DNA of 64,000 nt, from assembly GCA_963748215.1 (NCBI GenBank), contig CAVVHS010000005.1, positions 96,001 through 160,000 of the forward strand, read 5' to 3'. The DNA comes from an uncultured Gammaproteobacteria bacterium. Its GTDB lineage: Bacteria > Pseudomonadota > Gammaproteobacteria > UBA9214. The translations under genes and the position numbers were made by a program. A model generated the notes under the pieces. That model did not search any database and was not told the origin of the DNA. It was given only the letters and a program-made list of their open reading frames with translations. This document shows positions 1 through 64,000 of this stretch, in pieces (the first letter of the stretch is position 1; every line of letters begins with the position of its first letter).

Positions 1-1
1 G

Positions 2-415
2 GTGTATCACCTGCAGGGCGGCATCCTGAAATATCTGGAGGAAGTACCCGCGCAGGAATCACTCTGGCAAGGCGAATGTTTCGTCTTCGACGAACGCGTC
101 ACGGTAGATCACAGCCTGCAGAAAGGCAGCTTCGAACAGTGCCATGCCTGCCGCATGCCGATCTCGGCCAGCGACATGGCCAGTGATGACTACCGGCCGG
201 GCGTGAGCTGTCCGCACTGTGCCGGCACGCTCAGCGAGCAGCAGCGCACACGGTTTGCGGAACGCGAAAAGCAGGCGCGGCTGGCCCGCGCGCGCGGCGC
301 GCACCACATGGGCGCCGCAGCGCGAGTGACCATGCAGGAAAACCGCGCCATCAAGCAGCTCGACAAGGAACGCCAGCGGCACTCGCTGGCGTTACAGAAC
401 GCGCGCCATCGCTGA
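2..415 (+). CDS. trhO: Rhodanese-related tRNA U34 hydroxylase TrhO/YceA, C-terminal part (5' truncated by window)
   Basis: [23 protein letters not shown] and CHACR..CPHC motifs typical of the UPF0176 family. Confidence 0.85.
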
Positions 416-514
416 CACGATACCCTTCCTGCGTTTGGACAACGTTTTGAATGTATCACTTCGAGCGGCAGCCGCCGTTTAGTCGGTAAATTAATTGTTT
501 GCGCGACTGAATCA

Positions 515-1075
515 TTACCGTCCATCGGCGCCGCAACACAGGTCACGGGACCAGGGCGCAAGGGATAGGGAGGAAAGTGCGCCCTTGATAAATACCCTGG
601 TCTGCGAATATTCGCTATAGAGAAACATGATATAGGCATCCGCCTTACCGTCCTTGTGGATACCGATCAGGAGCGCCTGACTGTAGTCATCCGAGAAGTC
701 CGGGTTTACGTCGTATACCGCTGCCGCGGCCCAGCCCGCATTGAACAGTTCCTGTGCCTGTACTTGCGGATATTCCGAGTTGGGGGTGCCGCCGGCACCG
801 GACAGCTCGGCGGTCAGCGACTCGAACAGCAACGGGAATAGGACGTCACCCCGGCCGGCATCGCGGCGGGCTATGACTTTGACGTCGGCCATGGCAGCAA
901 GCTCGGGATCAATGCCGGCTACGTCTCGCTGCCAGCCGGCATGAAGGAATTCTGCGGCAACATGGCGCATGGCCAGGCGGTATTCAACACCTCCATGAAT
1001 GATGTCGGGCTGACCGCTGCTGCGGGTCTGTTTGATATCGGCGAGATATAGTTCCAATGACAGCGATTGTGTCAA
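515..1075 (-). CDS. Hypothetical protein, possibly the 3' fragment of a larger gene
   Basis: 186-aa ORF with no recognisable motif; start abuts the porin remnant. Confidence 0.4.
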   Translation of the reverse strand: MTQSLSLELYLADIKQTRSSGQPDIIHGGVEYRLAMRHVAAEFLHAGWQRDVAGIDPELAAMADVKVIARRDAGRGDVLFPLLFESLTAELSGAGGTPNSEYPQVQAQELFNAGWAAAAVYDVNPDFSDDYSQALLIGIHKDGKADAYIMFLYSEYSQTRVFIKGALSSLSLAPWSRDLCCGADGR

Positions 1076-1084
1076 CCCTCCGTC

Positions 1085-1556
1085 CCCTTACCAGCGCAAC
1101 AACGGCGAGCGTGACTACACCATCTGGGTCGGCAACCTGCAGGCGAAGCTCAAGGCAGGTGGACGGCCGCTGGCCGTCGGCGTGGACTACACGCACAACA
1201 CCGTAGACTATGTTGCCGGTGTCACTCCCGGCGTTAACGCCACCAACCAGAACGAGACCGACGGCTGGGATGCCTATGTCACCTACGGCAGCACCAAGAG
1301 CAAGGGCGACTGGCTGCTGGGTTACTGGTATGCACACATCGAGCAGTTTGCCGTAAACAGCTCCTTTGCCCAGGATGACTGGGTGGCTGGGGCTCTGCTA
1401 CCGAGGCCCGTGCCAGTGACATGAAGGGACACGAGCTGCGTGCCGCCTACGGGCTCGGTGATGGCATGAACCTGATGGCGCGCCTGTACCTGGTAGAGGC
1501 AATCACCAGCGTCGAGGACGGCAACCGCTTCCGGATCGACTTTAACTACAGCTTCT
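1085..1556 (+). pseudogene. C-terminal remnant of a putative outer-membrane porin, frameshifted near 1386
   Basis: Joined frames read YTIWVGNLQ..GDWLLGYWYAHIEQFAV..QDDWV/WGSATEARASDMKGHELRAAYGL..RFRIDFNYSF (beta-strand pattern, terminal Phe); no N-terminus; TGG follows the terminal Phe where a stop is expected. Confidence 0.65.
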
Positions 1557-1577
1557 GGATTCGACTGTCAGTAAATG

Positions 1578-1613
1578 AATGCCCGGTACCGCAAAGGGTG
1601 CCGGGCATTTTTT
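1578..1613 (+). terminator. Intrinsic terminator
   Basis: AATGCCCGGTACC-GCAAAG-GGTGCCGGGCATT followed by a T run. Confidence 0.7.
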
Positions 1614-1852
1614 CTGGCCGGGGAACGCTGGCAGCATACGTGCAGCAGTGGGGTTTTCTGCTCTTGGGAATGGCTGATTCTGGCCGTATACTGGCCATCT
1701 ATTGCCCTCCACAATAGCTATCAATCAACTAGCCCACGGAGTATAAATTCACCCATCATCTTGCCCCAGATCAATATGCTACAAGCCCCCATGTGCCATA
1801 ATATCGCCGCTCTAGTTAATTAGCGCGTTTGTTTACACACGAGGTAATACCA

Positions 1853-2245
1853 ATGAAAAACGTTAAAACAATTCTTGCCGCCGCTGCAATTGCCGGCTTG
1901 GTCGCAGTCCCGATGTCATCCGCCCATGCTTGGGGCGGTAATGACTGGGGTTCCGACTGGGGCCCCTTCGACGGTGATGGGTGGGGTGATATGGACTTCA
2001 ACATGAGCGGTGGTGGTTCCGGTCGTGGCCATGGTCGTGGCTACGGTCGTGGCTATGGCTACGGCTATGGTGGTGGCCCGTACGGTTACGGCGGCTACCC
2101 TGGCTATGGCGGCTGGGGTGGTCCTGGCTATGGCGGCGGCTATCCCGGTGGCTATGGCGGTGGTTATCCCGGTGGCTACGGCGGCTATGCCCCCTATGGC
2201 TATGCTCCGGTTGCCCCGGCTGCACCGGCTGCACCAAGCCAGTAA
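1853..2245 (+). CDS. Sulfur globule envelope protein (SgpA/SgpB, CV1-like)
   Basis: GAGG RBS; Sec signal ending AHA; [19 protein letters not shown] motif followed by G/Y/P-rich repeats. Confidence 0.8.
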
Positions 2246-2279
2246 GTCCTGCCCAGGCAGTTCTTCACTATGCTCCATT

Positions 2280-2307
2280 CGGCGGCCTTCGGGTCGCCGT
2301 TTTCTTT
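2280..2307 (+). terminator. Intrinsic terminator of the sgp gene
   Basis: CGGCGGCC-TTCG-GGTCGCCG-TTTTCTTT. Confidence 0.8.
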
Positions 2308-2556
2308 CCTGGGAACGGCAACTACTGGCCGATCCTGGTCCTGGACGAGGCGCTTGTATAAGATTTCGCTAAACAGCGGCAGACGACCCGTTGCAGCCAT
2401 TCAAGCTGAATATCTGAACGTCTGAAAAAGCAGAAGAGACGGATGCACACATAATGCTGCGCTAATCGATCGGTCATGTGGCCGGCGTCGGGGTGCCCGG
2501 CAGAAATCGGAGTCTGAGGGCCTGTGGATGATGTCGGAAATCTGCGCTTCTCGGAT

Positions 2557-3816
2557 TTACATGATGGTCTGCAGGGCGTCGTGAGCCTGCTCAAATGCGT
2601 TGATATACAGTACGTTCAATTCCCCGGTTGGCAACAATTCGCAGGCCGGGTCGTGCCAGTTGCCGCGTTCCAACGCTATAGCGCACTTGATCTGATCGCC
2701 ATAGTGGCCAGTCTGATGGGTCAGGGCCTGCGCTACCTCGTCTGGCAGGGGCAATTGTCTCACCAGCTCCTTAATGGGCATATCCAGCAAGGTATCAAGC
2801 ACCGATAGCAGTCCCACAATGTAAGCACTCTCCGGGGTTCCTGTGTCGAGGCTGCGAGACAGGGACTCGCACAGATAGGCTCGTACCATGCCGGTAGTGA
2901 TGACCTCGGCGGATTTGTCTGTCTGGCGTGCCATGATTACCAGAGAGACCCAGGCACGGATGCGGGCCATGCCGATATAGATTACGGCCTGGCGGATGGA
3001 ATCCATCTGGCGGGGAAGGCCCAAACCCGCCGAGTTGATATATTTGAGTGCCTTGAAGCTCAGCGACGGATCCTGTGCAATGAGTCGTTCTAGGGTGTCG
3101 ATGGTGCAGTCGGGATTATTGAGTTTGGCCAGCAATTGCAATATAACCACCTGGTTTTGTTGCAGCCGGCGGCCGCTGACCAACTTGGGTTTGGCGAAGA
3201 AGTAGCCTTGGAACAGGTCGAACCCGAGCCGGTAGGCGAGCTCGAATTCAGCCTGGGTTTCCACCTTCTCTGCCAACAGGATCAGGCCCTGCTCCTTGAG
3301 GGCCTGCAAATGGTCGGCTAGAGCCTCCAAATCCAAACCGGTGATGTCCACCTTGATATGCGATACAAATGGCAGCAAGGGATCCCAGCGGGATTCAAAG
3401 CGATAGTCGTCCAGGGCCACCTGGTAGCCTGCCTCGGTCAGGCTCCTGACCGCCTCGATCAGCGGCGGGTCCACCGGGATGTCCTCCAAGACTTCAAGCA
3501 CCACCCGGTCTTTATAAAAGGGAATTGGCGGCAGTTCGGTGAAGAAGGTCTTGGTTAGATTGACGAAGATTTTGTGGGGACCTGCGATGCGCTCCAGGCC
3601 GATTTCAATGAAAGTGTTGAGCAAGGTGCGTGAAGTCGCCAGATCGCCATCGAAATCCCGTCCTGGCCCATGTCCCGCTTCGCGGTACAGTAGCTCGTAT
3701 GCTTGGGTGTTGAGATTTCTATCGAGGATTGCTTGGCGGCCCACCTGGACTGTATCGTGAACACGCTGCTTGTGGGCAGCTTGCCTATTCTTAAGTGGGC
3801 TTGACTGTTTTGACAT
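2557..3816 (-). CDS. EAL and HDOD domain protein (YuxH/PdeH-like c-di-GMP phosphodiesterase)
   Basis: GRQAI..AYELLYR, ALDDY, IKVD, LAEKVET, FQGYFF, then HDOD (QDPSLSFKALKYINS). Confidence 0.9.
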   Translation of the reverse strand: MSKQSSPLKNRQAAHKQRVHDTVQVGRQAILDRNLNTQAYELLYREAGHGPGRDFDGDLATSRTLLNTFIEIGLERIAGPHKIFVNLTKTFFTELPPIPFYKDRVVLEVLEDIPVDPPLIEAVRSLTEAGYQVALDDYRFESRWDPLLPFVSHIKVDITGLDLEALADHLQALKEQGLILLAEKVETQAEFELAYRLGFDLFQGYFFAKPKLVSGRRLQQNQVVILQLLAKLNNPDCTIDTLERLIAQDPSLSFKALKYINSAGLGLPRQMDSIRQAVIYIGMARIRAWVSLVIMARQTDKSAEVITTGMVRAYLCESLSRSLDTGTPESAYIVGLLSVLDTLLDMPIKELVRQLPLPDEVAQALTHQTGHYGDQIKCAIALERGNWHDPACELLPTGELNVLYINAFEQAHDALQTIM

Positions 3817-4338
3817 CCTTGGAGCCTCTCTCCGTCTACATTATGTCGTCCGTCCCACTTGTGACTTGAGATCATCATCCCCGCTTTTCGCTTCAGGTTT
3901 TGCACTGGATTTCATTGACCGTTTGGCGGCCCGGATCCCTAAGCCCTGAGTGAACCTGACCCGGCAACACGGTCTGCACACCCCATCGTATTTTTGATCC
4001 AAGTTGCAGCGGATTGATAACGGTAATTTAATAATCGCTGACAGTATTAAAACGGACGTTTACTGGAATGTGGCAAATGACGTGTATTGGCCGGTAGTTG
4101 CCGCCCAGTAACCACGTATCCGCGGAGTTTTCTTTAACCGGAAACGGCAAATTTATTACCAATAGCAGACATTCAGAAATACCGCTTAGTTACCCGCGTA
4201 CCGGAAATTTCGTTTCCAGGTGCAGGCGGTCATTCAGCAATCATGCTGACTCACTTTTGACCAACCTATCACTCCCTGCTTTTCACTTTCGGGCGCTAGC
4301 TGCTTCGCATTTATTCAGCGGCGCCTGCAGGCACCCTG

Positions 4339-5742
4339 TTATCGGCGTTTCTTCGCGACGTGTTTTTTCAGGCGCACCTTGCGCTTGACCTGGCGCGGCG
4401 TTAGCGTGTTCCTGCGTCCCTGGTAGGGATTCGCGCCGGTCTTGAACTCGATGCGGATCGGTGTTCCCGTCAGCTGCATGGCGGTACGAAAGGTATTCAC
4501 CAGGTAACGACGGTAGGTCGCTGGCACGGCGGCGGTCTGGTTGCCGTGAATCACGATGACCGGCGGATTGCGGCCGCCCTGGTGGGCGTAGCGCAGCTTG
4601 ATACGCCGGCCACGCACCAGCGGCGGCTGGTGTGCCTGCACGGCGCGTTCCAGGATCCGGGTCAGTTCCGGCGTGGACAGCTCGCGCGTTGCCGACTCAT
4701 GGGCCTGCCGGACCTGGGGAAACAGCTCGCCCACGCCGGTACCGTGTTTTGCGGAAATGAAGGTCCTGGTGGCGAAGTCGAGAAACGGCAGGCGCCGGTT
4801 CAACTGCTCGCGGATCGTATCGCGCGCATGACTGTCCAGGCCATCCCACTTGTTGACCGCGACGATCAGCGCCCGCCCCTTCTCGGTAATATAACCGGCC
4901 AGACTGGCATCCTGTTCACTGATCTGGCGCTGTGCATCCAGCACCAGGATGACCACGTGAGCGGCATCGATGGCCTGCAGCGTCTTGATGACGCTGAACT
5001 TCTCGACAGTTTCCTGGACGCGCGCGCGGCGCCGCACGCCGGCCGTGTCGATCAGGGTGTAGTCCACGTCGTCACGCCGCAGCGGGATGAATATGCTGTC
5101 CCGCGTCGTACCCGGCATGTCGAACACCAGCACGCGTTCCTCGCCCAGCATACGGTTGATGAGCGTCGACTTGCCGGCATTCGGGCGTCCGACCACGGCG
5201 ACGCGGATACTGCCATCCCCGGCTTCTGCCGTACCGTCTTGCGCCGCGGCGGACGGCAGCCGCGTCATCGCCAGATCCATTAGCGCACCGACGCCACGCC
5301 CGTGGCTGGCGGCAATCGGCACCGGGTCGCCCAGGCCGAGCGTGTAAAAATCCGCCAGCGCGGTTGTTTCATCGATACCGTCGGTCTTGTTGACGACGAG
5401 GATGCAGGGCTTGCCGGTGCGGCGCAGTGCGACGGCCACCGTCTCGTCCAGCGCGGTCAGGCCGTCACGTGCATCGACCATGAAGAACACCAGGTCCGCC
5501 TCGGTCACGGCCTGCCAGGCCTGGCGGGCCATCATCCCTTCCAGGTCACCGTTTTCACCGGTCAGGCCACCGGTGTCGATGGCGATATACGGGCGTTCGC
5601 CGAGCCGGCCGTCGCCGTACTGGCGATCGCGCGTCAGCCCGGGAAAGTCGGCAACCAGGGCATCGCGGGTGCGGGTGATGCGGTTGAACAGGGTCGACTT
5701 GCCGACGTTCGGACGACCCACGAGTGCAATGACCGGTAACAT
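4339..5742 (-). CDS. der: Ribosome biogenesis GTPase Der (EngA)
   Basis: Two GRPNxGKS P-loops with DTGG/DTAG and NKxD; KH-like C-terminus. Confidence 0.98.
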
Positions 5743-5811
5743 GGCGTCGGGTAAGGAATCGTGTTGGCTGGAAAAGCTGCGCTGCCGGCGCGCACAGGCG
5801 CCGGCGGCCGG

Positions 5812-6984
5812 CTATTTATCTTTCAGGGTGTAGGCAATCAGCTTGCCGGAATTACCGAACACGTACAGCGTGTCCTTGATCGCCAGCGGCCTGGCGCGAA
5901 TACCCGCGCCGTCCGCCTCGATACGTGCGGCGATGTGTCCGTCATAGCGCGACAGCAGGTGCACATAGCCCTGCGAATCGGCAACGACGACATAATCGCC
6001 GAACGGTTGCGGGGCGGTCAGGCCGCGCCATGCCAGGCTGTCGTTCTTCCATGCCGAGGCCCCCGTGTTGCGTGACAGCGCCCACACCTGGCTCTTGTCA
6101 TCGGTGATGTAGACCTGCGAGAAGTCCACGCCCAGGCCCGCACTGGAAGACATATCGCGTTCCCAGCCGACGTTGCCGCTGCGCAGTTCGAGCATGGCGA
6201 TACGGCCCTGGTAGGTGGTAACGAACACGGCACCGCCGACGATCACCGGATCGCCGTCGATATCGACGATGCGCTCGAGTTCGGAGCGTCCCTGCGGGAC
6301 GGCAATGCTCTTCTCCCAGACCGGGAATCCCCTGTCAGCGCTGAACGCTACCAGCTTGCCGTTGGAGAAACCGGCCACCACCAGCCCCAGCGATACCGCC
6401 GGGGTGCTGGTGCCACGCAAGGTGAGCACCGGCACCGTCCGGTCGTTGATCCACAATTGACTGCCATCGGCGCCGTCCAGTGCGGCGATACTGCCATCGG
6501 CGGTTTGCACGATGACCTTGTCGAGGTCGATCCTGGGCACCGACAGCACCTCGCTGCTGACATCAACCCGCCAGCGCACGGCGCCGTCCCCGGCATCCAG
6601 CGCGATCACTTCCGCATCACTGCTGCCGACCACCACCATACCCTCGCCGACCCCTGGACCGGCCGCGAGCGCGGTGTCCATGTCAGTCGACCACAAGCGC
6701 TTGCCGCTTGCTGCATCGAGCGCCACGACCCGGCCCTTGCGGTCGGCGACGTACAATCGATCGCCGGCAACAGCCGGCTGCAGGTTGATGAACTGTTCGT
6801 CGTAACCGACGCCGATATCCACGCTCCAGCGTTTGTCGAATTGTGCCGACGCCTCGATGTCGGTCAGCGGTGTCGGCGGTTCGGCGTTGTCATCACCGCC
6901 GAGGATGCTGTCGAACCATGACGACATCGTCGAGCAGCCGGACAACAGGCTGCCGAGCAGGAACAGCAGCAGGACCTGTCTCAC
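5812..6984 (-). CDS. bamB: Outer membrane protein assembly factor BamB
   Basis: LSGC lipobox, PQQ-like beta-propeller repeats, GRSELERIVDID motif, synteny. Confidence 0.95.
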   Translation of the reverse strand: MRQVLLLFLLGSLLSGCSTMSSWFDSILGGDDNAEPPTPLTDIEASAQFDKRWSVDIGVGYDEQFINLQPAVAGDRLYVADRKGRVVALDAASGKRLWSTDMDTALAAGPGVGEGMVVVGSSDAEVIALDAGDGAVRWRVDVSSEVLSVPRIDLDKVIVQTADGSIAALDGADGSQLWINDRTVPVLTLRGTSTPAVSLGLVVAGFSNGKLVAFSADRGFPVWEKSIAVPQGRSELERIVDIDGDPVIVGGAVFVTTYQGRIAMLELRSGNVGWERDMSSSAGLGVDFSQVYITDDKSQVWALSRNTGASAWKNDSLAWRGLTAPQPFGDYVVVADSQGYVHLLSRYDGHIAARIEADGAGIRARPLAIKDTLYVFGNSGKLIAYTLKDK

Positions 6985-7646
6985 TGCCCGGCCTCCGTCC
7001 CGTCACCGCCGAGCGCGCGGGCATTGTCAAACTTGAGCTGCAGCAGGTGACTGCCAGGATAGTCCGCGGCGGCAATCGACAGTGCCTTGCTGTAAGCCGT
7101 GGCGGCCAGTTCCTGGTGCCCGCGCGCACTGTGGATATCGCCCTTGAGTTCGACAAACATCACTTCCGTATCGGCCTCCGGACCCGCCGCGAGCAGCACG
7201 GCCTCGGCGCCGTCGACATCCTGCAGTGCCAGCATGACGCGCGCCAGCCGCAGACGTGCGATGAGGCGGGTGTAATCCACGTCCGCATTGTCGACCACCC
7301 ACTGCAGCTGCGTCTGCGCGGCTTCCAGCTCACCTTCCTCGATCCTCAACCGGGCGATGGCGAGCGCCGCCAGCGCGGCGTACGGCGAGCCGCTGTAATC
7401 GGAGATCAGAATGCCGGCGCGTTCGGTCGTTGCCATGCGGTCGCCCTGCTCCAGCGTCGCGATCATCGAGGTATAGATATCGGATGCCTGCTGGGCGATG
7501 TTCTCACGCCAGGCAAACCAGGCCTTGGTGCCGAACAGGACAGCGATGCCGAGAATCACCCCGGTAATGATCGAGCTGCCGTTCGCCTGCCACCATTTCT
7601 TGATTGTTTCGAGCTGCTGCTGTTCTGTTACATTCGTTTCCATCAA
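6981..7646 (-). CDS. yfgM: YfgM ancillary SecYEG subunit (TPR)
   Basis: TEQQQLETIKKWW, single TM, ARLRLAR, ELKGDI; lies between hisS and bamB. Confidence 0.92.
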   Translation of the reverse strand: MMETNVTEQQQLETIKKWWQANGSSIITGVILGIAVLFGTKAWFAWRENIAQQASDIYTSMIATLEQGDRMATTERAGILISDYSGSPYAALAALAIARLRIEEGELEAAQTQLQWVVDNADVDYTRLIARLRLARVMLALQDVDGAEAVLLAAGPEADTEVMFVELKGDIHSARGHQELAATAYSKALSIAAADYPGSHLLQLKFDNARALGGDGTEAGQ

Positions 7647-7665
7647 GGACTCCCGTCTCTGTCGA

Positions 7666-8964
7666 TTATTCCGGCTGCCCGGTTGCCGGCGCCATTTTGA
7701 GCATGTCGCGCAAGCGCTCCTTCAGTTGTTGTTGCGGCACCGCAAACTGCTCAGCCGTATCCCGCAGCGGCTTGATGACCACGGCCTGCTGCGCAGCCTC
7801 CTCGTCACCGATCACCAGCGCGTACGCCGCCCCGCTGCGGTCCGCGCGCTTGAACTGGCTTTTGAAACTGCCGCCGCCGCAATTGGTTTCCACGCGCAGG
7901 CGCGGCTCCGCGGTACGCAGTTCCTCGGCGTACACCATACCCCGTTGCATGCCTTGTACGCCGCTCAGCACCAGGTAAAAATGCAGGTCGGCCTCCGGCT
8001 GCCGTGTTTTGCCCGCCAGCAGCAGCGCATGCAGGCGCTCCAGGCCGATGGCGAAACCGAACGCCGGGGTCGGCCGGCCACCGAGGTACTCGACCAGGCC
8101 ATCATAACGTCCACCGGCGCAGATCGTGCCCTGCGCGCCGAGCTGGTCAGTCACCCATTCGAACACGGTCTTCGAATAGTAATCCAGGCCGCGCACCAGC
8201 CGCGGGTTCAGCACGTAGTCTATCCCTGCCGCATCCAGCAGGCTGCACAATCCGTCGAAGTGCTGGCGCGATTCGTCGTCGAGATAGTCCGCCAGGCTGG
8301 GCGCGGCTTCAATTACACCCTGCATTGCCGGATTCTTGCTGTCCAGGACGCGCAGCGGGTTGCCGTCGAGCCGCCGCCGGCTGTCCTCGTCAAGGTCATT
8401 CGCGCGGGACTGCAGGTACTCGAGCAGTGCGGTACGGTAGCTGGCACGTGCCGCCAGCGTGCCCAGCGAATTGAGCTGCAGCACTGTCTGCCCGATTCCG
8501 AGGCGCTGCCAGATGCGCGCGCTCATGAAGATCATCTCGGCATCGATGTCGGGACTCGCCATGCCGAAGGCCTCGACGCCGATCTGGTGGAACTGGCGAT
8601 AGCGGCCCTTTTGCGGACGCTCGTGCCGGAACATCGGCCCGGCATACCAGAGCCGCTGCACCTGGTTGTACAGCAGACCGTGTTCCATGCAGGCGCGCAC
8701 GCAGCCGGCCGTGCCTTCCGGACGCAGTGTCAGGCTGTCGCCGTTGCGGTCCTCGAAGGTATACATCTCCTTTTCGACAATATCGGTAATCTCGCCGATC
8801 GAGCGCTTGAACAGCTCGGTCTTTTCCACCACCGGCAGGCGAATCTCGCGGTAACCGTAGGCATGCACTACCTCGCGCAGCACCGCCTCAAGATACTGCC
8901 AGGCGGTGGTATCGCCCGGCAGGATGTCGTTCATGCCTCTAACGGCCTGTATTGTCTTGCTCAT
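7666..8964 (-). CDS. hisS: Histidine--tRNA ligase
   Basis: [38 protein letters not shown]; start taken at MSKTIQ. Confidence 0.98.
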
Positions 8965-9069
8965 GTACCTGCCCAGATTCCTGCCTGTCCGGTGCCCGCG
9001 GCGCTGCACATCCGGCCCGCCGGTCGGCAATTGTGGAGGAGATTGTCCTGTCCCGTGTACCGTTTGCCG

Positions 9070-9567
9070 CTACCTGTCTGCCGGGGGCAACTCGAGACGT
9101 CCCGGCGCCTGTTCCTCGACGACCTTGTCCCGGGATGTCAGCAACTGCGCGACATACGGGTAGGCCAGCCAGATCATGATGCCCGTCAGCAGTACCAGCA
9201 CCACATTCCTGACCAGCCGCGTTGACGGCATCTGCAGCACGGGCACCTTGCGCCTGATGCGAGTGACCGTCAGCGGCGGCGGCGCGCCGGTCGTCTCGGC
9301 ATAACGCGCGAGCAGCTCCTGCACCGGCAGGTCCAGCAAACGGGCATAGCTGCGCAGGTAACCCTGAACGAAGATCGGCGCGGGCAAGGCCGCGCGATCG
9401 TCGCTTTCCAGTGCCCGGACGATCGCGGCATCCAGCTTGAGCTCGCGCGCAACCGTCTCGACGTCCAGCTTGCGCCCCTTTCTGGCAGCCGCGAGCTGCC
9501 GGCCTATCGGCGCGTCCCGATCGGACGATGCAGGCGTTGTCGCATCAGCGTCCCGACCTGAGCCCAT
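9070..9567 (-). CDS. rodZ: RodZ-like HTH protein, short (no periplasmic C-terminal domain)
   Basis: HTH with FVQGYLRSYARLL and one TM; ends about 30 aa after the TM. Confidence 0.8.
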   Translation of the reverse strand: MGSGRDADATTPASSDRDAPIGRQLAAARKGRKLDVETVARELKLDAAIVRALESDDRAALPAPIFVQGYLRSYARLLDLPVQELLARYAETTGAPPPLTVTRIRRKVPVLQMPSTRLVRNVVLVLLTGIMIWLAYPYVAQLLTSRDKVVEEQAPGRLELPPADR

Positions 9568-10330
9568 TCTCCCACTCCATCAGTGAGGCGGTTTGCCTGC
9601 TGTCCGGAAAATTGTTTTTCAGTTGCAGCGCGTAATTGCCCCAGGCCTTGTGATCCTTGAGCGCATACTCGATACGCACACCAATCCACAGGCTCTCGGG
9701 CGTCTGCCGGCTGGTCTGCTGGTAACGCTGCAGGTAACCGCGCGCTTCGAGGTAGTTTTCGGACCCGAGGCTCAGGCTGGCCATCTGCAGCAGTGCGGGA
9801 CCGAAGGTGGGAGCCTTGTCCAGCGACTGCCGGTAATACATTTCCGCCTTCGCCATATCCGGCAACGCCTCCATGCACATGCCGGCATTCAGCAACGGCA
9901 GTTCGGGCGACGCGTAAAAGGAATTGTTCGCCGCGACCAGGAATTCCTGCTCGGCCGCCTTGTAACGCTTCATGTTGCACAGAAAGCGGCCATAGTTGTT
10001 GTGGGAAGCGGCATTGTCAGGGTTGAGCCTGAGGCCGCGTTTGAAATGCTTTTCGGCAAGGTCGGGCTTGCCGACCCTTTCGTACAGCACGGCGATCACG
10101 TCATGGGCATCGGCATAGTCCGGATCGATTTCCAGCGCCTTCTCGAGTTTTTTCAGCGAGGTCTCGTATTCACCCTTGCGCAGGTATTCCACGCCCAGCT
10201 GGGTGTTTGCCCGTGCGGCGGCAACAAGCTTGTCCTTTTCCTTTTCCCTGTCGAGCTTGGCGGTCGCACAGCCCGCCAGCAGCACGGGCAACAGCAGATA
10301 CAGCACCAGAATCCTTGGTTTCATGATCAT
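9545..10330 (-). CDS. pilW: Type IV pilus biogenesis/stability lipoprotein PilW/PilF
   Basis: LAGC lipobox, TPR repeats, NNYGRFLC, synteny with rlmN. Confidence 0.93.
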
Positions 10331-11424
10331 TGCACCTGGTTGGCAGATTGGGAACGCACGCGCCGGCGGGTCCGGTCCCGGAATTGACCGGCCAGCTGGC
10401 CACAGGCCGCATCGATATCTTCGCCGCGGGTCTTGCGGGTGATGGTCACGATGCCGGCCTGGTTGAGTATCTCGAAAAATTTATGGATACGGTTGTTCGA
10501 GCTGCGCAGGTAACGCGTCTGCGGGAACGGGTTGAACGGTATCAGGTTCACCTTGGCGGGCACGCCCTCGAGACAGCGGATCAGTTCGCGCGCATGCTGG
10601 TCCGTGTCGTTGACGCCTGCCAGCAGGACGTATTCGAACGTGACGCGCCGGCGCCCCTCGCCGACATACTCGCGGCAGGCATCGAGCAGTTCGCGGATCG
10701 GGTACTTCCTGTTCAGCGGCACCAGTTCGTCGCGCAGCGCATCGGTGGATGCATGCAGCGATACCGCCAGGCTGACATCGCAGTCCTCGCGCAGTTGCCG
10801 GATTGCCGGCACCACGCCCGCGGTGCTCAGGGTGATGCGCCGCTTCGACAGGCCGTAGCCGAAATCATCAAGCATGATGCGCATGGCGCTCACCACGTTG
10901 TCATAATTGAGCAGCGGTTCACCCATGCCCATCATCACGACATTGGAAATCATGCGTTCGGTTTCCGGCCGCTGGCCCAGCAGGTGTGCCGCCATCCATA
11001 CCTGCGCGATGATCTCGCCGGTGGACAGGTTACGGTTGAAGCCCTGCTGCGCGGTAGAGCAGAAACTGCAGTTCAGCATGCAGCCAACCTGCGACGACAC
11101 GCACAGCGTACCGCGCTCCGCTTCCGGGATGAACACGGTTTCGATGCAATTGCCGTCGGCAAGCCGGAACAGCCACTTGCGCGAGCCGTCATCCGACAGG
11201 TTGTCCGCCGCGATTTCCGGCAGGCGCACCTCGGCCCGTTCCGCCAGGTCCGTTCGCAGTGCCTTGCTGATGTTGGTCATTGCCGCGAAGTCGGCGACCC
11301 CCTGGCCGTACAGCCATTTCATGACCTGCGTGGCGCGGAACGCCTTTTCACCCTGGTCGGTGAAGAAGCGCTCCAGGCCCGGACGGTCAAGATCCAGCAG
11401 ATTGGTTTTCGGGGTATCGGTCAT
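10327..11424 (-). CDS. rlmN: 23S rRNA/tRNA m2A methyltransferase RlmN
   Basis: [15 protein letters not shown] radical SAM motif, [15 protein letters not shown]. Confidence 0.98.
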
Positions 11425-11445
11425 GCGGGTTCGACCTGTTTCGGC

Positions 11446-11874
11446 CTAGCGGGTTCGCGGGCACAGGCCGTCGCCGAAGAAGAACTCGATTTCCTGGGCG
11501 GCGGTCTCCGGGGCATCGGACCCGTGCACGGCATTCTCGTCCACGGTCTTGGCGAAATCGGCACGAATGGTGCCTGCTGCGGCCTCGGCCGGGTTGGTGG
11601 CACCCATCAGCTCGCGGTTCTTCTTGACGGCATTCTCCCCTTCCAGCACCTGCACCACCACCGGACCCGAGGTCATGAATTCGACCAGGTCGTTGTAGAA
11701 CGGACGCTCCTTGTGCACGGCGTAGAAGCCCTGGGCCTGCTCCTTCGTGAGATGGAGCATCTTCATCGCGATGACGCGCAGCCCGTTTTTCTCGAAACGG
11801 CTGACGATCTCGCCAATCACATTCTTGGCGACCGCATCGGGTTTGATAATGGAAAAGGTCCGTTCAATTGCCAT
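11446..11874 (-). CDS. ndk: Nucleoside diphosphate kinase
   Basis: [24 protein letters not shown]. Confidence 0.98.
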
Positions 11875-12065
11875 GCCATACTCCGTAAATAACGCTGAAC
11901 AAGAAACCCGCCGGAAAACGGGGGGTTAGTGAATAATTTCAATCGGGTAGTTTAAGCGCAAGACGGCGCGCAAGCAATGACGCCGCGGCACTTTTCAGCA
12001 AGAATTATACCGGATGGGGCTTGTTAGCATTTGGATTCGCAACAGAGCGCACAGAGTTGACTAGC

Positions 12066-12173
12066 GAACCTCTGATTAATTCGTCATGCCGGCGAAAGCC
12101 GGCATCCAGGCCATTGAGAACACTGGATCCCGGCATGCGCCGGGATGACGATGAGTGAATCAATCAGAGGTTC
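12066..12173. repeat. MITE-like element: GAACCTCTGATTAATTC terminal IR enclosing a CGTC-type palindrome
   Basis: IRs 12066-12082 and 12157-12173; internal CGTCATGCCGGCGAAAGCCGGCATCCAG...CTGGATCCCGGCATGCGCCGGGATGACG; related copies at 33641 and 46645. Confidence 0.8.
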
Positions 12174-12249
12174 CATCGTTCAACAGAGCAATATTCAACC
12201 TCTTTGCACCCGGTGTTCTCTGTGGCGTTTTTTTCATTCAGCCCGTCGC

Positions 12250-13119
12250 TCAGGAAAACACCCGGTGGGCGGTCTCGCCGATCAGCGCCGGGTTGCGCAC
12301 CACGTGCACGCCCAGCTCTTGCATCACGTCCATCTTGGCATTGGCGGTGTCGGCCTGGCCGGAAATGATGGCGCCGGCATGTCCCATGCGCCGTCCGGGC
12401 GGTGCCGAGACACCGGCAATGAAACCGACGACCGGCTTTTTCATGTTGTCGCGTGCCCAGCGCGCCGCCTCGACTTCCTGCTGGCCGCCGATCTCGCCGA
12501 TCATGATGACGGCGTCGGTGTCCGGGTCTTCCTCGAAGGCCCGCAGCACGGTGACGAAATCGGTGCCGTTGACCGGGTCGCCACCGATGCCGACCGAGGT
12601 CGACTGGCCCATGCCGAGCTCCGACATCTGCTGCACGGCCTCGTAGTTGAGTGTGCCGGAACGCGACACCACGCCGATGCGGCCCGGCGTGTAGATATGC
12701 GAGGGCATGATGCCGACCTTGCAGGCGGCCGGGGTGATGATGCCGGGCGTGTTCGGCCCGATGATGACCGCGTTGCGATCCTTGGCGTAGCGCTTGACCT
12801 TCACCATGTCGTGTACCGGGATGCCGTCCGCGATCACGACCGCCACGGCGATACCGGCCTCGATCGCCTCCATGATGGCATCGGCGGCAAACGGCGGCGG
12901 CACGAAGATCCCGGCCACGTCGGCGCCGGTCTGTTCGACGGCCTGGTGTACGGTGTCGAACACCGGCAGGCCGAGGTGGTGCTGGCCGCCCTTGCCGGGG
13001 GTCACGCCGCCGACGATGGTGGTGCCGTTCTGCATGGCCTCTTCGGCATGAAAGGTGGCGTGTTGGCCGGTGAAGCCCTGGATAATGACGCGCGAATGCT
13101 TGTGTACGAATACACTCAT
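12250..13119 (-). CDS. mtkB: Malate--CoA ligase (succinyl-CoA synthetase-like) alpha subunit
   Basis: [26 protein letters not shown]; in operon with mcl. Confidence 0.8.
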
Positions 13120-14285
13120 GAGGATGCTCCCAGTGTTGCCATGACCCTGGTGGCCGCATCGTCCAGGTTCTCCGCCATGATGAACGGGAAACCGGACTGT
13201 TCCAGGATGGGTGCGCCGAGCTCGACGTTGGTGCCGGCCAGCCGCACCACGATCGGCACATCGATCTGCAGGTCGCGCATGGCCTGCACCAGGCCCTCGG
13301 CGATCCAGTCGCAGCGGTTGATGCCGGCGAAAATGTTGACCAGGATGATTTTCACGTTCGGATCCTGCAACACGATGCGGAAGGCGTTGCCGACCTTCTC
13401 CGGCGAGGCGCCGCCGCCGACGTCGAGGAAGTTGGCCGGCTTGCCCTGATGGAAGCTGATCGCATCCATGGTGGCCATGGCCAGGCCCGCGCCGTTGACG
13501 ATGCAGCCGACGTTACCATCCAGCGCGATGTAGTTCAGGCCGTGGCCGGAGGCCTCGACCTCCTTGGTGTCTTCCTCATCGAAATCGCGCATCTCGGTGA
13601 TGTCCGAATGGCGGTACAGCGCGTTGCCGTCGAAAGACATCTTGGCGTCCAGCGCGATCAGGTCGCCGCCGTTGATCTCGGCCAGCGGATTGATCTCCAC
13701 CAGCAGCGCATCCTTGTCGCGGAAGCAGCGGTACAGCGCCAGCATCAGCTTGGTGGCGGCACTGATCTGCTTGCCCCGCAGGCCGATCTTCGCCGCGATC
13801 TTGCGGCACTGGAAACTCATCAGTCCGACCGCCGGATCGACCGTCTCGCGAATCACGCGCTCGGGCGTGGCCTTCGCGACTTCCTCGATGTTCATGCCGC
13901 CGGAGGCCGAGGCGATGATGGTCACGCGCTGGCTGGCGCGGTCGATCACCATGCCCAGGTAGTATTCCTTTTCGATGTTGCTGGCCTGCTCCACCAGCAC
14001 ACGCTGCACCAGGCGCCCGGCCGGTCCGGTCTGCGGCGTCACCAGGTGGATACCGATCATGGCGTCGGTATGATGGCGTACCTCGTCGAGCGAATTCGCG
14101 ACCTTGACACCGCCGCCCTTGCCACGGCCACCGGCATGGATCTGCGCCTTCACCACCCAGCGCTCGCCTCCGAGGTCCTCGGCGATGGTCACGGCATTGT
14201 CGACATTGTGCGCGACACGCCCGGCGGGGACCGGAACGCCGTAGCCGCGCAGCAGTTCCTTGGTCTGGTATTCATGGATATTCAC
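13116..14285 (-). CDS. mtkA: Malate--CoA ligase beta subunit
   Basis: [20 protein letters not shown], and [13 protein letters not shown] (MtkA-type rather than SucC NIFGGIVRCD); GTG start with GGAG RBS. Confidence 0.85.
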
Positions 14286-14423
14286 GTGGCTTCTCCGTTG
14301 TTGTCGTTTAGCCCGCCTATTGCACCGGCATACGGGATGCTGGCGCAGGACAGGTGCGGCTGTACGCCGCTCTGGAACGAGAGTCATAGCAGTGGCTATG
14401 ACTTGAGTGAAGAGGTCGCTCCC

Positions 14424-14475
14424 GGCATGGCCCAGGCCAGTCTCTCGACCGCATGGCGGTCTCACCTTCTCCTGC
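14424..14475. repeat. Dispersed 52-bp hairpin-bearing repeat (second copy 46783-46834)
   Basis: GGCATGGCCCAGGCCAGTCTCTCGA..CTCACCTTCTCCTGC shared with 46783-46834. Confidence 0.75.
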
Positions 14476-14659
14476 CTCCCGTGCCACTTGCACGTCCCTG
14501 TGTATCGCAAGTCCAGGCGTGCCTGGGCCAGCCAGGGCCCTGATAGGCCGCGGGCCGGTTACATACCGTACCCCTGTAATTCGATGGACCCTCAATGCTT
14601 GTTACCCCGTTTTGACATGATTACCTGCAGGACCGCGGCCGGCCGGTGCAACAGGCTGG

Positions 14660-15634
14660 CTACTGTCGTGCCGTGAGCGACTGCTGGATCTGGTCTGCCT
14701 TGCTGACCAGCACCTGCGCCTGGCGAATGGATGCGGCATCGATCAGGCGCCCGTCCAGCGCCACCGCGCCGCGGCCTTCCTTCGCGGCCTCTTCCATCGC
14801 GACCAGAATACGGCGTGCGCGGTCGACTTCCGCTTCCCCGGGGGTGAACACCTGGTGAGCCAGCTCGATCTGCGAGGGATGGATGGCCCACTTGCCCTCC
14901 ATGCCCAGCGCCGCCATGCTGCCGGCAGCAGCGAGATAGCCGTCCGGGTCGTTGAAGTCGCCGAACGGGCCGTCGATCGGACGCAGGCCGTACGCACGGC
15001 AGGCCACGACCAGGCGCGAGGCCGCGAAGTGCCACTGGTCACCCCAGTGCCGCTCGCGCCGGCCCTGCTCGTCCGGGTGTGTCAGGGTGTAGTAATCCGG
15101 GTTGGCGCCGCCCATGTTGGTGGTGCGCGCCTGGGTGGATGCCGCGTAGTCCGCGACGCCGAACACCATGGCCTCGAGGCGTTCCGGACAGGTCTGCGCG
15201 ATGCTCTCCACGTTGGCCATGCCCATGGCGGTCTCGATCAGTATATGCAGGTTGATCGGCTTATAGCCCTTCGCCGCCTCGATCTGCTCCAGCATGGTGG
15301 ACACGAACAGGATGTCCGACGGTGAGCCGACCTTGGGAATCAGGATGGTGTCCAGCTTGTCGCCGGCCTGTTCGACCACGTCCACGATGTCGCGGTAGCA
15401 GTAATGGGTATCCAGGCCGTTGATGCGCACCGAGACCGAACAGTGCGACCAGTCCATGTCATTCAGCGCATCGATGACGTTCTTGCGCGCCTGCGCCTTG
15501 TCGTCCGGCGCCACGGCGTCCTCGAGGTCCAGGAATACCACGTCGGCACCGGCCGTCGGGGCCTTCTCCAGCATGCGGGTATTACTGCCGGGGACAGCCA
15601 GTTCACTTCGGTGCAGACGATTTCTTACAGCCAT
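14660..15634 (-). CDS. mcl: L-malyl-CoA lyase (CitE/HpcH family)
   Basis: RSELAVPGS, FLDLEDAVAP, VRINGLDT, LIETA.G, FGVADYAAS, GKWAIHPSQI. Confidence 0.88.
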   Translation of the reverse strand: MAVRNRLHRSELAVPGSNTRMLEKAPTAGADVVFLDLEDAVAPDDKAQARKNVIDALNDMDWSHCSVSVRINGLDTHYCYRDIVDVVEQAGDKLDTILIPKVGSPSDILFVSTMLEQIEAAKGYKPINLHILIETAMGMANVESIAQTCPERLEAMVFGVADYAASTQARTTNMGGANPDYYTLTHPDEQGRRERHWGDQWHFAASRLVVACRAYGLRPIDGPFGDFNDPDGYLAAAGSMAALGMEGKWAIHPSQIELAHQVFTPGEAEVDRARRILVAMEEAAKEGRGAVALDGRLIDAASIRQAQVLVSKADQIQQSLTARQ

Positions 15635-15914
15635 GGAATACCTCTGTTCTGAATTTGGACACAAGGAACCCGCCCGGCAAATCAGGGTCGGAAGAACTCC
15701 AGCGGAAAAAACCCGGCAGGAACAAGGCCGCGTAATATACAAGGTTGCAACGGTTAATGGAACGCGGCGCCGCTGCGGGTACCGGGCGGCAGGCGGTTGA
15801 CCGTGTATCAGCGGCGCCGGACACGGTACTTGAAATCTATATTTATTCAGTCAGTTACAGCAGCGTCTTGCAACAGTTTTGCAACTCTAGGCCGGCACGC
15901 GGCGCACACCGCGA

Positions 15915-16115
15915 TCAATCGCGCTCTTCGATCCAGGCCATCTGGATGGCCTCGAGAATGCGTTCACCGCTGTGCTCCGGGTCATCATCGAAGGAATCCA
16001 GCTGCATCACCTTTTCGCGCAGGTCGACGAAATTGATCGTCAGCGGGTCCACGTCGGGCCAGGCCTCGACGAGTTCGATGGCGATGTCCAGGGTATCCGT
16101 CCATTTAAGAGCCAT
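15915..16115 (-). CDS. iscX: Fe-S assembly protein IscX
   Basis: LKWTD..DIAIEL..DP, FDDDP.HSGERILEAIQ.AW. Confidence 0.95.
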   Translation of the reverse strand: MALKWTDTLDIAIELVEAWPDVDPLTINFVDLREKVMQLDSFDDDPEHSGERILEAIQMAWIEERD

Positions 16116-16145
16116 TATTGTGCACCTGCGTTGCCTTGTTAAATT

Positions 16146-16224
16146 GTAGGAGCGGATCTCATCCGCGATCATATCGAATTTTTCGAGAGTCACAAAAAAG
16201 ATCGCGGATGAGATCCGCTCCTAC
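16146..16224. repeat. GTAG-type REP doublet
   Basis: Perfect 25-bp inverted repeat GTAGGAGCGGATCTCATCCGCGATC at 16146-16170 and 16200-16224. Confidence 0.85.
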
Positions 16225-16234
16225 CCTGATCTGA

Positions 16235-16573
16235 TCAGTGATTCTCCGACACCATGTTGATGGTGTATTTCGGGATCTCCACTACCAAGTCAGCATCGCC
16301 GACCACAGCCTGGCAACTCAGGCGCGAGTCCGGGTCCAGGCCCCAGGCCTTGTCGAGCAGGTCGTCCTCGTCCTCGGTGGACTCTGCCAGTGAATCCGCA
16401 CCCTCGCGGATGTACACATGACAGGTGGTACAGGCGCAGGATTTTTCGCAGGCATGCTCGATCTCGATACCGTTCGCCAGCGCGGCATCGCAGATAGTGG
16501 TGCCCGGACTGGCCTCGATAACGGCACCTTCGGGACAGATTTCCTCGTGGGGCAGAAAGATTATCTGGGTCAT
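16235..16573 (-). CDS. fdx: ISC 2Fe-2S ferredoxin
   Basis: IEHACEKSCACTTCH, LDKAWGL, SRLSCQ. Confidence 0.97.
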   Translation of the reverse strand: MTQIIFLPHEEICPEGAVIEASPGTTICDAALANGIEIEHACEKSCACTTCHVYIREGADSLAESTEDEDDLLDKAWGLDPDSRLSCQAVVGDADLVVEIPKYTINMVSENH

Positions 16574-16611
16574 GGGCGTGTGTATACCGGTGCAGCTGCG
16601 CACATTGCAAG

Positions 16612-18489
16612 TCAGGTGTTGAATTCGTCCACGCGATGGCCGGCCATGACGGCACGGATGCTGGTGTTCATGCGCCGCTCGACATAGATGCTGCTGGCCT
16701 GCTCGACCGCCTCGATCGCCTGCTTGATGGCGCGATAGTCGCTGCCGTTGCGGCACCCGGCCAGCGTTGCCGCCGCCGCATCGATGGCGGCGCGCTCTTC
16801 GGCATTCAGCAGCTCGTCACCGTCTTTCGACAGCGCGGCCTGCAGGGCCTCGAGTACACGGTCGGCCTCGACCTGTTCCTCGCGCAGACGCCGGGCATCG
16901 CGGTCGTCCGCGGCGTGCGCCATGGAATCCTTCAGCATGGTCTCGATCTCGCGATCACTCAGACCGTAGGACGGCTTGATCTCGATGCTGCTTGTCACGC
17001 CCTGCGTCAGTTCCCCGGCCGTGACATTGAGCAGACCGTCGGCGTCGACCTGAAACGTGACACGGATACGTGCGGCACCGGCCACCATGGGCGGAATGTC
17101 GTGCAGCTCGAATTTCGCCAGCGAACGGCAGTCATCCACCAGCTCACGCTCGCCCTGCACGACGTGCAGCGACATGGCGGTCTGGCCGTCCTTGAACGTG
17201 GTGAACTCCTGGGCACGCGCGGTGGGTATGGTGGTATTGCGCGGAATGATTTTCTCGGTCAGTCCGCCCATCGTCTCCAGCCCCAGCGACAGCGGGATGA
17301 CATCCAGCAACAGCATTTCCTCGTCGGGCTTGTTGCCGGCGAGGATGTCGGCCTGGATGGCGGCGCCCACGGCGACCACCTTGTCCGGATCGATATCGAC
17401 CATCGGCTCGGCCTTGAAGAAGTCCGCCACCCGCGCGCGCACCAGCGGCACGCGCGTGGAACCACCCACCATCACCACGGTCTGCACCTCGCCGGCACGC
17501 ACACCCGCATCGCGCAGCGCGCGCCGGCAGGGCCCCAGCGTCTTCTCGACCAGCGTGCCGATCAGCACTTCAAAGTGCGCGCGCGTCAGTTCGCCCGTCC
17601 AGTGGCTTCCATCATCGCGGACGACGTCGACCACGACCCGGTCCTGCACGGTGAGCGCCTCCTTGGCGGAGCGCGCGATCTGCATCAGGTGGCGCAAGCG
17701 GCTGTGCCCGGCATCGTCGCCGATACCGGCCTGCGCCATGATCCATTGCGCCACGGCGCGGTCCATGTCATCACCGCCCAACGCCGTATCACCGGCGGTG
17801 GACAGCACTTCGAACACGCCCTTGTTGAGGCGCAGGACAGAGATATCGAAGGTACCACCGCCCAGGTCATAAATGGCGATCACACCCTCGGAACCCTGGT
17901 CGAGGCCGTAGGCGACCGCCGCCGCCGTCGGCTCGTTGAGCAGGCGCAGCACGTTCAGGCCGGCCAGCCGCCCGGCGTCCTTGGTCGCCTGGCGCTGTGC
18001 GTCGTCAAAATAGGCCGGCACGGTAATCACGACACCCTGTAGTTCACCGCCCAGCGTCTGTTCGGCACGCTGCTTCAGCGCCCGCAGGATCTCCGCGGAC
18101 ACCTCCACCGGGCTGACGTCGCCGCCGGCTGTGTGCAGCAGCGGCATGCCGCTCGAGCTGTCGACGAACGCGTAGGGCAACGCCGCGCCGATATGCCGTA
18201 TGTCGTCGACACCGCGCCCCATCAGGCGCTTGACCGAGGCAATGGTATTGAGCGGGTCGTCCACCGCCGCCGCCAGGGCGTCGTCACCGACCTCCGGTGC
18301 GCGATCGGCGTGATAGCGCACCACCGACGGCAGCAGGTGCCGGCCCTGCGTATCCGGCAAGGTTTCGGCCACCCCGCTGCGCACACTGGCTATCAGCGAG
18401 TTGGTGGTGCCGAGGTCGATGCCGGCCGCCAGCCGGTGCTGGTGCGGGGCCGTCGACTGGCCGGGTTCGGAGATTTGCAGTAGTGCCAT
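16612..18489 (-). CDS. hscA: Fe-S chaperone HscA
   Basis: [33 protein letters not shown]. Confidence 0.97.
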
Positions 18490-18542
18490 CGCTTAACAAT
18501 GATCCGTAGCGTTGATGTTCGGCATCGGGTCGGCCCGGTACC

Positions 18543-19094
18543 TTACGCCAGTTCATCCTCGAGTGTCACCTCGAGCTCGACCGCCTCGTCCTGCAGGCGA
18601 CGAAAGAACTGCAGTTTCATGAGTGCCTCGCCGGCGGCCTGCAGGCTGGCGGCGTCGCCGCGGGCAAACAGTTCGGTCAGCCCGGCGACCAGTCCCTCGA
18701 TGTCATGGCCGATGCGGTCCTGGATCTCGCCCAGCGCCACGAAGGGCTCCTGTGCCGCGCGGACCTCGCCAAGGGCCTCGCGCAATTCCATCTGCTCCAT
18801 GAGGAAGCCGGTGTCACGCGTAGTGCGGTGTTCATCATCGAACTCGATACCGGCCAGCCCGAGCAAATAGCGACCGCGCCGCAGCGGGTCCTTCAGTACC
18901 TGGTAACCCTCGTTGATGCGCGTCGCATGCTGCGCGGAGATCCGCCGTTCGAGATCTGAAGCAGAGGCGAAGCGGTCCGGATGGGCAGTGCGCTGCAGCT
19001 CACGAAACCGCGCGTCCAGCTGCTGGCGGTCGATCGCAAAGGACTGCCGCAGACCGAACAGTTCGAAATGGGTTGGGGCGGATTCCACAGCCAT
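18543..19094 (-). CDS. hscB: Co-chaperone HscB
   Basis: HFELFGL, HPDRF J-domain, FLMEQMELRE. Confidence 0.96.
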   Translation of the reverse strand: MAVESAPTHFELFGLRQSFAIDRQQLDARFRELQRTAHPDRFASASDLERRISAQHATRINEGYQVLKDPLRRGRYLLGLAGIEFDDEHRTTRDTGFLMEQMELREALGEVRAAQEPFVALGEIQDRIGHDIEGLVAGLTELFARGDAASLQAAGEALMKLQFFRRLQDEAVELEVTLEDELA

Positions 19095-19128
19095 TACAGA
19101 AGAAACCTTGTGATCGAATAATGCATCG

Positions 19129-19214
19129 CGTCGTTGCGAGAGCAGCGAGGCAATCTGTTTAAATTCACCATCAGGCAGCTGGAGACAGCTTCGTCACTTC
19201 ATGACGCGCAATGA
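19129..19214. repeat. Degenerate CGTC-type palindromic repeat
   Basis: CGTCGTTGCGAGAGCAGCGAGGCAATCT...AGACAGCTTCGTC...CGCAATGA. Confidence 0.5.
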
Positions 19215-19266
19215 TAAACCAGTCAGGACTGGCAGAAGTCGATATGGCACACGTGATCAAGCCGGA

Positions 19267-19593
19267 CTAGATGTTGAAGCTCTCGCCGCAACCGCACTCG
19301 TCCTTGACATTGGGATTCCTGAACTTGAAGCCCTCGTTGAGGCCTTCACGCGCATAATCGAGTTCGGTGCCGTCGAGGTAGACCAGGCTCTTGGGATTGA
19401 TAATCACCTTCACGCCCTGGTCTTCGAACACCACGTCGTCGTCCTCGATGGTGTCGGCGTATTCCATTACGTAGGCCATGCCCGAGCAGCCGGTGGTCTT
19501 CACCCCGAGCCGCAGCGCGATGCCCTTGCCACGCTGTTCCATGAAATGACGAATGCGGTCAGCCGCGTTTGCTGTCAGTGTAATTGCCATCAT
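19267..19593 (-). CDS. iscA: Fe-S assembly protein IscA
   Basis: [16 protein letters not shown]. Confidence 0.97.
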
Positions 19594-19599
19594 GTCACC

Positions 19600-20820
19600 C
19601 TAGTGCGCCGCCCACTTCACGGAATCCAGGTCGATGCCATCCTTGTACATGTCCCACAGCGGCGACAGTTCGCGCAGCTTGGTGACCTTTTCCCTGACCC
19701 GCTCGATGACGTAGTCGATCTCTTCCTCGGTGGTAAAGCGGCCGATAGTGAAGCGGATCGAACTGTGCGCCAGCTCGTCATTGCGGCCGAGGGCGCGCAA
19801 CACGTAGGAAGGTTCCAGGCTGGAGCTGGTGCAGGCCGAGCCGGAAGACACGGCCATGTCCTTGAGCGCCATGATCAGGCTCTCGCCCTCGACATAATTG
19901 AAGCTGACATTGAGATTGCCGGGTATCCGGTGGTCGAGGTCACCATTCAGGTACACCTCCTCCATTTGGTTGAGGCCCTCCCAGAGCCGGTCGCGCAGCA
20001 CCCTGATGCGCTTGCCCTCTGTTTCCATCTCTTCGCGCGCGATGCGGAACGCTTCGCCCATGCCGGCAATCTGGTGCGTGGGCAGGGTACCGGAGCGCAG
20101 GCCGCGCTCGTGACCGCCACCGTGCATCTGCGCCTCCAGGCGCACGCGTGGTTTGCGGCGCACGTACAATGCACCGACACCCTTCGGCCCGTAGGTCTTG
20201 TGTGCCGAAAAGGACATCAGGTCGACCTTGAGGTTTTCCAGATCGATCGGCACCTTGCCGGTGCTCTGCGCGGCATCGACGTGAAAGATGACCTTGTGCT
20301 CGCGGCAGATTTCACCGATCGCACCGATGTCCTGGATGACGCCGATTTCATTGTTGACGTGCATGATGCTGGCAAGAATGGTGTCCGGGCGCAGCGCCGC
20401 CTCGAATTTTTTCAGGTCGAGCAGGCCGTTCGGCTCAGGATCGAGATAGGTGACCTCATATCCCTCGCGCTCGAGCTGGCGGCAGGAATCGAGCACGGCC
20501 TTGTGTTCGGTCTTGAGCGTCACGATATGCTTGCCGTTCTTGTGATAGAAATGCGCAACACCCTTGATGGCCAGGTTGTCGGATTCGGTTGCGCCGGAGG
20601 TCCAGATAATTTCCCTGGGATCGGCATTGACCAGCTTCGCCACCTCGGCACGCGCGTTCTCCACCGCCTCCTCGGCCTGCCAGCCGTAGGAATGGGAGCG
20701 CGACGCCGGGTTGCCGAACTGCCCCTGGCGCGTCAGATAGGTCATCATTTTTTCCGCAACACGCTCATCAACCGGTGTGGTTGCCGAATAGTCCATGTAA
20801 ATGGGTATGCTGATATTCAT
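19600..20820 (-). CDS. iscS: Cysteine desulfurase IscS
   Basis: [25 protein letters not shown]. Confidence 0.98.
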
Positions 20821-20861
20821 TCGCTCTACCTTGCTCGTTTGACGATTGCCTGAATCAATAC

Positions 20862-21338
20862 CTATGCCACTGTCTTGCGCAGCCGCGGCACCCCGACCTC
20901 GTGACGGCTCTGCTGGCGACGCACGACCTGGTTGACATCTTCCCGTTCCAGAAAGCTGGCCAGTGTGACGCTGGCGAGAAATTCCTGGATCTGGCCACCG
21001 AGCTGCTGCCAGAGTTCATGCGTCAGGCAGCGCTCACCGTCCTGGCAGTCGGTGTTACCGCCGCACAGGGTGACGTCGATACCCTCGCCGATGGCATCGA
21101 TGACCTCGGCCACCGAGATCTCCGTGGGTGGCCGCGACAGCTGATAGCCGCCACCCGGGCCGCGTATGCCCTCGACCAGACCGTGCCTGCGCAGACGGGC
21201 GAACAGCTGTTCCAGGTAAGACAGGGAAATACCTTGAGCCTCGGAGATATCCGCCAGCGTCACGGCGCCTTCTCCGTGATGGATGGCGAGATCCATCATG
21301 GCAGTGACGGCATAACGTCCTTTGGTCGATAGTCGCAT
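20862..21338 (-). CDS. iscR: Fe-S cluster regulator IscR (Rrf2)
   Basis: [28 protein letters not shown]-x5-C-x5-C-LTH ligands. Confidence 0.95.
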
Positions 21339-21383
21339 AATCGTTTCCTGCCGAATAATCCCCATATGGGGATGCCCGGCCAA

Positions 21384-21408
21384 ATAACCAAGTAAATTAG
21401 TCAGGAAA
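21384..21408 (-). promoter_or_regulatory. Putative type-1 IscR operator
   Basis: Minus strand TTTCCTGACTAATTTACTTGGTTAT resembles ATASYYGACTRWWWYAGTCRRSTAT; 45 bp upstream of iscR. Confidence 0.65.
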
Positions 21409-21480
21409 TATTATGCGGCAGTCGCGCGGTGCAGGCAAGCGCCCGCGACTATCACAATGGGGATATACTGAAACTATCCT

Positions 21481-22008
21481 TCAGGACTCGGCGCCGAGCA
21501 GGTTTGCCGTGGTTGCCGCGATGGAATCCTCGACCGGCAGCACGACACGACCGGGAACAAAGCGGTGTCCCTGCATCAGGCAATATCCCAGCCATTTCTG
21601 CAGGAACCGGTTCATGCGCCACTTTTCGACCAGGGTGTACCTGTGGAACATGCGGTTGTAGAGTGCATGGCGCAGGCCGCGGCGGCGTCCGCAGGAGATA
21701 ACCTCGGCGACCTGCGCGTCGTGATACATCCTGACCTGCATGTCCGGCGCGGGGAAACGGCCGTGTGAATCGGTGAAGTGATAGGTCAGATTGAAGGTAG
21801 TGGTGAACTTGCAGCGCTCGATGACGCGCAGCTGCAGATCCAGCACGCCGTCGATCCGGGAAATGACGACGTCGGGCATGACATCGATATCCGGCACGAG
21901 ATTGCGTATGCGAATATAATTGCACTCATAGATTTCCATGAGCCCGGCAAAATTCTTCGTCGGGATGCCATGGTTCTCAAAATGTCGCAAGGTGCAATGC
22001 ATAACCAC
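21481..22008 (-). CDS. DUF1249 (YqiB-like) protein; start uncertain
   Basis: YECNY.R, ERCKFTT, VRMYHDAQVAEV, EKWRMNRFLQKWLGYCL. Confidence 0.85.
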   Translation of the reverse strand: MVMHCTLRHFENHGIPTKNFAGLMEIYECNYIRIRNLVPDIDVMPDVVISRIDGVLDLQLRVIERCKFTTTFNLTYHFTDSHGRFPAPDMQVRMYHDAQVAEVISCGRRRGLRHALYNRMFHRYTLVEKWRMNRFLQKWLGYCLMQGHRFVPGRVVLPVEDSIAATTANLLGAES

Positions 22009-22134
22009 ATCATATCATGTCGAAATTATTCTGCCGGTAACAGGCCACAGCGCCCGGTGCTGGCATTTGCAAAACTATCGGCGATAATCTGTCTTACTTG
22101 ACGGACCGTCAACCATTGACATAACAGGCCGACC

Positions 22135-23586
22135 ATGTCTGATAACATCATTGACCTGCTGCGCGCGCAGCTGCCGGAGCGCTGCGTGCTGCATCAGGAA
22201 GAGGATCTTCGTCCCTACGAGTGCGATGCCTTGTCCGCCTATCGCCAGCTGCCGCTGGCCGTGGTCATCCCGGAAACGCTGGAGCAGGTGCGAACCACGC
22301 TGGCCCTGTGCAACGCGCACCGGGTTCCGGTGGTCGCACGCGGCGCCGGCACCGGCCTGTCGGGCGGCGCCATGCCGCTCGGCGACGGCATCCTGCTCAG
22401 CATGGCCCGCTTCAACCGCATTCTCGACATCGACACGGCCAACCGTTGCGCGCGCGTGCAGCCCGGCGTGACCAACCTGTCGATCTCGAAGGCCGCCGAA
22501 CCCTGGGGCCTCTACTACGCACCTGACCCGTCGTCGCAGATCGCCTGCTCGATCGGCGGCAACGTGGCGGAAAATGCCGGCGGCGTGCATTGCCTCAAGT
22601 ACGGCCTCACCACGCACAACATCCTTGCGCTGCAGGTCATCACCATCGAAGGCGAGCAACTCGGAATCGGCGGCACGGCGCTGGACAGCCCGGGCTATGA
22701 CCTGCTGGCGCTGATGACCGGGTCGGAAGGCCTGCTCGGTGTGATCACCGAGGTCACTGTCAAGCTGCTGCCCCGGCCGCAGACCGCGCAGGTGGTGCTG
22801 GCGGCGTTCGACACCGTGGAGGCGGCCGCTGCCGCGGTCACCTCGACCATCGCCAGCGGCATCGTGCCGGCCGGACTGGAACTGCTCGACAACCCGGCCA
22901 TCCGGGCCGTGTCACGCTTCATCGACACCGGCTACCCGGCCGACGCCGGCGCTATCCTGTTGTGCGAACTGGACGGCGAACAGGAAGACGTCGCCGCACA
23001 GATCGAGCACGTCAACCGTGTGTTCCGCGATGCCGGCTGCACCTCGCTGGCGGTTTCGCGCGACGAGGCCGAACGGCAGCGCTTCTGGGCCGGGCGCAAG
23101 GCCGCGTTTCCGGCCATGGGCCGGCTGTCGCCCGACTACTACTGCATGGACGGCACCATCCCGCGCAAGCACCTGGCAGAGGTGCTGAACGGCATCGGCG
23201 ACCTGTCGCGCGAATACGGCCTGTCCATCTGCAACGTCTTCCATGCCGGTGACGGCAACCTGCATCCGCTCATCCTGTACGATGCCAACCAGCCGGGCGA
23301 GCTGGAACGCACCGAGGAACTGGGCGGCAAAATCCTCGAACTCTGCGTCGGCGTCGGCGGCACCATCACCGGCGAGCACGGTGTCGGCCTGGAAAAGATC
23401 AACCAGATGTGTGTCCAGTTCAACACGGCCGAACTGCAACAGTTCCATGCCGTGAAGACGGCGTTCGACCCGCATGGTCTGCTCAATCCCGGCAAGGCCA
23501 TCCCCACCCTGCACCGCTGCGCGGAGTTCGGCGCCATGCACGTCCATCACGGTCAGCTGCCGCACCCGGAGCTGGAACGCTTCTAG
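22135..23586 (+). CDS. glcD: Glycolate oxidase subunit GlcD
   Basis: PYECD, RGAGTGLSGG, PDPSSQIACSIGGNVAENAGG, HAGDGNLHP, GEHGVG. Confidence 0.95.
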   Translation: MSDNIIDLLRAQLPERCVLHQEEDLRPYECDALSAYRQLPLAVVIPETLEQVRTTLALCNAHRVPVVARGAGTGLSGGAMPLGDGILLSMARFNRILDIDTANRCARVQPGVTNLSISKAAEPWGLYYAPDPSSQIACSIGGNVAENAGGVHCLKYGLTTHNILALQVITIEGEQLGIGGTALDSPGYDLLALMTGSEGLLGVITEVTVKLLPRPQTAQVVLAAFDTVEAAAAAVTSTIASGIVPAGLELLDNPAIRAVSRFIDTGYPADAGAILLCELDGEQEDVAAQIEHVNRVFRDAGCTSLAVSRDEAERQRFWAGRKAAFPAMGRLSPDYYCMDGTIPRKHLAEVLNGIGDLSREYGLSICNVFHAGDGNLHPLILYDANQPGELERTEELGGKILELCVGVGGTITGEHGVGLEKINQMCVQFNTAELQQFHAVKTAFDPHGLLNPGKAIPTLHRCAEFGAMHVHHGQLPHPELERF

Positions 23587-23597
23587 CGATACACGGC

Positions 23598-24654
23598 ATG
23601 AGCGAGCTTCAATCCATTCAGGACCGGATTAGCGTCGCGGCGGCGAGCCACACGGCACTCGTGATCCAGGGCGGCGGCAGCAAGCCGTTCTACGGGCGCG
23701 CGGTTGCCGGCCAGCCGCTCGCGGTCGGCGGCTATCGCGGCATCATCGACTACACACCGTCGGAGCTGGTGATCTCCGCGCGCGCCGGTACGCCCTTGTC
23801 GGAACTGGAGGCCACGCTCGCGCAACACGGACAGATGCTGGCCTTCGAGCCGCCGCACTTCGGTGCCACCGCCACGCTCGGCGGCACCATCGCCTGCGGC
23901 CTGTCCGGACCACGCCGCCCCTGGACCGGCGCCGCGCGCGATTTCGTGCTGGGGGTGAATTGCGTCAACGGCAAGGGCGAATACCTCGCGGTTCGGCGGC
24001 CAGGTCATGAAAAACGTCGCCGGCTACGACCTGTCGCGCACCCTGACGGGATCGCTCGGCACACTGGCGGTCCTGCTCGACGTGCACCTCAAGGTGCTGC
24101 CGCGACCGGAACAGGACATCACCCTGCTGCAACCATGCACAGCCACGGAGGCCATCGAGCGCTGCAACCGCTGGTCGGCACAGCCGCTGCCACTGAGCGG
24201 CGCCTGCCACTTCGACCACCAGCTGCTGATTCGGCTGTCCGGCAACGCGCGCGGGCTTGCCCCTGCCGTGCGCAGCCTGGGCGGCGAACAGCTCGACGAC
24301 AGCAGCCGCTTCTGGGAGCACCTGCGCGAACAACAGCTGCCGTTCTTCGACACAACACGGCCGCTGTGGCGTGTGTCGGTGGCGCCGGCCACCGCCCCGC
24401 TCGCGCTCGACGGCGAATGGCTCATGGACTGGGGCGGCGCGCAGCGCTGGCTGGCCACCGACCTGCCGGCCGACCAGGTACGCGCGGCCGTACAGGCCGC
24501 CGGCGGTCACGCCACCCTGTGGCGTGGCGGTGCAGCGGATGATGACATCTTTCAGCCGCTGCCGCCGACGCTGCTGGCCCTGCACCGCCGCCTCAAGCAG
24601 ACCTTCGACCCGGCCGGCATCCTCAACCCGGGCCGCCTGTACGCCACGTTGTAG
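23598..24654 (+). pseudogene. glcE: Glycolate oxidase subunit GlcE, split by a +1 frameshift near 23988 (may be a sequencing error)
   Basis: First frame has GGGSKPFYG, LAFEPP, SGPRRPW; second frame has FGGQVMKNVAGYDLSR..FDPAGILNPGR. Confidence 0.85.
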
Positions 24655-24668
24655 GGAGCCACTGTTTC

Positions 24669-25901
24669 ATGCAAACCGCACTATCCAGGGAACTGCTGCA
24701 GACCCGTGCCGGCCAGGAGGCCGACGAAATCCTGCGCAACTGCGTGCACTGCGGTTTCTGCAACGCCACCTGCCCGACCTACCAGCTCACCGGCGACGAA
24801 CTGGACGGCCCGCGCGGGCGCATCTACCTCATCAAGCAGGTGCTGGAGGGCAAACCACCCGGCGAGAAAACGCGCCTGCACCTCGACCGCTGCCTGACCT
24901 GCCGCGCCTGCGAGACCACCTGCCCGTCCGGCGTCGACTATCACCGCCTGCTCGATACCGGGCGTGCACTGACTGCGCAGGCGTTGCCGCGCCCGATACA
25001 TCAGCGCCTGTTGCGCCTGGCGCTGCGCAAGGTGATGACGCAGCCGCTGCTGTTCACGCCGTTGCTGCGCAGCGGACAGTGGCTGCGGCCGCTGTTACCG
25101 GCGGCACTCAGGGCCCGCATACCCGCGAGGCAACCCGGCACCCCTTTTCGATCCGGCACCCCGCACACGCGCAGCATGCTGCTGCTCGATGGCTGCGTGC
25201 AGCCGGCGCTCGCGCCGCAGATCAACCGCGCCGCGAAGGTCGTGTTCAATGCGCTCGGCATCGACCTGGTCACCGCGCGCAATGCCGGCTGCTGCGGCGC
25301 GCTCAGCCACCACCTCGATGCCCACGCCGAGGCGCAGGCCTTCATGCGCCGCAATATCGATGCCTGGTGGCCGCACATCGAGCACGGTGCCGAGGCCATC
25401 GTCATCACCGCCAGCGGCTGTGCACCCATGGTCAAGGACTACGGTCGCCTGCTGGCGGACGAGCCGGCCTACGCCGACAAGGCCGCACGCGTGAGTGCGC
25501 TGGCACGCGACCTCAGCGAGGTGGTCGCCGCCGAACGACCCGAGACCGCGCTCGTGCCGGCGCCGGCGACACGCATCGCCTTTCACTCACCGTGCACCCT
25601 GCAGCACGGCCAGCGCATCACCGGCGTGGTCGAGGGCATGCTTGGCCGGCTCGGCTACACGCTGACCCCGGTCGCGGACGCACACCTGTGTTGCGGTTCG
25701 GCCGGTACCTATTCGATACTTCAGGGCGAACTGGCCACGCAGTTGCGCGACAACAAGCTGGCCGCCCTGCAGCAGGGCAAGCCCGATACCATCGCGACCG
25801 CCAATATCGGCTGTTACCAGCACATGGCCGGACATGCCGGCATACCCGTCGTACACTGGATAGAATTACTGTCAATCCTGCTACCCGAGATCCGCCCATG
25901 A
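24669..25901 (+). CDS. glcF: Glycolate oxidase Fe-S subunit GlcF
   Basis: CVHCGFCNATCP, CLTCRACETTCP, two CCG domains. Confidence 0.95.
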   Translation: MQTALSRELLQTRAGQEADEILRNCVHCGFCNATCPTYQLTGDELDGPRGRIYLIKQVLEGKPPGEKTRLHLDRCLTCRACETTCPSGVDYHRLLDTGRALTAQALPRPIHQRLLRLALRKVMTQPLLFTPLLRSGQWLRPLLPAALRARIPARQPGTPFRSGTPHTRSMLLLDGCVQPALAPQINRAAKVVFNALGIDLVTARNAGCCGALSHHLDAHAEAQAFMRRNIDAWWPHIEHGAEAIVITASGCAPMVKDYGRLLADEPAYADKAARVSALARDLSEVVAAERPETALVPAPATRIAFHSPCTLQHGQRITGVVEGMLGRLGYTLTPVADAHLCCGSAGTYSILQGELATQLRDNKLAALQQGKPDTIATANIGCYQHMAGHAGIPVVHWIELLSILLPEIRP

Positions 25902-26713
25902 ACGCCGCTGAACTGCCGCTGTTGATCGAACCTGAAACCCTCGAAAGTTCAATTGGTAACGAGAATCTCCTGATTGTCGACCTGAGCAAGGCCGACACCT
26001 ACGCCAAACTGCATGCACCGGGCGCCGTTCACCTCGATTACCCGCAGATCATCGCCGCACAGAAGCCGGTAATGGGGCTGCTGCCGGACGATGCGTCGCT
26101 CGAACGCCTGTTCTCCTCCATCGGCATCGACAGCGACACGCATGTCGTCGCCTACGACGATGAGGGTGGCGGGCGCGCCAGCCGCCTGCTCTGGACGCTG
26201 GCCGCGGTCGGACACACGCGCTTCTCGCTGCTCAACGGCGGCCTGCATGCCTGGGCCAACGAGGGATATCCCGTCGATGCGGCACACGTGACGCCGGCGC
26301 CGAAAAGCTTCAAGGCACAACGCGATCCCGCTCCGGTGGCAACGCGCGACTATATCCGCCAGCATCTCGGTGACAGCGCGGTCTGTCTGCTGGATGTGCG
26401 CACGCCCGATGAATACAACGGCGTAAAGCGCTTCGCTGACCGCGCCGGACATATTCCCGGTGCCGTCAACATGGACTGGACGCAGGCCATCGATACCGGG
26501 CGCAACATGCGCTTCAAGCCGGACGCCGACCTCAAGGCCCTGCTGCAGGCGGTCGGCGCGACCCCGGACCGCGAGGTCATCACCTACTGCCAGACCCACC
26601 ACCGCTCGGCGCATACCTGGCTGGTGCTGATGCACCTGGGTTACCCGCATGCGCGGGGTTATCCGGGTTCCTGGTCGGACTGGGGTAACGACCCCGAGTT
26701 GCCGGTGGAGTAG
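25898..26713 (+). CDS. Tandem-domain rhodanese / thiosulfate sulfurtransferase (RhdA-like)
   Basis: H.PGA twice, active-site CQTHHRS, YPGSWSDW; ATGA overlap with glcF. Confidence 0.92.
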   Translation: MNAAELPLLIEPETLESSIGNENLLIVDLSKADTYAKLHAPGAVHLDYPQIIAAQKPVMGLLPDDASLERLFSSIGIDSDTHVVAYDDEGGGRASRLLWTLAAVGHTRFSLLNGGLHAWANEGYPVDAAHVTPAPKSFKAQRDPAPVATRDYIRQHLGDSAVCLLDVRTPDEYNGVKRFADRAGHIPGAVNMDWTQAIDTGRNMRFKPDADLKALLQAVGATPDREVITYCQTHHRSAHTWLVLMHLGYPHARGYPGSWSDWGNDPELPVE

Positions 26714-26724
26714 GCATTGCGCCT

Positions 26725-26787
26725 GTAGGAGCGGATCCCATCCGCGATCATTTGATTCAACCCATCGCGCTGGCGAAGCGCTCCTAC
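26725..26787. repeat. GTAG-type REP doublet
   Basis: GTAGGAGCGGATCCCATCCGCGAT ... ATCGCGCTGGCGAAGCGCTCCTAC; overlaps the orn stop. Confidence 0.8.
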
Positions 26788-27326
26788 TTGAATAAATACT
26801 CGCGGTAATACTTCAACTCGCGGATCGAGTCGCGCGTGTCATCCAGCGCCAGGTGGCTGCTGTCTTTCCTGAAGCCTTTCGCGACATTCGGCGACCAGCG
26901 GAACGCCAGTTCCTTGAGGGTGCTGACGTCGAGGTTGCGGTAATGAAAATAGCGTTCCAGCTCGGGCATGCAGCGCGCCATGAATCGCCGGTCCTGGCAA
27001 ATGCTGTTGCCGCACATGGGCGAGGTGTTGGCCGGCACGTGTTCGGCCAGAAAAGCAATGGTCTGCTGTTCGGCCATGGTCTCGTCGCAGGCACTGGCGC
27101 GCACACGCTCGGTCAGCCCCGACAGGCCATGCTGCCGGGTATTCCATTCGTCCATCGCGTTCATCACCTCGTCCGGCTGGTGAATGGCCAGCACCGGACC
27201 TTCCGCGAGGATGTTCAGCTGACTGTCGGTAACGATGGTTGCAATTTCGATGATCCGGTCACTGTTCGTGTCCAGCCCGGTCATTTCCAGGTCGATCCAG
27301 ATCAGATTGTTCGCATCTTGCGCCAT
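26784..27326 (-). CDS. orn: Oligoribonuclease
   Basis: [40 protein letters not shown]. Confidence 0.97.
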
Positions 27327-27410
27327 GCTTCTTCCTTTCGAATATAATGGTTGAGTCGCATTGTAGCAGAGGCTACCCTGCCAACAGGCAACCCGTTTAG
27401 CGCAACCCGC

Positions 27411-28658
27411 ATGAATTCTTTCACCTATCTTTTTCTGGCTGCACTGGCCGTTTCGGTATCGCTGCGGTTCTGGCTGGCCGGCCGGCAACTGGCACATGTC
27501 GGCAAATATCGCGACAAAGTCCCGGAATCCTTCGCCAGCCGCATCCCGCTCGATGACCACCACAAGGCCGCGGACTACACCCGCATCAACACGCGCATCG
27601 GCATGCTTGCCCTGCTCTGGGATTCGCTGATACTGCTGGGCTGGACACTCGGCGGCGGCCTGGACTGGCTCGACGGTGCGTGGCGCGGCGCCACGCTCGC
27701 ACCGGTACTGACCGGCACCGCCGTCATCCTCAGTGCGATGGTGATCGGCTCCCTGCTCGACCTGCCCTTCGACATCTACCACACCTTCGTGGTGGAGGAA
27801 CGTTTCGGCTTCAACCGCTCCTCGCCCGCGCTGTTCGTCACCGACCTGCTCAAGCAGGGCCTGCTGCTGATCGTCATCGGCGCGCCGCTGATCGCGCTGG
27901 CGCTGTGGATCATGCAGGCCTCGGGCGAGCTGTGGTGGCTGTACGTCTGGGCGGTGTGGATGACCTTCACCCTGATCATGTTCTGGGCCTGGCCGGCCGT
28001 GATCGCGCCGCTGTTCAACAAGTTCTCGCCGCTCGAGGACGCCGGCCTGAAACAGCGCATCCAGGCGCTGATGGACAAATGCGGCTTCCGCAGCAAGGGC
28101 ATTTTCGTCATGGACGGCTCGCGTCGCTCCGGACACGGCAACGCCTACTTCACGGGCTTCGGCAACAACAAGCGCATCGTGTTCTTCGATACCCTGCTGG
28201 AATCGCTGGAGCCCGCCGAGATCGAGGCGGTGCTGGCGCATGAGCTCGGTCATTTCCGGCTGAAACACATCCAGAAGCGCCTGCTGTCCACCATGGCGCT
28301 GAGCCTGGCGGCACTGGCGCTGCTCGGCTGGCTGGCGCGGCAGGACTGGTTCTACGCCGGCCTCGGCGTCACCCTGCCCTCGACCTGGATGGCGTTGCTG
28401 CTGTTCATGCTGGTGTTGCCGGTGTTCACCTTCATCCTGCAGCCGCTGCTGTCGTACCTGTCGCGCAAGCATGAGTTCGAGGCCGATGCCTATGCCGTGG
28501 CGCAGTCCAGTGGCAGTGACCTGGCGCAGGCGCTGGTCAAGATGTACCGCGAAAACGCCAGCACGCTGACTCCCGACCCCCTGTATTCCGCCTGGCACTA
28601 TTCGCACCCGCCCGCGCCGGTGCGTATCGAGCGGATATACGCTAATATGAACGCTTAA
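27411..28658 (+). CDS. M48 family STE24 endopeptidase
   Basis: [30 protein letters not shown]. Confidence 0.93.
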
Positions 28659-28676
28659 CCGACGGAGGTATCCGCA

Positions 28677-28958
28677 ATGAAAACCCTATCAAAACTGCTG
28701 GCAGCCGCAATCCTGGCAGGTACAGCAAACCTGGCGATGGCCGCCGACACCGCGCATGGCAAGGTGCTGGCGCAGGAAAACTGCATGAGTTGCCACGGCG
28801 ATGAGGTGTACACACGCAAGGACCGCAAGGTCACCACGATGGCCGGTCTGGATAGCCAGGTCAGGCGCTGCGAACTGAGCCTGGGACTGCAGTGGTTCGA
28901 TGACGATGTCGAGAGCGTGGTCGCGTACCTCAACGACGCCTTCTACAAGTTCAAGTAA
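28677..28958 (+). CDS. Small monoheme cytochrome c (green-heme-protein-like)
   Basis: Signal peptide, CMSCH, downstream QVRRC. Confidence 0.8.
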
Positions 28959-28961
28959 TAC

Positions 28962-29312
28962 ATGACCGGCACCCGGCTGTTCGAGCGACACTGCAAGCCC
29001 TGCACCAGGGACACACCGCCGCTGGACAGGCCACAGGCCGAACAACTGCTCGCCGGGCTGCATGCCGACTGGACGCTCGCGTCGGACGGCAGGGAAATCA
29101 GCCGCACCTGCAGCTTCGACAACTATTACCAGACCATGGCGTTCGTCAATGCCCTGGCCTGGGTTGCCCACAGCGAGGACCATCATCCCGAGATCGAGGT
29201 CAGCTACAAGCGTTGCCACGTGCGCTACAGCACGCACATGATCGGCGGCCTGTCCGACAACGATTTCATCTGCGCCGCCCGCATCGACGCGCTGCTGCCG
29301 GCAGCCTCGTAA
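28962..29312 (+). CDS. phhB: Pterin-4a-carbinolamine dehydratase
   Basis: EDHHPE, STH.IGGLS.NDFICAARID. Confidence 0.93.
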   Translation: MTGTRLFERHCKPCTRDTPPLDRPQAEQLLAGLHADWTLASDGREISRTCSFDNYYQTMAFVNALAWVAHSEDHHPEIEVSYKRCHVRYSTHMIGGLSDNDFICAARIDALLPAAS

Positions 29313-29324
29313 TCCACTACGGGT

Positions 29325-30272
29325 ATGTCGTCCCGCCAGCACACCCCGCCACAGCCTGCCACACCCGCCAGCACTGACAGCACCGACGCCCTGCCGCGCA
29401 ACGGCCTGGTAATCGTCAACTACGGCAAGAATCTGCTGGTGGAAGATGCCGCCGGCGAACTGTTTCTGTGTACCTCGCGGCGTGGCATCGGTGCACCGGT
29501 GTGCGGCGACCGCGTCCGCTGGCTGCGCAGCGGCGACAGCGCCGGCGTGGTCGAGGCCATCGACGAGCGCCGCACGCTGCTGGCGCGCGCCGTCGGCAAC
29601 AGCCACAGCAAGCCGCTGGCAGCCAACATCGACCAGGTCATCATCGAGGCCGCGACCGAGCCCTCATTCGACAGTTTCCTGATCGACAAGTACACCATCG
29701 CCGCCGAACTGGCCGGCACCACGCCGCTCATCGTCATCAACAAGTGCGACCTGCTGACCGAAGAGGTGCGCCGCGACATCGATGCCCTGCTGGAGGAATA
29801 CCGCGTCATCGGCTACCGCTGCCTGTTCACCAGCGCCAAGCTGAACACCGGCATCGAGGTCTTCCGCGCAGAGCTCGCGCAACGGACCAGTATCCTGGTC
29901 GGACAGTCCGGCGTGGGCAAGTCCTCGCTGATCAAGCGGCTGCTGCCGGCACTGGACATCACCACCGGCAAACTGTCGGCGGCCTCCGGCCAGGGCAAGC
30001 ACACCACCACTGCCACCACGCTCTATCACCTGCCGGGCGGCGGCAGCCTCATCGATTCACCCGGCGTGCGCGATTTCCATCTCGGCAAGGTCGACCCCGC
30101 CGTGCTCGGCACGGGCTTCCGCGAATTTCACCCGTGGCTCGGACAGTGCCGCTTCCGGGATTGCCTGCACCGCGACGAACCGGGCTGCGCGCTCGAGGTC
30201 GCCCTTGAGCGGGGCGAAATCAGCGCCCGGCGTATGGAGAGCTACCGGCGACTGCTGGAGCTGTATATGTAG
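29325..30272 (+). CDS. rsgA: Small ribosomal subunit biogenesis GTPase RsgA
   Basis: NKCD, GQSGVGKSS, GKHTTT, DSPG, C.FRDC.H.EPGC. Confidence 0.96.
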   Translation: MSSRQHTPPQPATPASTDSTDALPRNGLVIVNYGKNLLVEDAAGELFLCTSRRGIGAPVCGDRVRWLRSGDSAGVVEAIDERRTLLARAVGNSHSKPLAANIDQVIIEAATEPSFDSFLIDKYTIAAELAGTTPLIVINKCDLLTEEVRRDIDALLEEYRVIGYRCLFTSAKLNTGIEVFRAELAQRTSILVGQSGVGKSSLIKRLLPALDITTGKLSAASGQGKHTTTATTLYHLPGGGSLIDSPGVRDFHLGKVDPAVLGTGFREFHPWLGQCRFRDCLHRDEPGCALEVALERGEISARRMESYRRLLELYM

Positions 30273-30312
30273 TGACGTACAAGACCTCGCGCTCTCCGCA
30301 AGATAGTGTTTT

Positions 30313-30657
30313 TCAACCCGGCGGCCACAGCATCGGGCGGCCACCCAGCAGGTGCAGGTGAATGTGATATACCGACTGGCCCGCACCCGGGTTGCAGTTC
30401 ATCACCATGCGGTAACCGGGGTCCGCGATACCCTCGTCGGCAGCCACCTGTTTCGCCGCCAGATACAGCTTACCGACCACGTCCGACGTGGTTTCATCCA
30501 GGTCGTTGGTGGTCGCGATGTGCTGCTTAGGGATCACCAGCACGTGGGTCGGGGCCTGCGGGTTGACATCGCGGAATGCCAGCACCGCATCGTCCTCGAA
30601 CACCACGTCCGGCTTGATCTCGCCGGCCACCATCTTGCAGAACAGACAATCAGACAT
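30313..30657 (-). CDS. hinT: Histidine triad nucleotide-binding protein
   Basis: DCLFCK, HIHLHLLGG. Confidence 0.93.
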   Translation of the reverse strand: MSDCLFCKMVAGEIKPDVVFEDDAVLAFRDVNPQAPTHVLVIPKQHIATTNDLDETTSDVVGKLYLAAKQVAADEGIADPGYRMVMNCNPGAGQSVYHIHLHLLGGRPMLWPPG

Positions 30658-30724
30658 GCTTGCACCTCTTATTGAATTCGATTAGCCACGGAAACACACT
30701 GCGACGTGAGACGTTTCACCGGCC

Positions 30725-31321
30725 CTAGATCTCCTGCCGTCCGGCGAAGGCGTGCGACAGGGTGCCGCTGTCGATGTACTCGAGCTCGCCGCCCATCGGC
30801 ACGCCGTGCGCGATGCGGGTCGTGCGTACCCCGTAGGCGTGTGCCAGCTCGCTGAGGAAATGCGCGGTGGCCTCGCCCTCGACGGTGGGATTGGTGGCCA
30901 GGATCAGCTCCTTTACCCCGCCGCCGGCCAGCCGCGCCTCCAGCATGTCCAGCCCGAGCTGTTCCGGACCGATGCCGTCCAGCGGTGACAGGTGGCCCAG
31001 CAGCACGAAATACAGGCCCTGGTAGCCGGTGGACTGTTCCAGCGCCTGCACGTCGGCCGGCGTCTCCACCACGCACAACAGGCTACGATCGCGCCTGACA
31101 TTGGCACACAGGTTACACACCGGTTCCTCGCTGAGCGTGCGGCACTCGCTGCAGTTACCGACGCGCTCCATCGCCAGGCTCAACGCCTCGGCCAGCCGGC
31201 GGCCGCCATCGCGGTTGTGTTCGAGCAGGTGGAAGGCCATGCGCTGGGCCGATTTCGGCCCCACGCCGGGCAGGCAACGCAGGTTTTCGATCAGTCGCCC
31301 GATCAGGCGCGAGGTCGTCAT
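30725..31321 (-). CDS. recR: Recombination mediator RecR
   Basis: [12 protein letters not shown]4 zinc finger, [12 protein letters not shown]. Confidence 0.97.
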
Positions 31322-31457
31322 GAAGACACTACAAGCCCGAATCTTGCACCCGTGGGCCGCGGGCAGACTGGCAGCCAACCGGGTAAAGCGAGTGATTCGT
31401 TCATGATTCTGCCAATTTTCATAGCACAGTGTGTTATTGGCCCGCGACCTGGCCTGG

Positions 31458-31781
31458 CTAGAACGGCAGTTTCATGCCGGGCGGCAGGTTGAGCCCGGCG
31501 GTCAATCCGGTCATGTGTTCCTTGGTGAGGCTCTCGACGCGGTGCACGGCATCGTTGACGGCCGCGGCCACCAGGTCCTCCAGCATGTCCTTGTCCTCGC
31601 CGACCAGGCTGTCGTCGATGCTGACGCGGCGCACCTCGTGCTTGCCCGTCATGGTGACCTTGACCATCCCGCCGCCGGACTCGCCGGTCACCTCGAGACT
31701 GGCCAGCTCTTCCTGGGCGCGCTGCATGTTGGCCTGCATCTCCTGCGCCTGTTTCATCAGGTTTCCCAATCCGCCTTTCAT
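31458..31781 (-). CDS. ybaB: YbaB/EbfC nucleoid-associated protein
   Basis: [27 protein letters not shown]. Confidence 0.96.
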
Positions 31782-31837
31782 AGCTTCACCTCGACATCAT
31801 GTAGTTAAGAATTGGTCACGGACCGCGCCGTCCGGCG

Positions 31838-33439
31838 TCAGTCCCGTGGCCGGATCGTTTCCTCGGACACAGTCGCACCGAAGGTATCCTGCAGGGTCTT
31901 GACGTTGTCGTCGGTCCGGATCGAATCCACCGCGCGTTGCTGGCGCTCCGACTGCTCGCGCGCCTGGCGCTGGGCCGGCGATTCCTTCTGCAGCTGCTTC
32001 TCGCTGGCCAGGTTGACCTTGAGCTTGCGCCTGAAATGTTCGCACAGCGAGGTTTCCAGCTGCTTCAGGCGTGCCGGGCTGAGCAGGTGCGCGTGCGCCG
32101 TCTCCATCGACAGCTGAACCACGTCATCGTCGATGCCGTGAAAGGCGCAGTTCAGCGCCATCTCGCGCAGCATGCCCTTGATCGACAGCTGCTCGATGAT
32201 GGACGCCCAGTCACCGGCATCGCGCGTGGCCGTCTCCGCCGAGCCGTCGCCCGTGTGCTCCGTCGCCGGCTTGCGCAGTGGCGCCGCCACCGGCTTGCTC
32301 ACCGTCATGGGCTTCGCGCCCTGACGCTGCACGGACGCGGGCTCACCCGGCTGTTCCGCGGGCCTGAACGCCAGCATGCGCAGCATGACCATTTCGAAGC
32401 CGCCGCGCGGCTCCGGCGCCAGCGGCAGGTCACGCCGCCCGATCAGGCCGATCTGGTAATACAGCTGCACGTCTTCGAGCGCGAGCCTGCCGGCCAGGTC
32501 CAGCACGGCATCGCGGTCGCCGTGGCTGTCGTCGATGGCATCCGGCAGCGTCTGCGCGATGGCGACGCGCTGCAGCACCGAGATGAGATCCGCCAGCAGC
32601 GCGGCATAGTCCGGCGCGAAGTCGTCCGCGCTGGCGATCTCGGCCAGCACGGTCGCGGCGTCACTGGCCGCCAGCGCCGCCAGCAGGCGGTAGATCACGT
32701 CGCGGTCGATGGTGCCCAGCATGCTGCGTACGTCCGCCTCGCCCAGTCGACCGTCGCAGAAGGCGATCGCCTGGTCCAGCAGGCTGAGGGCGTCGCGCAG
32801 GCTGCCGTTGGCGGACAGCGCCAGCTGGCGCAGCGCCCCGGACTCGGCCGCAATGCCCTCCGCTTTCAGGATGTGCTCGAGCTGGCCGGTGATCTGCGCC
32901 AGGGTCAGGCTCTTGAGGTTGAACTGCAGGCAGCGCGACAGCACGGTCACCGGCAGGCTTTGCGGGTCGGTGGTCGCGAGCAGGAATTTCACATGCGGCG
33001 GCGGCTCTTCCAGTGTCTTCAGCAGCGCGTTGAAGCTGTGCCCGGAGAGCATGTGCACCTCGTCGATGAGGTACACCTTGTAGCGGCCGCGGGTCGGCGC
33101 GTACTGCACGTTCTCGAGCAGCTCGCGGGTGTCCTCGACCTTGGTGCGCGAGGCGGCGTCCACCTCGATCAGGTCGACGAAGCGGCCCTCGCTGATCTCG
33201 GTGCAGGCGCTGCACTCCCCGCAGGGGTGCGAGCTGACGCCTTTCTCGCAGTTCAGTGACTTGGCGAAGATGCGCGCGATGGTCGTCTTGCCGACGCCGC
33301 GCGTGCCGGTGAACAGGTAGGCATGATGCAGGCGATCGTTGTCGAGCGCGTTGACCAGGGCACGCTGCACATGCTCCTGGCCGACCAGTTCGGTGAAATT
33401 GCGTGGACGCCACTTGCGCGCCAGGACCTGGTAGCTCAT
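31838..33439 (-). CDS. dnaX: DNA polymerase III subunit gamma/tau
   Basis: YQVLARKWRP, GTRGVGKTT, DEVHML, SRC. Confidence 0.98.
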   Translation of the reverse strand: MSYQVLARKWRPRNFTELVGQEHVQRALVNALDNDRLHHAYLFTGTRGVGKTTIARIFAKSLNCEKGVSSHPCGECSACTEISEGRFVDLIEVDAASRTKVEDTRELLENVQYAPTRGRYKVYLIDEVHMLSGHSFNALLKTLEEPPPHVKFLLATTDPQSLPVTVLSRCLQFNLKSLTLAQITGQLEHILKAEGIAAESGALRQLALSANGSLRDALSLLDQAIAFCDGRLGEADVRSMLGTIDRDVIYRLLAALAASDAATVLAEIASADDFAPDYAALLADLISVLQRVAIAQTLPDAIDDSHGDRDAVLDLAGRLALEDVQLYYQIGLIGRRDLPLAPEPRGGFEMVMLRMLAFRPAEQPGEPASVQRQGAKPMTVSKPVAAPLRKPATEHTGDGSAETATRDAGDWASIIEQLSIKGMLREMALNCAFHGIDDDVVQLSMETAHAHLLSPARLKQLETSLCEHFRRKLKVNLASEKQLQKESPAQRQAREQSERQQRAVDSIRTDDNVKTLQDTFGATVSEETIRPRD

Positions 33440-33484
33440 CGATGCCTTGTCTGTGTTATGGCGGCGTTATAAAGGGAGGTGACC

Positions 33485-33582
33485 TGTACCAGCCACACCC
33501 CGGCGCCCGAGTCCACTGCTGCCGCTGCTCCCTTCCGGGCCTGACGGGGTTCACAGCTTATCGTCGCGGGGGGACCGGCACA
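33485..33582 (-). ncRNA. ffs: Signal recognition particle 4.5S RNA
   Basis: Minus strand GTGAACCCCGTCAGGCCCGGAAGGGAGCAGC domain IV motif; ends pair; upstream of dnaX. Confidence 0.93.
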
Positions 33583-33640
33583 AGCCACCATAAACAGGTG
33601 GCACATTATAAGGTGTACGCGCCGGTATTTTAACAAATAA

Positions 33641-33850
33641 CTGATTAATTCATCTTCGTTTATTCCGGGGCATCCCGGGCAACAGCGCTGACACGCAGAA
33701 TGCCCCCAGAGTGAGCGAGCGCAGCGAGGCATCCAGTCACAGCGTATTCATCCTCGTCATTCCGGCGCAGGCCGGAATCCATGGAAACAACCACTGGATT
33801 CCGGGTCTCCGCTACGCGGCGCCCGGAATGACGAATCAATCAGAGGTCCC
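33641..33850. repeat. MITE-like element with CTGATTAATTC / GAATCAATCAGAGG ends and a CGTC palindrome
   Basis: Same terminal IR as 12066-12173; internal CGTCATTCCGGCGCAGGCCGGAATCCA...TGGATTCCGGG..CCCGGAATGACG. Confidence 0.75.
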
Positions 33851-33917
33851 TGACCGGCTTGATTTACCCCGGAATCGCTGTTATTCAGGTTGGCACAACA
33901 ACAACGGGGGATTGGGC

Positions 33918-34172
33918 ATGAACAACAACCACGCGGCCTACTGGAAGGCCAACCTGCGCCTCGTCACCGGCTGCCTGCTGGTCTGGGCCACGGTGTCCTT
34001 CGGCTGCGGCATCCTGCTGGTGGACTTTTTCAACCAGTTCCACCTCGCCGGCTACCCGCTCGGCTTCTGGTTCGCGCAGCAGGGCTCACTGTACACCTTC
34101 CTGGGGCTGATCTTCTTCTATGCCTGGCGCATGAACCGGCTTGACCATGAGTACGGCGTGGACGAGGACTGA
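33918..34172 (+). CDS. DUF4212 small membrane subunit of a solute:sodium symporter
   Basis: YWKANL, GYPLGFWFAQQGS, MNRLD.EYGV. Confidence 0.9.
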   Translation: MNNNHAAYWKANLRLVTGCLLVWATVSFGCGILLVDFFNQFHLAGYPLGFWFAQQGSLYTFLGLIFFYAWRMNRLDHEYGVDED

Positions 34173-34175
34173 GCC

Positions 34176-35982
34176 GTGAGCCTGCAGACCCTGACCTATA
34201 TTATCGTGGGCCTGAGTTTTGCCCTGTACATCGGCATCGCCATCGCCCAGCGCGCCACCAGCACCGGGGACTTCTACGTCGCCGGCAAGCACGTTCACCC
34301 GGTCGCCAACGGCATGGCCACCGCGGCCGACTGGATGTCGGCGGCCTCGTTCATCTCCATGGCCGGCCTGATCAGCTTCCTCGGCTACGAGGGCGGCATG
34401 TACCTGATGGGCTGGACCGGCGGCTATGTGCTGCTGGCCATGCTGCTCGCGCCCTACCTGCGCAAGTTCGGCAAGTTCACCGTGCCGGAGTTCATCGGCG
34501 ACCGCTACTACTCGCAGACTGGCGCGCGTGGTCGCGGTGATCTGCCTGATCTTCATCTCCTTCACCTACGTCGCCGGGCAGATGCGCGGCGTCGGCATCG
34601 TGTTCTCGCGCTTCCTGGAAGTGCCGGTGGACACCGGCCTGTTCATCGGCATGGGCGTGGTGTTCGTCTACGCCGTGCTCGGCGGCATGAAGGGCATCAC
34701 CTACACCCAGGTCGCGCAGTACTGCGTGCTGATCTTCGCCTATACCGTGCCGGCCGTGTTCATCGCCATCAACGCCACCGGCAACCCCTTCCCGCAGCTG
34801 GCACTGGGCAGCGAGCTGGTGGACGGTTCCGGTTCGCTGCTGGTCAAGCTCGACCGGACCCTGGTCGACCTCGGCTTCGGTTCCTATACCGAGCCGTTCA
34901 ATGACAAGTCGATGATCGACGTGTGCGCGATCACGCTGGCACTGATGGTCGGCACCGCCGGCCTGCCACACGTCATCGTGCGCTTCTTCACCGTGCCGCG
35001 CGTTCGCGACGCGCGCATCTCCGCCGGCTGGGCGCTGCTGTTCATCACCCTGCTCTACACCACCGCCCCGGCGGTCGGCGCGCTGGCGCGCATGAACCTG
35101 GTCGAGACCGTCAACGGCCCGGACGGCAGCGGCACCTTTTATGCCGCCATGCCCGCCTGGTTCAAGACCTGGGAGAGCTCCGGCCTGCTCGCCTGGTACG
35201 ACCACAACCATGATGCCAAGGTGCAGTACGCCGCGGGCAACGCCTTTGCCGGCGACGGCAAGCCGCAGTTCGATGACGAGCTGCGCGGGCCACTGCACGA
35301 ACGCCTCACCACCAACCCGGGTGAGGGCGAGATCAGCGCTGGCGCGCCGTTCGCCAACGAGATCTACGTCGACCGCGACATTATGGTGCTGGCCAACCCG
35401 GAGATCGCCGGGCTGCCGAACTGGATCATCGCCCTGGTCGCCGCCGGCGGCATCGCCGCGGCCCTGTCCACCGCGGCCGGCCTGCTGCTGGTCATCTCCG
35501 CCAGCATCTCCCACGACCTGCTCAAGAGCACGTTCGCGAAGAACATCAGTGAGCGCAACGAACTGATGGCCGGGCGCATCGCCGCCGGCGTGGCGATCTG
35601 CATCGCCGGCTACCTCGGCCTGCACCCACCCGCCTTCGTCGCCCAGGTGGTCGCGTTCGCCTTCGGCCTGGCCGCCGCATCATTATTCCCCGCCATCCTG
35701 ATGGGCATTTTCAACAAGCGCATGAACAAGTGGGGCGCGATCTGCGGCATGCTGGCGGGGCTGACCTTCACCCTCTGCTACATCATTTACTTCAAGGGCG
35801 TGTTCATCGAACCGATGGCCGCCAACATCCCGGAGAACTGGATCCTCGGCATCTCGCCCGAGGGCGCCGGTGTGATCGGCATGGTGATCAACTTCGTCGT
35901 GGCCATGGCGATCTCGCGCAACACCGCCCCGCCGCCGGCGCATATCCAGGAGATGGTGGAGGAGATCCGGGTGCCGCGATGA
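34176..35982 (+). pseudogene. Sodium:solute symporter (ActP-like), +1 frameshift near 34520 (may be a sequencing error)
   Basis: [27 protein letters not shown] / ARVVAVICL.., GTAGLPHVIVRFF, AALSTAAGLLL. Confidence 0.85.
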
Positions 35983-36140
35983 AATCAAGAAATCAATGGG
36001 GTCAGACTCGATTGATCAGACGTTATATTGGCGAATCGATGGAGTCTGACCCTTTTGATTCTGACCCTTTTGATTCTTCATTATTCTCTTATATTAACGA
36101 AAACCGGGATCTGACTCCGATTTACCGAGGAGGCGCTCAT

Positions 36141-36827
36141 ATGAAGCTCGCAAATCTGATTCTGTTTGCTTCGATTTCCTGTTGTCTGGCTGCCTGTGTG
36201 GACTTTACCGCAAAACTCGCCGCCATGTCTCCGGAGGAACTGGCGGGCATGTCGGACAAGAAGGTTTGCGCGATGGCGGGGTATACAAAGACTCTCCCAA
36301 ACTTTCGGCAGGAGTTGGAACGACGCGGGCTCAGCTACGGCATGTGCTGTTACAGGGATCTGTTGGACCGCTGCAACGCACAGTTCGTCCCCGTCAAGGG
36401 AGAGGTCCACACCCTGCACGCCACTGATGACGTAGAGCTCGTCATGGAAGGAGAAACCATCGAGCGACCACACATCAGGATCGGCAAACTCGTGGACAAG
36501 TGGTACGAAAATCTCAAGACCGGCGTGAACACGTATTCTTCCGGGGAATATGCCAGCGCGATCTCACAGGAACTGCTGACCGCCAACGGTCGGAAGCTGG
36601 TCCCGCACGCTGTCGTCGCCGAGCGCTTCGAGCAGGATTACCGGGAAAAGGCCATGGAGATCGGCGCGGACGCGGTGCTGGTCACCTTCACACGGATAGG
36701 CGTGCTGAGCGGTGCCGGCGGCCAGCCGATGTCTGTCATTCCCTCGCCGTATGGCCCGACCGTGGTGACAACGTCGGCAACGGGCACATCCTTCGAAATC
36801 GACCTCGTGGCCGTCAAGTATAAATAA
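36141..36827 (+). CDS. Hypothetical lipoprotein
   Basis: GAGGAGG RBS; LAAC lipobox; C-terminal KAMEIGADAV motif. Confidence 0.75.
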   Translation: MKLANLILFASISCCLAACVDFTAKLAAMSPEELAGMSDKKVCAMAGYTKTLPNFRQELERRGLSYGMCCYRDLLDRCNAQFVPVKGEVHTLHATDDVELVMEGETIERPHIRIGKLVDKWYENLKTGVNTYSSGEYASAISQELLTANGRKLVPHAVVAERFEQDYREKAMEIGADAVLVTFTRIGVLSGAGGQPMSVIPSPYGPTVVTTSATGTSFEIDLVAVKYK

Positions 36828-37001
36828 CTGCGTAATACAGGGGCCGGATACAGTTTATCAATGACTTGGAAAGTACATACGACCCCTTTTTGGCAAACAC
36901 CGCCCAATGACGGCCAGCACGGTCCATGGGCCTCCTGGCGCCTGCCAAAGTATGGGCTATACTGTGAGAACTGCTGAATAATCTGTAGCCGATCAGGTTG
37001 A

Positions 37002-37190
37002 CCATTCAGCAGGCCAGGGCCAGCGCACTGTCAGTCGAGGGTGGCATTGTACTCTGGCAATGGCGAAACCCTCGTTGGGCCTTGCCTGACTGCTAGGTGG
37101 ATGTGCGTTGTCCCCACGACAAGGTAAGACACAGAATAATCGGCTGCGGCGGCCTTCGGGCCGCCGTTCTGTATCTGGCACATCCTACCT
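37002..37190 (+). ncRNA. Candidate structured non-coding RNA (family unknown)
   Basis: Several long complementary segments and a C(UUCG)G hairpin; no credible ORF. Confidence 0.45.
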
Positions 37191-37326
37191 CATGAAAAAC
37201 GGGATCAGACTCGATCGATTAGACGAAACATTGACGAATCAACGCAGGCCTGACCCTTTTGATTCCCACGGCATATAATTGATAGTCAATCGCTCTTGAT
37301 CCTTTCGATTTTGGAGGTTTACCGGA

Positions 37327-38001
37327 ATGACTGGCTCTGACTCCGGGCACCCTTTCGGGTTGCCATTCACTCACGAATTTCCGACCGGTCATGGTTCGCT
37401 GTGCCTCACGGCAGTGCTCTTGCTGGTCGCCATCATCCTTGGGAACGTGCCGGTGCAGGCAGGTGTCTTGCACCGCCTGCCGAATGCAATACCGACGCCG
37501 GAGTTCGTGCTGTCCGGCCTGGATGGCGCAGAGTACCGGCTGAGCGATCTGCGCGGCAGCGTGGTGCTGGTCAACTTCTGGGCCAGCTGGTGCCAGCCTT
37601 GCGTCAAGGAGATCCCGAATCTGCAGCGGCTACACGCAAGTTACGCAGGCGAGCCCTTTGAAATCCTCGCCGTCGATGTCGAGGAGGATGAAAACCGGGT
37701 ACGCCATTTCGTTACGCAGCATGGCATGACCTTCCCGGTACTGCTTGACGAAGATGGCAAGCACTTTGCGGCCTGGGGCAGCCAGGTGCTGCCCACGACC
37801 TTCGTCATCGACGCCGCGGGCATGGTGCGTTACGTGGGGCTTGCCGATCTCGAATGGGATACCGGCGAGGCCCGCAGCGCCATCGATGGCCTGTTGGAGG
37901 AAGCGCGGAAATCATTGAGGTCAGACTCGATTGATCAGGCGTTATATAGGCGCGAGGAATCATTCGAATCAATGGAGTCAGAGTCGATTGATTCGATGTA
38001 A
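37327..38001 (+). CDS. TlpA-family thiol:disulfide oxidoreductase; start uncertain, C-terminus runs through a repeat site
   Basis: LVNFWASWCQPCVKEIP, LPTTFVID. Confidence 0.88.
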   Translation: MTGSDSGHPFGLPFTHEFPTGHGSLCLTAVLLLVAIILGNVPVQAGVLHRLPNAIPTPEFVLSGLDGAEYRLSDLRGSVVLVNFWASWCQPCVKEIPNLQRLHASYAGEPFEILAVDVEEDENRVRHFVTQHGMTFPVLLDEDGKHFAAWGSQVLPTTFVIDAAGMVRYVGLADLEWDTGEARSAIDGLLEEARKSLRSDSIDQALYRREESFESMESESIDSM

Positions 38002-38042
38002 TATTGTCCCATCATCGGTGTGCAGCCTTTTCATTTCCTGAA

Positions 38043-38552
38043 ATGAAGAAACGCTATCTCTATTCCATATTATTTGGCATACCCGGCCTTGCTGCTTCCC
38101 TGCTAATTACCTTTGCTATCTTTGGGGCCCTGGCCGGTTTTATGTGGATTTATGTTTATGGTGACAATCCGTGGCCCCCGTCCACAGGAACGATACTGCC
38201 TGCCTTCTTCATGCTCATTTTCCTGGCACTCTGGATTTCTTCCATCATCGCCGGATTCATAACCGGGAAAAGGTTTGAAGAAAGCCTGGACCTGGACAGG
38301 AACCATATTTGGGTTTCCGTCGACGCAACAGCGCTGCCGATCACGTTAATCATTCTTCATCAGTTTGGCATCGGCAATATAGGGCCAAAATCCGACAGCA
38401 GGCTTTGCAGTGAATTTTGCAGCGGAAAGGGATACGCGGCGAGCGGCATACCGCCAAAGGACTCGGGTGAAAGAACATGTATTTGTCTCGACAGCGCGGG
38501 TCAGGCTGCCATAACTGAATCAATGGGGTCTGAGTTGTTTGATTCGATGTAA
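38043..38552 (+). CDS. Hypothetical membrane protein
   Basis: Three hydrophobic segments, Cys-rich C-terminus; stop lies within a repeat site. Confidence 0.75.
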   Translation: MKKRYLYSILFGIPGLAASLLITFAIFGALAGFMWIYVYGDNPWPPSTGTILPAFFMLIFLALWISSIIAGFITGKRFEESLDLDRNHIWVSVDATALPITLIILHQFGIGNIGPKSDSRLCSEFCSGKGYAASGIPPKDSGERTCICLDSAGQAAITESMGSELFDSM

Positions 38553-38660
38553 TATCGACGCATCAGTGGATGTCCGGCCCTGCTGATTGCGTCATAGCAG
38601 CGAATGTTGTTATAAACTGCGCTTCAAAAAGAATGCCTGATAGGTGGAGGTAACAGCATT

Positions 38661-39059
38661 ATGAAACGCACATTACTGGCTGTAACTGCGGTATTCATTG
38701 CGTGGTCGCTTCTCGACTTCGTGATTCATGGCCTGTTGCTTCAATCCACTTATGAGGCAACCGCCAGTCTCTGGCGCCCGATGGAAGAAATGAAAATGCC
38801 GCTGATGTACCTTGTCACCCTGGTATACAGCGCCTGCTTCGTCGCCATTTATGGACTGCTGGGGAGTGAAAAGTCATTCGCAACAGGCATCCAGTACGGT
38901 GGCCTCTTCGGCCTGGCCGCCGGCATTTCCATGGGTTTTGGCTCCTACTCCTACATGCCAATCCCGTTGTCGCTGGCATGGGGCTGGTTATTCGGCGTGC
39001 TGGCCGAGTCAATCGTGGCTGGCGCACTGACTGGATTCATCCTGAAACCGGGAAAATAA
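38661..39059 (+). CDS. Hypothetical 4-TM membrane protein
   Basis: GGAGG RBS; DFVIHGLLL..Y..LWRP pattern; four hydrophobic helices. Confidence 0.8.
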   Translation: MKRTLLAVTAVFIAWSLLDFVIHGLLLQSTYEATASLWRPMEEMKMPLMYLVTLVYSACFVAIYGLLGSEKSFATGIQYGGLFGLAAGISMGFGSYSYMPIPLSLAWGWLFGVLAESIVAGALTGFILKPGK

Positions 39060-39135
39060 GGGAATGACTGTTGTCAGCGCACTTTCCCAGGAACATCAGA
39101 AAAAACTGTGCTGACACCGGGTCGCAGGACACACG

Positions 39136-39465
39136 ATGGCCTATGACGCAGACGTAGCACAGCGGTTGCGGGATGCATTTAAACGCAGAACCGATGTGGT
39201 TGAAAAGAAAATGTTCGGTGGTATCGCGTTCATGGTTTCCGGTCACATGTGTTGCGGTGTGCTCGGGAAGGAGCTCATGGCCCGTGTAGGACCCGCTCAA
39301 TATGAGGCGGCGCTGAAGGAGCCTTACGCCCGGGCAATGGATTTCACGGGCAAGCCCCTGAAGGGTTTTATCTATGTCGGCACCCGGGGCTTTGAATCAG
39401 ATGATGACCTGGAATCCTGGATTCGCCGCTGTCAGGCGTTTCTGAACACGCTTCCACCGAAGTAA
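39136..39465 (+). CDS. TfoX N-terminal domain protein
   Basis: MAYD, EKKMFGG..FM, MDFTGKPLKGF. Confidence 0.88.
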   Translation: MAYDADVAQRLRDAFKRRTDVVEKKMFGGIAFMVSGHMCCGVLGKELMARVGPAQYEAALKEPYARAMDFTGKPLKGFIYVGTRGFESDDDLESWIRRCQAFLNTLPPK

Positions 39466-39611
39466 TCGAAAAACAGAGGTCAAATCCCGGTTTTCGCTAA
39501 TATAATCAGGAATTGTGCTCTGACACCAATCTGCCGCATGCTTCCTCGCTATCTATGACACTGCTGGCAGAAAAGAAGCCGGATACATTAACTTGCGGAA
39601 TAAGAAAACCT

Positions 39612-39944
39612 ATGGCCAGGCACTCAAAAAGACACCGGATATCAGAAGCCACGCAAGGCGAAGCGATGCGAATAGCCCGTGGAATACAACAAGCAGGGCA
39701 GACAAAAGAACAGACGAAACTCATTGCTCAAGGGATTCAAAAAGGTATCGAGCAATACAAGAACCAGCAGAACGCCAAGAGCAGAGAACTGGACAAAAAG
39801 CTCAACAAGGCCAACCAGCAAGCCACACCACCCGTTGTGCGTGAAACTGAAGTACAGGAGAGGGTGACCTATAAACAACACTGGTTACCCTGGGCACTGC
39901 TCTTCCTCACATGGCTGGCTTTGAGTGCCTATTGGTTTACCTAG
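39612..39944 (+). CDS. DUF2956 family protein
   Basis: GQTKEQTKLIAQGIQKGIEQYK..KSRELDK; C-terminal WLPWALL TM. Confidence 0.88.
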   Translation: MARHSKRHRISEATQGEAMRIARGIQQAGQTKEQTKLIAQGIQKGIEQYKNQQNAKSRELDKKLNKANQQATPPVVRETEVQERVTYKQHWLPWALLFLTWLALSAYWFT

Positions 39945-40049
39945 AAAGATGGGTCCGAAAAAATAATTGAGGTCAGACCACAATTTTTCTTAATATTACT
40001 AACGACTATACTCCGACCCCGGATCACTTGGATCACCCTGGAGGATTAA

Positions 40050-40775
40050 ATGGTGACCTTGACGAAGGTTCGTTCAGATCCTGCACTACTCAACACACCA
40101 GAGAGTCAGCCGGCGTACAGACCTGATGATCTGTCAGATCATGCACACCGGCAACTGATCGGGTATATCGGTCTTCTTCTCCCGCTCATACTCATCTTCA
40201 TGGCCGTGGTCAGGGATGGTGTAGCGCAGTGGAGAAGCCTGGAGTCTATCAGCGCATATTATTACACCGGTGCAGTTGCTGCATTTGTGGGAATGCTGGT
40301 CGCTCTTGCGCTTTTCCTGTTCACCTACCGCGGCTACAGCAACAGGTACTACTGGGCAGACCGGGCGGCATCAAGCATCGCCGCAGTTGCTGCGCTTGGT
40401 GTGGCGATCTTTCCCACGGCAGCACCGGATGGTGTGCCTGTTTTATTCTGGTGGTCCCCGCTCACGGGGATCCTGCATTATGTGTTTGCCATCATTCTTT
40501 TCGTGATGTTTGCGGTATTCGCACTCTGGCTGTTCCGGATCAGGCCGGCCGGCGAGGAAGTCACACCCGACAAGCGGTGGCGCAACAGGGTATACCTCCT
40601 TTGCGGAATACTGATAGTTGCAAGCATTGTCTGGGCAGGTGTCGCCGGTAAAAACGGAAGATCCATTTTCTGGCCCGAGTCTGCTGCCCTGATTGCGTTC
40701 GCCGTGTCCTGGCTCGTCAAGGGCTACGCACATACAACGATCGCCAACGCCGCACGCTCTTTGTTCCGGCCGTAA
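40050..40775 (+). CDS. Hypothetical multi-pass membrane protein
   Basis: GGAGG RBS; RQLIG.IG..LP, SISAYYYT, FAVSWLVKG; about 7 TMs. Confidence 0.82.
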   Translation: MVTLTKVRSDPALLNTPESQPAYRPDDLSDHAHRQLIGYIGLLLPLILIFMAVVRDGVAQWRSLESISAYYYTGAVAAFVGMLVALALFLFTYRGYSNRYYWADRAASSIAAVAALGVAIFPTAAPDGVPVLFWWSPLTGILHYVFAIILFVMFAVFALWLFRIRPAGEEVTPDKRWRNRVYLLCGILIVASIVWAGVAGKNGRSIFWPESAALIAFAVSWLVKGYAHTTIANAARSLFRP

Positions 40776-41400
40776 TAAAGGGGCCAAACCAGAAACAGGG
40801 GTCAGATACGAGTTCCCGCTAATATTAGGGAAAACCGGGATCTGAACCCTGTATTCGAATCTGCGTTTCTTTAACTGAATGACCCCACTGATTGCCGTTG
40901 ATTACTGCCTTGTATGACATTCTTATCCGCCTGACATGTCAATCCTGACATATCCGTCATTAATGACAGTCGTCTTCAAGCGTACCGAGACCGGAAATCA
41001 TAGACATACTGCCCGATTACAGGCTGGCCTGAATTATGCATTCGTTATTGAATGCAACACAGCAAACAATCGTCTGTTTCGATGCCGGCCAGACCCGGCA
41101 AGGGCAAGGAGGATGAGACGGCATGACTCAATGGAATTTTCTGTTAGTCATAATTCTGCTGGCAATGGGCATATTGTTTTTTCGGCCCGGCACAAGCATA
41201 GAAGAGCTATCTGGAAAATCAATGATATCAGAGCACACTTACCAGGAATATCAGGCGAAATAGTGTTCTGACACCGCTTCACTTTTATACACCTACAGGG
41301 AACGGAGGGATTGGAAAGAATCCCTCTGCCCCTGTATGCACCGGGTTATACTGCCTCCGAATCAATACCGGTTCATATTTTCATCCCGTGCGGAGGAATA

Positions 41401-42156
41401 ATGAAAACACTCTTCCTTGCTTTCATTCTTGCCCTGGTCGGCCCCAACCCCTCGTACGCTCAGGATACCGGCCTGGATCGCGGCGATGTCGCCCTCATCA
41501 AGAAAAAGCTGGTGACGGTCCAAACGGCCCTGGGTGGCGACCCTGACGGGTATGCTCTGGATTCCGAAGCGTTCAACCTGCCCACCGACTTCAACCCCGC
41601 CCAGGCCGGTAAATTCCGGCCGATAAGATCGAGCCTGTCCCTGCGCTACAGTGACAAGGCCTCGAAGAACAGCCAGGCCGGTGTCGAGAAGGCTGCCGAG
41701 GATTTTCAGGCCAAATATTCCGCGGCGATTGCCAGCGGGGATCAAGCCGCCATGATGAAGATGATGGAAGAAATGCAAATGATGGCGACACAGGCTGCCG
41801 CGGCATCGATGGCGCCACAAAAACAGCCGATGTCGGTTTACGTTGGATTCAATACGGGCGGCGGCACCGGCATCGACCCTGACGCCGTGGTGTTTGAAAG
41901 GGCCGGCGTCATTGCCATCAGAAATAAAAAGCTCAACGAAGCACAAGGTGAGCTGTGGATATATATCGACCCGGTGGCACTGAAGGACAGTAAAAAACTT
42001 TCCAAGGTGGACATGAGCACACCTAACGACGGCGTGACGAAAAAGACCGGCGTCTTCAACATCACCATCCAGGCGAACGGCACACTCTCCGACCTGGAGG
42101 CTTGGGCGTCCAGGATGGACACGGACGCCATGCTCTCGGTGATCGACAGTCTCTAG
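41401..42156 (+). CDS. Hypothetical secreted protein
   Basis: GGAGGA RBS; signal peptide ending SYA. Confidence 0.78.
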   Translation: MKTLFLAFILALVGPNPSYAQDTGLDRGDVALIKKKLVTVQTALGGDPDGYALDSEAFNLPTDFNPAQAGKFRPIRSSLSLRYSDKASKNSQAGVEKAAEDFQAKYSAAIASGDQAAMMKMMEEMQMMATQAAAASMAPQKQPMSVYVGFNTGGGTGIDPDAVVFERAGVIAIRNKKLNEAQGELWIYIDPVALKDSKKLSKVDMSTPNDGVTKKTGVFNITIQANGTLSDLEAWASRMDTDAMLSVIDSL

Positions 42157-42223
42157 CACCTCCTGATACAGGGTCAGATCCCGGTTTTCGCCAATAATCG
42201 GAATCCGGGATTCTGACCCCGGC

Positions 42224-42949
42224 TCATTTATAGGTGGCAACCACGTCGCGCCACAGTGACTCGAATTTGTCCACGAACAACTCGAACGATGCGCGCTCGG
42301 TGATCCGACGTTCATCCTCGATCGCGGCGCGGGTTGCCCACACCGCGGCATTCTGATCACGCCAGGAGGTCGCTTCCGCCCTGCCGTAGACAAAGCCGGA
42401 ACGCACATCGACCAGTTGTGCCGAGGTCTTCACGGTAACACGCGCGCTCCTGTTCGGCGGAAAGCCCGGCTTGATGATCGCCAGCGGGTCGTACCTGGCC
42501 TGGTCGACACTGAATCGGGTATCCAGCGTATACAGCAACAGCAGGTCGGCATTAAGCCCCTCGGCCACAGGGCGCAGCGCATCGACCGTGTTCAGCGATG
42601 GCGGGAGCCGGTCCGGGGGCAGGCTGTCCACCCCGGCGACCTGCGGCAACTGCTGCAGGCGCTGGATTTCCCGTTCGGCTTCGATATTGCGGACGGTCAT
42701 TACGCAGAAGCGGCCCGTGCCGTAACAGGCGGGATTGGTCGTGCCATAGCCCGCCGCCTGTACCCGCACCAGCGCAATCCGCGCAGGAAACGCCGCGCCC
42801 GGCTGGCGTTTCTCCGCCGCACCGCCCGCGCCGGAGGCCGTCAGATCGGACAAAATCGCACCGGCACCCGGCGTCTGGTAGGTGGCGCAGCCGGACAGGG
42901 ACAGGAACAGCAACAGCAGGGAAAGTCGATATAGCATGGCAGGATTCAC
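42224..42949 (-). CDS. Hypothetical lipoprotein
   Basis: LSGC lipobox; FPARIALVRVQ, LVDVRSGFVYG. Confidence 0.8.
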   Translation of the reverse strand: MNPAMLYRLSLLLLFLSLSGCATYQTPGAGAILSDLTASGAGGAAEKRQPGAAFPARIALVRVQAAGYGTTNPACYGTGRFCVMTVRNIEAEREIQRLQQLPQVAGVDSLPPDRLPPSLNTVDALRPVAEGLNADLLLLYTLDTRFSVDQARYDPLAIIKPGFPPNRSARVTVKTSAQLVDVRSGFVYGRAEATSWRDQNAAVWATRAAIEDERRITERASFELFVDKFESLWRDVVATYK

Positions 42950-43137
42950 AATGTTGGAAAGGGAGCCAGAGTATAGATCGCAATGATGGAGGAATAAAAA
43001 CGGGAATCAAGGAATCAACAGGGTCAGATTCACTGCTGCCCCACATAGTCACCAGGAAAGTTTATTGAATGCGGCTATTCCAGTGATGGGATGGTGTTGA
43101 GCGGTACGTGGACATGAAATTCCGGAACAACAATGAT

Positions 43138-43224
43138 GTCATACCCGCGAAGGCGGGCATCCAGTAAGTCACTGATTAGCCGGGACACAAATAATCCTGG
43201 ATTCCCGCCTTCGCGGGAATGACG
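43138..43224. repeat. CGTC-type palindromic repeat
   Basis: GTCATACCCGCGAAGGCGGGCATCCAG...CTGGATTCCCGCCTTCGCGGGAATGAC. Confidence 0.8.
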
Positions 43225-43348
43225 GCTATGTGGAACAGCAGTGGGTCAGACTCGATTATTTCGATCCAATATTGACACAGCAGTGGCGCCAGCCCTTACT
43301 ATTGAGCGGGCTCACCTGCCCTATTCACAAACGGATCAAGGTACCCCC

Positions 43349-44254
43349 ATGCAACTTGACTCACTCAACGTACGTTTTGCAATCAACAATCACCTGGAGT
43401 TCGTTGCCGGCCAGGGCGGATTGACCAATGCCGTCATCAGCAATGACCTGGCCAGCGCAAGGGTTTCGCTGTATGCGGGACAGGTGTTGTCCTGGCAGCC
43501 GAAGGCAATGCAGCACGATGTGCTGTTTCTGAGTGACCGGGCGTATTACCAGGCCGGCAAGGCCATCAAGGGTGGCGTGCCGGTCTGCTGGCCATGGTTC
43601 GGCCCGGACCCACAGGGAAAGGGCCGGCCAGCGCACGGCTTTGCGCGCATCTCGGTGTGGGAGGTTCTGAACACGGCGGCGCTGGACAATGGCGCCACGC
43701 AACTGGTACTCGGCCTGACGCTGAATGACCAGACGCGTTCCCTGTGGGAGGGGGATATCGAGGCGCAGCTCGCGATCACGGTGGGCGACACGCTCAGGCT
43801 GGCACTGACCACACACAATCGCGGCAATGAGCCCATCGAGCTGAGCCAGGCACTGCACACCTATTTCGCGGTGGGCGATATCGCCAAAACCATGGTGAGC
43901 GGTCTGGAAGACAGGACCTATATCGACAAGGTCGACAACAGCAAGCAAAAAGTCCAGCTGGGTGCGGTGATGGTCAGCGGGGAAGTCGACCGGATCTACA
44001 CCGGTGTGGACCGCGAGTTACAGATTCACGACGCCGCATACAAGCGGGTGATACACATCAAGGCCGGGGGCAGCGCAAGTGCGGTCGTGTGGAATCCGTG
44101 GCAGGCCATCGCCGCCAGCATGGCTGACCTGGGCGATGAGGATTACCGCCACATGCTGTGCGTGGAGACTACCAATGCCGGACCAGACGTGGTAAATCTG
44201 GCAGCTGGCGCAAAGCATACGCTTAGTGCTGAATATGCAGCCACCGACATATAG
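43349..44254 (+). CDS. D-hexose-6-phosphate mutarotase (YeaD-like)
   Basis: GGVPVCWPWFG, HGFAR, ALHTYF, EVDRIY, VVWNPW, MLCVE. Confidence 0.92.
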   Translation: MQLDSLNVRFAINNHLEFVAGQGGLTNAVISNDLASARVSLYAGQVLSWQPKAMQHDVLFLSDRAYYQAGKAIKGGVPVCWPWFGPDPQGKGRPAHGFARISVWEVLNTAALDNGATQLVLGLTLNDQTRSLWEGDIEAQLAITVGDTLRLALTTHNRGNEPIELSQALHTYFAVGDIAKTMVSGLEDRTYIDKVDNSKQKVQLGAVMVSGEVDRIYTGVDRELQIHDAAYKRVIHIKAGGSASAVVWNPWQAIAASMADLGDEDYRHMLCVETTNAGPDVVNLAAGAKHTLSAEYAATDI

Positions 44255-44342
44255 CGGGGAAGCAAAACGCATCAGGGGTCGGTGATCAACCCTGATCAGG
44301 ATGTCGGGCCACCTGCGATGAAAAGTCATTACTGAATCAGCC

Positions 44343-44627
44343 ATGCAAAAAACAGACAACATGCCAATCTGGGTCTATCTCGCCTTCTCGAGCATCTCGA
44401 CGAGGAAGGGAGCGTTATTGCTGATCCTGGCCTGCGCGGTGTTTACCCTGTACTGCATCCCCTGGCCCCTGTTTTTCGCGCGCCCGGCCTGGCTTGTAAA
44501 CCTGTTTCTGATCGAGGACTGGAGCTGGTTTGCAATGATGGTTCCGATCACCTTGTGGTACTGGATAAGCTTAAGATGGATCGACAAAAACCATGCTTGG
44601 GCCGACACCGGCAAGAATGACAACTAG
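44343..44627 (+). CDS. Hypothetical small membrane protein
   Basis: MPIWVYLAFSSI.TRKGA; two TMs, Trp-rich. Confidence 0.7.
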   Translation: MQKTDNMPIWVYLAFSSISTRKGALLLILACAVFTLYCIPWPLFFARPAWLVNLFLIEDWSWFAMMVPITLWYWISLRWIDKNHAWADTGKNDN

Positions 44628-44765
44628 CCCGAAGACGGGGGACGGAGGGCATGCACCCCCCCGCCCCCTATCGTTACTTCTATGGAGACTGTCCCCGTGT
44701 TGCGTGCTGCTGTTACCCGTTCTGGCGAGACAGCTTCCATTGCTGCATGGCGAAAATGACGCCGC

Positions 44766-45023
44766 CTAGATCCCGCCGATGAGCTGCGCGTTCAGCTGGT
44801 GCTGCTTGACGAGTTTCAGAATATGCGACGAGTTGGTCTGTGCCGGGTTGTAGCCGACGACCAGCAGGTGCTGACGTTCTTCGTTGAAGTGCGCGCGTTC
44901 GACACCTGCCGATTCTAACAGGGCGTGCTCGACCCGCCGCCTGTTCTGCTCATCCAGCTGTTCGTCTACGTGTACAACGATGTCAATCTTGGTTGTAATG
45001 ATGTTCGGTTGTGCGTTGTTCAT
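44766..45023 (-). CDS. HMA-fold-like small protein without CxxC
   Basis: DIVVHVDEQLD..HLLVVGYNP; GGAGAG RBS. Confidence 0.7.
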   Translation of the reverse strand: MNNAQPNIITTKIDIVVHVDEQLDEQNRRRVEHALLESAGVERAHFNEERQHLLVVGYNPAQTNSSHILKLVKQHQLNAQLIGGI

Positions 45024-45061
45024 CCGGCTCTCCTTGTTAGGTCAACAACGCCGTGAATATT

Positions 45062-45078
45062 TGCAAGTGCTATGCCAA
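45062..45078 (-). promoter_or_regulatory. Sigma-54 (-24/-12) promoter
   Basis: Minus strand TTGGCAT-AGCAC-TTGCA with exact GG-N10-GC spacing, about 40 bp upstream of the ATG at 45023. Confidence 0.7.
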
Positions 45079-45246
45079 CTTTAAATAGAGCCCGATAACA
45101 ATGGATTACCGCCGCTGGAAACAGCGGCGACTGCGACGGTTGTTACCGGCAGGCGACGCTTGCGACGGGTATATTGTTAACCTCAGGAATATACTATTGT
45201 TAAGCTGTCGCCCGATTACGACGAAATGTGCGCCGGAGAGACCAGT

Positions 45247-45729
45247 ATGACATTCGAAACCGACGTGGCCGCCACCGCGGAGCGCGAGCTGGTATTGACT
45301 CGCATCATCGCCGCGCCGCGGGCCAGGCTGTTCAGGGCATGGACGGAACCCGCTCTGCTGAAGCAGTGGTTTGCGCCGTTGCCCTGGACCACGCCGCATG
45401 CCGAGCTCGACGTCCGCCCCGGGGGCACCAGCCTGGTTGTCATGCGTGACCCCGACGGTAACGAAATACCGAACCGCGGGGTCTACCTGGAGGTTATCGA
45501 GAATGAGCGGATCGTGTTTACCGATGCCTACACGAAGGCCTGGGAACCCTCGGAAAAGCCGTTCATGACGGTGATCCTGACCTTCGGGGACGAGCACGGC
45601 AAAACCCGGTACACGGCCCGGGTCCGCCACTGGACAGTCGCCGATCGCGAGGCGCACGAGCAAATGGGCTTTCACCAGGGTTGGGGACTGTGCGCAGACC
45701 AGCTGGCGGCGCTCGTCGAAAAGCCGTGA
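45247..45729 (+). CDS. SRPBCC (AHSA1-like) family protein
   Basis: ELVLTRII.APR..LFRAWT.P, GVYLEV, MGFHQGWG.C.DQL. Confidence 0.9.
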   Translation: MTFETDVAATAERELVLTRIIAAPRARLFRAWTEPALLKQWFAPLPWTTPHAELDVRPGGTSLVVMRDPDGNEIPNRGVYLEVIENERIVFTDAYTKAWEPSEKPFMTVILTFGDEHGKTRYTARVRHWTVADREAHEQMGFHQGWGLCADQLAALVEKP

Positions 45730-45756
45730 TGGCCCGGCAGGCTATATACTGACGCC

Positions 45757-46350
45757 ATGACGAAACTGCTTGCCATCAACGGCTCCTATCGCGAAAACGG
45801 CGCCATCGACCAGGCGGTCGCAGCCGCCGTGCAGGCGGCGACGACGGCCGGTGCGACGGTCGAGGTCGTCACGCTGCGCGATTTTCCCATCGAGTTCTGT
45901 CTCAACTGCCGGCACTGCACCCAGCAACCGGGTGACGCGCCCGGCGAATGCGTGCACCAGGACCGCATGCACGAACTGGTGGCCAGCATCGAGGCGGCCG
46001 ACGGCTTCATCCTCGCCTCCCCCACCAACTTCTATGCGGTCACCGCCATCTTCAAGCGCTTCATGGAACGGCTGATTGTCTATGGCTGGTGGCCATGGGG
46101 CGCGCATGCGCCGAAATTCCGCAAATCAAAGCTCGACAAGAAGGCCATCCTGATCGCGTCCAGCGCCGCACCCGGCCCGATGGGACGGCTGTTCTACACG
46201 ACCCTCAAGCAACTGCGGCAGACGGCCAGGACCATCGGCGCGAAACCGGTCGGCTCGGCCTTCATCGGGCTGATGTCGCAGCAGGAACACCCCGTCCTGC
46301 CGGACAAGACCCGCCGTCAGGTGCAAAAACTGGTCGGCAGACTGCTCTAG
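45757..46350 (+). CDS. Flavodoxin-family / iron-sulfur flavoprotein (copy 1)
   Basis: INGSYR, CLNCRHC..C, ILASPT, FKRFMER. Confidence 0.88.
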   Translation: MTKLLAINGSYRENGAIDQAVAAAVQAATTAGATVEVVTLRDFPIEFCLNCRHCTQQPGDAPGECVHQDRMHELVASIEAADGFILASPTNFYAVTAIFKRFMERLIVYGWWPWGAHAPKFRKSKLDKKAILIASSAAPGPMGRLFYTTLKQLRQTARTIGAKPVGSAFIGLMSQQEHPVLPDKTRRQVQKLVGRLL

Positions 46351-46474
46351 CCCGCATTTCTCACCGGGCGGCTGTTGACGGACATAAACAATTGAAGTCA
46401 TGAAAGCGATGCCCATTCAGCAACAAACAGTGTGTCTTCGGGCGGCGCCTATCCCGGTGAGAAATACGGGCTAG
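46347..46474. mobile_element. MITE with 18-bp terminal IRs flanked by CTAG
   Basis: CTAG-CCCGCATTTCTCACCGGG ... CCCGGTGAGAAATACGGG-CTAG (1 mismatch). Confidence 0.75.
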
Positions 46475-46644
46475 TCGCCGTGCGGCACCTGCAGGTAATT
46501 CCGATGACATTGCAAGGTGCACGGCGCGCTGTGCACTTGCTTTGCATCCCGCGCCGCCTGTCGCTGTAGCAACCCGGCCTGGCAGGAGAGGTTTTCACGG
46601 AAATTGTTTGCCTCGATACCTTCCCGCAAGCCGGCGGATAAATG

Positions 46645-46998
46645 AGGGAAGCTCTGATTAATCCGTCATTCCGGGCGAAACCCGGACTTGATTCGGGGGG
46701 AGGCCCGGAATCCAGGTGTTACAATTCAGGCCGTTACTGGATTCCGGCCTCGGCTTTGGCTTCCTGCGTCGCTCTCGGCTCTGGCATGGCCCAGGCCAGT
46801 CTCTCGATCGCTGTGCGATCTCACCTTCTCCTGCTTCGCCCTGCCGAGTCCATCCATGGACTCGTACCTCCTCGGTAACTGCTCCATGCGTCGCCTGGAG
46901 GCGCCTACTTTTGGTACTTTACCTCCACATCCATGTAGTCATGCATCCCTGCAGTCGTGCGCCGGAATGACGAGCATTGATTTAATCAGAGCTTCCTT
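46645..46998. mobile_element. Composite MITE-like element (GGAAGCTCTGATTAA IRs) with nested repeats
   Basis: Terminal IRs; CGTCATTCCGG...CCGGAATGACG frame; contains the repeat shared with 14424-14475. Confidence 0.75.
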
Positions 46999-47034
46999 AG
47001 GGTATACTCGTATTGTTTTATCAATCCATTTACC

Positions 47035-47634
47035 ATGCTCCGACTGCTCGCAATCAACGGTTGTTACCGGGAAAACAGTGTCATCGAACAAGCCGTAGCG
47101 CTGGTCGTGCAGACGACCATGGCGGCCGGCGCGACGACCCAAATCGTCCGGTTACGCGACCTTCCTGTCAAGGACTGCCTCAACTGCCGGCAATGCACCG
47201 GACAGCCGGGGACCGTGCCTGACGAATGCGTAATCCGCAAGCACATGAACACGCTACTCGAGCAGATCGAGGCAGCGGATGGCTTTATCCTCGCTTCCCC
47301 CGCCAATTTATATACGGCCAACAACGTCTTCAGGCGCTTAATCGAGCAGCTGATGGAATATGCACTCATACACGGGGGGCCGCACGCGCCATCGTTCGCA
47401 GGACAGTCAAACAGGAGACCTGCCATCCTGATTTCGACCAGCGCCACGCCCGGCTGGATGGGGCGCGTGTACTACTCGACACACCAGCAACTCAAGAAGA
47501 CGGCCCGTGCCCTCGGCGCGGAATCCGCCGGCTCCGTCTACATCGATATGGCATGCCCGGAGAGAGACCCCGTCCTGCCGGACAAGGTCCGCCGGCAGCT
47601 GCAGGACCTGGCCGGGAAGCTGCTGCACGAGTAA
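47035..47634 (+). CDS. Flavodoxin-family / iron-sulfur flavoprotein (copy 2, diverged paralog)
   Basis: Colinear with 45757-46350: LLAING.YREN, CLNCR.CT, PVLPDK.RRQ. Confidence 0.82.
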   Translation: MLRLLAINGCYRENSVIEQAVALVVQTTMAAGATTQIVRLRDLPVKDCLNCRQCTGQPGTVPDECVIRKHMNTLLEQIEAADGFILASPANLYTANNVFRRLIEQLMEYALIHGGPHAPSFAGQSNRRPAILISTSATPGWMGRVYYSTHQQLKKTARALGAESAGSVYIDMACPERDPVLPDKVRRQLQDLAGKLLHE

Positions 47635-47967
47635 CCCGGACACGATCCCGGCAGCTTTGCGGACCGCGGCGCTTCGCAGGACGCATGCCCGGCATGCGGA
47701 ACCCGTCAGCGACCTCCGCCCCTCGAGACAAGCCAAGGCTATCCGGCAATCGCGTTATTCAGGGTGAATACGCGCCACGGAACGCAGGGTGAAAGTGAGT
47801 CCTTGAACCGGTCAGGAAGCTGGTTTTTCGCATTGCGCGGGAGCGCGCCTGACCGTGATAATGTCACTCACGCTAGAACCAGGCTGGAAGCCGCCTTGCA
47901 CCCTGGCGTGAGATATGGATTATTGATGCCGCTTGCGGGCTTACCGCATCCCGCGATGCGGCCATGA

Positions 47968-48954
47968 TCAGAGGCCGGACCCGGTCCCCGTTTTCGCCTG
48001 CGATTGTCGCTTTTGTTCGTACATCAGCGCGTCGGCCTCGATCAGCAGGTCACCAATATCGGCGTGGCGCGCCGCATCAAACCGTACTGCGCCAACACTG
48101 TAGGCTATATCGTAGCCTCGCCGGACCTCGTGATTGCAGCTATCGAAAGCTTGCCGCAGCCTGCGCAAGGCAATGTTCAATGTCTCATCACTGGCATTGG
48201 TCAACAGCACCGCAAACTCGTCCCCGCCAAGCCGTCCCAGCACGTCGGATTCGCGGAACGTCTCCTGTAGCAGCCGGGCGAATGTTACCAGCGCCTGATC
48301 GCCCTCGGCATGGCCAAAGCGGTCGTTGATTTGCTTGAACAGATCCAGGTCAAGAAACAGCAACGATGCGGGCCTGTCCATGCGTCGACACAAGCCAAGC
48401 GCATGTGACGCCAGTTTCTCAAACCCCCGCCGGTTGGAAAGCATCGTCAACTCGTCCATCGTCGCCAGCCGTGCCGCGGTCAGCTCCTGCTCGACCATGC
48501 ACGCCAGATCGCGCAATGTCGCCAGGTCGTCTGCACTGAACTCGCGCGGCTCATGATCGATAATGCAGAGCGTACCCAGCCTGCTGCCGTTTGACACGGA
48601 TATCGGGCAGCCGGCATAAAAGCGGATGCGCGGGTCACCGGCAACCAGCGGGTTGTCATGGAATCTCTCGTCATCGGCCGCGTCGGGAACCACGAACACC
48701 TCGTCTTCCAGAATGGCATGACCGCAGAATGAAATATCACGCGGGGTTTCCGCTGCATCCAGACCCTGGCAAGACTTGAACCACTGACGGTCTTCATCCA
48801 CCAGACTTACCAGGGCTATGGGTGCACCGAACAGGCGCTTCGCCAACCGGGTCAGTCGATCGAATCGTTCCTCGTGTACAGTGTCAAGAATGCCCAACGC
48901 ATGCAGTGTCTCGATGCGGGTTGCCTCGTCGGCCGGCTTTGGGGGTTTTTTCAT
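47968..48954 (-). CDS. GAF-GGDEF diguanylate cyclase
   Basis: EERFDRLTR, RQWFKS, FCGHAIL, RFYAG (GAF); RESD..RLGGDEF. Confidence 0.93.
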   Translation of the reverse strand: MKKPPKPADEATRIETLHALGILDTVHEERFDRLTRLAKRLFGAPIALVSLVDEDRQWFKSCQGLDAAETPRDISFCGHAILEDEVFVVPDAADDERFHDNPLVAGDPRIRFYAGCPISVSNGSRLGTLCIIDHEPREFSADDLATLRDLACMVEQELTAARLATMDELTMLSNRRGFEKLASHALGLCRRMDRPASLLFLDLDLFKQINDRFGHAEGDQALVTFARLLQETFRESDVLGRLGGDEFAVLLTNASDETLNIALRRLRQAFDSCNHEVRRGYDIAYSVGAVRFDAARHADIGDLLIEADALMYEQKRQSQAKTGTGSGL

Positions 48955-49485
48955 GTCTGGCCTCAGTCTTTGCTCAGCGACTGCACCCGCCAATCCTGTC
49001 ACGCATGGCTGCTCTCCCTCGCGGTGTCATGCGCCAGTCATCCATTTCCGGCGGGCCAGATACATTTACTCACGGACACTATCGACGGCGCCGGCAAATA
49101 ATTGAGGCGACACTGTATATCGACGAACCACCGTTGTCTGTACAGGCCGCCAGATCAACCGTGGAAACGGCAGCGCAAGACCGGTGCGCGCAGGATAAAC
49201 AGGAAAAATTCCGGCCAATCTGCATGTATTCAGGATACCAGCGCCTGTTTGGCGTTCGCCCGGCATAGCGCGTCAGCCATCGGGCCACATCACCAGGGGC
49301 GTCTTTGTTTGCGGCTTGAGTTCCGGGGGCCACACGGGTTGTGCGAGTTAGCCATTGGTGGCCACCACTCGCTCCAGCTTCCAGGACTTCCCGCACACCG
49401 CCCTCCTGTACTATGCTGCGCTGCCGGTGCGCCTCGCTCGACGGCATGGCACACAGGCCGGGTCATGCATAATCAGGATAACGTC

Positions 49486-50850
49486 ATGTCGACAACGAAT
49501 GAGGCAATGGATCAGGCACCGCCACCCGTCAATTTCCACACGGCACTGCTGTACTGGCTCAAGCTCGGCTTCATCAGTTTCGGCGGCCCCGCCGGCCAGA
49601 TTTCCATGATGCATACCGAACTGGTCGAGCGCCGGCGCTGGATCAGCGAACACCGCTTCCTGCATGCGCTGAACTACACCATGATGCTGCCGGGCCCCGA
49701 GGCACAGCAACTCGCGACCTACATCGGCTGGCTGATGCACGGCACCTGGGGTGGCATCATGGCCGGCGTACTGTTCGTGCTGCCGTCGCTGGTGATCCTG
49801 ATCGTGCTGACCTGGATCTACCTGGCCTTCGGCGATGTGCCGGTCGTGGCCGGCGTGCTCTACGGCATCAAGCCGGCGGTGACCGCCATCGTGGTATTCG
49901 CCGCCTGGCGCATCGGCTCGCGCGCCCTGCGCAACGGCGTGCTGTGGGCCATAGCCGCGGCCGCCTTCGTCGCCATCTTCGCCCTGCATGTGCCCTTCCC
50001 CTATATCGTGCTGGCGGCCGGCATCATCGGCATGCTCGGCGGACGCATCGCCCCCGAGTGGTTCCGCGCCGGCGGCGGCCACGGCGCCTCCGACAAGTCG
50101 TTCGGTCCCGCCCTCATCGATGACCATACCCCTGCGCCGCACTGGACCCGGTTCAGCTGGCGCTCAACGCTGATCCACCTGGTCATCGGACTGGGACTCT
50201 GGCTGCTCGTCGAGGGTCTGCTCTATTTCCTGTATGGCTGGCAGGGTCCGCTGACCCGAATGGGCTGGTTCTTCACCAAGGCGGCGCTGGTGACATTCGG
50301 CGGTGCCTATGCCGTGCTGCCCTATGTCTACCAGGGCGGTGTCGAGCAGTACGGATGGCTGAGCGGCACGCAGATGATCGACGGCCTGGCGCTGGGCGAG
50401 ACCACGCCGGGCCCGCTCATCATGGTGGTCGCCTTCGTCGGTTTCGTGGGTGGCTGGACCAAGGCGGTGTTCGGACCCGACAGCCTGCTGCTCGCCGGCA
50501 TGGCGGGCGCGACGGTCGCGACCTTCTTCACCTTCCTGCCTTCGTTCCTGTTCATCCTGGTCGGTGGTCCGGCCGTGGAGGCGACCCGCCATGATATCAA
50601 GTTCACCGCGCCGCTCACCGGCATCACCGCGGCCGTGGTCGGCGTGGTGCTCAACCTCGCCGTGTTCTTCGCCTGGCATGTGCTATGGCCCGAAGCCAGC
50701 ATGGACGCACCCTTCGCCGGGCACTTCGAGTGGTTCTCGCTGCTGATCACCGTCGCCGCCTTCCTTGCATTATGGCGCTACAAGGTCGGCATCATTCCGG
50801 TGATCGGCGCCTGCGCGGCCGTCGGCCTGGGCTACAGCCTGGTCAGCTGA
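49486..50850 (+). CDS. chrA: Chromate efflux transporter
   Basis: KLGFISFGGPAGQI, LPGPEAQQLA, FGGAYAVL, GETTPGP. Confidence 0.94.
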   Translation: MSTTNEAMDQAPPPVNFHTALLYWLKLGFISFGGPAGQISMMHTELVERRRWISEHRFLHALNYTMMLPGPEAQQLATYIGWLMHGTWGGIMAGVLFVLPSLVILIVLTWIYLAFGDVPVVAGVLYGIKPAVTAIVVFAAWRIGSRALRNGVLWAIAAAAFVAIFALHVPFPYIVLAAGIIGMLGGRIAPEWFRAGGGHGASDKSFGPALIDDHTPAPHWTRFSWRSTLIHLVIGLGLWLLVEGLLYFLYGWQGPLTRMGWFFTKAALVTFGGAYAVLPYVYQGGVEQYGWLSGTQMIDGLALGETTPGPLIMVVAFVGFVGGWTKAVFGPDSLLLAGMAGATVATFFTFLPSFLFILVGGPAVEATRHDIKFTAPLTGITAAVVGVVLNLAVFFAWHVLWPEASMDAPFAGHFEWFSLLITVAAFLALWRYKVGIIPVIGACAAVGLGYSLVS

Positions 50851-50856
50851 CAGGTT

Positions 50857-50951
50857 GCGGATGAGATGCGCACCTGCAGGGTCGGGTGGTGGTGTTTATC
50901 GCGGATGAGATCCGCTCCTGCGGACGATGCGGTTCGCGGGCTCACCGCATC

Positions 50952-50955
<4 letters not shown>
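50857..50955. repeat. Cluster of GTAG-type REP units
   Basis: ATCGCGGATGAGATCCGCTCCTGC (50898-50921), a degenerate copy at 50857 and GATGCGGT..ACCGCATCCTAC. Confidence 0.7.
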
Positions 50956-53236
<2,281 letters not shown>

Positions 53237-53237
<1 letters not shown>

Positions 53238-54283
53238 CAGATTACCTCGTCCTCGGGCAGCGCCGGCATCAGCATTTCCTGCAGCGCCTCGACCTGTCCG
53301 GCAACGACCGCGTTGCTGCCGAAACGCGCCAGGTGGAACACTGCCTCGCCCTCGTGCACCAGCGGCAGGTGAGTATGCGCGATCAGAATGCCGCTGAACG
53401 GCGCCTGCACCTCGCAATCCCTGTCGATGAGCGGCGCGGCAATGACACCCAGGACGTCGCCCTTGCGCACGCGTGTACCCAGCGTGGCCTGCAGGCGCAG
53501 CACGCCGCTTTCCGGTGCGCGTACCCAGGACGAGCTGCGTGCCACCACCGGTTTGACGTCGTGAGCGTGCCGGCGTGACGCGGGTAACATGCCCAGGACA
53601 CGCATGACGTTTAACACGCCGCTCAGGCCGGCGCGAATCGAAACCTCGTGGAAGCGCAGCGCCTCACCGCCCTCGTAGAGCAGCATCGGAATACCTGCCT
53701 CCATGGCCGCCTCGCGCAGCGAGCCGTCGCGCAGGTCGGAGTTGAGCAGCACCGGCACACCGAATGCCCTGGCCAGTTCGAGGGTAGCCGGATCATCCAG
53801 GTTGGCGCGTATCTGCGGCAGGTTCTCGCGGTGTACCGCACCCGTATGCAGATCGATGCCGTGTGTGCAGTTGGCCACGATTTCGCGCATGAACAGGTCG
53901 GCGATGCGGCCGGCCAGCGAACCGCGGCTGCTGCCCGGAAAACTGCGATTCAGGTCGCGCCGGTCCGGCAGGTAGCGCGAGCGGTTCAGCAGGCCGTGCA
54001 CGTTGACCACCGGCACGGCGATCAGGGTGCCACGCAGCCGTTGCAGTGCCGAATGGCGCAGCAGGCGGCGAATGATTTCCACGCCGTTCAGTTCGTCGCC
54101 GTGAATGGCGGCGCTGATAAACAGGCGCGGTCCGCCCTTGCGGCCGTTGACCACCTCGATCGGCATGGTCAGGTTGTCGTAGGTATAGAGCCGTCCGATC
54201 GGCAGGTTGATCGTCATGCATGATCCCGGCGGCACGCTGCTGCCGCCGATTTTGATCCGGTTGCCGACGTCAGCCTTTGCCAC
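53237..54283 (-). CDS. Succinylglutamate desuccinylase/aspartoacylase family protein
   Basis: [30 protein letters not shown]. Confidence 0.92.
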
Positions 54284-55175
54284 GGGTACGGGTCCGGTCG
54301 CGACGGGCGTTTTTCTCTATGAACTCCACGATCAGGCTGGCCACGTCCTTGCCGGTAGCCCGTTCGATGCCCTCCAGGCCGGGCGAGGAATTGACCTCCA
54401 TGACGACCGGCCCGTGATTGGAACGCAACAGGTCCACGCCGGCAACGTTCAATCCCATCGTGCGCGCGGCACGTACGGCCGTGGAGCGCTCCTCCGGGCT
54501 CAGCCTGACCACCGCCGCACTGGCGCCGTGGTGCAGGGTGGAACGGAAGTCGCCCTCCTTCGCCGTACGCATCATGGCAGCCACCACCTTTCCACCGATC
54601 ACGAAGGCGCGGATATTCGTACCGGCGGCCTCGCCGATGAATTCCTGCACCAGGAAGTTGGCGTTCAGCCCCCGAAACGCCTCGATCAGGCTTTCGGCCG
54701 CCTGGTGCGTCTCGGCCAGTACCACGCCCTTGCCCTCGGCGCCTTGCAGCAGTCTGACCACCAGCGGCGCGCCACCGACCAGCTTGATCAGGTCCTCGGT
54801 ATCATCCGGCGAGTCGGCGAAGCCGGTCTGCGGCAGGCCGATGCCGGCACGCGCCATAATCTGCAAGGAGCGCAGCTTGTCGCGCGAGCGCGTGATCGCA
54901 ACCGATTCGTTCAGTGGCCAGGTGCCCATCATCTCGAACTGGCGCAGCACCGCCTCACCGTAGAAGGTGATGGAAGCGCCGATGCGCGGAATCACGGCAT
55001 CGAAATCGCCCGCCTGCACGCCCTTGTAATGAATGCTTGGCCGCATCGAGGTGATATCCATATAGCACTTCAGCGTGTCGAATATCTCGACCTCGTGATC
55101 GCGCTCCCGCGCCGCCTCGACCAGGCGGCGGGTGGAATAGAGCCTTCTATTTCGTGACAGGATGGCAATCTTCAA
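54270..55175 (-). CDS. rimK: RimK-family alpha-L-glutamate ligase
   Basis: [38 protein letters not shown]. Confidence 0.9.
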
Positions 55176-55651
55176 TCATCTTCTCCGATTATCACGGGGT
55201 CTGACGGACGCGGACGCCCGACCAGGTAGGCGGACGCCGGGTCGACCAGGAAGCGCCCGCGCATGGCGGTGCGTCCCAGCAACATGCGGAAGCGCATGGT
55301 ATCGCGGTTGGTCAGTGTCAGTTCGATCGGCCATTGTGCATCGCCGATACACACTGTGGCTTCGATCACGTAACGCAATTCGCGGTGACCGCCGGAGTCT
55401 GTCACCTCGCGCTGGTCGAGCACCAGCGCCTCGCATTCGACAACCCTGTCCTCGCGTCCCTGCAGTGGGTGGATACCGAAGCGCACCCGGGACTCGCCAC
55501 CGCGCTCGAAGGGTTCGATATAGAACGCATGCAGCGCGGAGCTCCGCGCACCGGTATCGATCTTCGCCTTGATGCGCTTGATACCCAGCACGGGCAGACC
55601 GACCCACTCGCGCCAGCCGATGGTGATCAGGGGTGTATCAGCGGTGTTCAT
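55172..55651 (-). CDS. RimK-associated putative ATP-dependent zinc protease (retropepsin-like, RimB-type)
   Basis: [31 protein letters not shown]. Confidence 0.9.
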
Positions 55652-55694
55652 GAATTTGCGCCATGGCAACGCCTGTCCTGTAGAGTCATGTCGC

Positions 55695-56672
55695 TTAGAA
55701 CCAGTCCCGGCTGCGGAAATAGACCCACAGCCCGACACCCATGACCAGCAGGAGCGCGACCACGGTCGTGAAAGCCAGCGGATTCTCCGTTCCCGGAATG
55801 CCGCCGACATTGATCCCGAGCAGGCCGGTAGCGAATGACAGCGGCAGGAAGATCGCGGCCACGATCGACAGCAGGAACATGCGCTGGTTGGTCTGTTCGG
55901 CCATCAGGCTCGCCAGTGACTCCTGAGCCACCGCGGCGCGTTCGCGCGCGGCATCGAGGTCCTCGACAATGCGGGTCAACCGGTCGTAATGTTCGCGCAA
56001 CTGCAGCCGGTTCTGTTCATTGAGGATCTGCGTGTGTTCCGCGGTCAGCCGGTTCAGCGCCTCGCGCTGCGGGGCGAGGAAGCGGCGCAGCGCAATCGCC
56101 TGGCGGCGCATCTCCGCCAGCTGTCTGCGCTGTTGCGGAATGGAAGTCGGCTGGTCGGCCGTCTCGAGGTCGTCGATGTGACCGTAGATCACCTCCACCA
56201 CGGTATCGACCCGGTCCAGCAGGCCGTCAACGAACAGGCTCAGGAACTCGCCGGGGCTGGCAGGTCCCTTGCCGGCCGCCAGCGCCGTGCGCAGATCGTC
56301 GACCGATACCAGGCGGCGATGGCGCAGCGTGATCACGCGCCGCTCGTCCAGCCACAGGCGCGCGCTGACCATGTCGTCAGGCTCGGCGCCCGGGTTCAGG
56401 TTAACGGCACGCAGGAAAACCATCAGGCCGCTGTCGGCCGGTACCACGCGCGGCCGCGTCTCCGTCTGCGAGAGCGCTTCGACGGTCAGGTCGGACAGCC
56501 CGCTATGCTCGTGCAGCCAGACCTGCACCTGCGAACTGGAGTAATCGAAGTGGAGCCACAGCCAGTCGTTGCCGGATGGCCGGTAGAGACCCACTTCATC
56601 CCAGCCGACCTGGCGACCGCCACCCTCGCCGTCCAGTATCCAGGCACAGATTAATCCGTTGCTTGCGTTCAT
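55695..56672 (-). CDS. zntB: Zinc transporter ZntB (CorA family)
   Basis: [36 protein letters not shown]. Confidence 0.92.
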
Positions 56673-56752
56673 CCCGACATAATCCCGATGCTAGCCGGTG
56701 ATTGTAGCGACAATCACCGTCGAAAACATCCGGCGAAATCGGGTACGAAAAG

Positions 56753-56781
56753 AAAAAACCCGCGACCTGTGCTGCGGGGTT
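56753..56781 (-). terminator. Intrinsic terminator after the ccp remnant
   Basis: Minus strand AACCCCGCAGCACAGGTCGCGGGTTTTTT. Confidence 0.6.
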
Positions 56782-56782
56782 G

Positions 56783-57061
56783 TTACTGTGTGCCGGCCGG
56801 CGTGACCGGCGGTGCGATCAGTATTTGACCGGCCGATTGTCGGGAAACCCTGGCCGCATCGTGACAGGTCGCGCAGCTGACCTTGCCGGCGGCACCAGGT
56901 TGGGTATCATGATACCGCTTGTCCCCGGGTTTGACCCTGGCCGCGGTCTGCGGGATATCAGCCGGCACCGGTACGGGCGGCAAACCCAGCGGCGCCGCAA
57001 CCGCAGCCGTCCACGCAACCTGTAATACAATAGATCTTAGCCAAACCAGTGGTCGTTGCAT
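56783..57061 (-). pseudogene. Truncated di-heme cytochrome c peroxidase (Ccp/MauG) remnant
   Basis: PLGLPPVPVPAD.PQT...GDK..HD....GKVSCATCH matches a Ccp N-terminus; only 92 aa. Confidence 0.65.
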
Positions 57062-57159
57062 GCCCCCGCCCTGCTATCCCGATGCCACAAAAAAGAGGTG
57101 TACAATCCTGCCGGCATTGTCAGACATCCCGGGCACCTATCACCCGACACCGGCCGCCA

Positions 57160-57210
57160 TTCATATAGCCAGCTTATTGTTCTATAATTTGCGATTGTCA
57201 ATCGCTATCA
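57160..57210. promoter_or_regulatory. Possible OxyR/LysR binding region
   Basis: ATAG, CTAT and ATTG-N7-CTAT elements immediately upstream of oxyR. Confidence 0.4.
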
Positions 57211-57228
57211 AGATCCGGAGACGGACGG

Positions 57229-58173
57229 ATGACCCTGACCGAACTGCGCTATATCGTTGCCGTCGCACGCGAACGTCACTTCGGTCGCGCCGCCAGGGCG
57301 TGCTTCGTCAGCCAGCCGACGCTGAGCATTGCCATCAAGAAACTGGAAGAAGAGCTGGGCGTCCAGCTGTTCGAGCGCCAGGCCAGCGAAATCACCGTGA
57401 CACCGGTCGGCGAACAGATCGTCGCACAGGCCCAGCGCACGCTGGAGGCTGCCGAGACCATCAGGCAGGTCGCGCAGCAGGGCAAGGACCAGCTGGCCGG
57501 CCCGCTCCGCATCGGTGCCATCTACACCATTGGCCCGTACCTGTTTCCCGATTTGATCCCGCGCCTGCGCAAGCTGGCGCCAAACATGCCGCTGGTCATT
57601 GAGGAGAATTACACAGCAGTGCTGGCGGAGAAGCTCAAACGCGGCGAGCTGGATGTGATTTTCCTGGCATTGCCTTTCCAGGATCCGGGACTGGTGACAC
57701 TGCCGCTGTACGATGAGCCGTTCGTGGTACTGATGCCGTCCGCGCACCCATTGACACTACGCAAGACCATTAAGTCAGCGCATCTTGAAGACGAGAATGT
57801 CCTGCTGCTCGGCGAGGGGCACTGCTTTCGCGACCAGGTGCTGGAGGCCTGCCCGGCCTGCATCCCGAAGCCGGGTCTGGTGGGCGGGCTGGCCAACAGC
57901 ATCGTCGGCAGTTCGCTGGAAACCATCCGTCACATGGTGGTCTCGGGGCTGGGCATCACCGTGCTGCCGTGCACCGCGGCCGGCGCGGATCGCTACAGCC
58001 AGCGGCTGCTGGCCATCCGCCGCTTTGCCAGCCCGGTGCCGGCCCGCACCGTGGCGCTGGCCTGGCGCATCTCCTTCCCGCGCCCGAAGGTTATCGACGT
58101 GCTCAGCGAGGCCGTAGCCGACTGCAACATGAGCTGTGTAAAACCGGTACGCAACAAGCGAGGCAGCCGGTGA
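57229..58173 (+). CDS. oxyR: Hydrogen peroxide sensor OxyR
   Basis: MTLTELRY..HFGRAA..VSQPTLS; GHCFRDQVLEAC redox Cys pair; SSLETIRHMV. Confidence 0.95.
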   Translation: MTLTELRYIVAVARERHFGRAARACFVSQPTLSIAIKKLEEELGVQLFERQASEITVTPVGEQIVAQAQRTLEAAETIRQVAQQGKDQLAGPLRIGAIYTIGPYLFPDLIPRLRKLAPNMPLVIEENYTAVLAEKLKRGELDVIFLALPFQDPGLVTLPLYDEPFVVLMPSAHPLTLRKTIKSAHLEDENVLLLGEGHCFRDQVLEACPACIPKPGLVGGLANSIVGSSLETIRHMVVSGLGITVLPCTAAGADRYSQRLLAIRRFASPVPARTVALAWRISFPRPKVIDVLSEAVADCNMSCVKPVRNKRGSR

Positions 58174-58367
58174 ACGAAAATGCAAGCCTCAGGCACCAGA
58201 CAAATCTCGTGGCGCACCCGAACCTGCAGACACACGGCAATCAATAACGGGAAGGTGTGGAGCTGTAAACCACGAAGCATCAAACGCCAAAAACAGGGAG
58301 TCCAGCGCCTGTTCGGCCGGAAGCAGCATATACAACTACAAAAATGGGGACAGCCTCACCGCATGTA

Positions 58368-61300
58368 TCAGGACACTTTCCGGCGTCTGGCTATGAATAC
58401 CAGCCCCAGCAGGCCTGACCCGAACAGCAGAGCACTCGGTGGTATCGGGACCACTGAAGAAACGGTACCCTGAAATAACTGCCCGCCCAGCTCAACCATG
58501 AACTGCGTCCCCAGCGCAACACCCGAGCCGGCGGCGGCAAACCCGCGAATCCCTCCGAAATCTTCCGCAATGTTGAGTGTTCCCTGAATGACAAGGAATT
58601 CCAGCAATTCATCCGGTGTTGGGGTGAAGCCCAGGATGACGTCGACGAAACCGCTGTTAAATGTAACATCACCACTGACAAACAGCTGATCTGTATCAAG
58701 CAGGCTGTTGGCCTCGAACTCAAGAATGCCGCTGTCCTGTACCAGGCTACCTTCGACAGTCATACTGCCAACCCCGCTGCCCGGCGCCAAGATGCCCCCC
58801 TCCAGCAGCAGACTGCCCACCGCTGTGCCATTGCCGGAGAGCCGGGCGCTGCCCCGTACATGGATTGAACTGCTACTGGTTTCCAGTCGTGCTGCACTGT
58901 CCGCCAGTTCCAGTTCGCCTACCTCAAGTAGCAGCTCATCACCACGCAGTGTATTGGTGAGCAGTAATCTACCGCCACCGATTTTCCACAGGTCCTCGAA
59001 GTTAACGTACTGATCGCCGTCGATCGTATAACTGTAGTTCGTTGGAACGAAGAAAATAAGTTCGTCCCGTTCAGCACCGCCGTCCACCATGCCCACAATC
59101 CGGCTCGCGTCATCAACCAACAGCCGGTCCGGCCCACCGGCCAGGTCGATACCACCCTCCACATAGTTCTGATTCACGATGCTGTCACTTCCGGAACCGC
59201 CCTGGATGCCGACGCCATCTGCGATGACCTCACCGCCATTCACGAACATGTTTCCGATCCCGGCGAGTTGTACGCCGATTGCACCAGCCCCACGGGCCAT
59301 GATCCGGGTATTGTCCGCCTGACCGGAGAAGATCTGGGCAATCCGGTTACCGGTGCCAGAGACCGACAGGCCGATCGCACCCGGACCCGTTACCGAGATA
59401 TCGGCTACCGGTATGATCGTGCCGGAGGGCACATCGCGGCTGAACTCGTTGGAATAGAGCTGGGCATTCGGAAACAGATTCAGGCCGAACACATCCTGCA
59501 GATCTGTCGGATATTCGAACGGTGCGGTTGGAATCCTGACCTGGCCATTGCCGTGGAGTATCACGTTGCTCTCACCTATGATTTCCATACCCACGACATT
59601 CAAACCACTAACCGTGATGCGGTCTACATTGGTGATCAAATTGTTTCTGTCGCCGATGCCCCCGGTAGCACTTATAACCCGGATACCGCGCGCGGCATCG
59701 CCGCTCCCCTCTATGAGGCCTTGATTTTCGACGGTCGTATTGGCAACGCCCTCAGCAACCATTCCTGCCCCGAATGCGCTATTTGAAAAATCGATACTTC
59801 CGCAATTCACCAGCTTGCCGGTACCGTCGCCGATCACGGTGCAGGCCGGTGCCGGACCGCCAGCGGTTGCAGAGCCCCACACATCCGAGGTCGACAACGA
59901 CATGCCCGTAGCACCTAGCCCATCGACAGTGATCGAGCCGGAACTCGTGACCTGGAAAACTGACGCGATACCGGTGAGGACGGAAATAGCGCGCGCATTC
60001 TCGGAGCTCGAAACCTGAATCCGGCCTTCGTTGACCACCGCCGCGGCGTTGGAGCCGACGTCGATGCCGGCAGCACCATAGCCGGTGACACTGATTTGTG
60101 CACTGCGGTTACCAGCGTCGCCATTGGCGACGGCGACATTATCCCCGCGGACGAACAGGCCGGCGCCGTCATTGCTGTTGATGGTGATGATTCCCGTGTT
60201 CAGGACGTTGTTGACGGAGCCATTGATATCTATACCGTGATTGCCTGACGACACCACGCCCTGTCCTCCAGTGATAGTCCCCGCACTCTCGAATTGGCCA
60301 TTGTTCCCGAACGCGACAATGCCATAGGAATTATTACCCTGCGTAGTGATATTGCCTTCACTCAGAACCTCGGCAAAATCGCCGGTGATGAGAATACCGT
60401 CCGCATTTTCTCCCATCGTGAGTACGGTTGCAGCCGTCGCGCCACCACTGGTGTTTACCCGGGCCCGATCGCCCGCCACGTAAATGCCTTTTGCGCCTAA
60501 CTGCGAAGTCGTGATGCTGCCGGTTTCGACGTTATCTCCGACGTTGATGACGGCGTCATTGCCATCGACATATACACCATGCGCCTCTATACCCGCGGTG
60601 CTCAGTTCACCCGCATTCCTGATGTTGGCGTCGCTGCCGGTGATGCTGATACCATGAGCCGCCACACCCGTCGTAGAGAGTTCACCGGTGTTTGTGACCG
60701 GCAGGTTGTCGGCGAAGGCGTGTATGGCATCGGCCTCGTCCCCTTCAGTCGTGATAAGACCCGTATTATTGATAACACTATCAATGGCAGGTTGCAGGGC
60801 CGGCGCCGGAATATCGATCCCCGGTGGAGGATCCTGCAGTCCCAGTGCGATACCGTGGGCCCGCGCGCCGGTGGTCCAGATCCGGTTCCTGACACCCGTC
60901 ACGATCTCTGTATCGAGATTGTCGACTGTATGTCCCGGACCGAGGGCCAGGATGCCCATCGCATCGTTACCGATCGTCGTGATGGTGCCGGTGTTCTCGA
61001 TGCTTTCGCTATAGAACCCGAGCATCACCATGCCCGCCGCGAACGCACCCTGCGTACCGATAGTTCCGCTATTATTAATCGTACCGGCGTCACCTTCGAT
61101 CACGAGGCCGGCGGACTGGTCCGCCGAAGTCTGTATCTCGCCCTCATTCAGCTCCCGTGCATCATCACCCTCGAGCACGACGGCGCTGGACTGGAATCCG
61201 TCTGTAGTGATCACACCCTCATTCAGGACGCTGACAAAGTCACCTTCCATAAAGACCGCAGTCGAGGTGTCTCCGCTAGTGCTGATGTCGTCCTCGTTCG

Positions 61301-62387
61301 TAACTTCATTACCATCACCGCCAAAAAATACCGCCTCGGAGTTTTCGCCGGCGGATCGCACAGTGCCCTGGTTGAGGAGCGCGTTATCATTGCCGAGGAT
61401 GCCAAAGGTTTCGGTATCGTCCGCGTTGGTCTCAACGGTGGCACCGGGAGTGACCACGATTTCAAGTCCGTTCAGGACTCCCGACAGATCGCCGGGATCG
61501 TTGCCGTAGCTGCGAAATCCACTGGGGTCGATGGCCTGGCAGGTTACTGTGGACCCGTCTGTGACCGAGGGTGTACCACTCGTTGTCAGGATCGACGGAT
61601 CAGGCAGGCAGCCATCCGTGAACGGTGTCACTGTCTGAAAATCGCCCGCGAAGCCAATATCGGGTGTCACTGCCAGGGTATATAGATCCACCGCACGCTC
61701 GGTACGCCCCAGAAACTCGACCGTGAAGTCCGGATCGATGGCGAAGACCGGTGTCGAGGCCGATGCACTGGCACTGGGAACCTCGTTAGTAATGCCGCCA
61801 GCTGAAGCACTGGCGGATATTTCAATTCTGAGGAAGTCATTCGCCAGGACTGACAGGCTCGAATCGATGGCGATGGTGCCTGCATTAACCTGTTCCTGTA
61901 CCAGCGTCGCACCTGCTCCAATTACCAGCTCTGCAAGCCCAAACTCGGTTGCCGACAGGGAACTGGTATACAGAAGCGGTATGCCGATATTGTCCGGGGC
62001 GTCCGGGTGCAGCTTGATCAGACGTGCCTCGAAGGTGATGTCGGTATTTGCGAAAACCCCCAGACCCGGTTCATTGGCAATTGCTGATGCCAGTGTCAGG
62101 GCAGGCGTCTGACCGGAACCGACGGTATTCGATGCTGATCCAGTTGTTGCACCAAAGGCAACCTGTATATTCTCTGCCAGAAATTGGCTTGTTCCCGTTG
62201 CGAAGTCTAAAACGTCAGTACCAGCCCGGATAGTCGCGCTCTCGTTATAGACGATTAGTCCACCGAGCAGCGGTATGTAAGCACTGTTCGCCGCATGAAG
62301 TGGAATTAGGGTGAGAACCAGAACATAAACGGCGACGCGGAGCACTTCCATTGCGGAATTCATACGATCTCCCGGGGATTGAGCCAT
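58368..62387 (-). CDS. Giant secreted repeat protein with VPLPA/PEP-CTERM-type sorting signal
   Basis: Signal peptide; many N.G.I.T.G..A.G repeats; C-terminus VPIPPSALLFGSGLLGLVFIARRRK. Confidence 0.85.
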   Translation of the reverse strand: MAQSPGDRMNSAMEVLRVAVYVLVLTLIPLHAANSAYIPLLGGLIVYNESATIRAGTDVLDFATGTSQFLAENIQVAFGATTGSASNTVGSGQTPALTLASAIANEPGLGVFANTDITFEARLIKLHPDAPDNIGIPLLYTSSLSATEFGLAELVIGAGATLVQEQVNAGTIAIDSSLSVLANDFLRIEISASASAGGITNEVPSASASASTPVFAIDPDFTVEFLGRTERAVDLYTLAVTPDIGFAGDFQTVTPFTDGCLPDPSILTTSGTPSVTDGSTVTCQAIDPSGFRSYGNDPGDLSGVLNGLEIVVTPGATVETNADDTETFGILGNDNALLNQGTVRSAGENSEAVFFGGDGNEVTNEDDISTSGDTSTAVFMEGDFVSVLNEGVITTDGFQSSAVVLEGDDARELNEGEIQTSADQSAGLVIEGDAGTINNSGTIGTQGAFAAGMVMLGFYSESIENTGTITTIGNDAMGILALGPGHTVDNLDTEIVTGVRNRIWTTGARAHGIALGLQDPPPGIDIPAPALQPAIDSVINNTGLITTEGDEADAIHAFADNLPVTNTGELSTTGVAAHGISITGSDANIRNAGELSTAGIEAHGVYVDGNDAVINVGDNVETGSITTSQLGAKGIYVAGDRARVNTSGGATAATVLTMGENADGILITGDFAEVLSEGNITTQGNNSYGIVAFGNNGQFESAGTITGGQGVVSSGNHGIDINGSVNNVLNTGIITINSNDGAGLFVRGDNVAVANGDAGNRSAQISVTGYGAAGIDVGSNAAAVVNEGRIQVSSSENARAISVLTGIASVFQVTSSGSITVDGLGATGMSLSTSDVWGSATAGGPAPACTVIGDGTGKLVNCGSIDFSNSAFGAGMVAEGVANTTVENQGLIEGSGDAARGIRVISATGGIGDRNNLITNVDRITVSGLNVVGMEIIGESNVILHGNGQVRIPTAPFEYPTDLQDVFGLNLFPNAQLYSNEFSRDVPSGTIIPVADISVTGPGAIGLSVSGTGNRIAQIFSGQADNTRIMARGAGAIGVQLAGIGNMFVNGGEVIADGVGIQGGSGSDSIVNQNYVEGGIDLAGGPDRLLVDDASRIVGMVDGGAERDELIFFVPTNYSYTIDGDQYVNFEDLWKIGGGRLLLTNTLRGDELLLEVGELELADSAARLETSSSSIHVRGSARLSGNGTAVGSLLLEGGILAPGSGVGSMTVEGSLVQDSGILEFEANSLLDTDQLFVSGDVTFNSGFVDVILGFTPTPDELLEFLVIQGTLNIAEDFGGIRGFAAAGSGVALGTQFMVELGGQLFQGTVSSVVPIPPSALLFGSGLLGLVFIARRRKVS

Positions 62388-63049
62388 GATTTATCTTATT
62401 GATTATGATGCTAGCAATGTCATATCGGATAGCAATGACATCTATCAAATATTCTGCAATATATAAAGGAAATATAATCCCTCTTGTCATCCGCCGGATC
62501 CACCTCCTTGCGCTCGTCCACGCCACTGTCGTCGCAGCCGCAGGTAATATTACCGGGCGGGCTGGCTCACTTGAACAGCCCCGTCGGAGGTGGCGCCCGG
62601 CACGGCGGCCGCCGGGAAGCTTCTGGGGCAGGCCCATTTCACATGGGGTGGCTGAGGATCTCATTAATGACCACTGGACCTTCGATGCAGGTACCACCAT
62701 CGCCGTACAACTACAGGTACGGCGCATCTCCAGCAATCACGTGTATATTCTCAGGGCTGCATACTCTGCACCCCTCGCGCTTACGCTGATTGCCAGCCCT
62801 CAGGCCGTTATCATTCCGCTAACGTACGATTTTGTTATTTTTACAGACTTTCAATTCAGGTCGCCAAACTTACGGAAAGGGTCGATTCCTGCCAGCTGGC
62901 GAAATCTTATATAAACGCCTCGTGCAGAACCCGCCGCCAATACCAGACGTACAGCCATCTAGAATCCAGATCAATATAATAAAAGGCTGAAGAGTAAATG
63001 ATGCAGTAAAAAGAATCAGAGTCAATTACGTGGTTTTGGTTTTTCCTGG

Positions 63050-63691
63050 TTACTCTCCACAATACATTTTGACTAATCGACGCTTTTTCTCGAGATCCTG
63101 CCGTACCGCATGTGCGCCCGGCTGCTCAAGCTCTTCCAGCTCTACTCTATGCTTGGCACAGTATTCCGATCTGAGCCATTGCGTGCGCGCGAGCTCCTGC
63201 TCTTTTACATCACCTGGATGTTTGCAATTCGCTGCCTCTTTTTCAAGTACCTGCTCGATTGCAGAGGCGCGCAGTGCGTCGTCGAGATACTCGCGTTTGC
63301 CTTGATATGTGTCATATTTCCACTTGACGCGAAACTTGCCCTGCTCATCACGGTAAGCAGGTAGCTGCATCTCCTGAAGAACAGCGAGTTGCTGTCTTGC
63401 TTCAAGACAATGCTGTTCTTGAACTAACCGATTTTCATTCTCGGATTGTTCCACAGCTTCTTCCGCAGGCTCTTCAAGAGAACGCTGTTTCAACCTTTCT
63501 GTTTCCTCAATCGCATTATTCACCTCTACGGGGGATGGGCCTGGCTCAACATCGACTTCTTTTGTTGTGTGCTTATCGGCAGGGTTATCTGAATAATGGA
63601 CACGCCCTTCCTCATCCAGCCATTTGTAAATTGCACCGAGTGATATTCCAGCAATTGCCATGATGCAGATGATAAATATGACTTTCTTCAT
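63050..63691 (-). CDS. DUF4124 domain secreted protein
   Basis: Signal peptide then IYKWLDEEGRVHYSDNP. Confidence 0.85.
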   Translation of the reverse strand: MKKVIFIICIMAIAGISLGAIYKWLDEEGRVHYSDNPADKHTTKEVDVEPGPSPVEVNNAIEETERLKQRSLEEPAEEAVEQSENENRLVQEQHCLEARQQLAVLQEMQLPAYRDEQGKFRVKWKYDTYQGKREYLDDALRASAIEQVLEKEAANCKHPGDVKEQELARTQWLRSEYCAKHRVELEELEQPGAHAVRQDLEKKRRLVKMYCGE

Positions 63692-63840
63692 ATGGCCATC
63701 TCGGCAATAACTTTAGCAGGCATTAACGAACCATTTAGCTTGCATATCGAGCTGGCGTGGGATTGAAACCTTGTTTTGAGTCGCACGATAGCACTCTACT
63801 GATTCAAGTTCGAATCATCATCTAATGTCGCATTTGGGTT

Positions 63841-64000
63841 GCCAGTTCAACCGATCGACGCAACACATGCATTAAACCGCTCTGCTGGTGTTTCGTAATT
63901 CAGTGTCTTGCGTGGCCGCTCATCAAACTGACGCGCCACCGCATTTAGCTTTGCCTGCAAGTGTACTGACAAATCGGTGCCTTTGGGTGAATACTGTCTC
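63841..64000 (-). mobile_element. IS30-family transposase C-terminus and right end (partial)
   Basis: Minus frame reads [44 protein letters not shown] (stop 63847-63849). Confidence 0.88.

What the first reader, a model, noticed from the sequence alone, without database searches (positions are those of the whole stretch)
35998..44696. Candidate non-integron gene-cassette array delimited by GGGTCAGA-core-TCTGACCC dyad sites
Seen: from the symporter stop to about 44.7 kb, nearly every intergenic gap holds a 47-65 bp dyad with a left arm GG(G/A)GTCAGA and a right arm TCTGAC(C/A/T)CC. Sites start at 35998, 36840, 37201, 37917/37974, 38525, 39070, 39476, 39969, 40798, 41224, 42171, 43013 and 43243, with degenerate ones at ~44275 and 44637. 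Each interval holds one short unrelated gene (lipoproteins, TlpA, membrane proteins, TfoX-N, DUF2956, mutarotase) or a non-coding segment. All but one gene are co-oriented and several are visibly less GC-rich than the core genes. I found no such dyads in the core blocks. Known: these are not attC sites (no RYYYAAC...GTTRRRY). From memory, GGGGWSAS-ended inverted repeats occur beside some Y1 HUH (RAYT-like) transposases. Inference: an integron-like capture/shuffling platform driven by an enzyme encoded outside this window.
Basis: partly seen in the sequence, partly recalled or inferred. Interest (0 to 1): 0.9.

Follow-up and report, generated by a model that had tools for sequence, protein, structure and literature searches.

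The report
REP palindromes punctuating a shuffled gene island
The repeated dyads are REP/REPIN-type palindromes belonging to a tyrosine (HUH) transposase encoded elsewhere in the genome, and they are unusual only in being packed between single genes in a few fast-rearranging islands instead of being spread over the chromosome.

Summary
The dyads are real but uneven. Of the 15 listed sites, 10 match profiles built from the genome's own copies. Only 3 (35998, 40798, 42171) still fold as strong hairpins. Sites 43013 and 43243 are one repeat arm split by a 213-bp MITE. Sites 44275 and 44637 are unrelated.

They are not attC sites. The genome has a separate classical integron on another contig.

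They are REP/REPIN elements. A 240-aa Y1 HUH transposase on contig C3 is flanked by inverted copies of the type-A arm. Its model's best structural match is the E. coli REP-associated transposase 4ER8. The same REP-transposase-REP unit occurs in 37 of 80 loci fetched from other Proteobacteria.

The distribution is unusual. 50 of 65 strong copies lie in four islands covering 3% of the genome. A second REP family in the same genome is dispersed.

These islands differ between close relatives gene by gene, with homology breaks next to the dyads.

The cassette-like anatomy and the shuffling are therefore supported. A dedicated integron-like capture mechanism is not shown. I rate it a new variant of a known kind, of moderate interest.

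The parts
34426..35982 (+). Sodium:solute symporter gene, the left conserved anchor of the island
   Evidence: Pfam SSF, E 3.4e-32. 83-91% identical protein in 8 same-genus genomes.
35991..36075 (.). Intact type-A REPIN (two inverted REP arms). Its right tail carries a 15-bp tandem duplication (36045-36077).
   Evidence: nhmmer 69.9 bits. ssDNA fold -18.2 kcal/mol, z -6.3. Tandem repeat.
36084..36123 (.). Half of a type-B/C dyad (right arm only)
   Evidence: nhmmer 27.7 bits. Sequence read.
36141..36827 (+). 228-aa lipoprotein-like gene with no Pfam family; module 1
   Evidence: ORF and sequence. No Pfam hit. 92-94% nt identity in G037 and G038, but on other contigs or in another context.
36836..36900 (.). 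Weak dyad with a GGGGCCGGATACA head variant. The same word flanks other copies of the MITE.
   Evidence: Not found by the profiles. Fold z -1.8. The word is seen beside MITE copies.
36962..37182 (+). Conserved non-coding segment ending in a GC-rich hairpin; candidate small RNA
   Evidence: RNA fold z -3.0. 79-94% nt identity in G002, G008, G037 and G038. No Rfam match at E<=1.
37198..37264 (.). Degenerate type-A REPIN
   Evidence: nhmmer 47.0 bits. Fold no better than shuffles, z -0.4.
37327..38001 (+). TlpA/AhpC-type thiol-disulfide oxidoreductase gene. Its last ~30 codons are encoded by REP arms.
   Evidence: Pfam AhpC-TSA, E 6.8e-27. The G002 homologue aligns only to residues 44-190. Sequence read.
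37910..38017 (.). Two type-A REP arms in tandem (37910-37970 and 37967-38017)
   Evidence: nhmmer 25.4 and 31.1 bits.
38043..38552 (+). 169-aa membrane protein gene, GC 0.49
   Evidence: ORF. No Pfam hit. GC.
38518..38588 (.). Type-A arm remnant overlapping the stop of the 169-aa gene
   Evidence: nhmmer 31.9 bits.
38661..39059 (+). 132-aa membrane protein gene
   Evidence: ORF. No Pfam hit.
39070..39116 (.). Hairpin TGTCAGCGCA...TGTGCTGACA. By eye it resembles the type-C remnant at 41224.
   Evidence: the repeat finder I12. Not found by the profiles. Fold z -0.7.
39136..39465 (+). TfoX N-terminal domain gene
   Evidence: Pfam TfoX_N, E 1.3e-16.
39469..39529 (.). Hybrid dyad: type-B left arm and type-C right arm
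   Evidence: nhmmer 39.1 bits. Fold z -0.65. Retained in G038.
39612..39944 (+). DUF2956 gene. This module is absent from the same place in G038.
   Evidence: Pfam DUF2956, E 1.5e-34. G038 lacks window 39538-40029.
39964..40026 (.). Degenerate type-B/C dyad
   Evidence: nhmmer 40.8 bits. The long hairpin is lost.
40050..40775 (+). DUF7103 membrane protein gene. It lies in a different position in G037 and in metagenome contigs.
   Evidence: Pfam DUF7103. G037 context. Joint 40770>38020 in 3 of 4 runs.
40791..40856 (.). Intact type-B REPIN (48-bp core)
   Evidence: nhmmer 58.3 bits. Fold z -5.4.
41123..41263 (+). 46-aa single-pass membrane peptide ORF preceded by a Shine-Dalgarno sequence, GC 0.40
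   Evidence: Sequence. Crude gene call. GC.
41228..41280 (.). Degenerate type-C dyad overlapping the end of the 46-aa ORF
   Evidence: nhmmer 24.2 bits. Fold z -0.7.
41401..42156 (+). 251-aa secreted protein gene with no Pfam family
   Evidence: ORF. No Pfam hit.
42166..42226 (.). Intact type-B REPIN between two convergent genes
   Evidence: nhmmer 46.1 bits. Fold z -4.65.
42224..42937 (-). 237-aa lipoprotein gene. It is conserved next to yeaD in G002, G008, G037 and G038.
   Evidence: tblastn 68-80% identity. blastn.
43022..43028 (.). GGTCAGA, the left copy of the target-site duplication made by the MITE.
   Evidence: Comparison with the empty sites in G037 and G038.
43031..43243 (.). 213-bp MITE (ends CACTGCTG...CAGCAGTG, internal 27-nt inverted repeat) inserted into a REP arm
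   Evidence: the repeat finder I1. Seven further copies in G000. Absent from G037 and G038 at this place.
43243..43292 (.). Single type-A REP arm, the target of the MITE
   Evidence: nhmmer 18.4 bits. Intact arm at the empty site in G037; inverted arm in G038.
43349..44254 (+).
   Evidence: 53-78% identical protein in 8 same-genus genomes. No NCBIfam hit at E<=0.01. I did not test the family name.
44343..44627 (+). 94-aa membrane protein gene, conserved after yeaD in G008
   Evidence: tblastn 74% identity.

Best explanation
The dyads are REP/REPIN elements. Each is a short palindromic doublet whose arm is a small stem-loop, for example AATCAAT-GGGGTCAGACTCG-ATTGATT in type A or AAACCGGG-GTCAGAT-CCCGGTTT in type B.

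They are the non-autonomous partners of a REP-associated tyrosine (Y1 HUH) transposase (RAYT). That gene lies at G000:C3:109399-110121, outside the window, and is itself bracketed by two inverted type-A arms.

Copies land in, or are kept in, the short gaps just 3' of stop codons, and then decay.

In this genus the family is not spread over the chromosome. It is concentrated in a few lower-GC islands made of single, unrelated, separately transcribed genes. The symporter-yeaD interval is one of four such islands in this genome.

These islands gain, lose and reorder genes one module at a time, and the dyads sit at the module boundaries.

Inferred, not shown: the palindromes act as portable recombination sites. 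Because each is its own inverted repeat, two copies can pair in either orientation. That allows deletion or excision, re-insertion at another copy, and inversion. The reaction could be RecA-type homologous recombination, RAYT-made single-strand cuts, or both.
For: Identity of the enzyme:
- Pfam Y1_Tnp, 60.2 bits against a cut-off of 23.
- The best NCBIfam model is REP_Tyr_transpos, 69.1 bits, ahead of IS200 at 24.5 bits.
- H60, H62 and Y120 are invariant in 20 aligned homologues.
- The AlphaFold model (pLDDT 84.2) has 4ER8, the E. coli RAYT bound to a REP hairpin, as top Foldseek match (E 1.6e-7, TMt 0.77), ahead of the IS608 and ISDra2 transposases.

Link between enzyme and repeat:
- Inverted type-A arms lie at C3:109280-109327 and 110098-110132, around the gene.
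- The 852-bp REP-RAYT-REP unit is 86% identical in G002 but has entirely different flanks. Homology ends exactly at ATCAAT...ATTGATT.
- The same unit, with near-identical ends, is present in 37 of 80 fetched loci from other taxa. 56 of 80 have at least one type-A hit.

Hairpin nature of the repeat:
- Fold z-scores of -4.7 to -6.3 for the three intact copies.
- 15 of 31 mirrored column pairs in the 13-copy B/C alignment show compensatory changes, e.g. CG 7 against AT 6.

Conservation in the lineage:
- The arm word occurs in 35 of 37 genomes of the genus. A reversed-word control gives 0-1 per genome.

Clustering:
- 50 of 65 strong copies lie in 3.0% of the genome.
- The median nearest-neighbour distance is 871 bp. 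In 1000 placements into intergenic gaps the mean was 17.8 kb and the smallest 3.2 kb.
- A GTAG-headed REP family in the same genome has 4 of 81 loci in those islands and a median spacing of 7.0 kb.

Module-wise change between relatives:
- The DUF2956 module is absent in G038.
- A four-gene block is absent between the 169-aa gene and the 46-aa ORF in G037.
- DUF7103 sits elsewhere in G037.
- G037, G038, G002 and G008 each carry extra modules.
- A contig joint 40770>38020 appears in 3 of 4 metagenome runs from two studies.
- The genes of the C3 island are present in G008 and G002 in scrambled order, and partly inverted, while the flanking core stays collinear.
Against: - The copy number is low for a classical REP family: 18 exact copies of the 16-mer and about 65 strong hits.
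- The RAYT misses NCBIfam's equivalog cut-off (69.1 against 80). phmmer found no PDB relative by sequence.
- No RAYT flanked by type-B/C arms was found, so the partner of 7 of the window's sites is only inferred from the shared GGGGTCAGA head and arm architecture.
- 10 of 37 genomes of the genus gave no RAYT match at E<=1e-10, yet several of them carry the repeat. Most of these are fragmented MAGs, so co-occurrence is inconclusive.
- No transposition or recombination event was observed directly.
- The 40770>38020 joint rests on one contig per run with 34-61 nt on the shorter side. It matches the order suggested by G037, so it most likely comes from a co-occurring relative, not from an excised circle.
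- Breakpoints near dyads are expected even without any role for them, because the dyads fill most of each 75-150-nt gap.
Confidence: 0.75

Rival explanations
1. A dedicated cassette system, a HUH-transposase analogue of the integron. The RAYT would cut at the REP arms and excise REP-bounded single-gene segments as circles. It would re-insert them at other REP sites. The islands would then be true capture and shuffling arrays.
For: - One gene per interval, with the dyad 5-25 nt after the stop codon.
- Extreme clustering.
- Module-by-module gain, loss and reordering between genomes that share 91-98% nt identity.
- The REP-RAYT-REP segment is a discrete REP-bounded unit found in different contexts.
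- The MsrA-Trx module lies next to the RAYT in G000 but in the symporter-yeaD island in G002. Homology ends 15 nt after one dyad and at the first base of the next REP.
Against: - Only 3 of the 11 window sites folded keep a hairpin clearly better than shuffles. That is not expected of sites under selection for a reaction.
- Dyads occur in adjacent pairs without a gene, for example C6:586426/586598 and C3:107052/107686, and as singles beside core genes.
- Gene orientation is mixed in the C3, C6 and C7 islands.
- In 78 of the 80 RAYT loci fetched from public genomes, which span many taxa, hits sit almost only beside the RAYT, with at most 5-6 per 20 kb.
- Where G000 and G038 differ by the DUF2956 module, the second dyad is a different sequence, not a recombinant of the two.
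- No circle junction could be told apart from an alternative linear order.
Confidence: 0.15
2. The dyads are fixed cis-acting elements with no mobility of their own. They would act as terminators, mRNA 3'-end stabilisers or protein-binding sites, kept because the island's genes are transcribed one by one.
For: - They lie just after stop codons. 33 of 54 have a gene 3' end within 40 nt, with a median of 23 nt.
- One sits between convergent genes (42166-42226).
- Roles in transcription termination and mRNA stabilisation have been proposed for REPs (background passages of PMC3733652).
Against: - No T-run follows them, and the terminator scan found no more sites than in shuffles (5 against 7.8).
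- Dyad type and presence change between close relatives while the neighbouring genes stay.
- Copies interrupt or rewrite coding 3' ends in TlpA and MsrA-Trx.
- A cognate transposase is flanked by the same arms.
Confidence: 0.06
3. Atypical attC sites, or a CALIN, served by the genome's integron integrase.
For: An integron integrase gene exists in the genome: TIGR02249, 443.7 bits against a cut-off of 265.
Against: - That gene carries an in-frame TGA and lies on another contig with its own array of classical sites (ATAACG...GTTAT type) and low-GC minus-strand ORFs.
- The dyads have no RYYYAAC/GTTRRRY boxes.
- They match the ends of a RAYT unit instead.
Confidence: 0.01
4. DNA-uptake sequences arranged as inverted pairs, as in Neisseria.
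For: A conserved 9-10-mer occurs in inverted pairs downstream of genes. A TfoX_N gene lies in the island.
Against: There are only 123 copies of GGGTCAGA in 3.5 Mb, concentrated in 3% of the genome and not across core genes.
Confidence: 0.01

Closest known systems
REP/REPIN elements and their RAYT transposases (E. coli TnpA-REP, PDB 4ER8; Pseudomonas fluorescens REPINs)
   Same: - A Y1 HUH transposase gene is flanked by inverted copies of the repeat.
- The repeats are hairpin-forming doublets of two inverted arms.
- They are extragenic and lie close to gene 3' ends.
- The family is conserved within a lineage.
- Several RAYT/REP pairs coexist in one genome.
(passages of PMC3116915 and PMC3390384 read.)
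   Different: - There are tens of copies, not hundreds.
- The head is GGGGTCAGA in a loop, not a 5' GTAG.
- Copies are concentrated in atypical, variable islands. [quoted passage not shown]
- Known REPIN clusters are tandem arrays without genes (PMC3116915). Here single genes lie between the copies.
RAYT genes with long terminal inverted repeats, and the widely distributed, more IS-like 'Group 1' RAYTs (Di Nocera 2013; Bertels 2017)
   Same: - The REP-RAYT-REP unit has ~27-nt inverted ends.
- It occurs across Gamma- and Betaproteobacteria and in one Desulfobulbales MAG, with near-identical ends although the proteins are only 59-69% identical.
- It sits in different contexts in close relatives.
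- Its flanking 16-mer has a low copy number.
(passages of PMC3733652 and PMC5581495 read.)
   Different: I could not assign the protein to a numbered group, because no reference set was at hand. The group label is an inference from distribution only.
Integron cassette arrays (attC + IntI)
   Same: - One short gene per interval.
- A structured palindromic site at the 3' end of each unit.
- Co-orientation in this particular island.
- Cassette-wise differences between relatives.
   Different: - No adjacent integrase.
- The sites lack the attC boxes.
- The units carry their own upstream regions.
- The other islands have mixed orientation.
- The genome's true integron is elsewhere and looks classical.

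Neisseria dRS3/NIME repeat arrays and 'minimal mobile elements' (the latter recalled, not read)
   Same: - Palindromic CGTC-class repeats clustered in mosaic intergenic regions (PMC3733652 passage).
- Gene-sized variable segments between conserved anchors, exchanged by recombination (recalled).
   Different: The lineage and the repeat sequence are different. Here a cognate RAYT is present. I did not test any homology.

Membership tests
REP/REPIN-RAYT system | A Y1 HUH transposase of the RAYT type (HUH motif, catalytic Tyr, RAYT fold) | tested here: met
   Pfam Y1_Tnp 60.2 bits. H60, H62 and Y120 invariant in 20 sequences. Top Foldseek match 4ER8, E 1.6e-7.
REP/REPIN-RAYT system | The RAYT gene is flanked by inverted copies of the genome's repeat | tested here: met
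   Arms at C3:109280-109327 (+) and 110098-110132 (-). The same arrangement in 37 of 80 other loci.
REP/REPIN-RAYT system | The repeat is a palindromic unit; doublets of inverted units form a hairpin (REPIN) | tested here: met
   Three intact copies in the window fold with z -4.7 to -6.3. Compensatory changes in 15 of 31 mirrored columns. Seven of the 11 folded sites are no better than shuffles and one is partial.
REP/REPIN-RAYT system | High abundance (usually >100 copies per genome, per the abstract of PMC2817692 in the listing) and spread through extragenic space | tested here: not met
   18 exact 16-mers; 65 hits at >=20 bits; 55 of 65 intergenic; but 50 of 65 lie in 3% of the genome.
REP/REPIN-RAYT system | A conserved GTAG or CGTC tetranucleotide tag beside the stem-loop (Di Nocera 2013) | tested here: inconclusive
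   By my count, 9 of the 37 arms listed are followed directly by TCGTCAA. The partner arms read (T/C)AGACG. No GTAG is present.
REP/REPIN-RAYT system | NCBIfam equivalog REP_Tyr_transpos (NF047646) at its cut-off | tested here: not met
   69.1 bits against a cut-off of 80. It is still the best-scoring model.
Integron | An integron integrase next to the array | tested here: not met
   The only intI-like gene is at C2:97400-98338, on another contig, and has an in-frame TGA. No tyrosine recombinase lies in the window.
Integron | attC sites with R''/R' boxes (RYYYAAC ... GTTRRRY) | tested here: not met
   Absent from the dyads. Present in the C2 array.
Integron | Co-oriented cassettes | tested here: inconclusive
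   11 of 12 genes are co-oriented here. Orientation is mixed in the C3, C6 and C7 islands.
IS200/IS605 insertion sequence | Several near-identical copies of the transposase unit in one genome | tested here: not met
   The genome holds one copy of the C3 RAYT. Its paralogues are 36-49% identical. A different RAYT on C9 does occur as two identical copies.

The most novel reading that the evidence does not exclude
REP arms and their RAYT form a second, integron-independent gene-cassette system.

Any gene that comes to lie between two REP arms would become a REP-bounded unit, like the RAYT gene itself. It could be cut out on single-stranded DNA and re-inserted at another REP.

A few chromosomal islands would then serve as shuffling arrays for single accessory genes. 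Those genes could be exchanged within a genus that shares the same REP.
Probability: 0.15. Interest if true: 0.85.

Novelty: new variant of a known kind. Interest (0 to 1): 0.45.

Why it matters
REPINs are usually described as dispersed, vertically inherited passengers of the core genome. Their effect on gene order is largely untested.

Here one REP family is almost confined to a few islands. Close relatives differ in those islands gene by gene. In the same genome a second REP family is dispersed, and a classical integron sits elsewhere. That gives a natural three-way comparison.

If the palindromes are the sites at which modules are exchanged, REP/RAYT systems would be a general route to cassette-like plasticity of ordinary chromosomal genes. 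This holds whether RecA or the RAYT does the work.

If they are not, the locus still shows how far a REP family can depart from the textbook distribution. It also supplies a very widely spread REP-RAYT unit with near-invariant ends, which is suitable for biochemistry.

Tried and rejected
Readings rejected:
- attC/integron reading: rejected.
- DNA-uptake-sequence reading: rejected on copy number and distribution.
- Known RNA family: Rfam at E<=1 gave only a sub-threshold chance hit on the first REPIN (Plastid-psbJ-4, 28.4 bits against 55.2) and nothing on the other dyads.
- Promoter or terminator role: the consensus scans found no more sites than in shuffles.

Searches that led nowhere:
- A sequence search of the RAYT against the PDB found nothing. 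Only the fold comparison did.
- Co-occurrence of the RAYT and the repeat across the genus is inconclusive, because most genomes are fragmented MAGs.
- Sequencing runs: all 20 listed holders are metagenome contigs and no RNA holder is listed. Laying four runs gave no way to tell a circle from an alternative linear order. Parts without cover are not interpreted.
- The 0.7-kb and 2-kb extra segments of G037 match G000 only at 70-73%, at other places (C6:882982-883408 between two REP arms, and C6:84337-85569). These are paralogues, not the same moved module.

Literature:
- Searches for the repeat sequence itself returned two unrelated papers.
- Searches on REPIN, RAYT, gene cassette, hypervariable and gene order returned no paper describing gene-interleaved REP arrays.
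- These searches cover only the held library, and supplementary tables were not available.

Tools and methods:
It misses low-GC genes such as the 169-aa and DUF2956 genes, so the intergenic counts are approximate.
- The four islands were delimited after seeing the hits. The nearest-neighbour and per-10-kb statistics do not depend on that choice.

Full report
OBSERVATION

The word GGGTCAGA occurs 8 times in the window. All 8 lie between 35999 and 43250. Chance expectation is 1.64, and 0 of 100 shuffles reached 8.

Reading the sequence and aligning genome copies shows related palindromic elements that share GGGGTCAGA...TCTGACCCC:
- Type A has a 52-bp core. Its arm is AATCAATGGGGTCAGACTCGATTGATT.
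- Types B and C have a 48-bp core. Their inner stems differ, and the centre is AATATT-like.

Each arm is itself a small stem-loop with GTCAGA in the loop.

Profile HMMs of both classes gave 96 merged hits at E<=1 in the 3.52-Mb genome. Twelve are in the window, and all twelve lie between 35991 and 43292.

As single-stranded DNA, only 35998, 40798 and 42171 fold far better than shuffles (z -6.3, -5.4, -4.7). 39969 is partial. Seven others tested are not distinguishable from shuffles.

Sites 43013 and 43243 are a single type-A arm. A 213-bp MITE inserted into it and duplicated GGTCAGA. G037 and G038 have the empty site.

Sites 44275 and 44637 are unrelated hairpins.

Three further claims hold:
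- The interval is GC-poorer: 0.549 against 0.629 and 0.605.
- It holds one gene or one non-coding segment per gap.
- 11 of its 12 genes share the + strand.

WHAT THE SITES ARE

A search of the whole genome for Y1 HUH transposases found five matches.

The best is a 240-aa ORF at C3:109399-110121. Inverted type-A arms bracket it, at 109280-109327 and 110098-110132.

The evidence that it is a RAYT:
- Its best NCBIfam model is the REP-associated tyrosine transposase, at 69.1 bits. This is below the equivalog cut-off of 80 but ahead of IS200 at 24.5.
- H60, H62 (the HUH motif) and Y120 are invariant among 20 homologues.
- An AlphaFold model (pLDDT 84.2) has the E. coli RAYT-REP complex 4ER8 as its best PDB match (E 1.6e-7, TMt 0.77). 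IS608 and ISDra2 transposases follow.
- phmmer against PDB sequences found nothing.

The 852-bp REP-RAYT-REP unit is 86% identical in the relative G002, but its flanks there are unrelated. Homology stops exactly at ATCAAT... and ...ATTGATT.

A scan of one genome per species found 290 relatives of the protein. Of the 80 loci kept, 56 carry at least one type-A hit. In 37 the gene is bracketed by ATCAATGGGGTCAGACTCGA...TCGAGTCTGACCCCATTGAT.

By their record titles, these loci come from Gamma- and Betaproteobacteria and one Candidatus Electrothrix MAG. The proteins are only 59-69% identical, so the ends are far better conserved than the enzyme.

Type-B/C hits occur only in the two loci that belong to this genus.

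The genome also holds two other RAYT/REP pairs:
- Two identical RAYT copies on C9, with GGGGACAGACCACGTTTTCGTCAA repeats.
- A RAYT on C2, with GTAGGAGCG repeats.

The dyads are therefore REP/REPIN elements of a known general kind.

WHAT THEY ARE NOT

The genome carries a true integron on contig C2. Its integrase gene scores 443.7 bits against a cut-off of 265 and has one in-frame TGA.

Beside it lies an array of classical sites (ATAACG...GTTAT type) between low-GC ORFs on the minus strand. The GGGGTCAGA dyads have no such boxes.

No tyrosine recombinase and no Y1 transposase lies in the window.

WHAT IS UNUSUAL

The first unusual feature is the distribution.
- Of 65 hits at >=20 bits, 50 lie in four islands: C3 100-140 kb, C5 131.9-139.4 kb (this finding), C6 580.6-590.4 kb and C7 210-259 kb. 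Together these make up 3.0% of the genome.
- The median nearest-neighbour distance is 871 bp. In 1000 random placements into intergenic gaps the mean was 17.8 kb and the smallest 3.2 kb.
- The densest 10 kb holds 11 copies, against at most 6 at random.
- The islands were drawn after seeing the hits. The two statistics do not depend on them.
- In the same genome the GTAG-headed REP family has 81 loci with a median spacing of 7.0 kb. Only 4 of them lie in the islands.
- The relative G002 shows the same clustering of the type-A word. By my count of the listing, 28 of its 37 matches lie in three stretches.

Published surveys that I read in passages describe a different picture:
- Most REP families are spread through the genome, with a few clustered exceptions (PMC3733652).
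- REPIN clusters are tandem arrays next to RAYTs (PMC3116915).
- In the Pseudomonas fluorescens group, the regions of atypical composition are REP deserts (PMC3390384).

Here the repeats favour the atypical, lower-GC regions.

The second unusual feature is what the islands do. Their genes are ordinary and unrelated:
- In the window: an AhpC/TlpA-type redoxin, TfoX_N, DUF2956, DUF7103, and lipoproteins and membrane proteins with no family.
- Around the RAYT: ABC-F, a class-I amidotransferase, a GST, a D-Ala-D-Ala carboxypeptidase, an MsrA-thioredoxin fusion, an asparaginase and a BNR protein.

Orientation is mixed in the C3, C6 and C7 islands.

Between genomes that share 91-98% nucleotide identity in common segments, the symporter-yeaD interval differs module by module:
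- G038 lacks window 39538-40029 (DUF2956). It keeps the preceding dyad and has a different half-dyad after it.
- G037 goes from the 169-aa gene through 0.5 kb straight to the 46-aa ORF. The 132-aa gene, TfoX_N, DUF2956 and DUF7103 are not there.
- In G037, DUF7103 lies on another contig, behind the lipoprotein gene, a dyad and 2 kb of other DNA.
- G037 also has an extra 0.7-kb segment between two dyads just after the symporter gene.

In more distant relatives:
- In G002 the two anchors are 29 kb apart, and TlpA, the 237-aa lipoprotein gene and yeaD are adjacent.
- G008 lacks the symporter and has 1.25 kb of other DNA in place of the 46-aa and 251-aa genes.

All homology breaks that are not contig ends lie within about 0-26 nt of a dyad.

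Contigs from 3 of 4 metagenome runs, from two studies, join 40770 to 38020. That places DUF7103 directly before the 169-aa gene. It fits the order suggested by the two G037 contigs.

The C3 island behaves the same way:
- In G002 a 24.6-kb island containing the RAYT lies between two genes. In G000 those two genes are separated by a single REPIN.
- The genes of the G000 island recur in G008 and G002 in a scrambled and partly inverted order. The neighbouring core is collinear.

The MsrA-Trx gene lies next to the RAYT in G000 and in the symporter-yeaD island in G002. In G000 its reading frame is cut short exactly where the REP begins.

MECHANISM

Shown:
- The repeat family has a cognate RAYT.
- The arms are conserved hairpins. 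15 of 31 mirrored columns in the B/C alignment carry compensatory changes.
- Copies lie just after stop codons: 33 of 54 within 40 nt, median 23 nt. They can rewrite gene ends.
- The copies cluster.
- The clustered regions rearrange at single-gene grain.
- The REP-bounded RAYT unit occupies different contexts in different genomes.

Inferred: the palindromes are the places where modules are exchanged. A palindrome is both a direct and an inverted repeat of every other copy. Recombination between two copies can therefore delete or excise a module, re-insert it at a third copy, or invert it. This fits the mix of losses, relocations and inversions seen.

The data cannot say whether RecA-type recombination on 16-26-nt identical stretches does this, or RAYT cuts on single-stranded DNA.

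Points against a dedicated, selected cassette reaction:
- Most copies are decayed.
- Dyad pairs occur with no gene between them.
- There are singles beside core genes.
- Orientation is mixed in the other islands.
- RAYT loci of other taxa have no arrays.
- The G000/G038 difference is not a simple recombinant of two dyads.
- Because the dyads occupy most of each 75-150-nt gap, proximity of breakpoints to them is weak evidence on its own.

VERDICT

The sites are REP/REPIN elements with an identifiable RAYT, and they are not attC sites.

A dedicated capture platform is not demonstrated.

I file it as a new variant of a known kind: a REP family confined to gene-interleaved, fast-shuffling islands. 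Interest is moderate at 0.45.

The boldest reading that the evidence allows is a RAYT-driven analogue of the integron. I put it at about 0.15.

RAYT group tables in supplements might allow a firmer classification.

Noticed in passing
G000 contig C2:85000-98338 (L018), outside the window: A classical chromosomal integron. The integrase gene scores 443.7 bits on TIGR02249 but has one in-frame TGA. Beside it is an array of attC-type repeats between low-GC (0.38-0.56) short ORFs on the minus strand.
   Followed up: partly
window 43031-43243: A 213-bp MITE (ends CACTGCTG...CAGCAGTG) inserted into a REP arm, with a GGTCAGA duplication. The genome holds 8 copies, 4 of them inside the REP islands. Other copies sit beside GGGGCCGGATACA words. 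G037 has one directly after its DUF7103 gene. It appears to target REP heads.
   Followed up: partly
window 36962-37182: A non-coding segment conserved at 79-94% in four relatives, sometimes in other contexts. Its RNA fold has z -3.0 and it ends in a GC-rich hairpin. It has no Rfam match. It is a candidate small RNA that occupies one 'module' of the island.
   Followed up: partly
window 33484-33580 (-): Bacterial small SRP RNA (Rfam RF00169, 69.5 bits).
   Followed up: no
G000 C9:316002-316676 and C9:333335-334009; C2:111905-112123: Two further RAYT/REP systems. The first is an identical RAYT pair 17 kb apart, flanked by GGGGACAGACCACGTTTTCGTCAA repeats. The second is a shorter RAYT among GTAGGAGCG-type REPs that are dispersed over all contigs.
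   Followed up: partly
L015 ~3330-3400 (G037) against L012 ~5830-5870 (G038), the site upstream of yeaD: The same REP arm has its 13-nt loop (AGGGTCAGACTCG) in opposite orientation in the two close relatives, between the same AATCAAT/ATTGATT stems.
   Followed up: no
window 37917-38001; G000 C3:109280: REP arms supply the last ~30 codons of the TlpA-like gene. They truncate the MsrA-thioredoxin gene, whose G002 copy reads on for at least 40 more codons.
   Followed up: partly
window 46650-46990: Another repeat-rich stretch (GTCATTCCGG...CCGGAATGAC type ends) with high summed contig depth and many joints in all four metagenome runs.
   Followed up: no
L020-L099 (public genomes): The ends of the REP-RAYT-REP unit are almost invariant across classes of Proteobacteria, while the transposase is only ~60-69% identical. 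The DNA ends are under much stronger constraint than the protein, or the unit spreads horizontally.
   Followed up: partly
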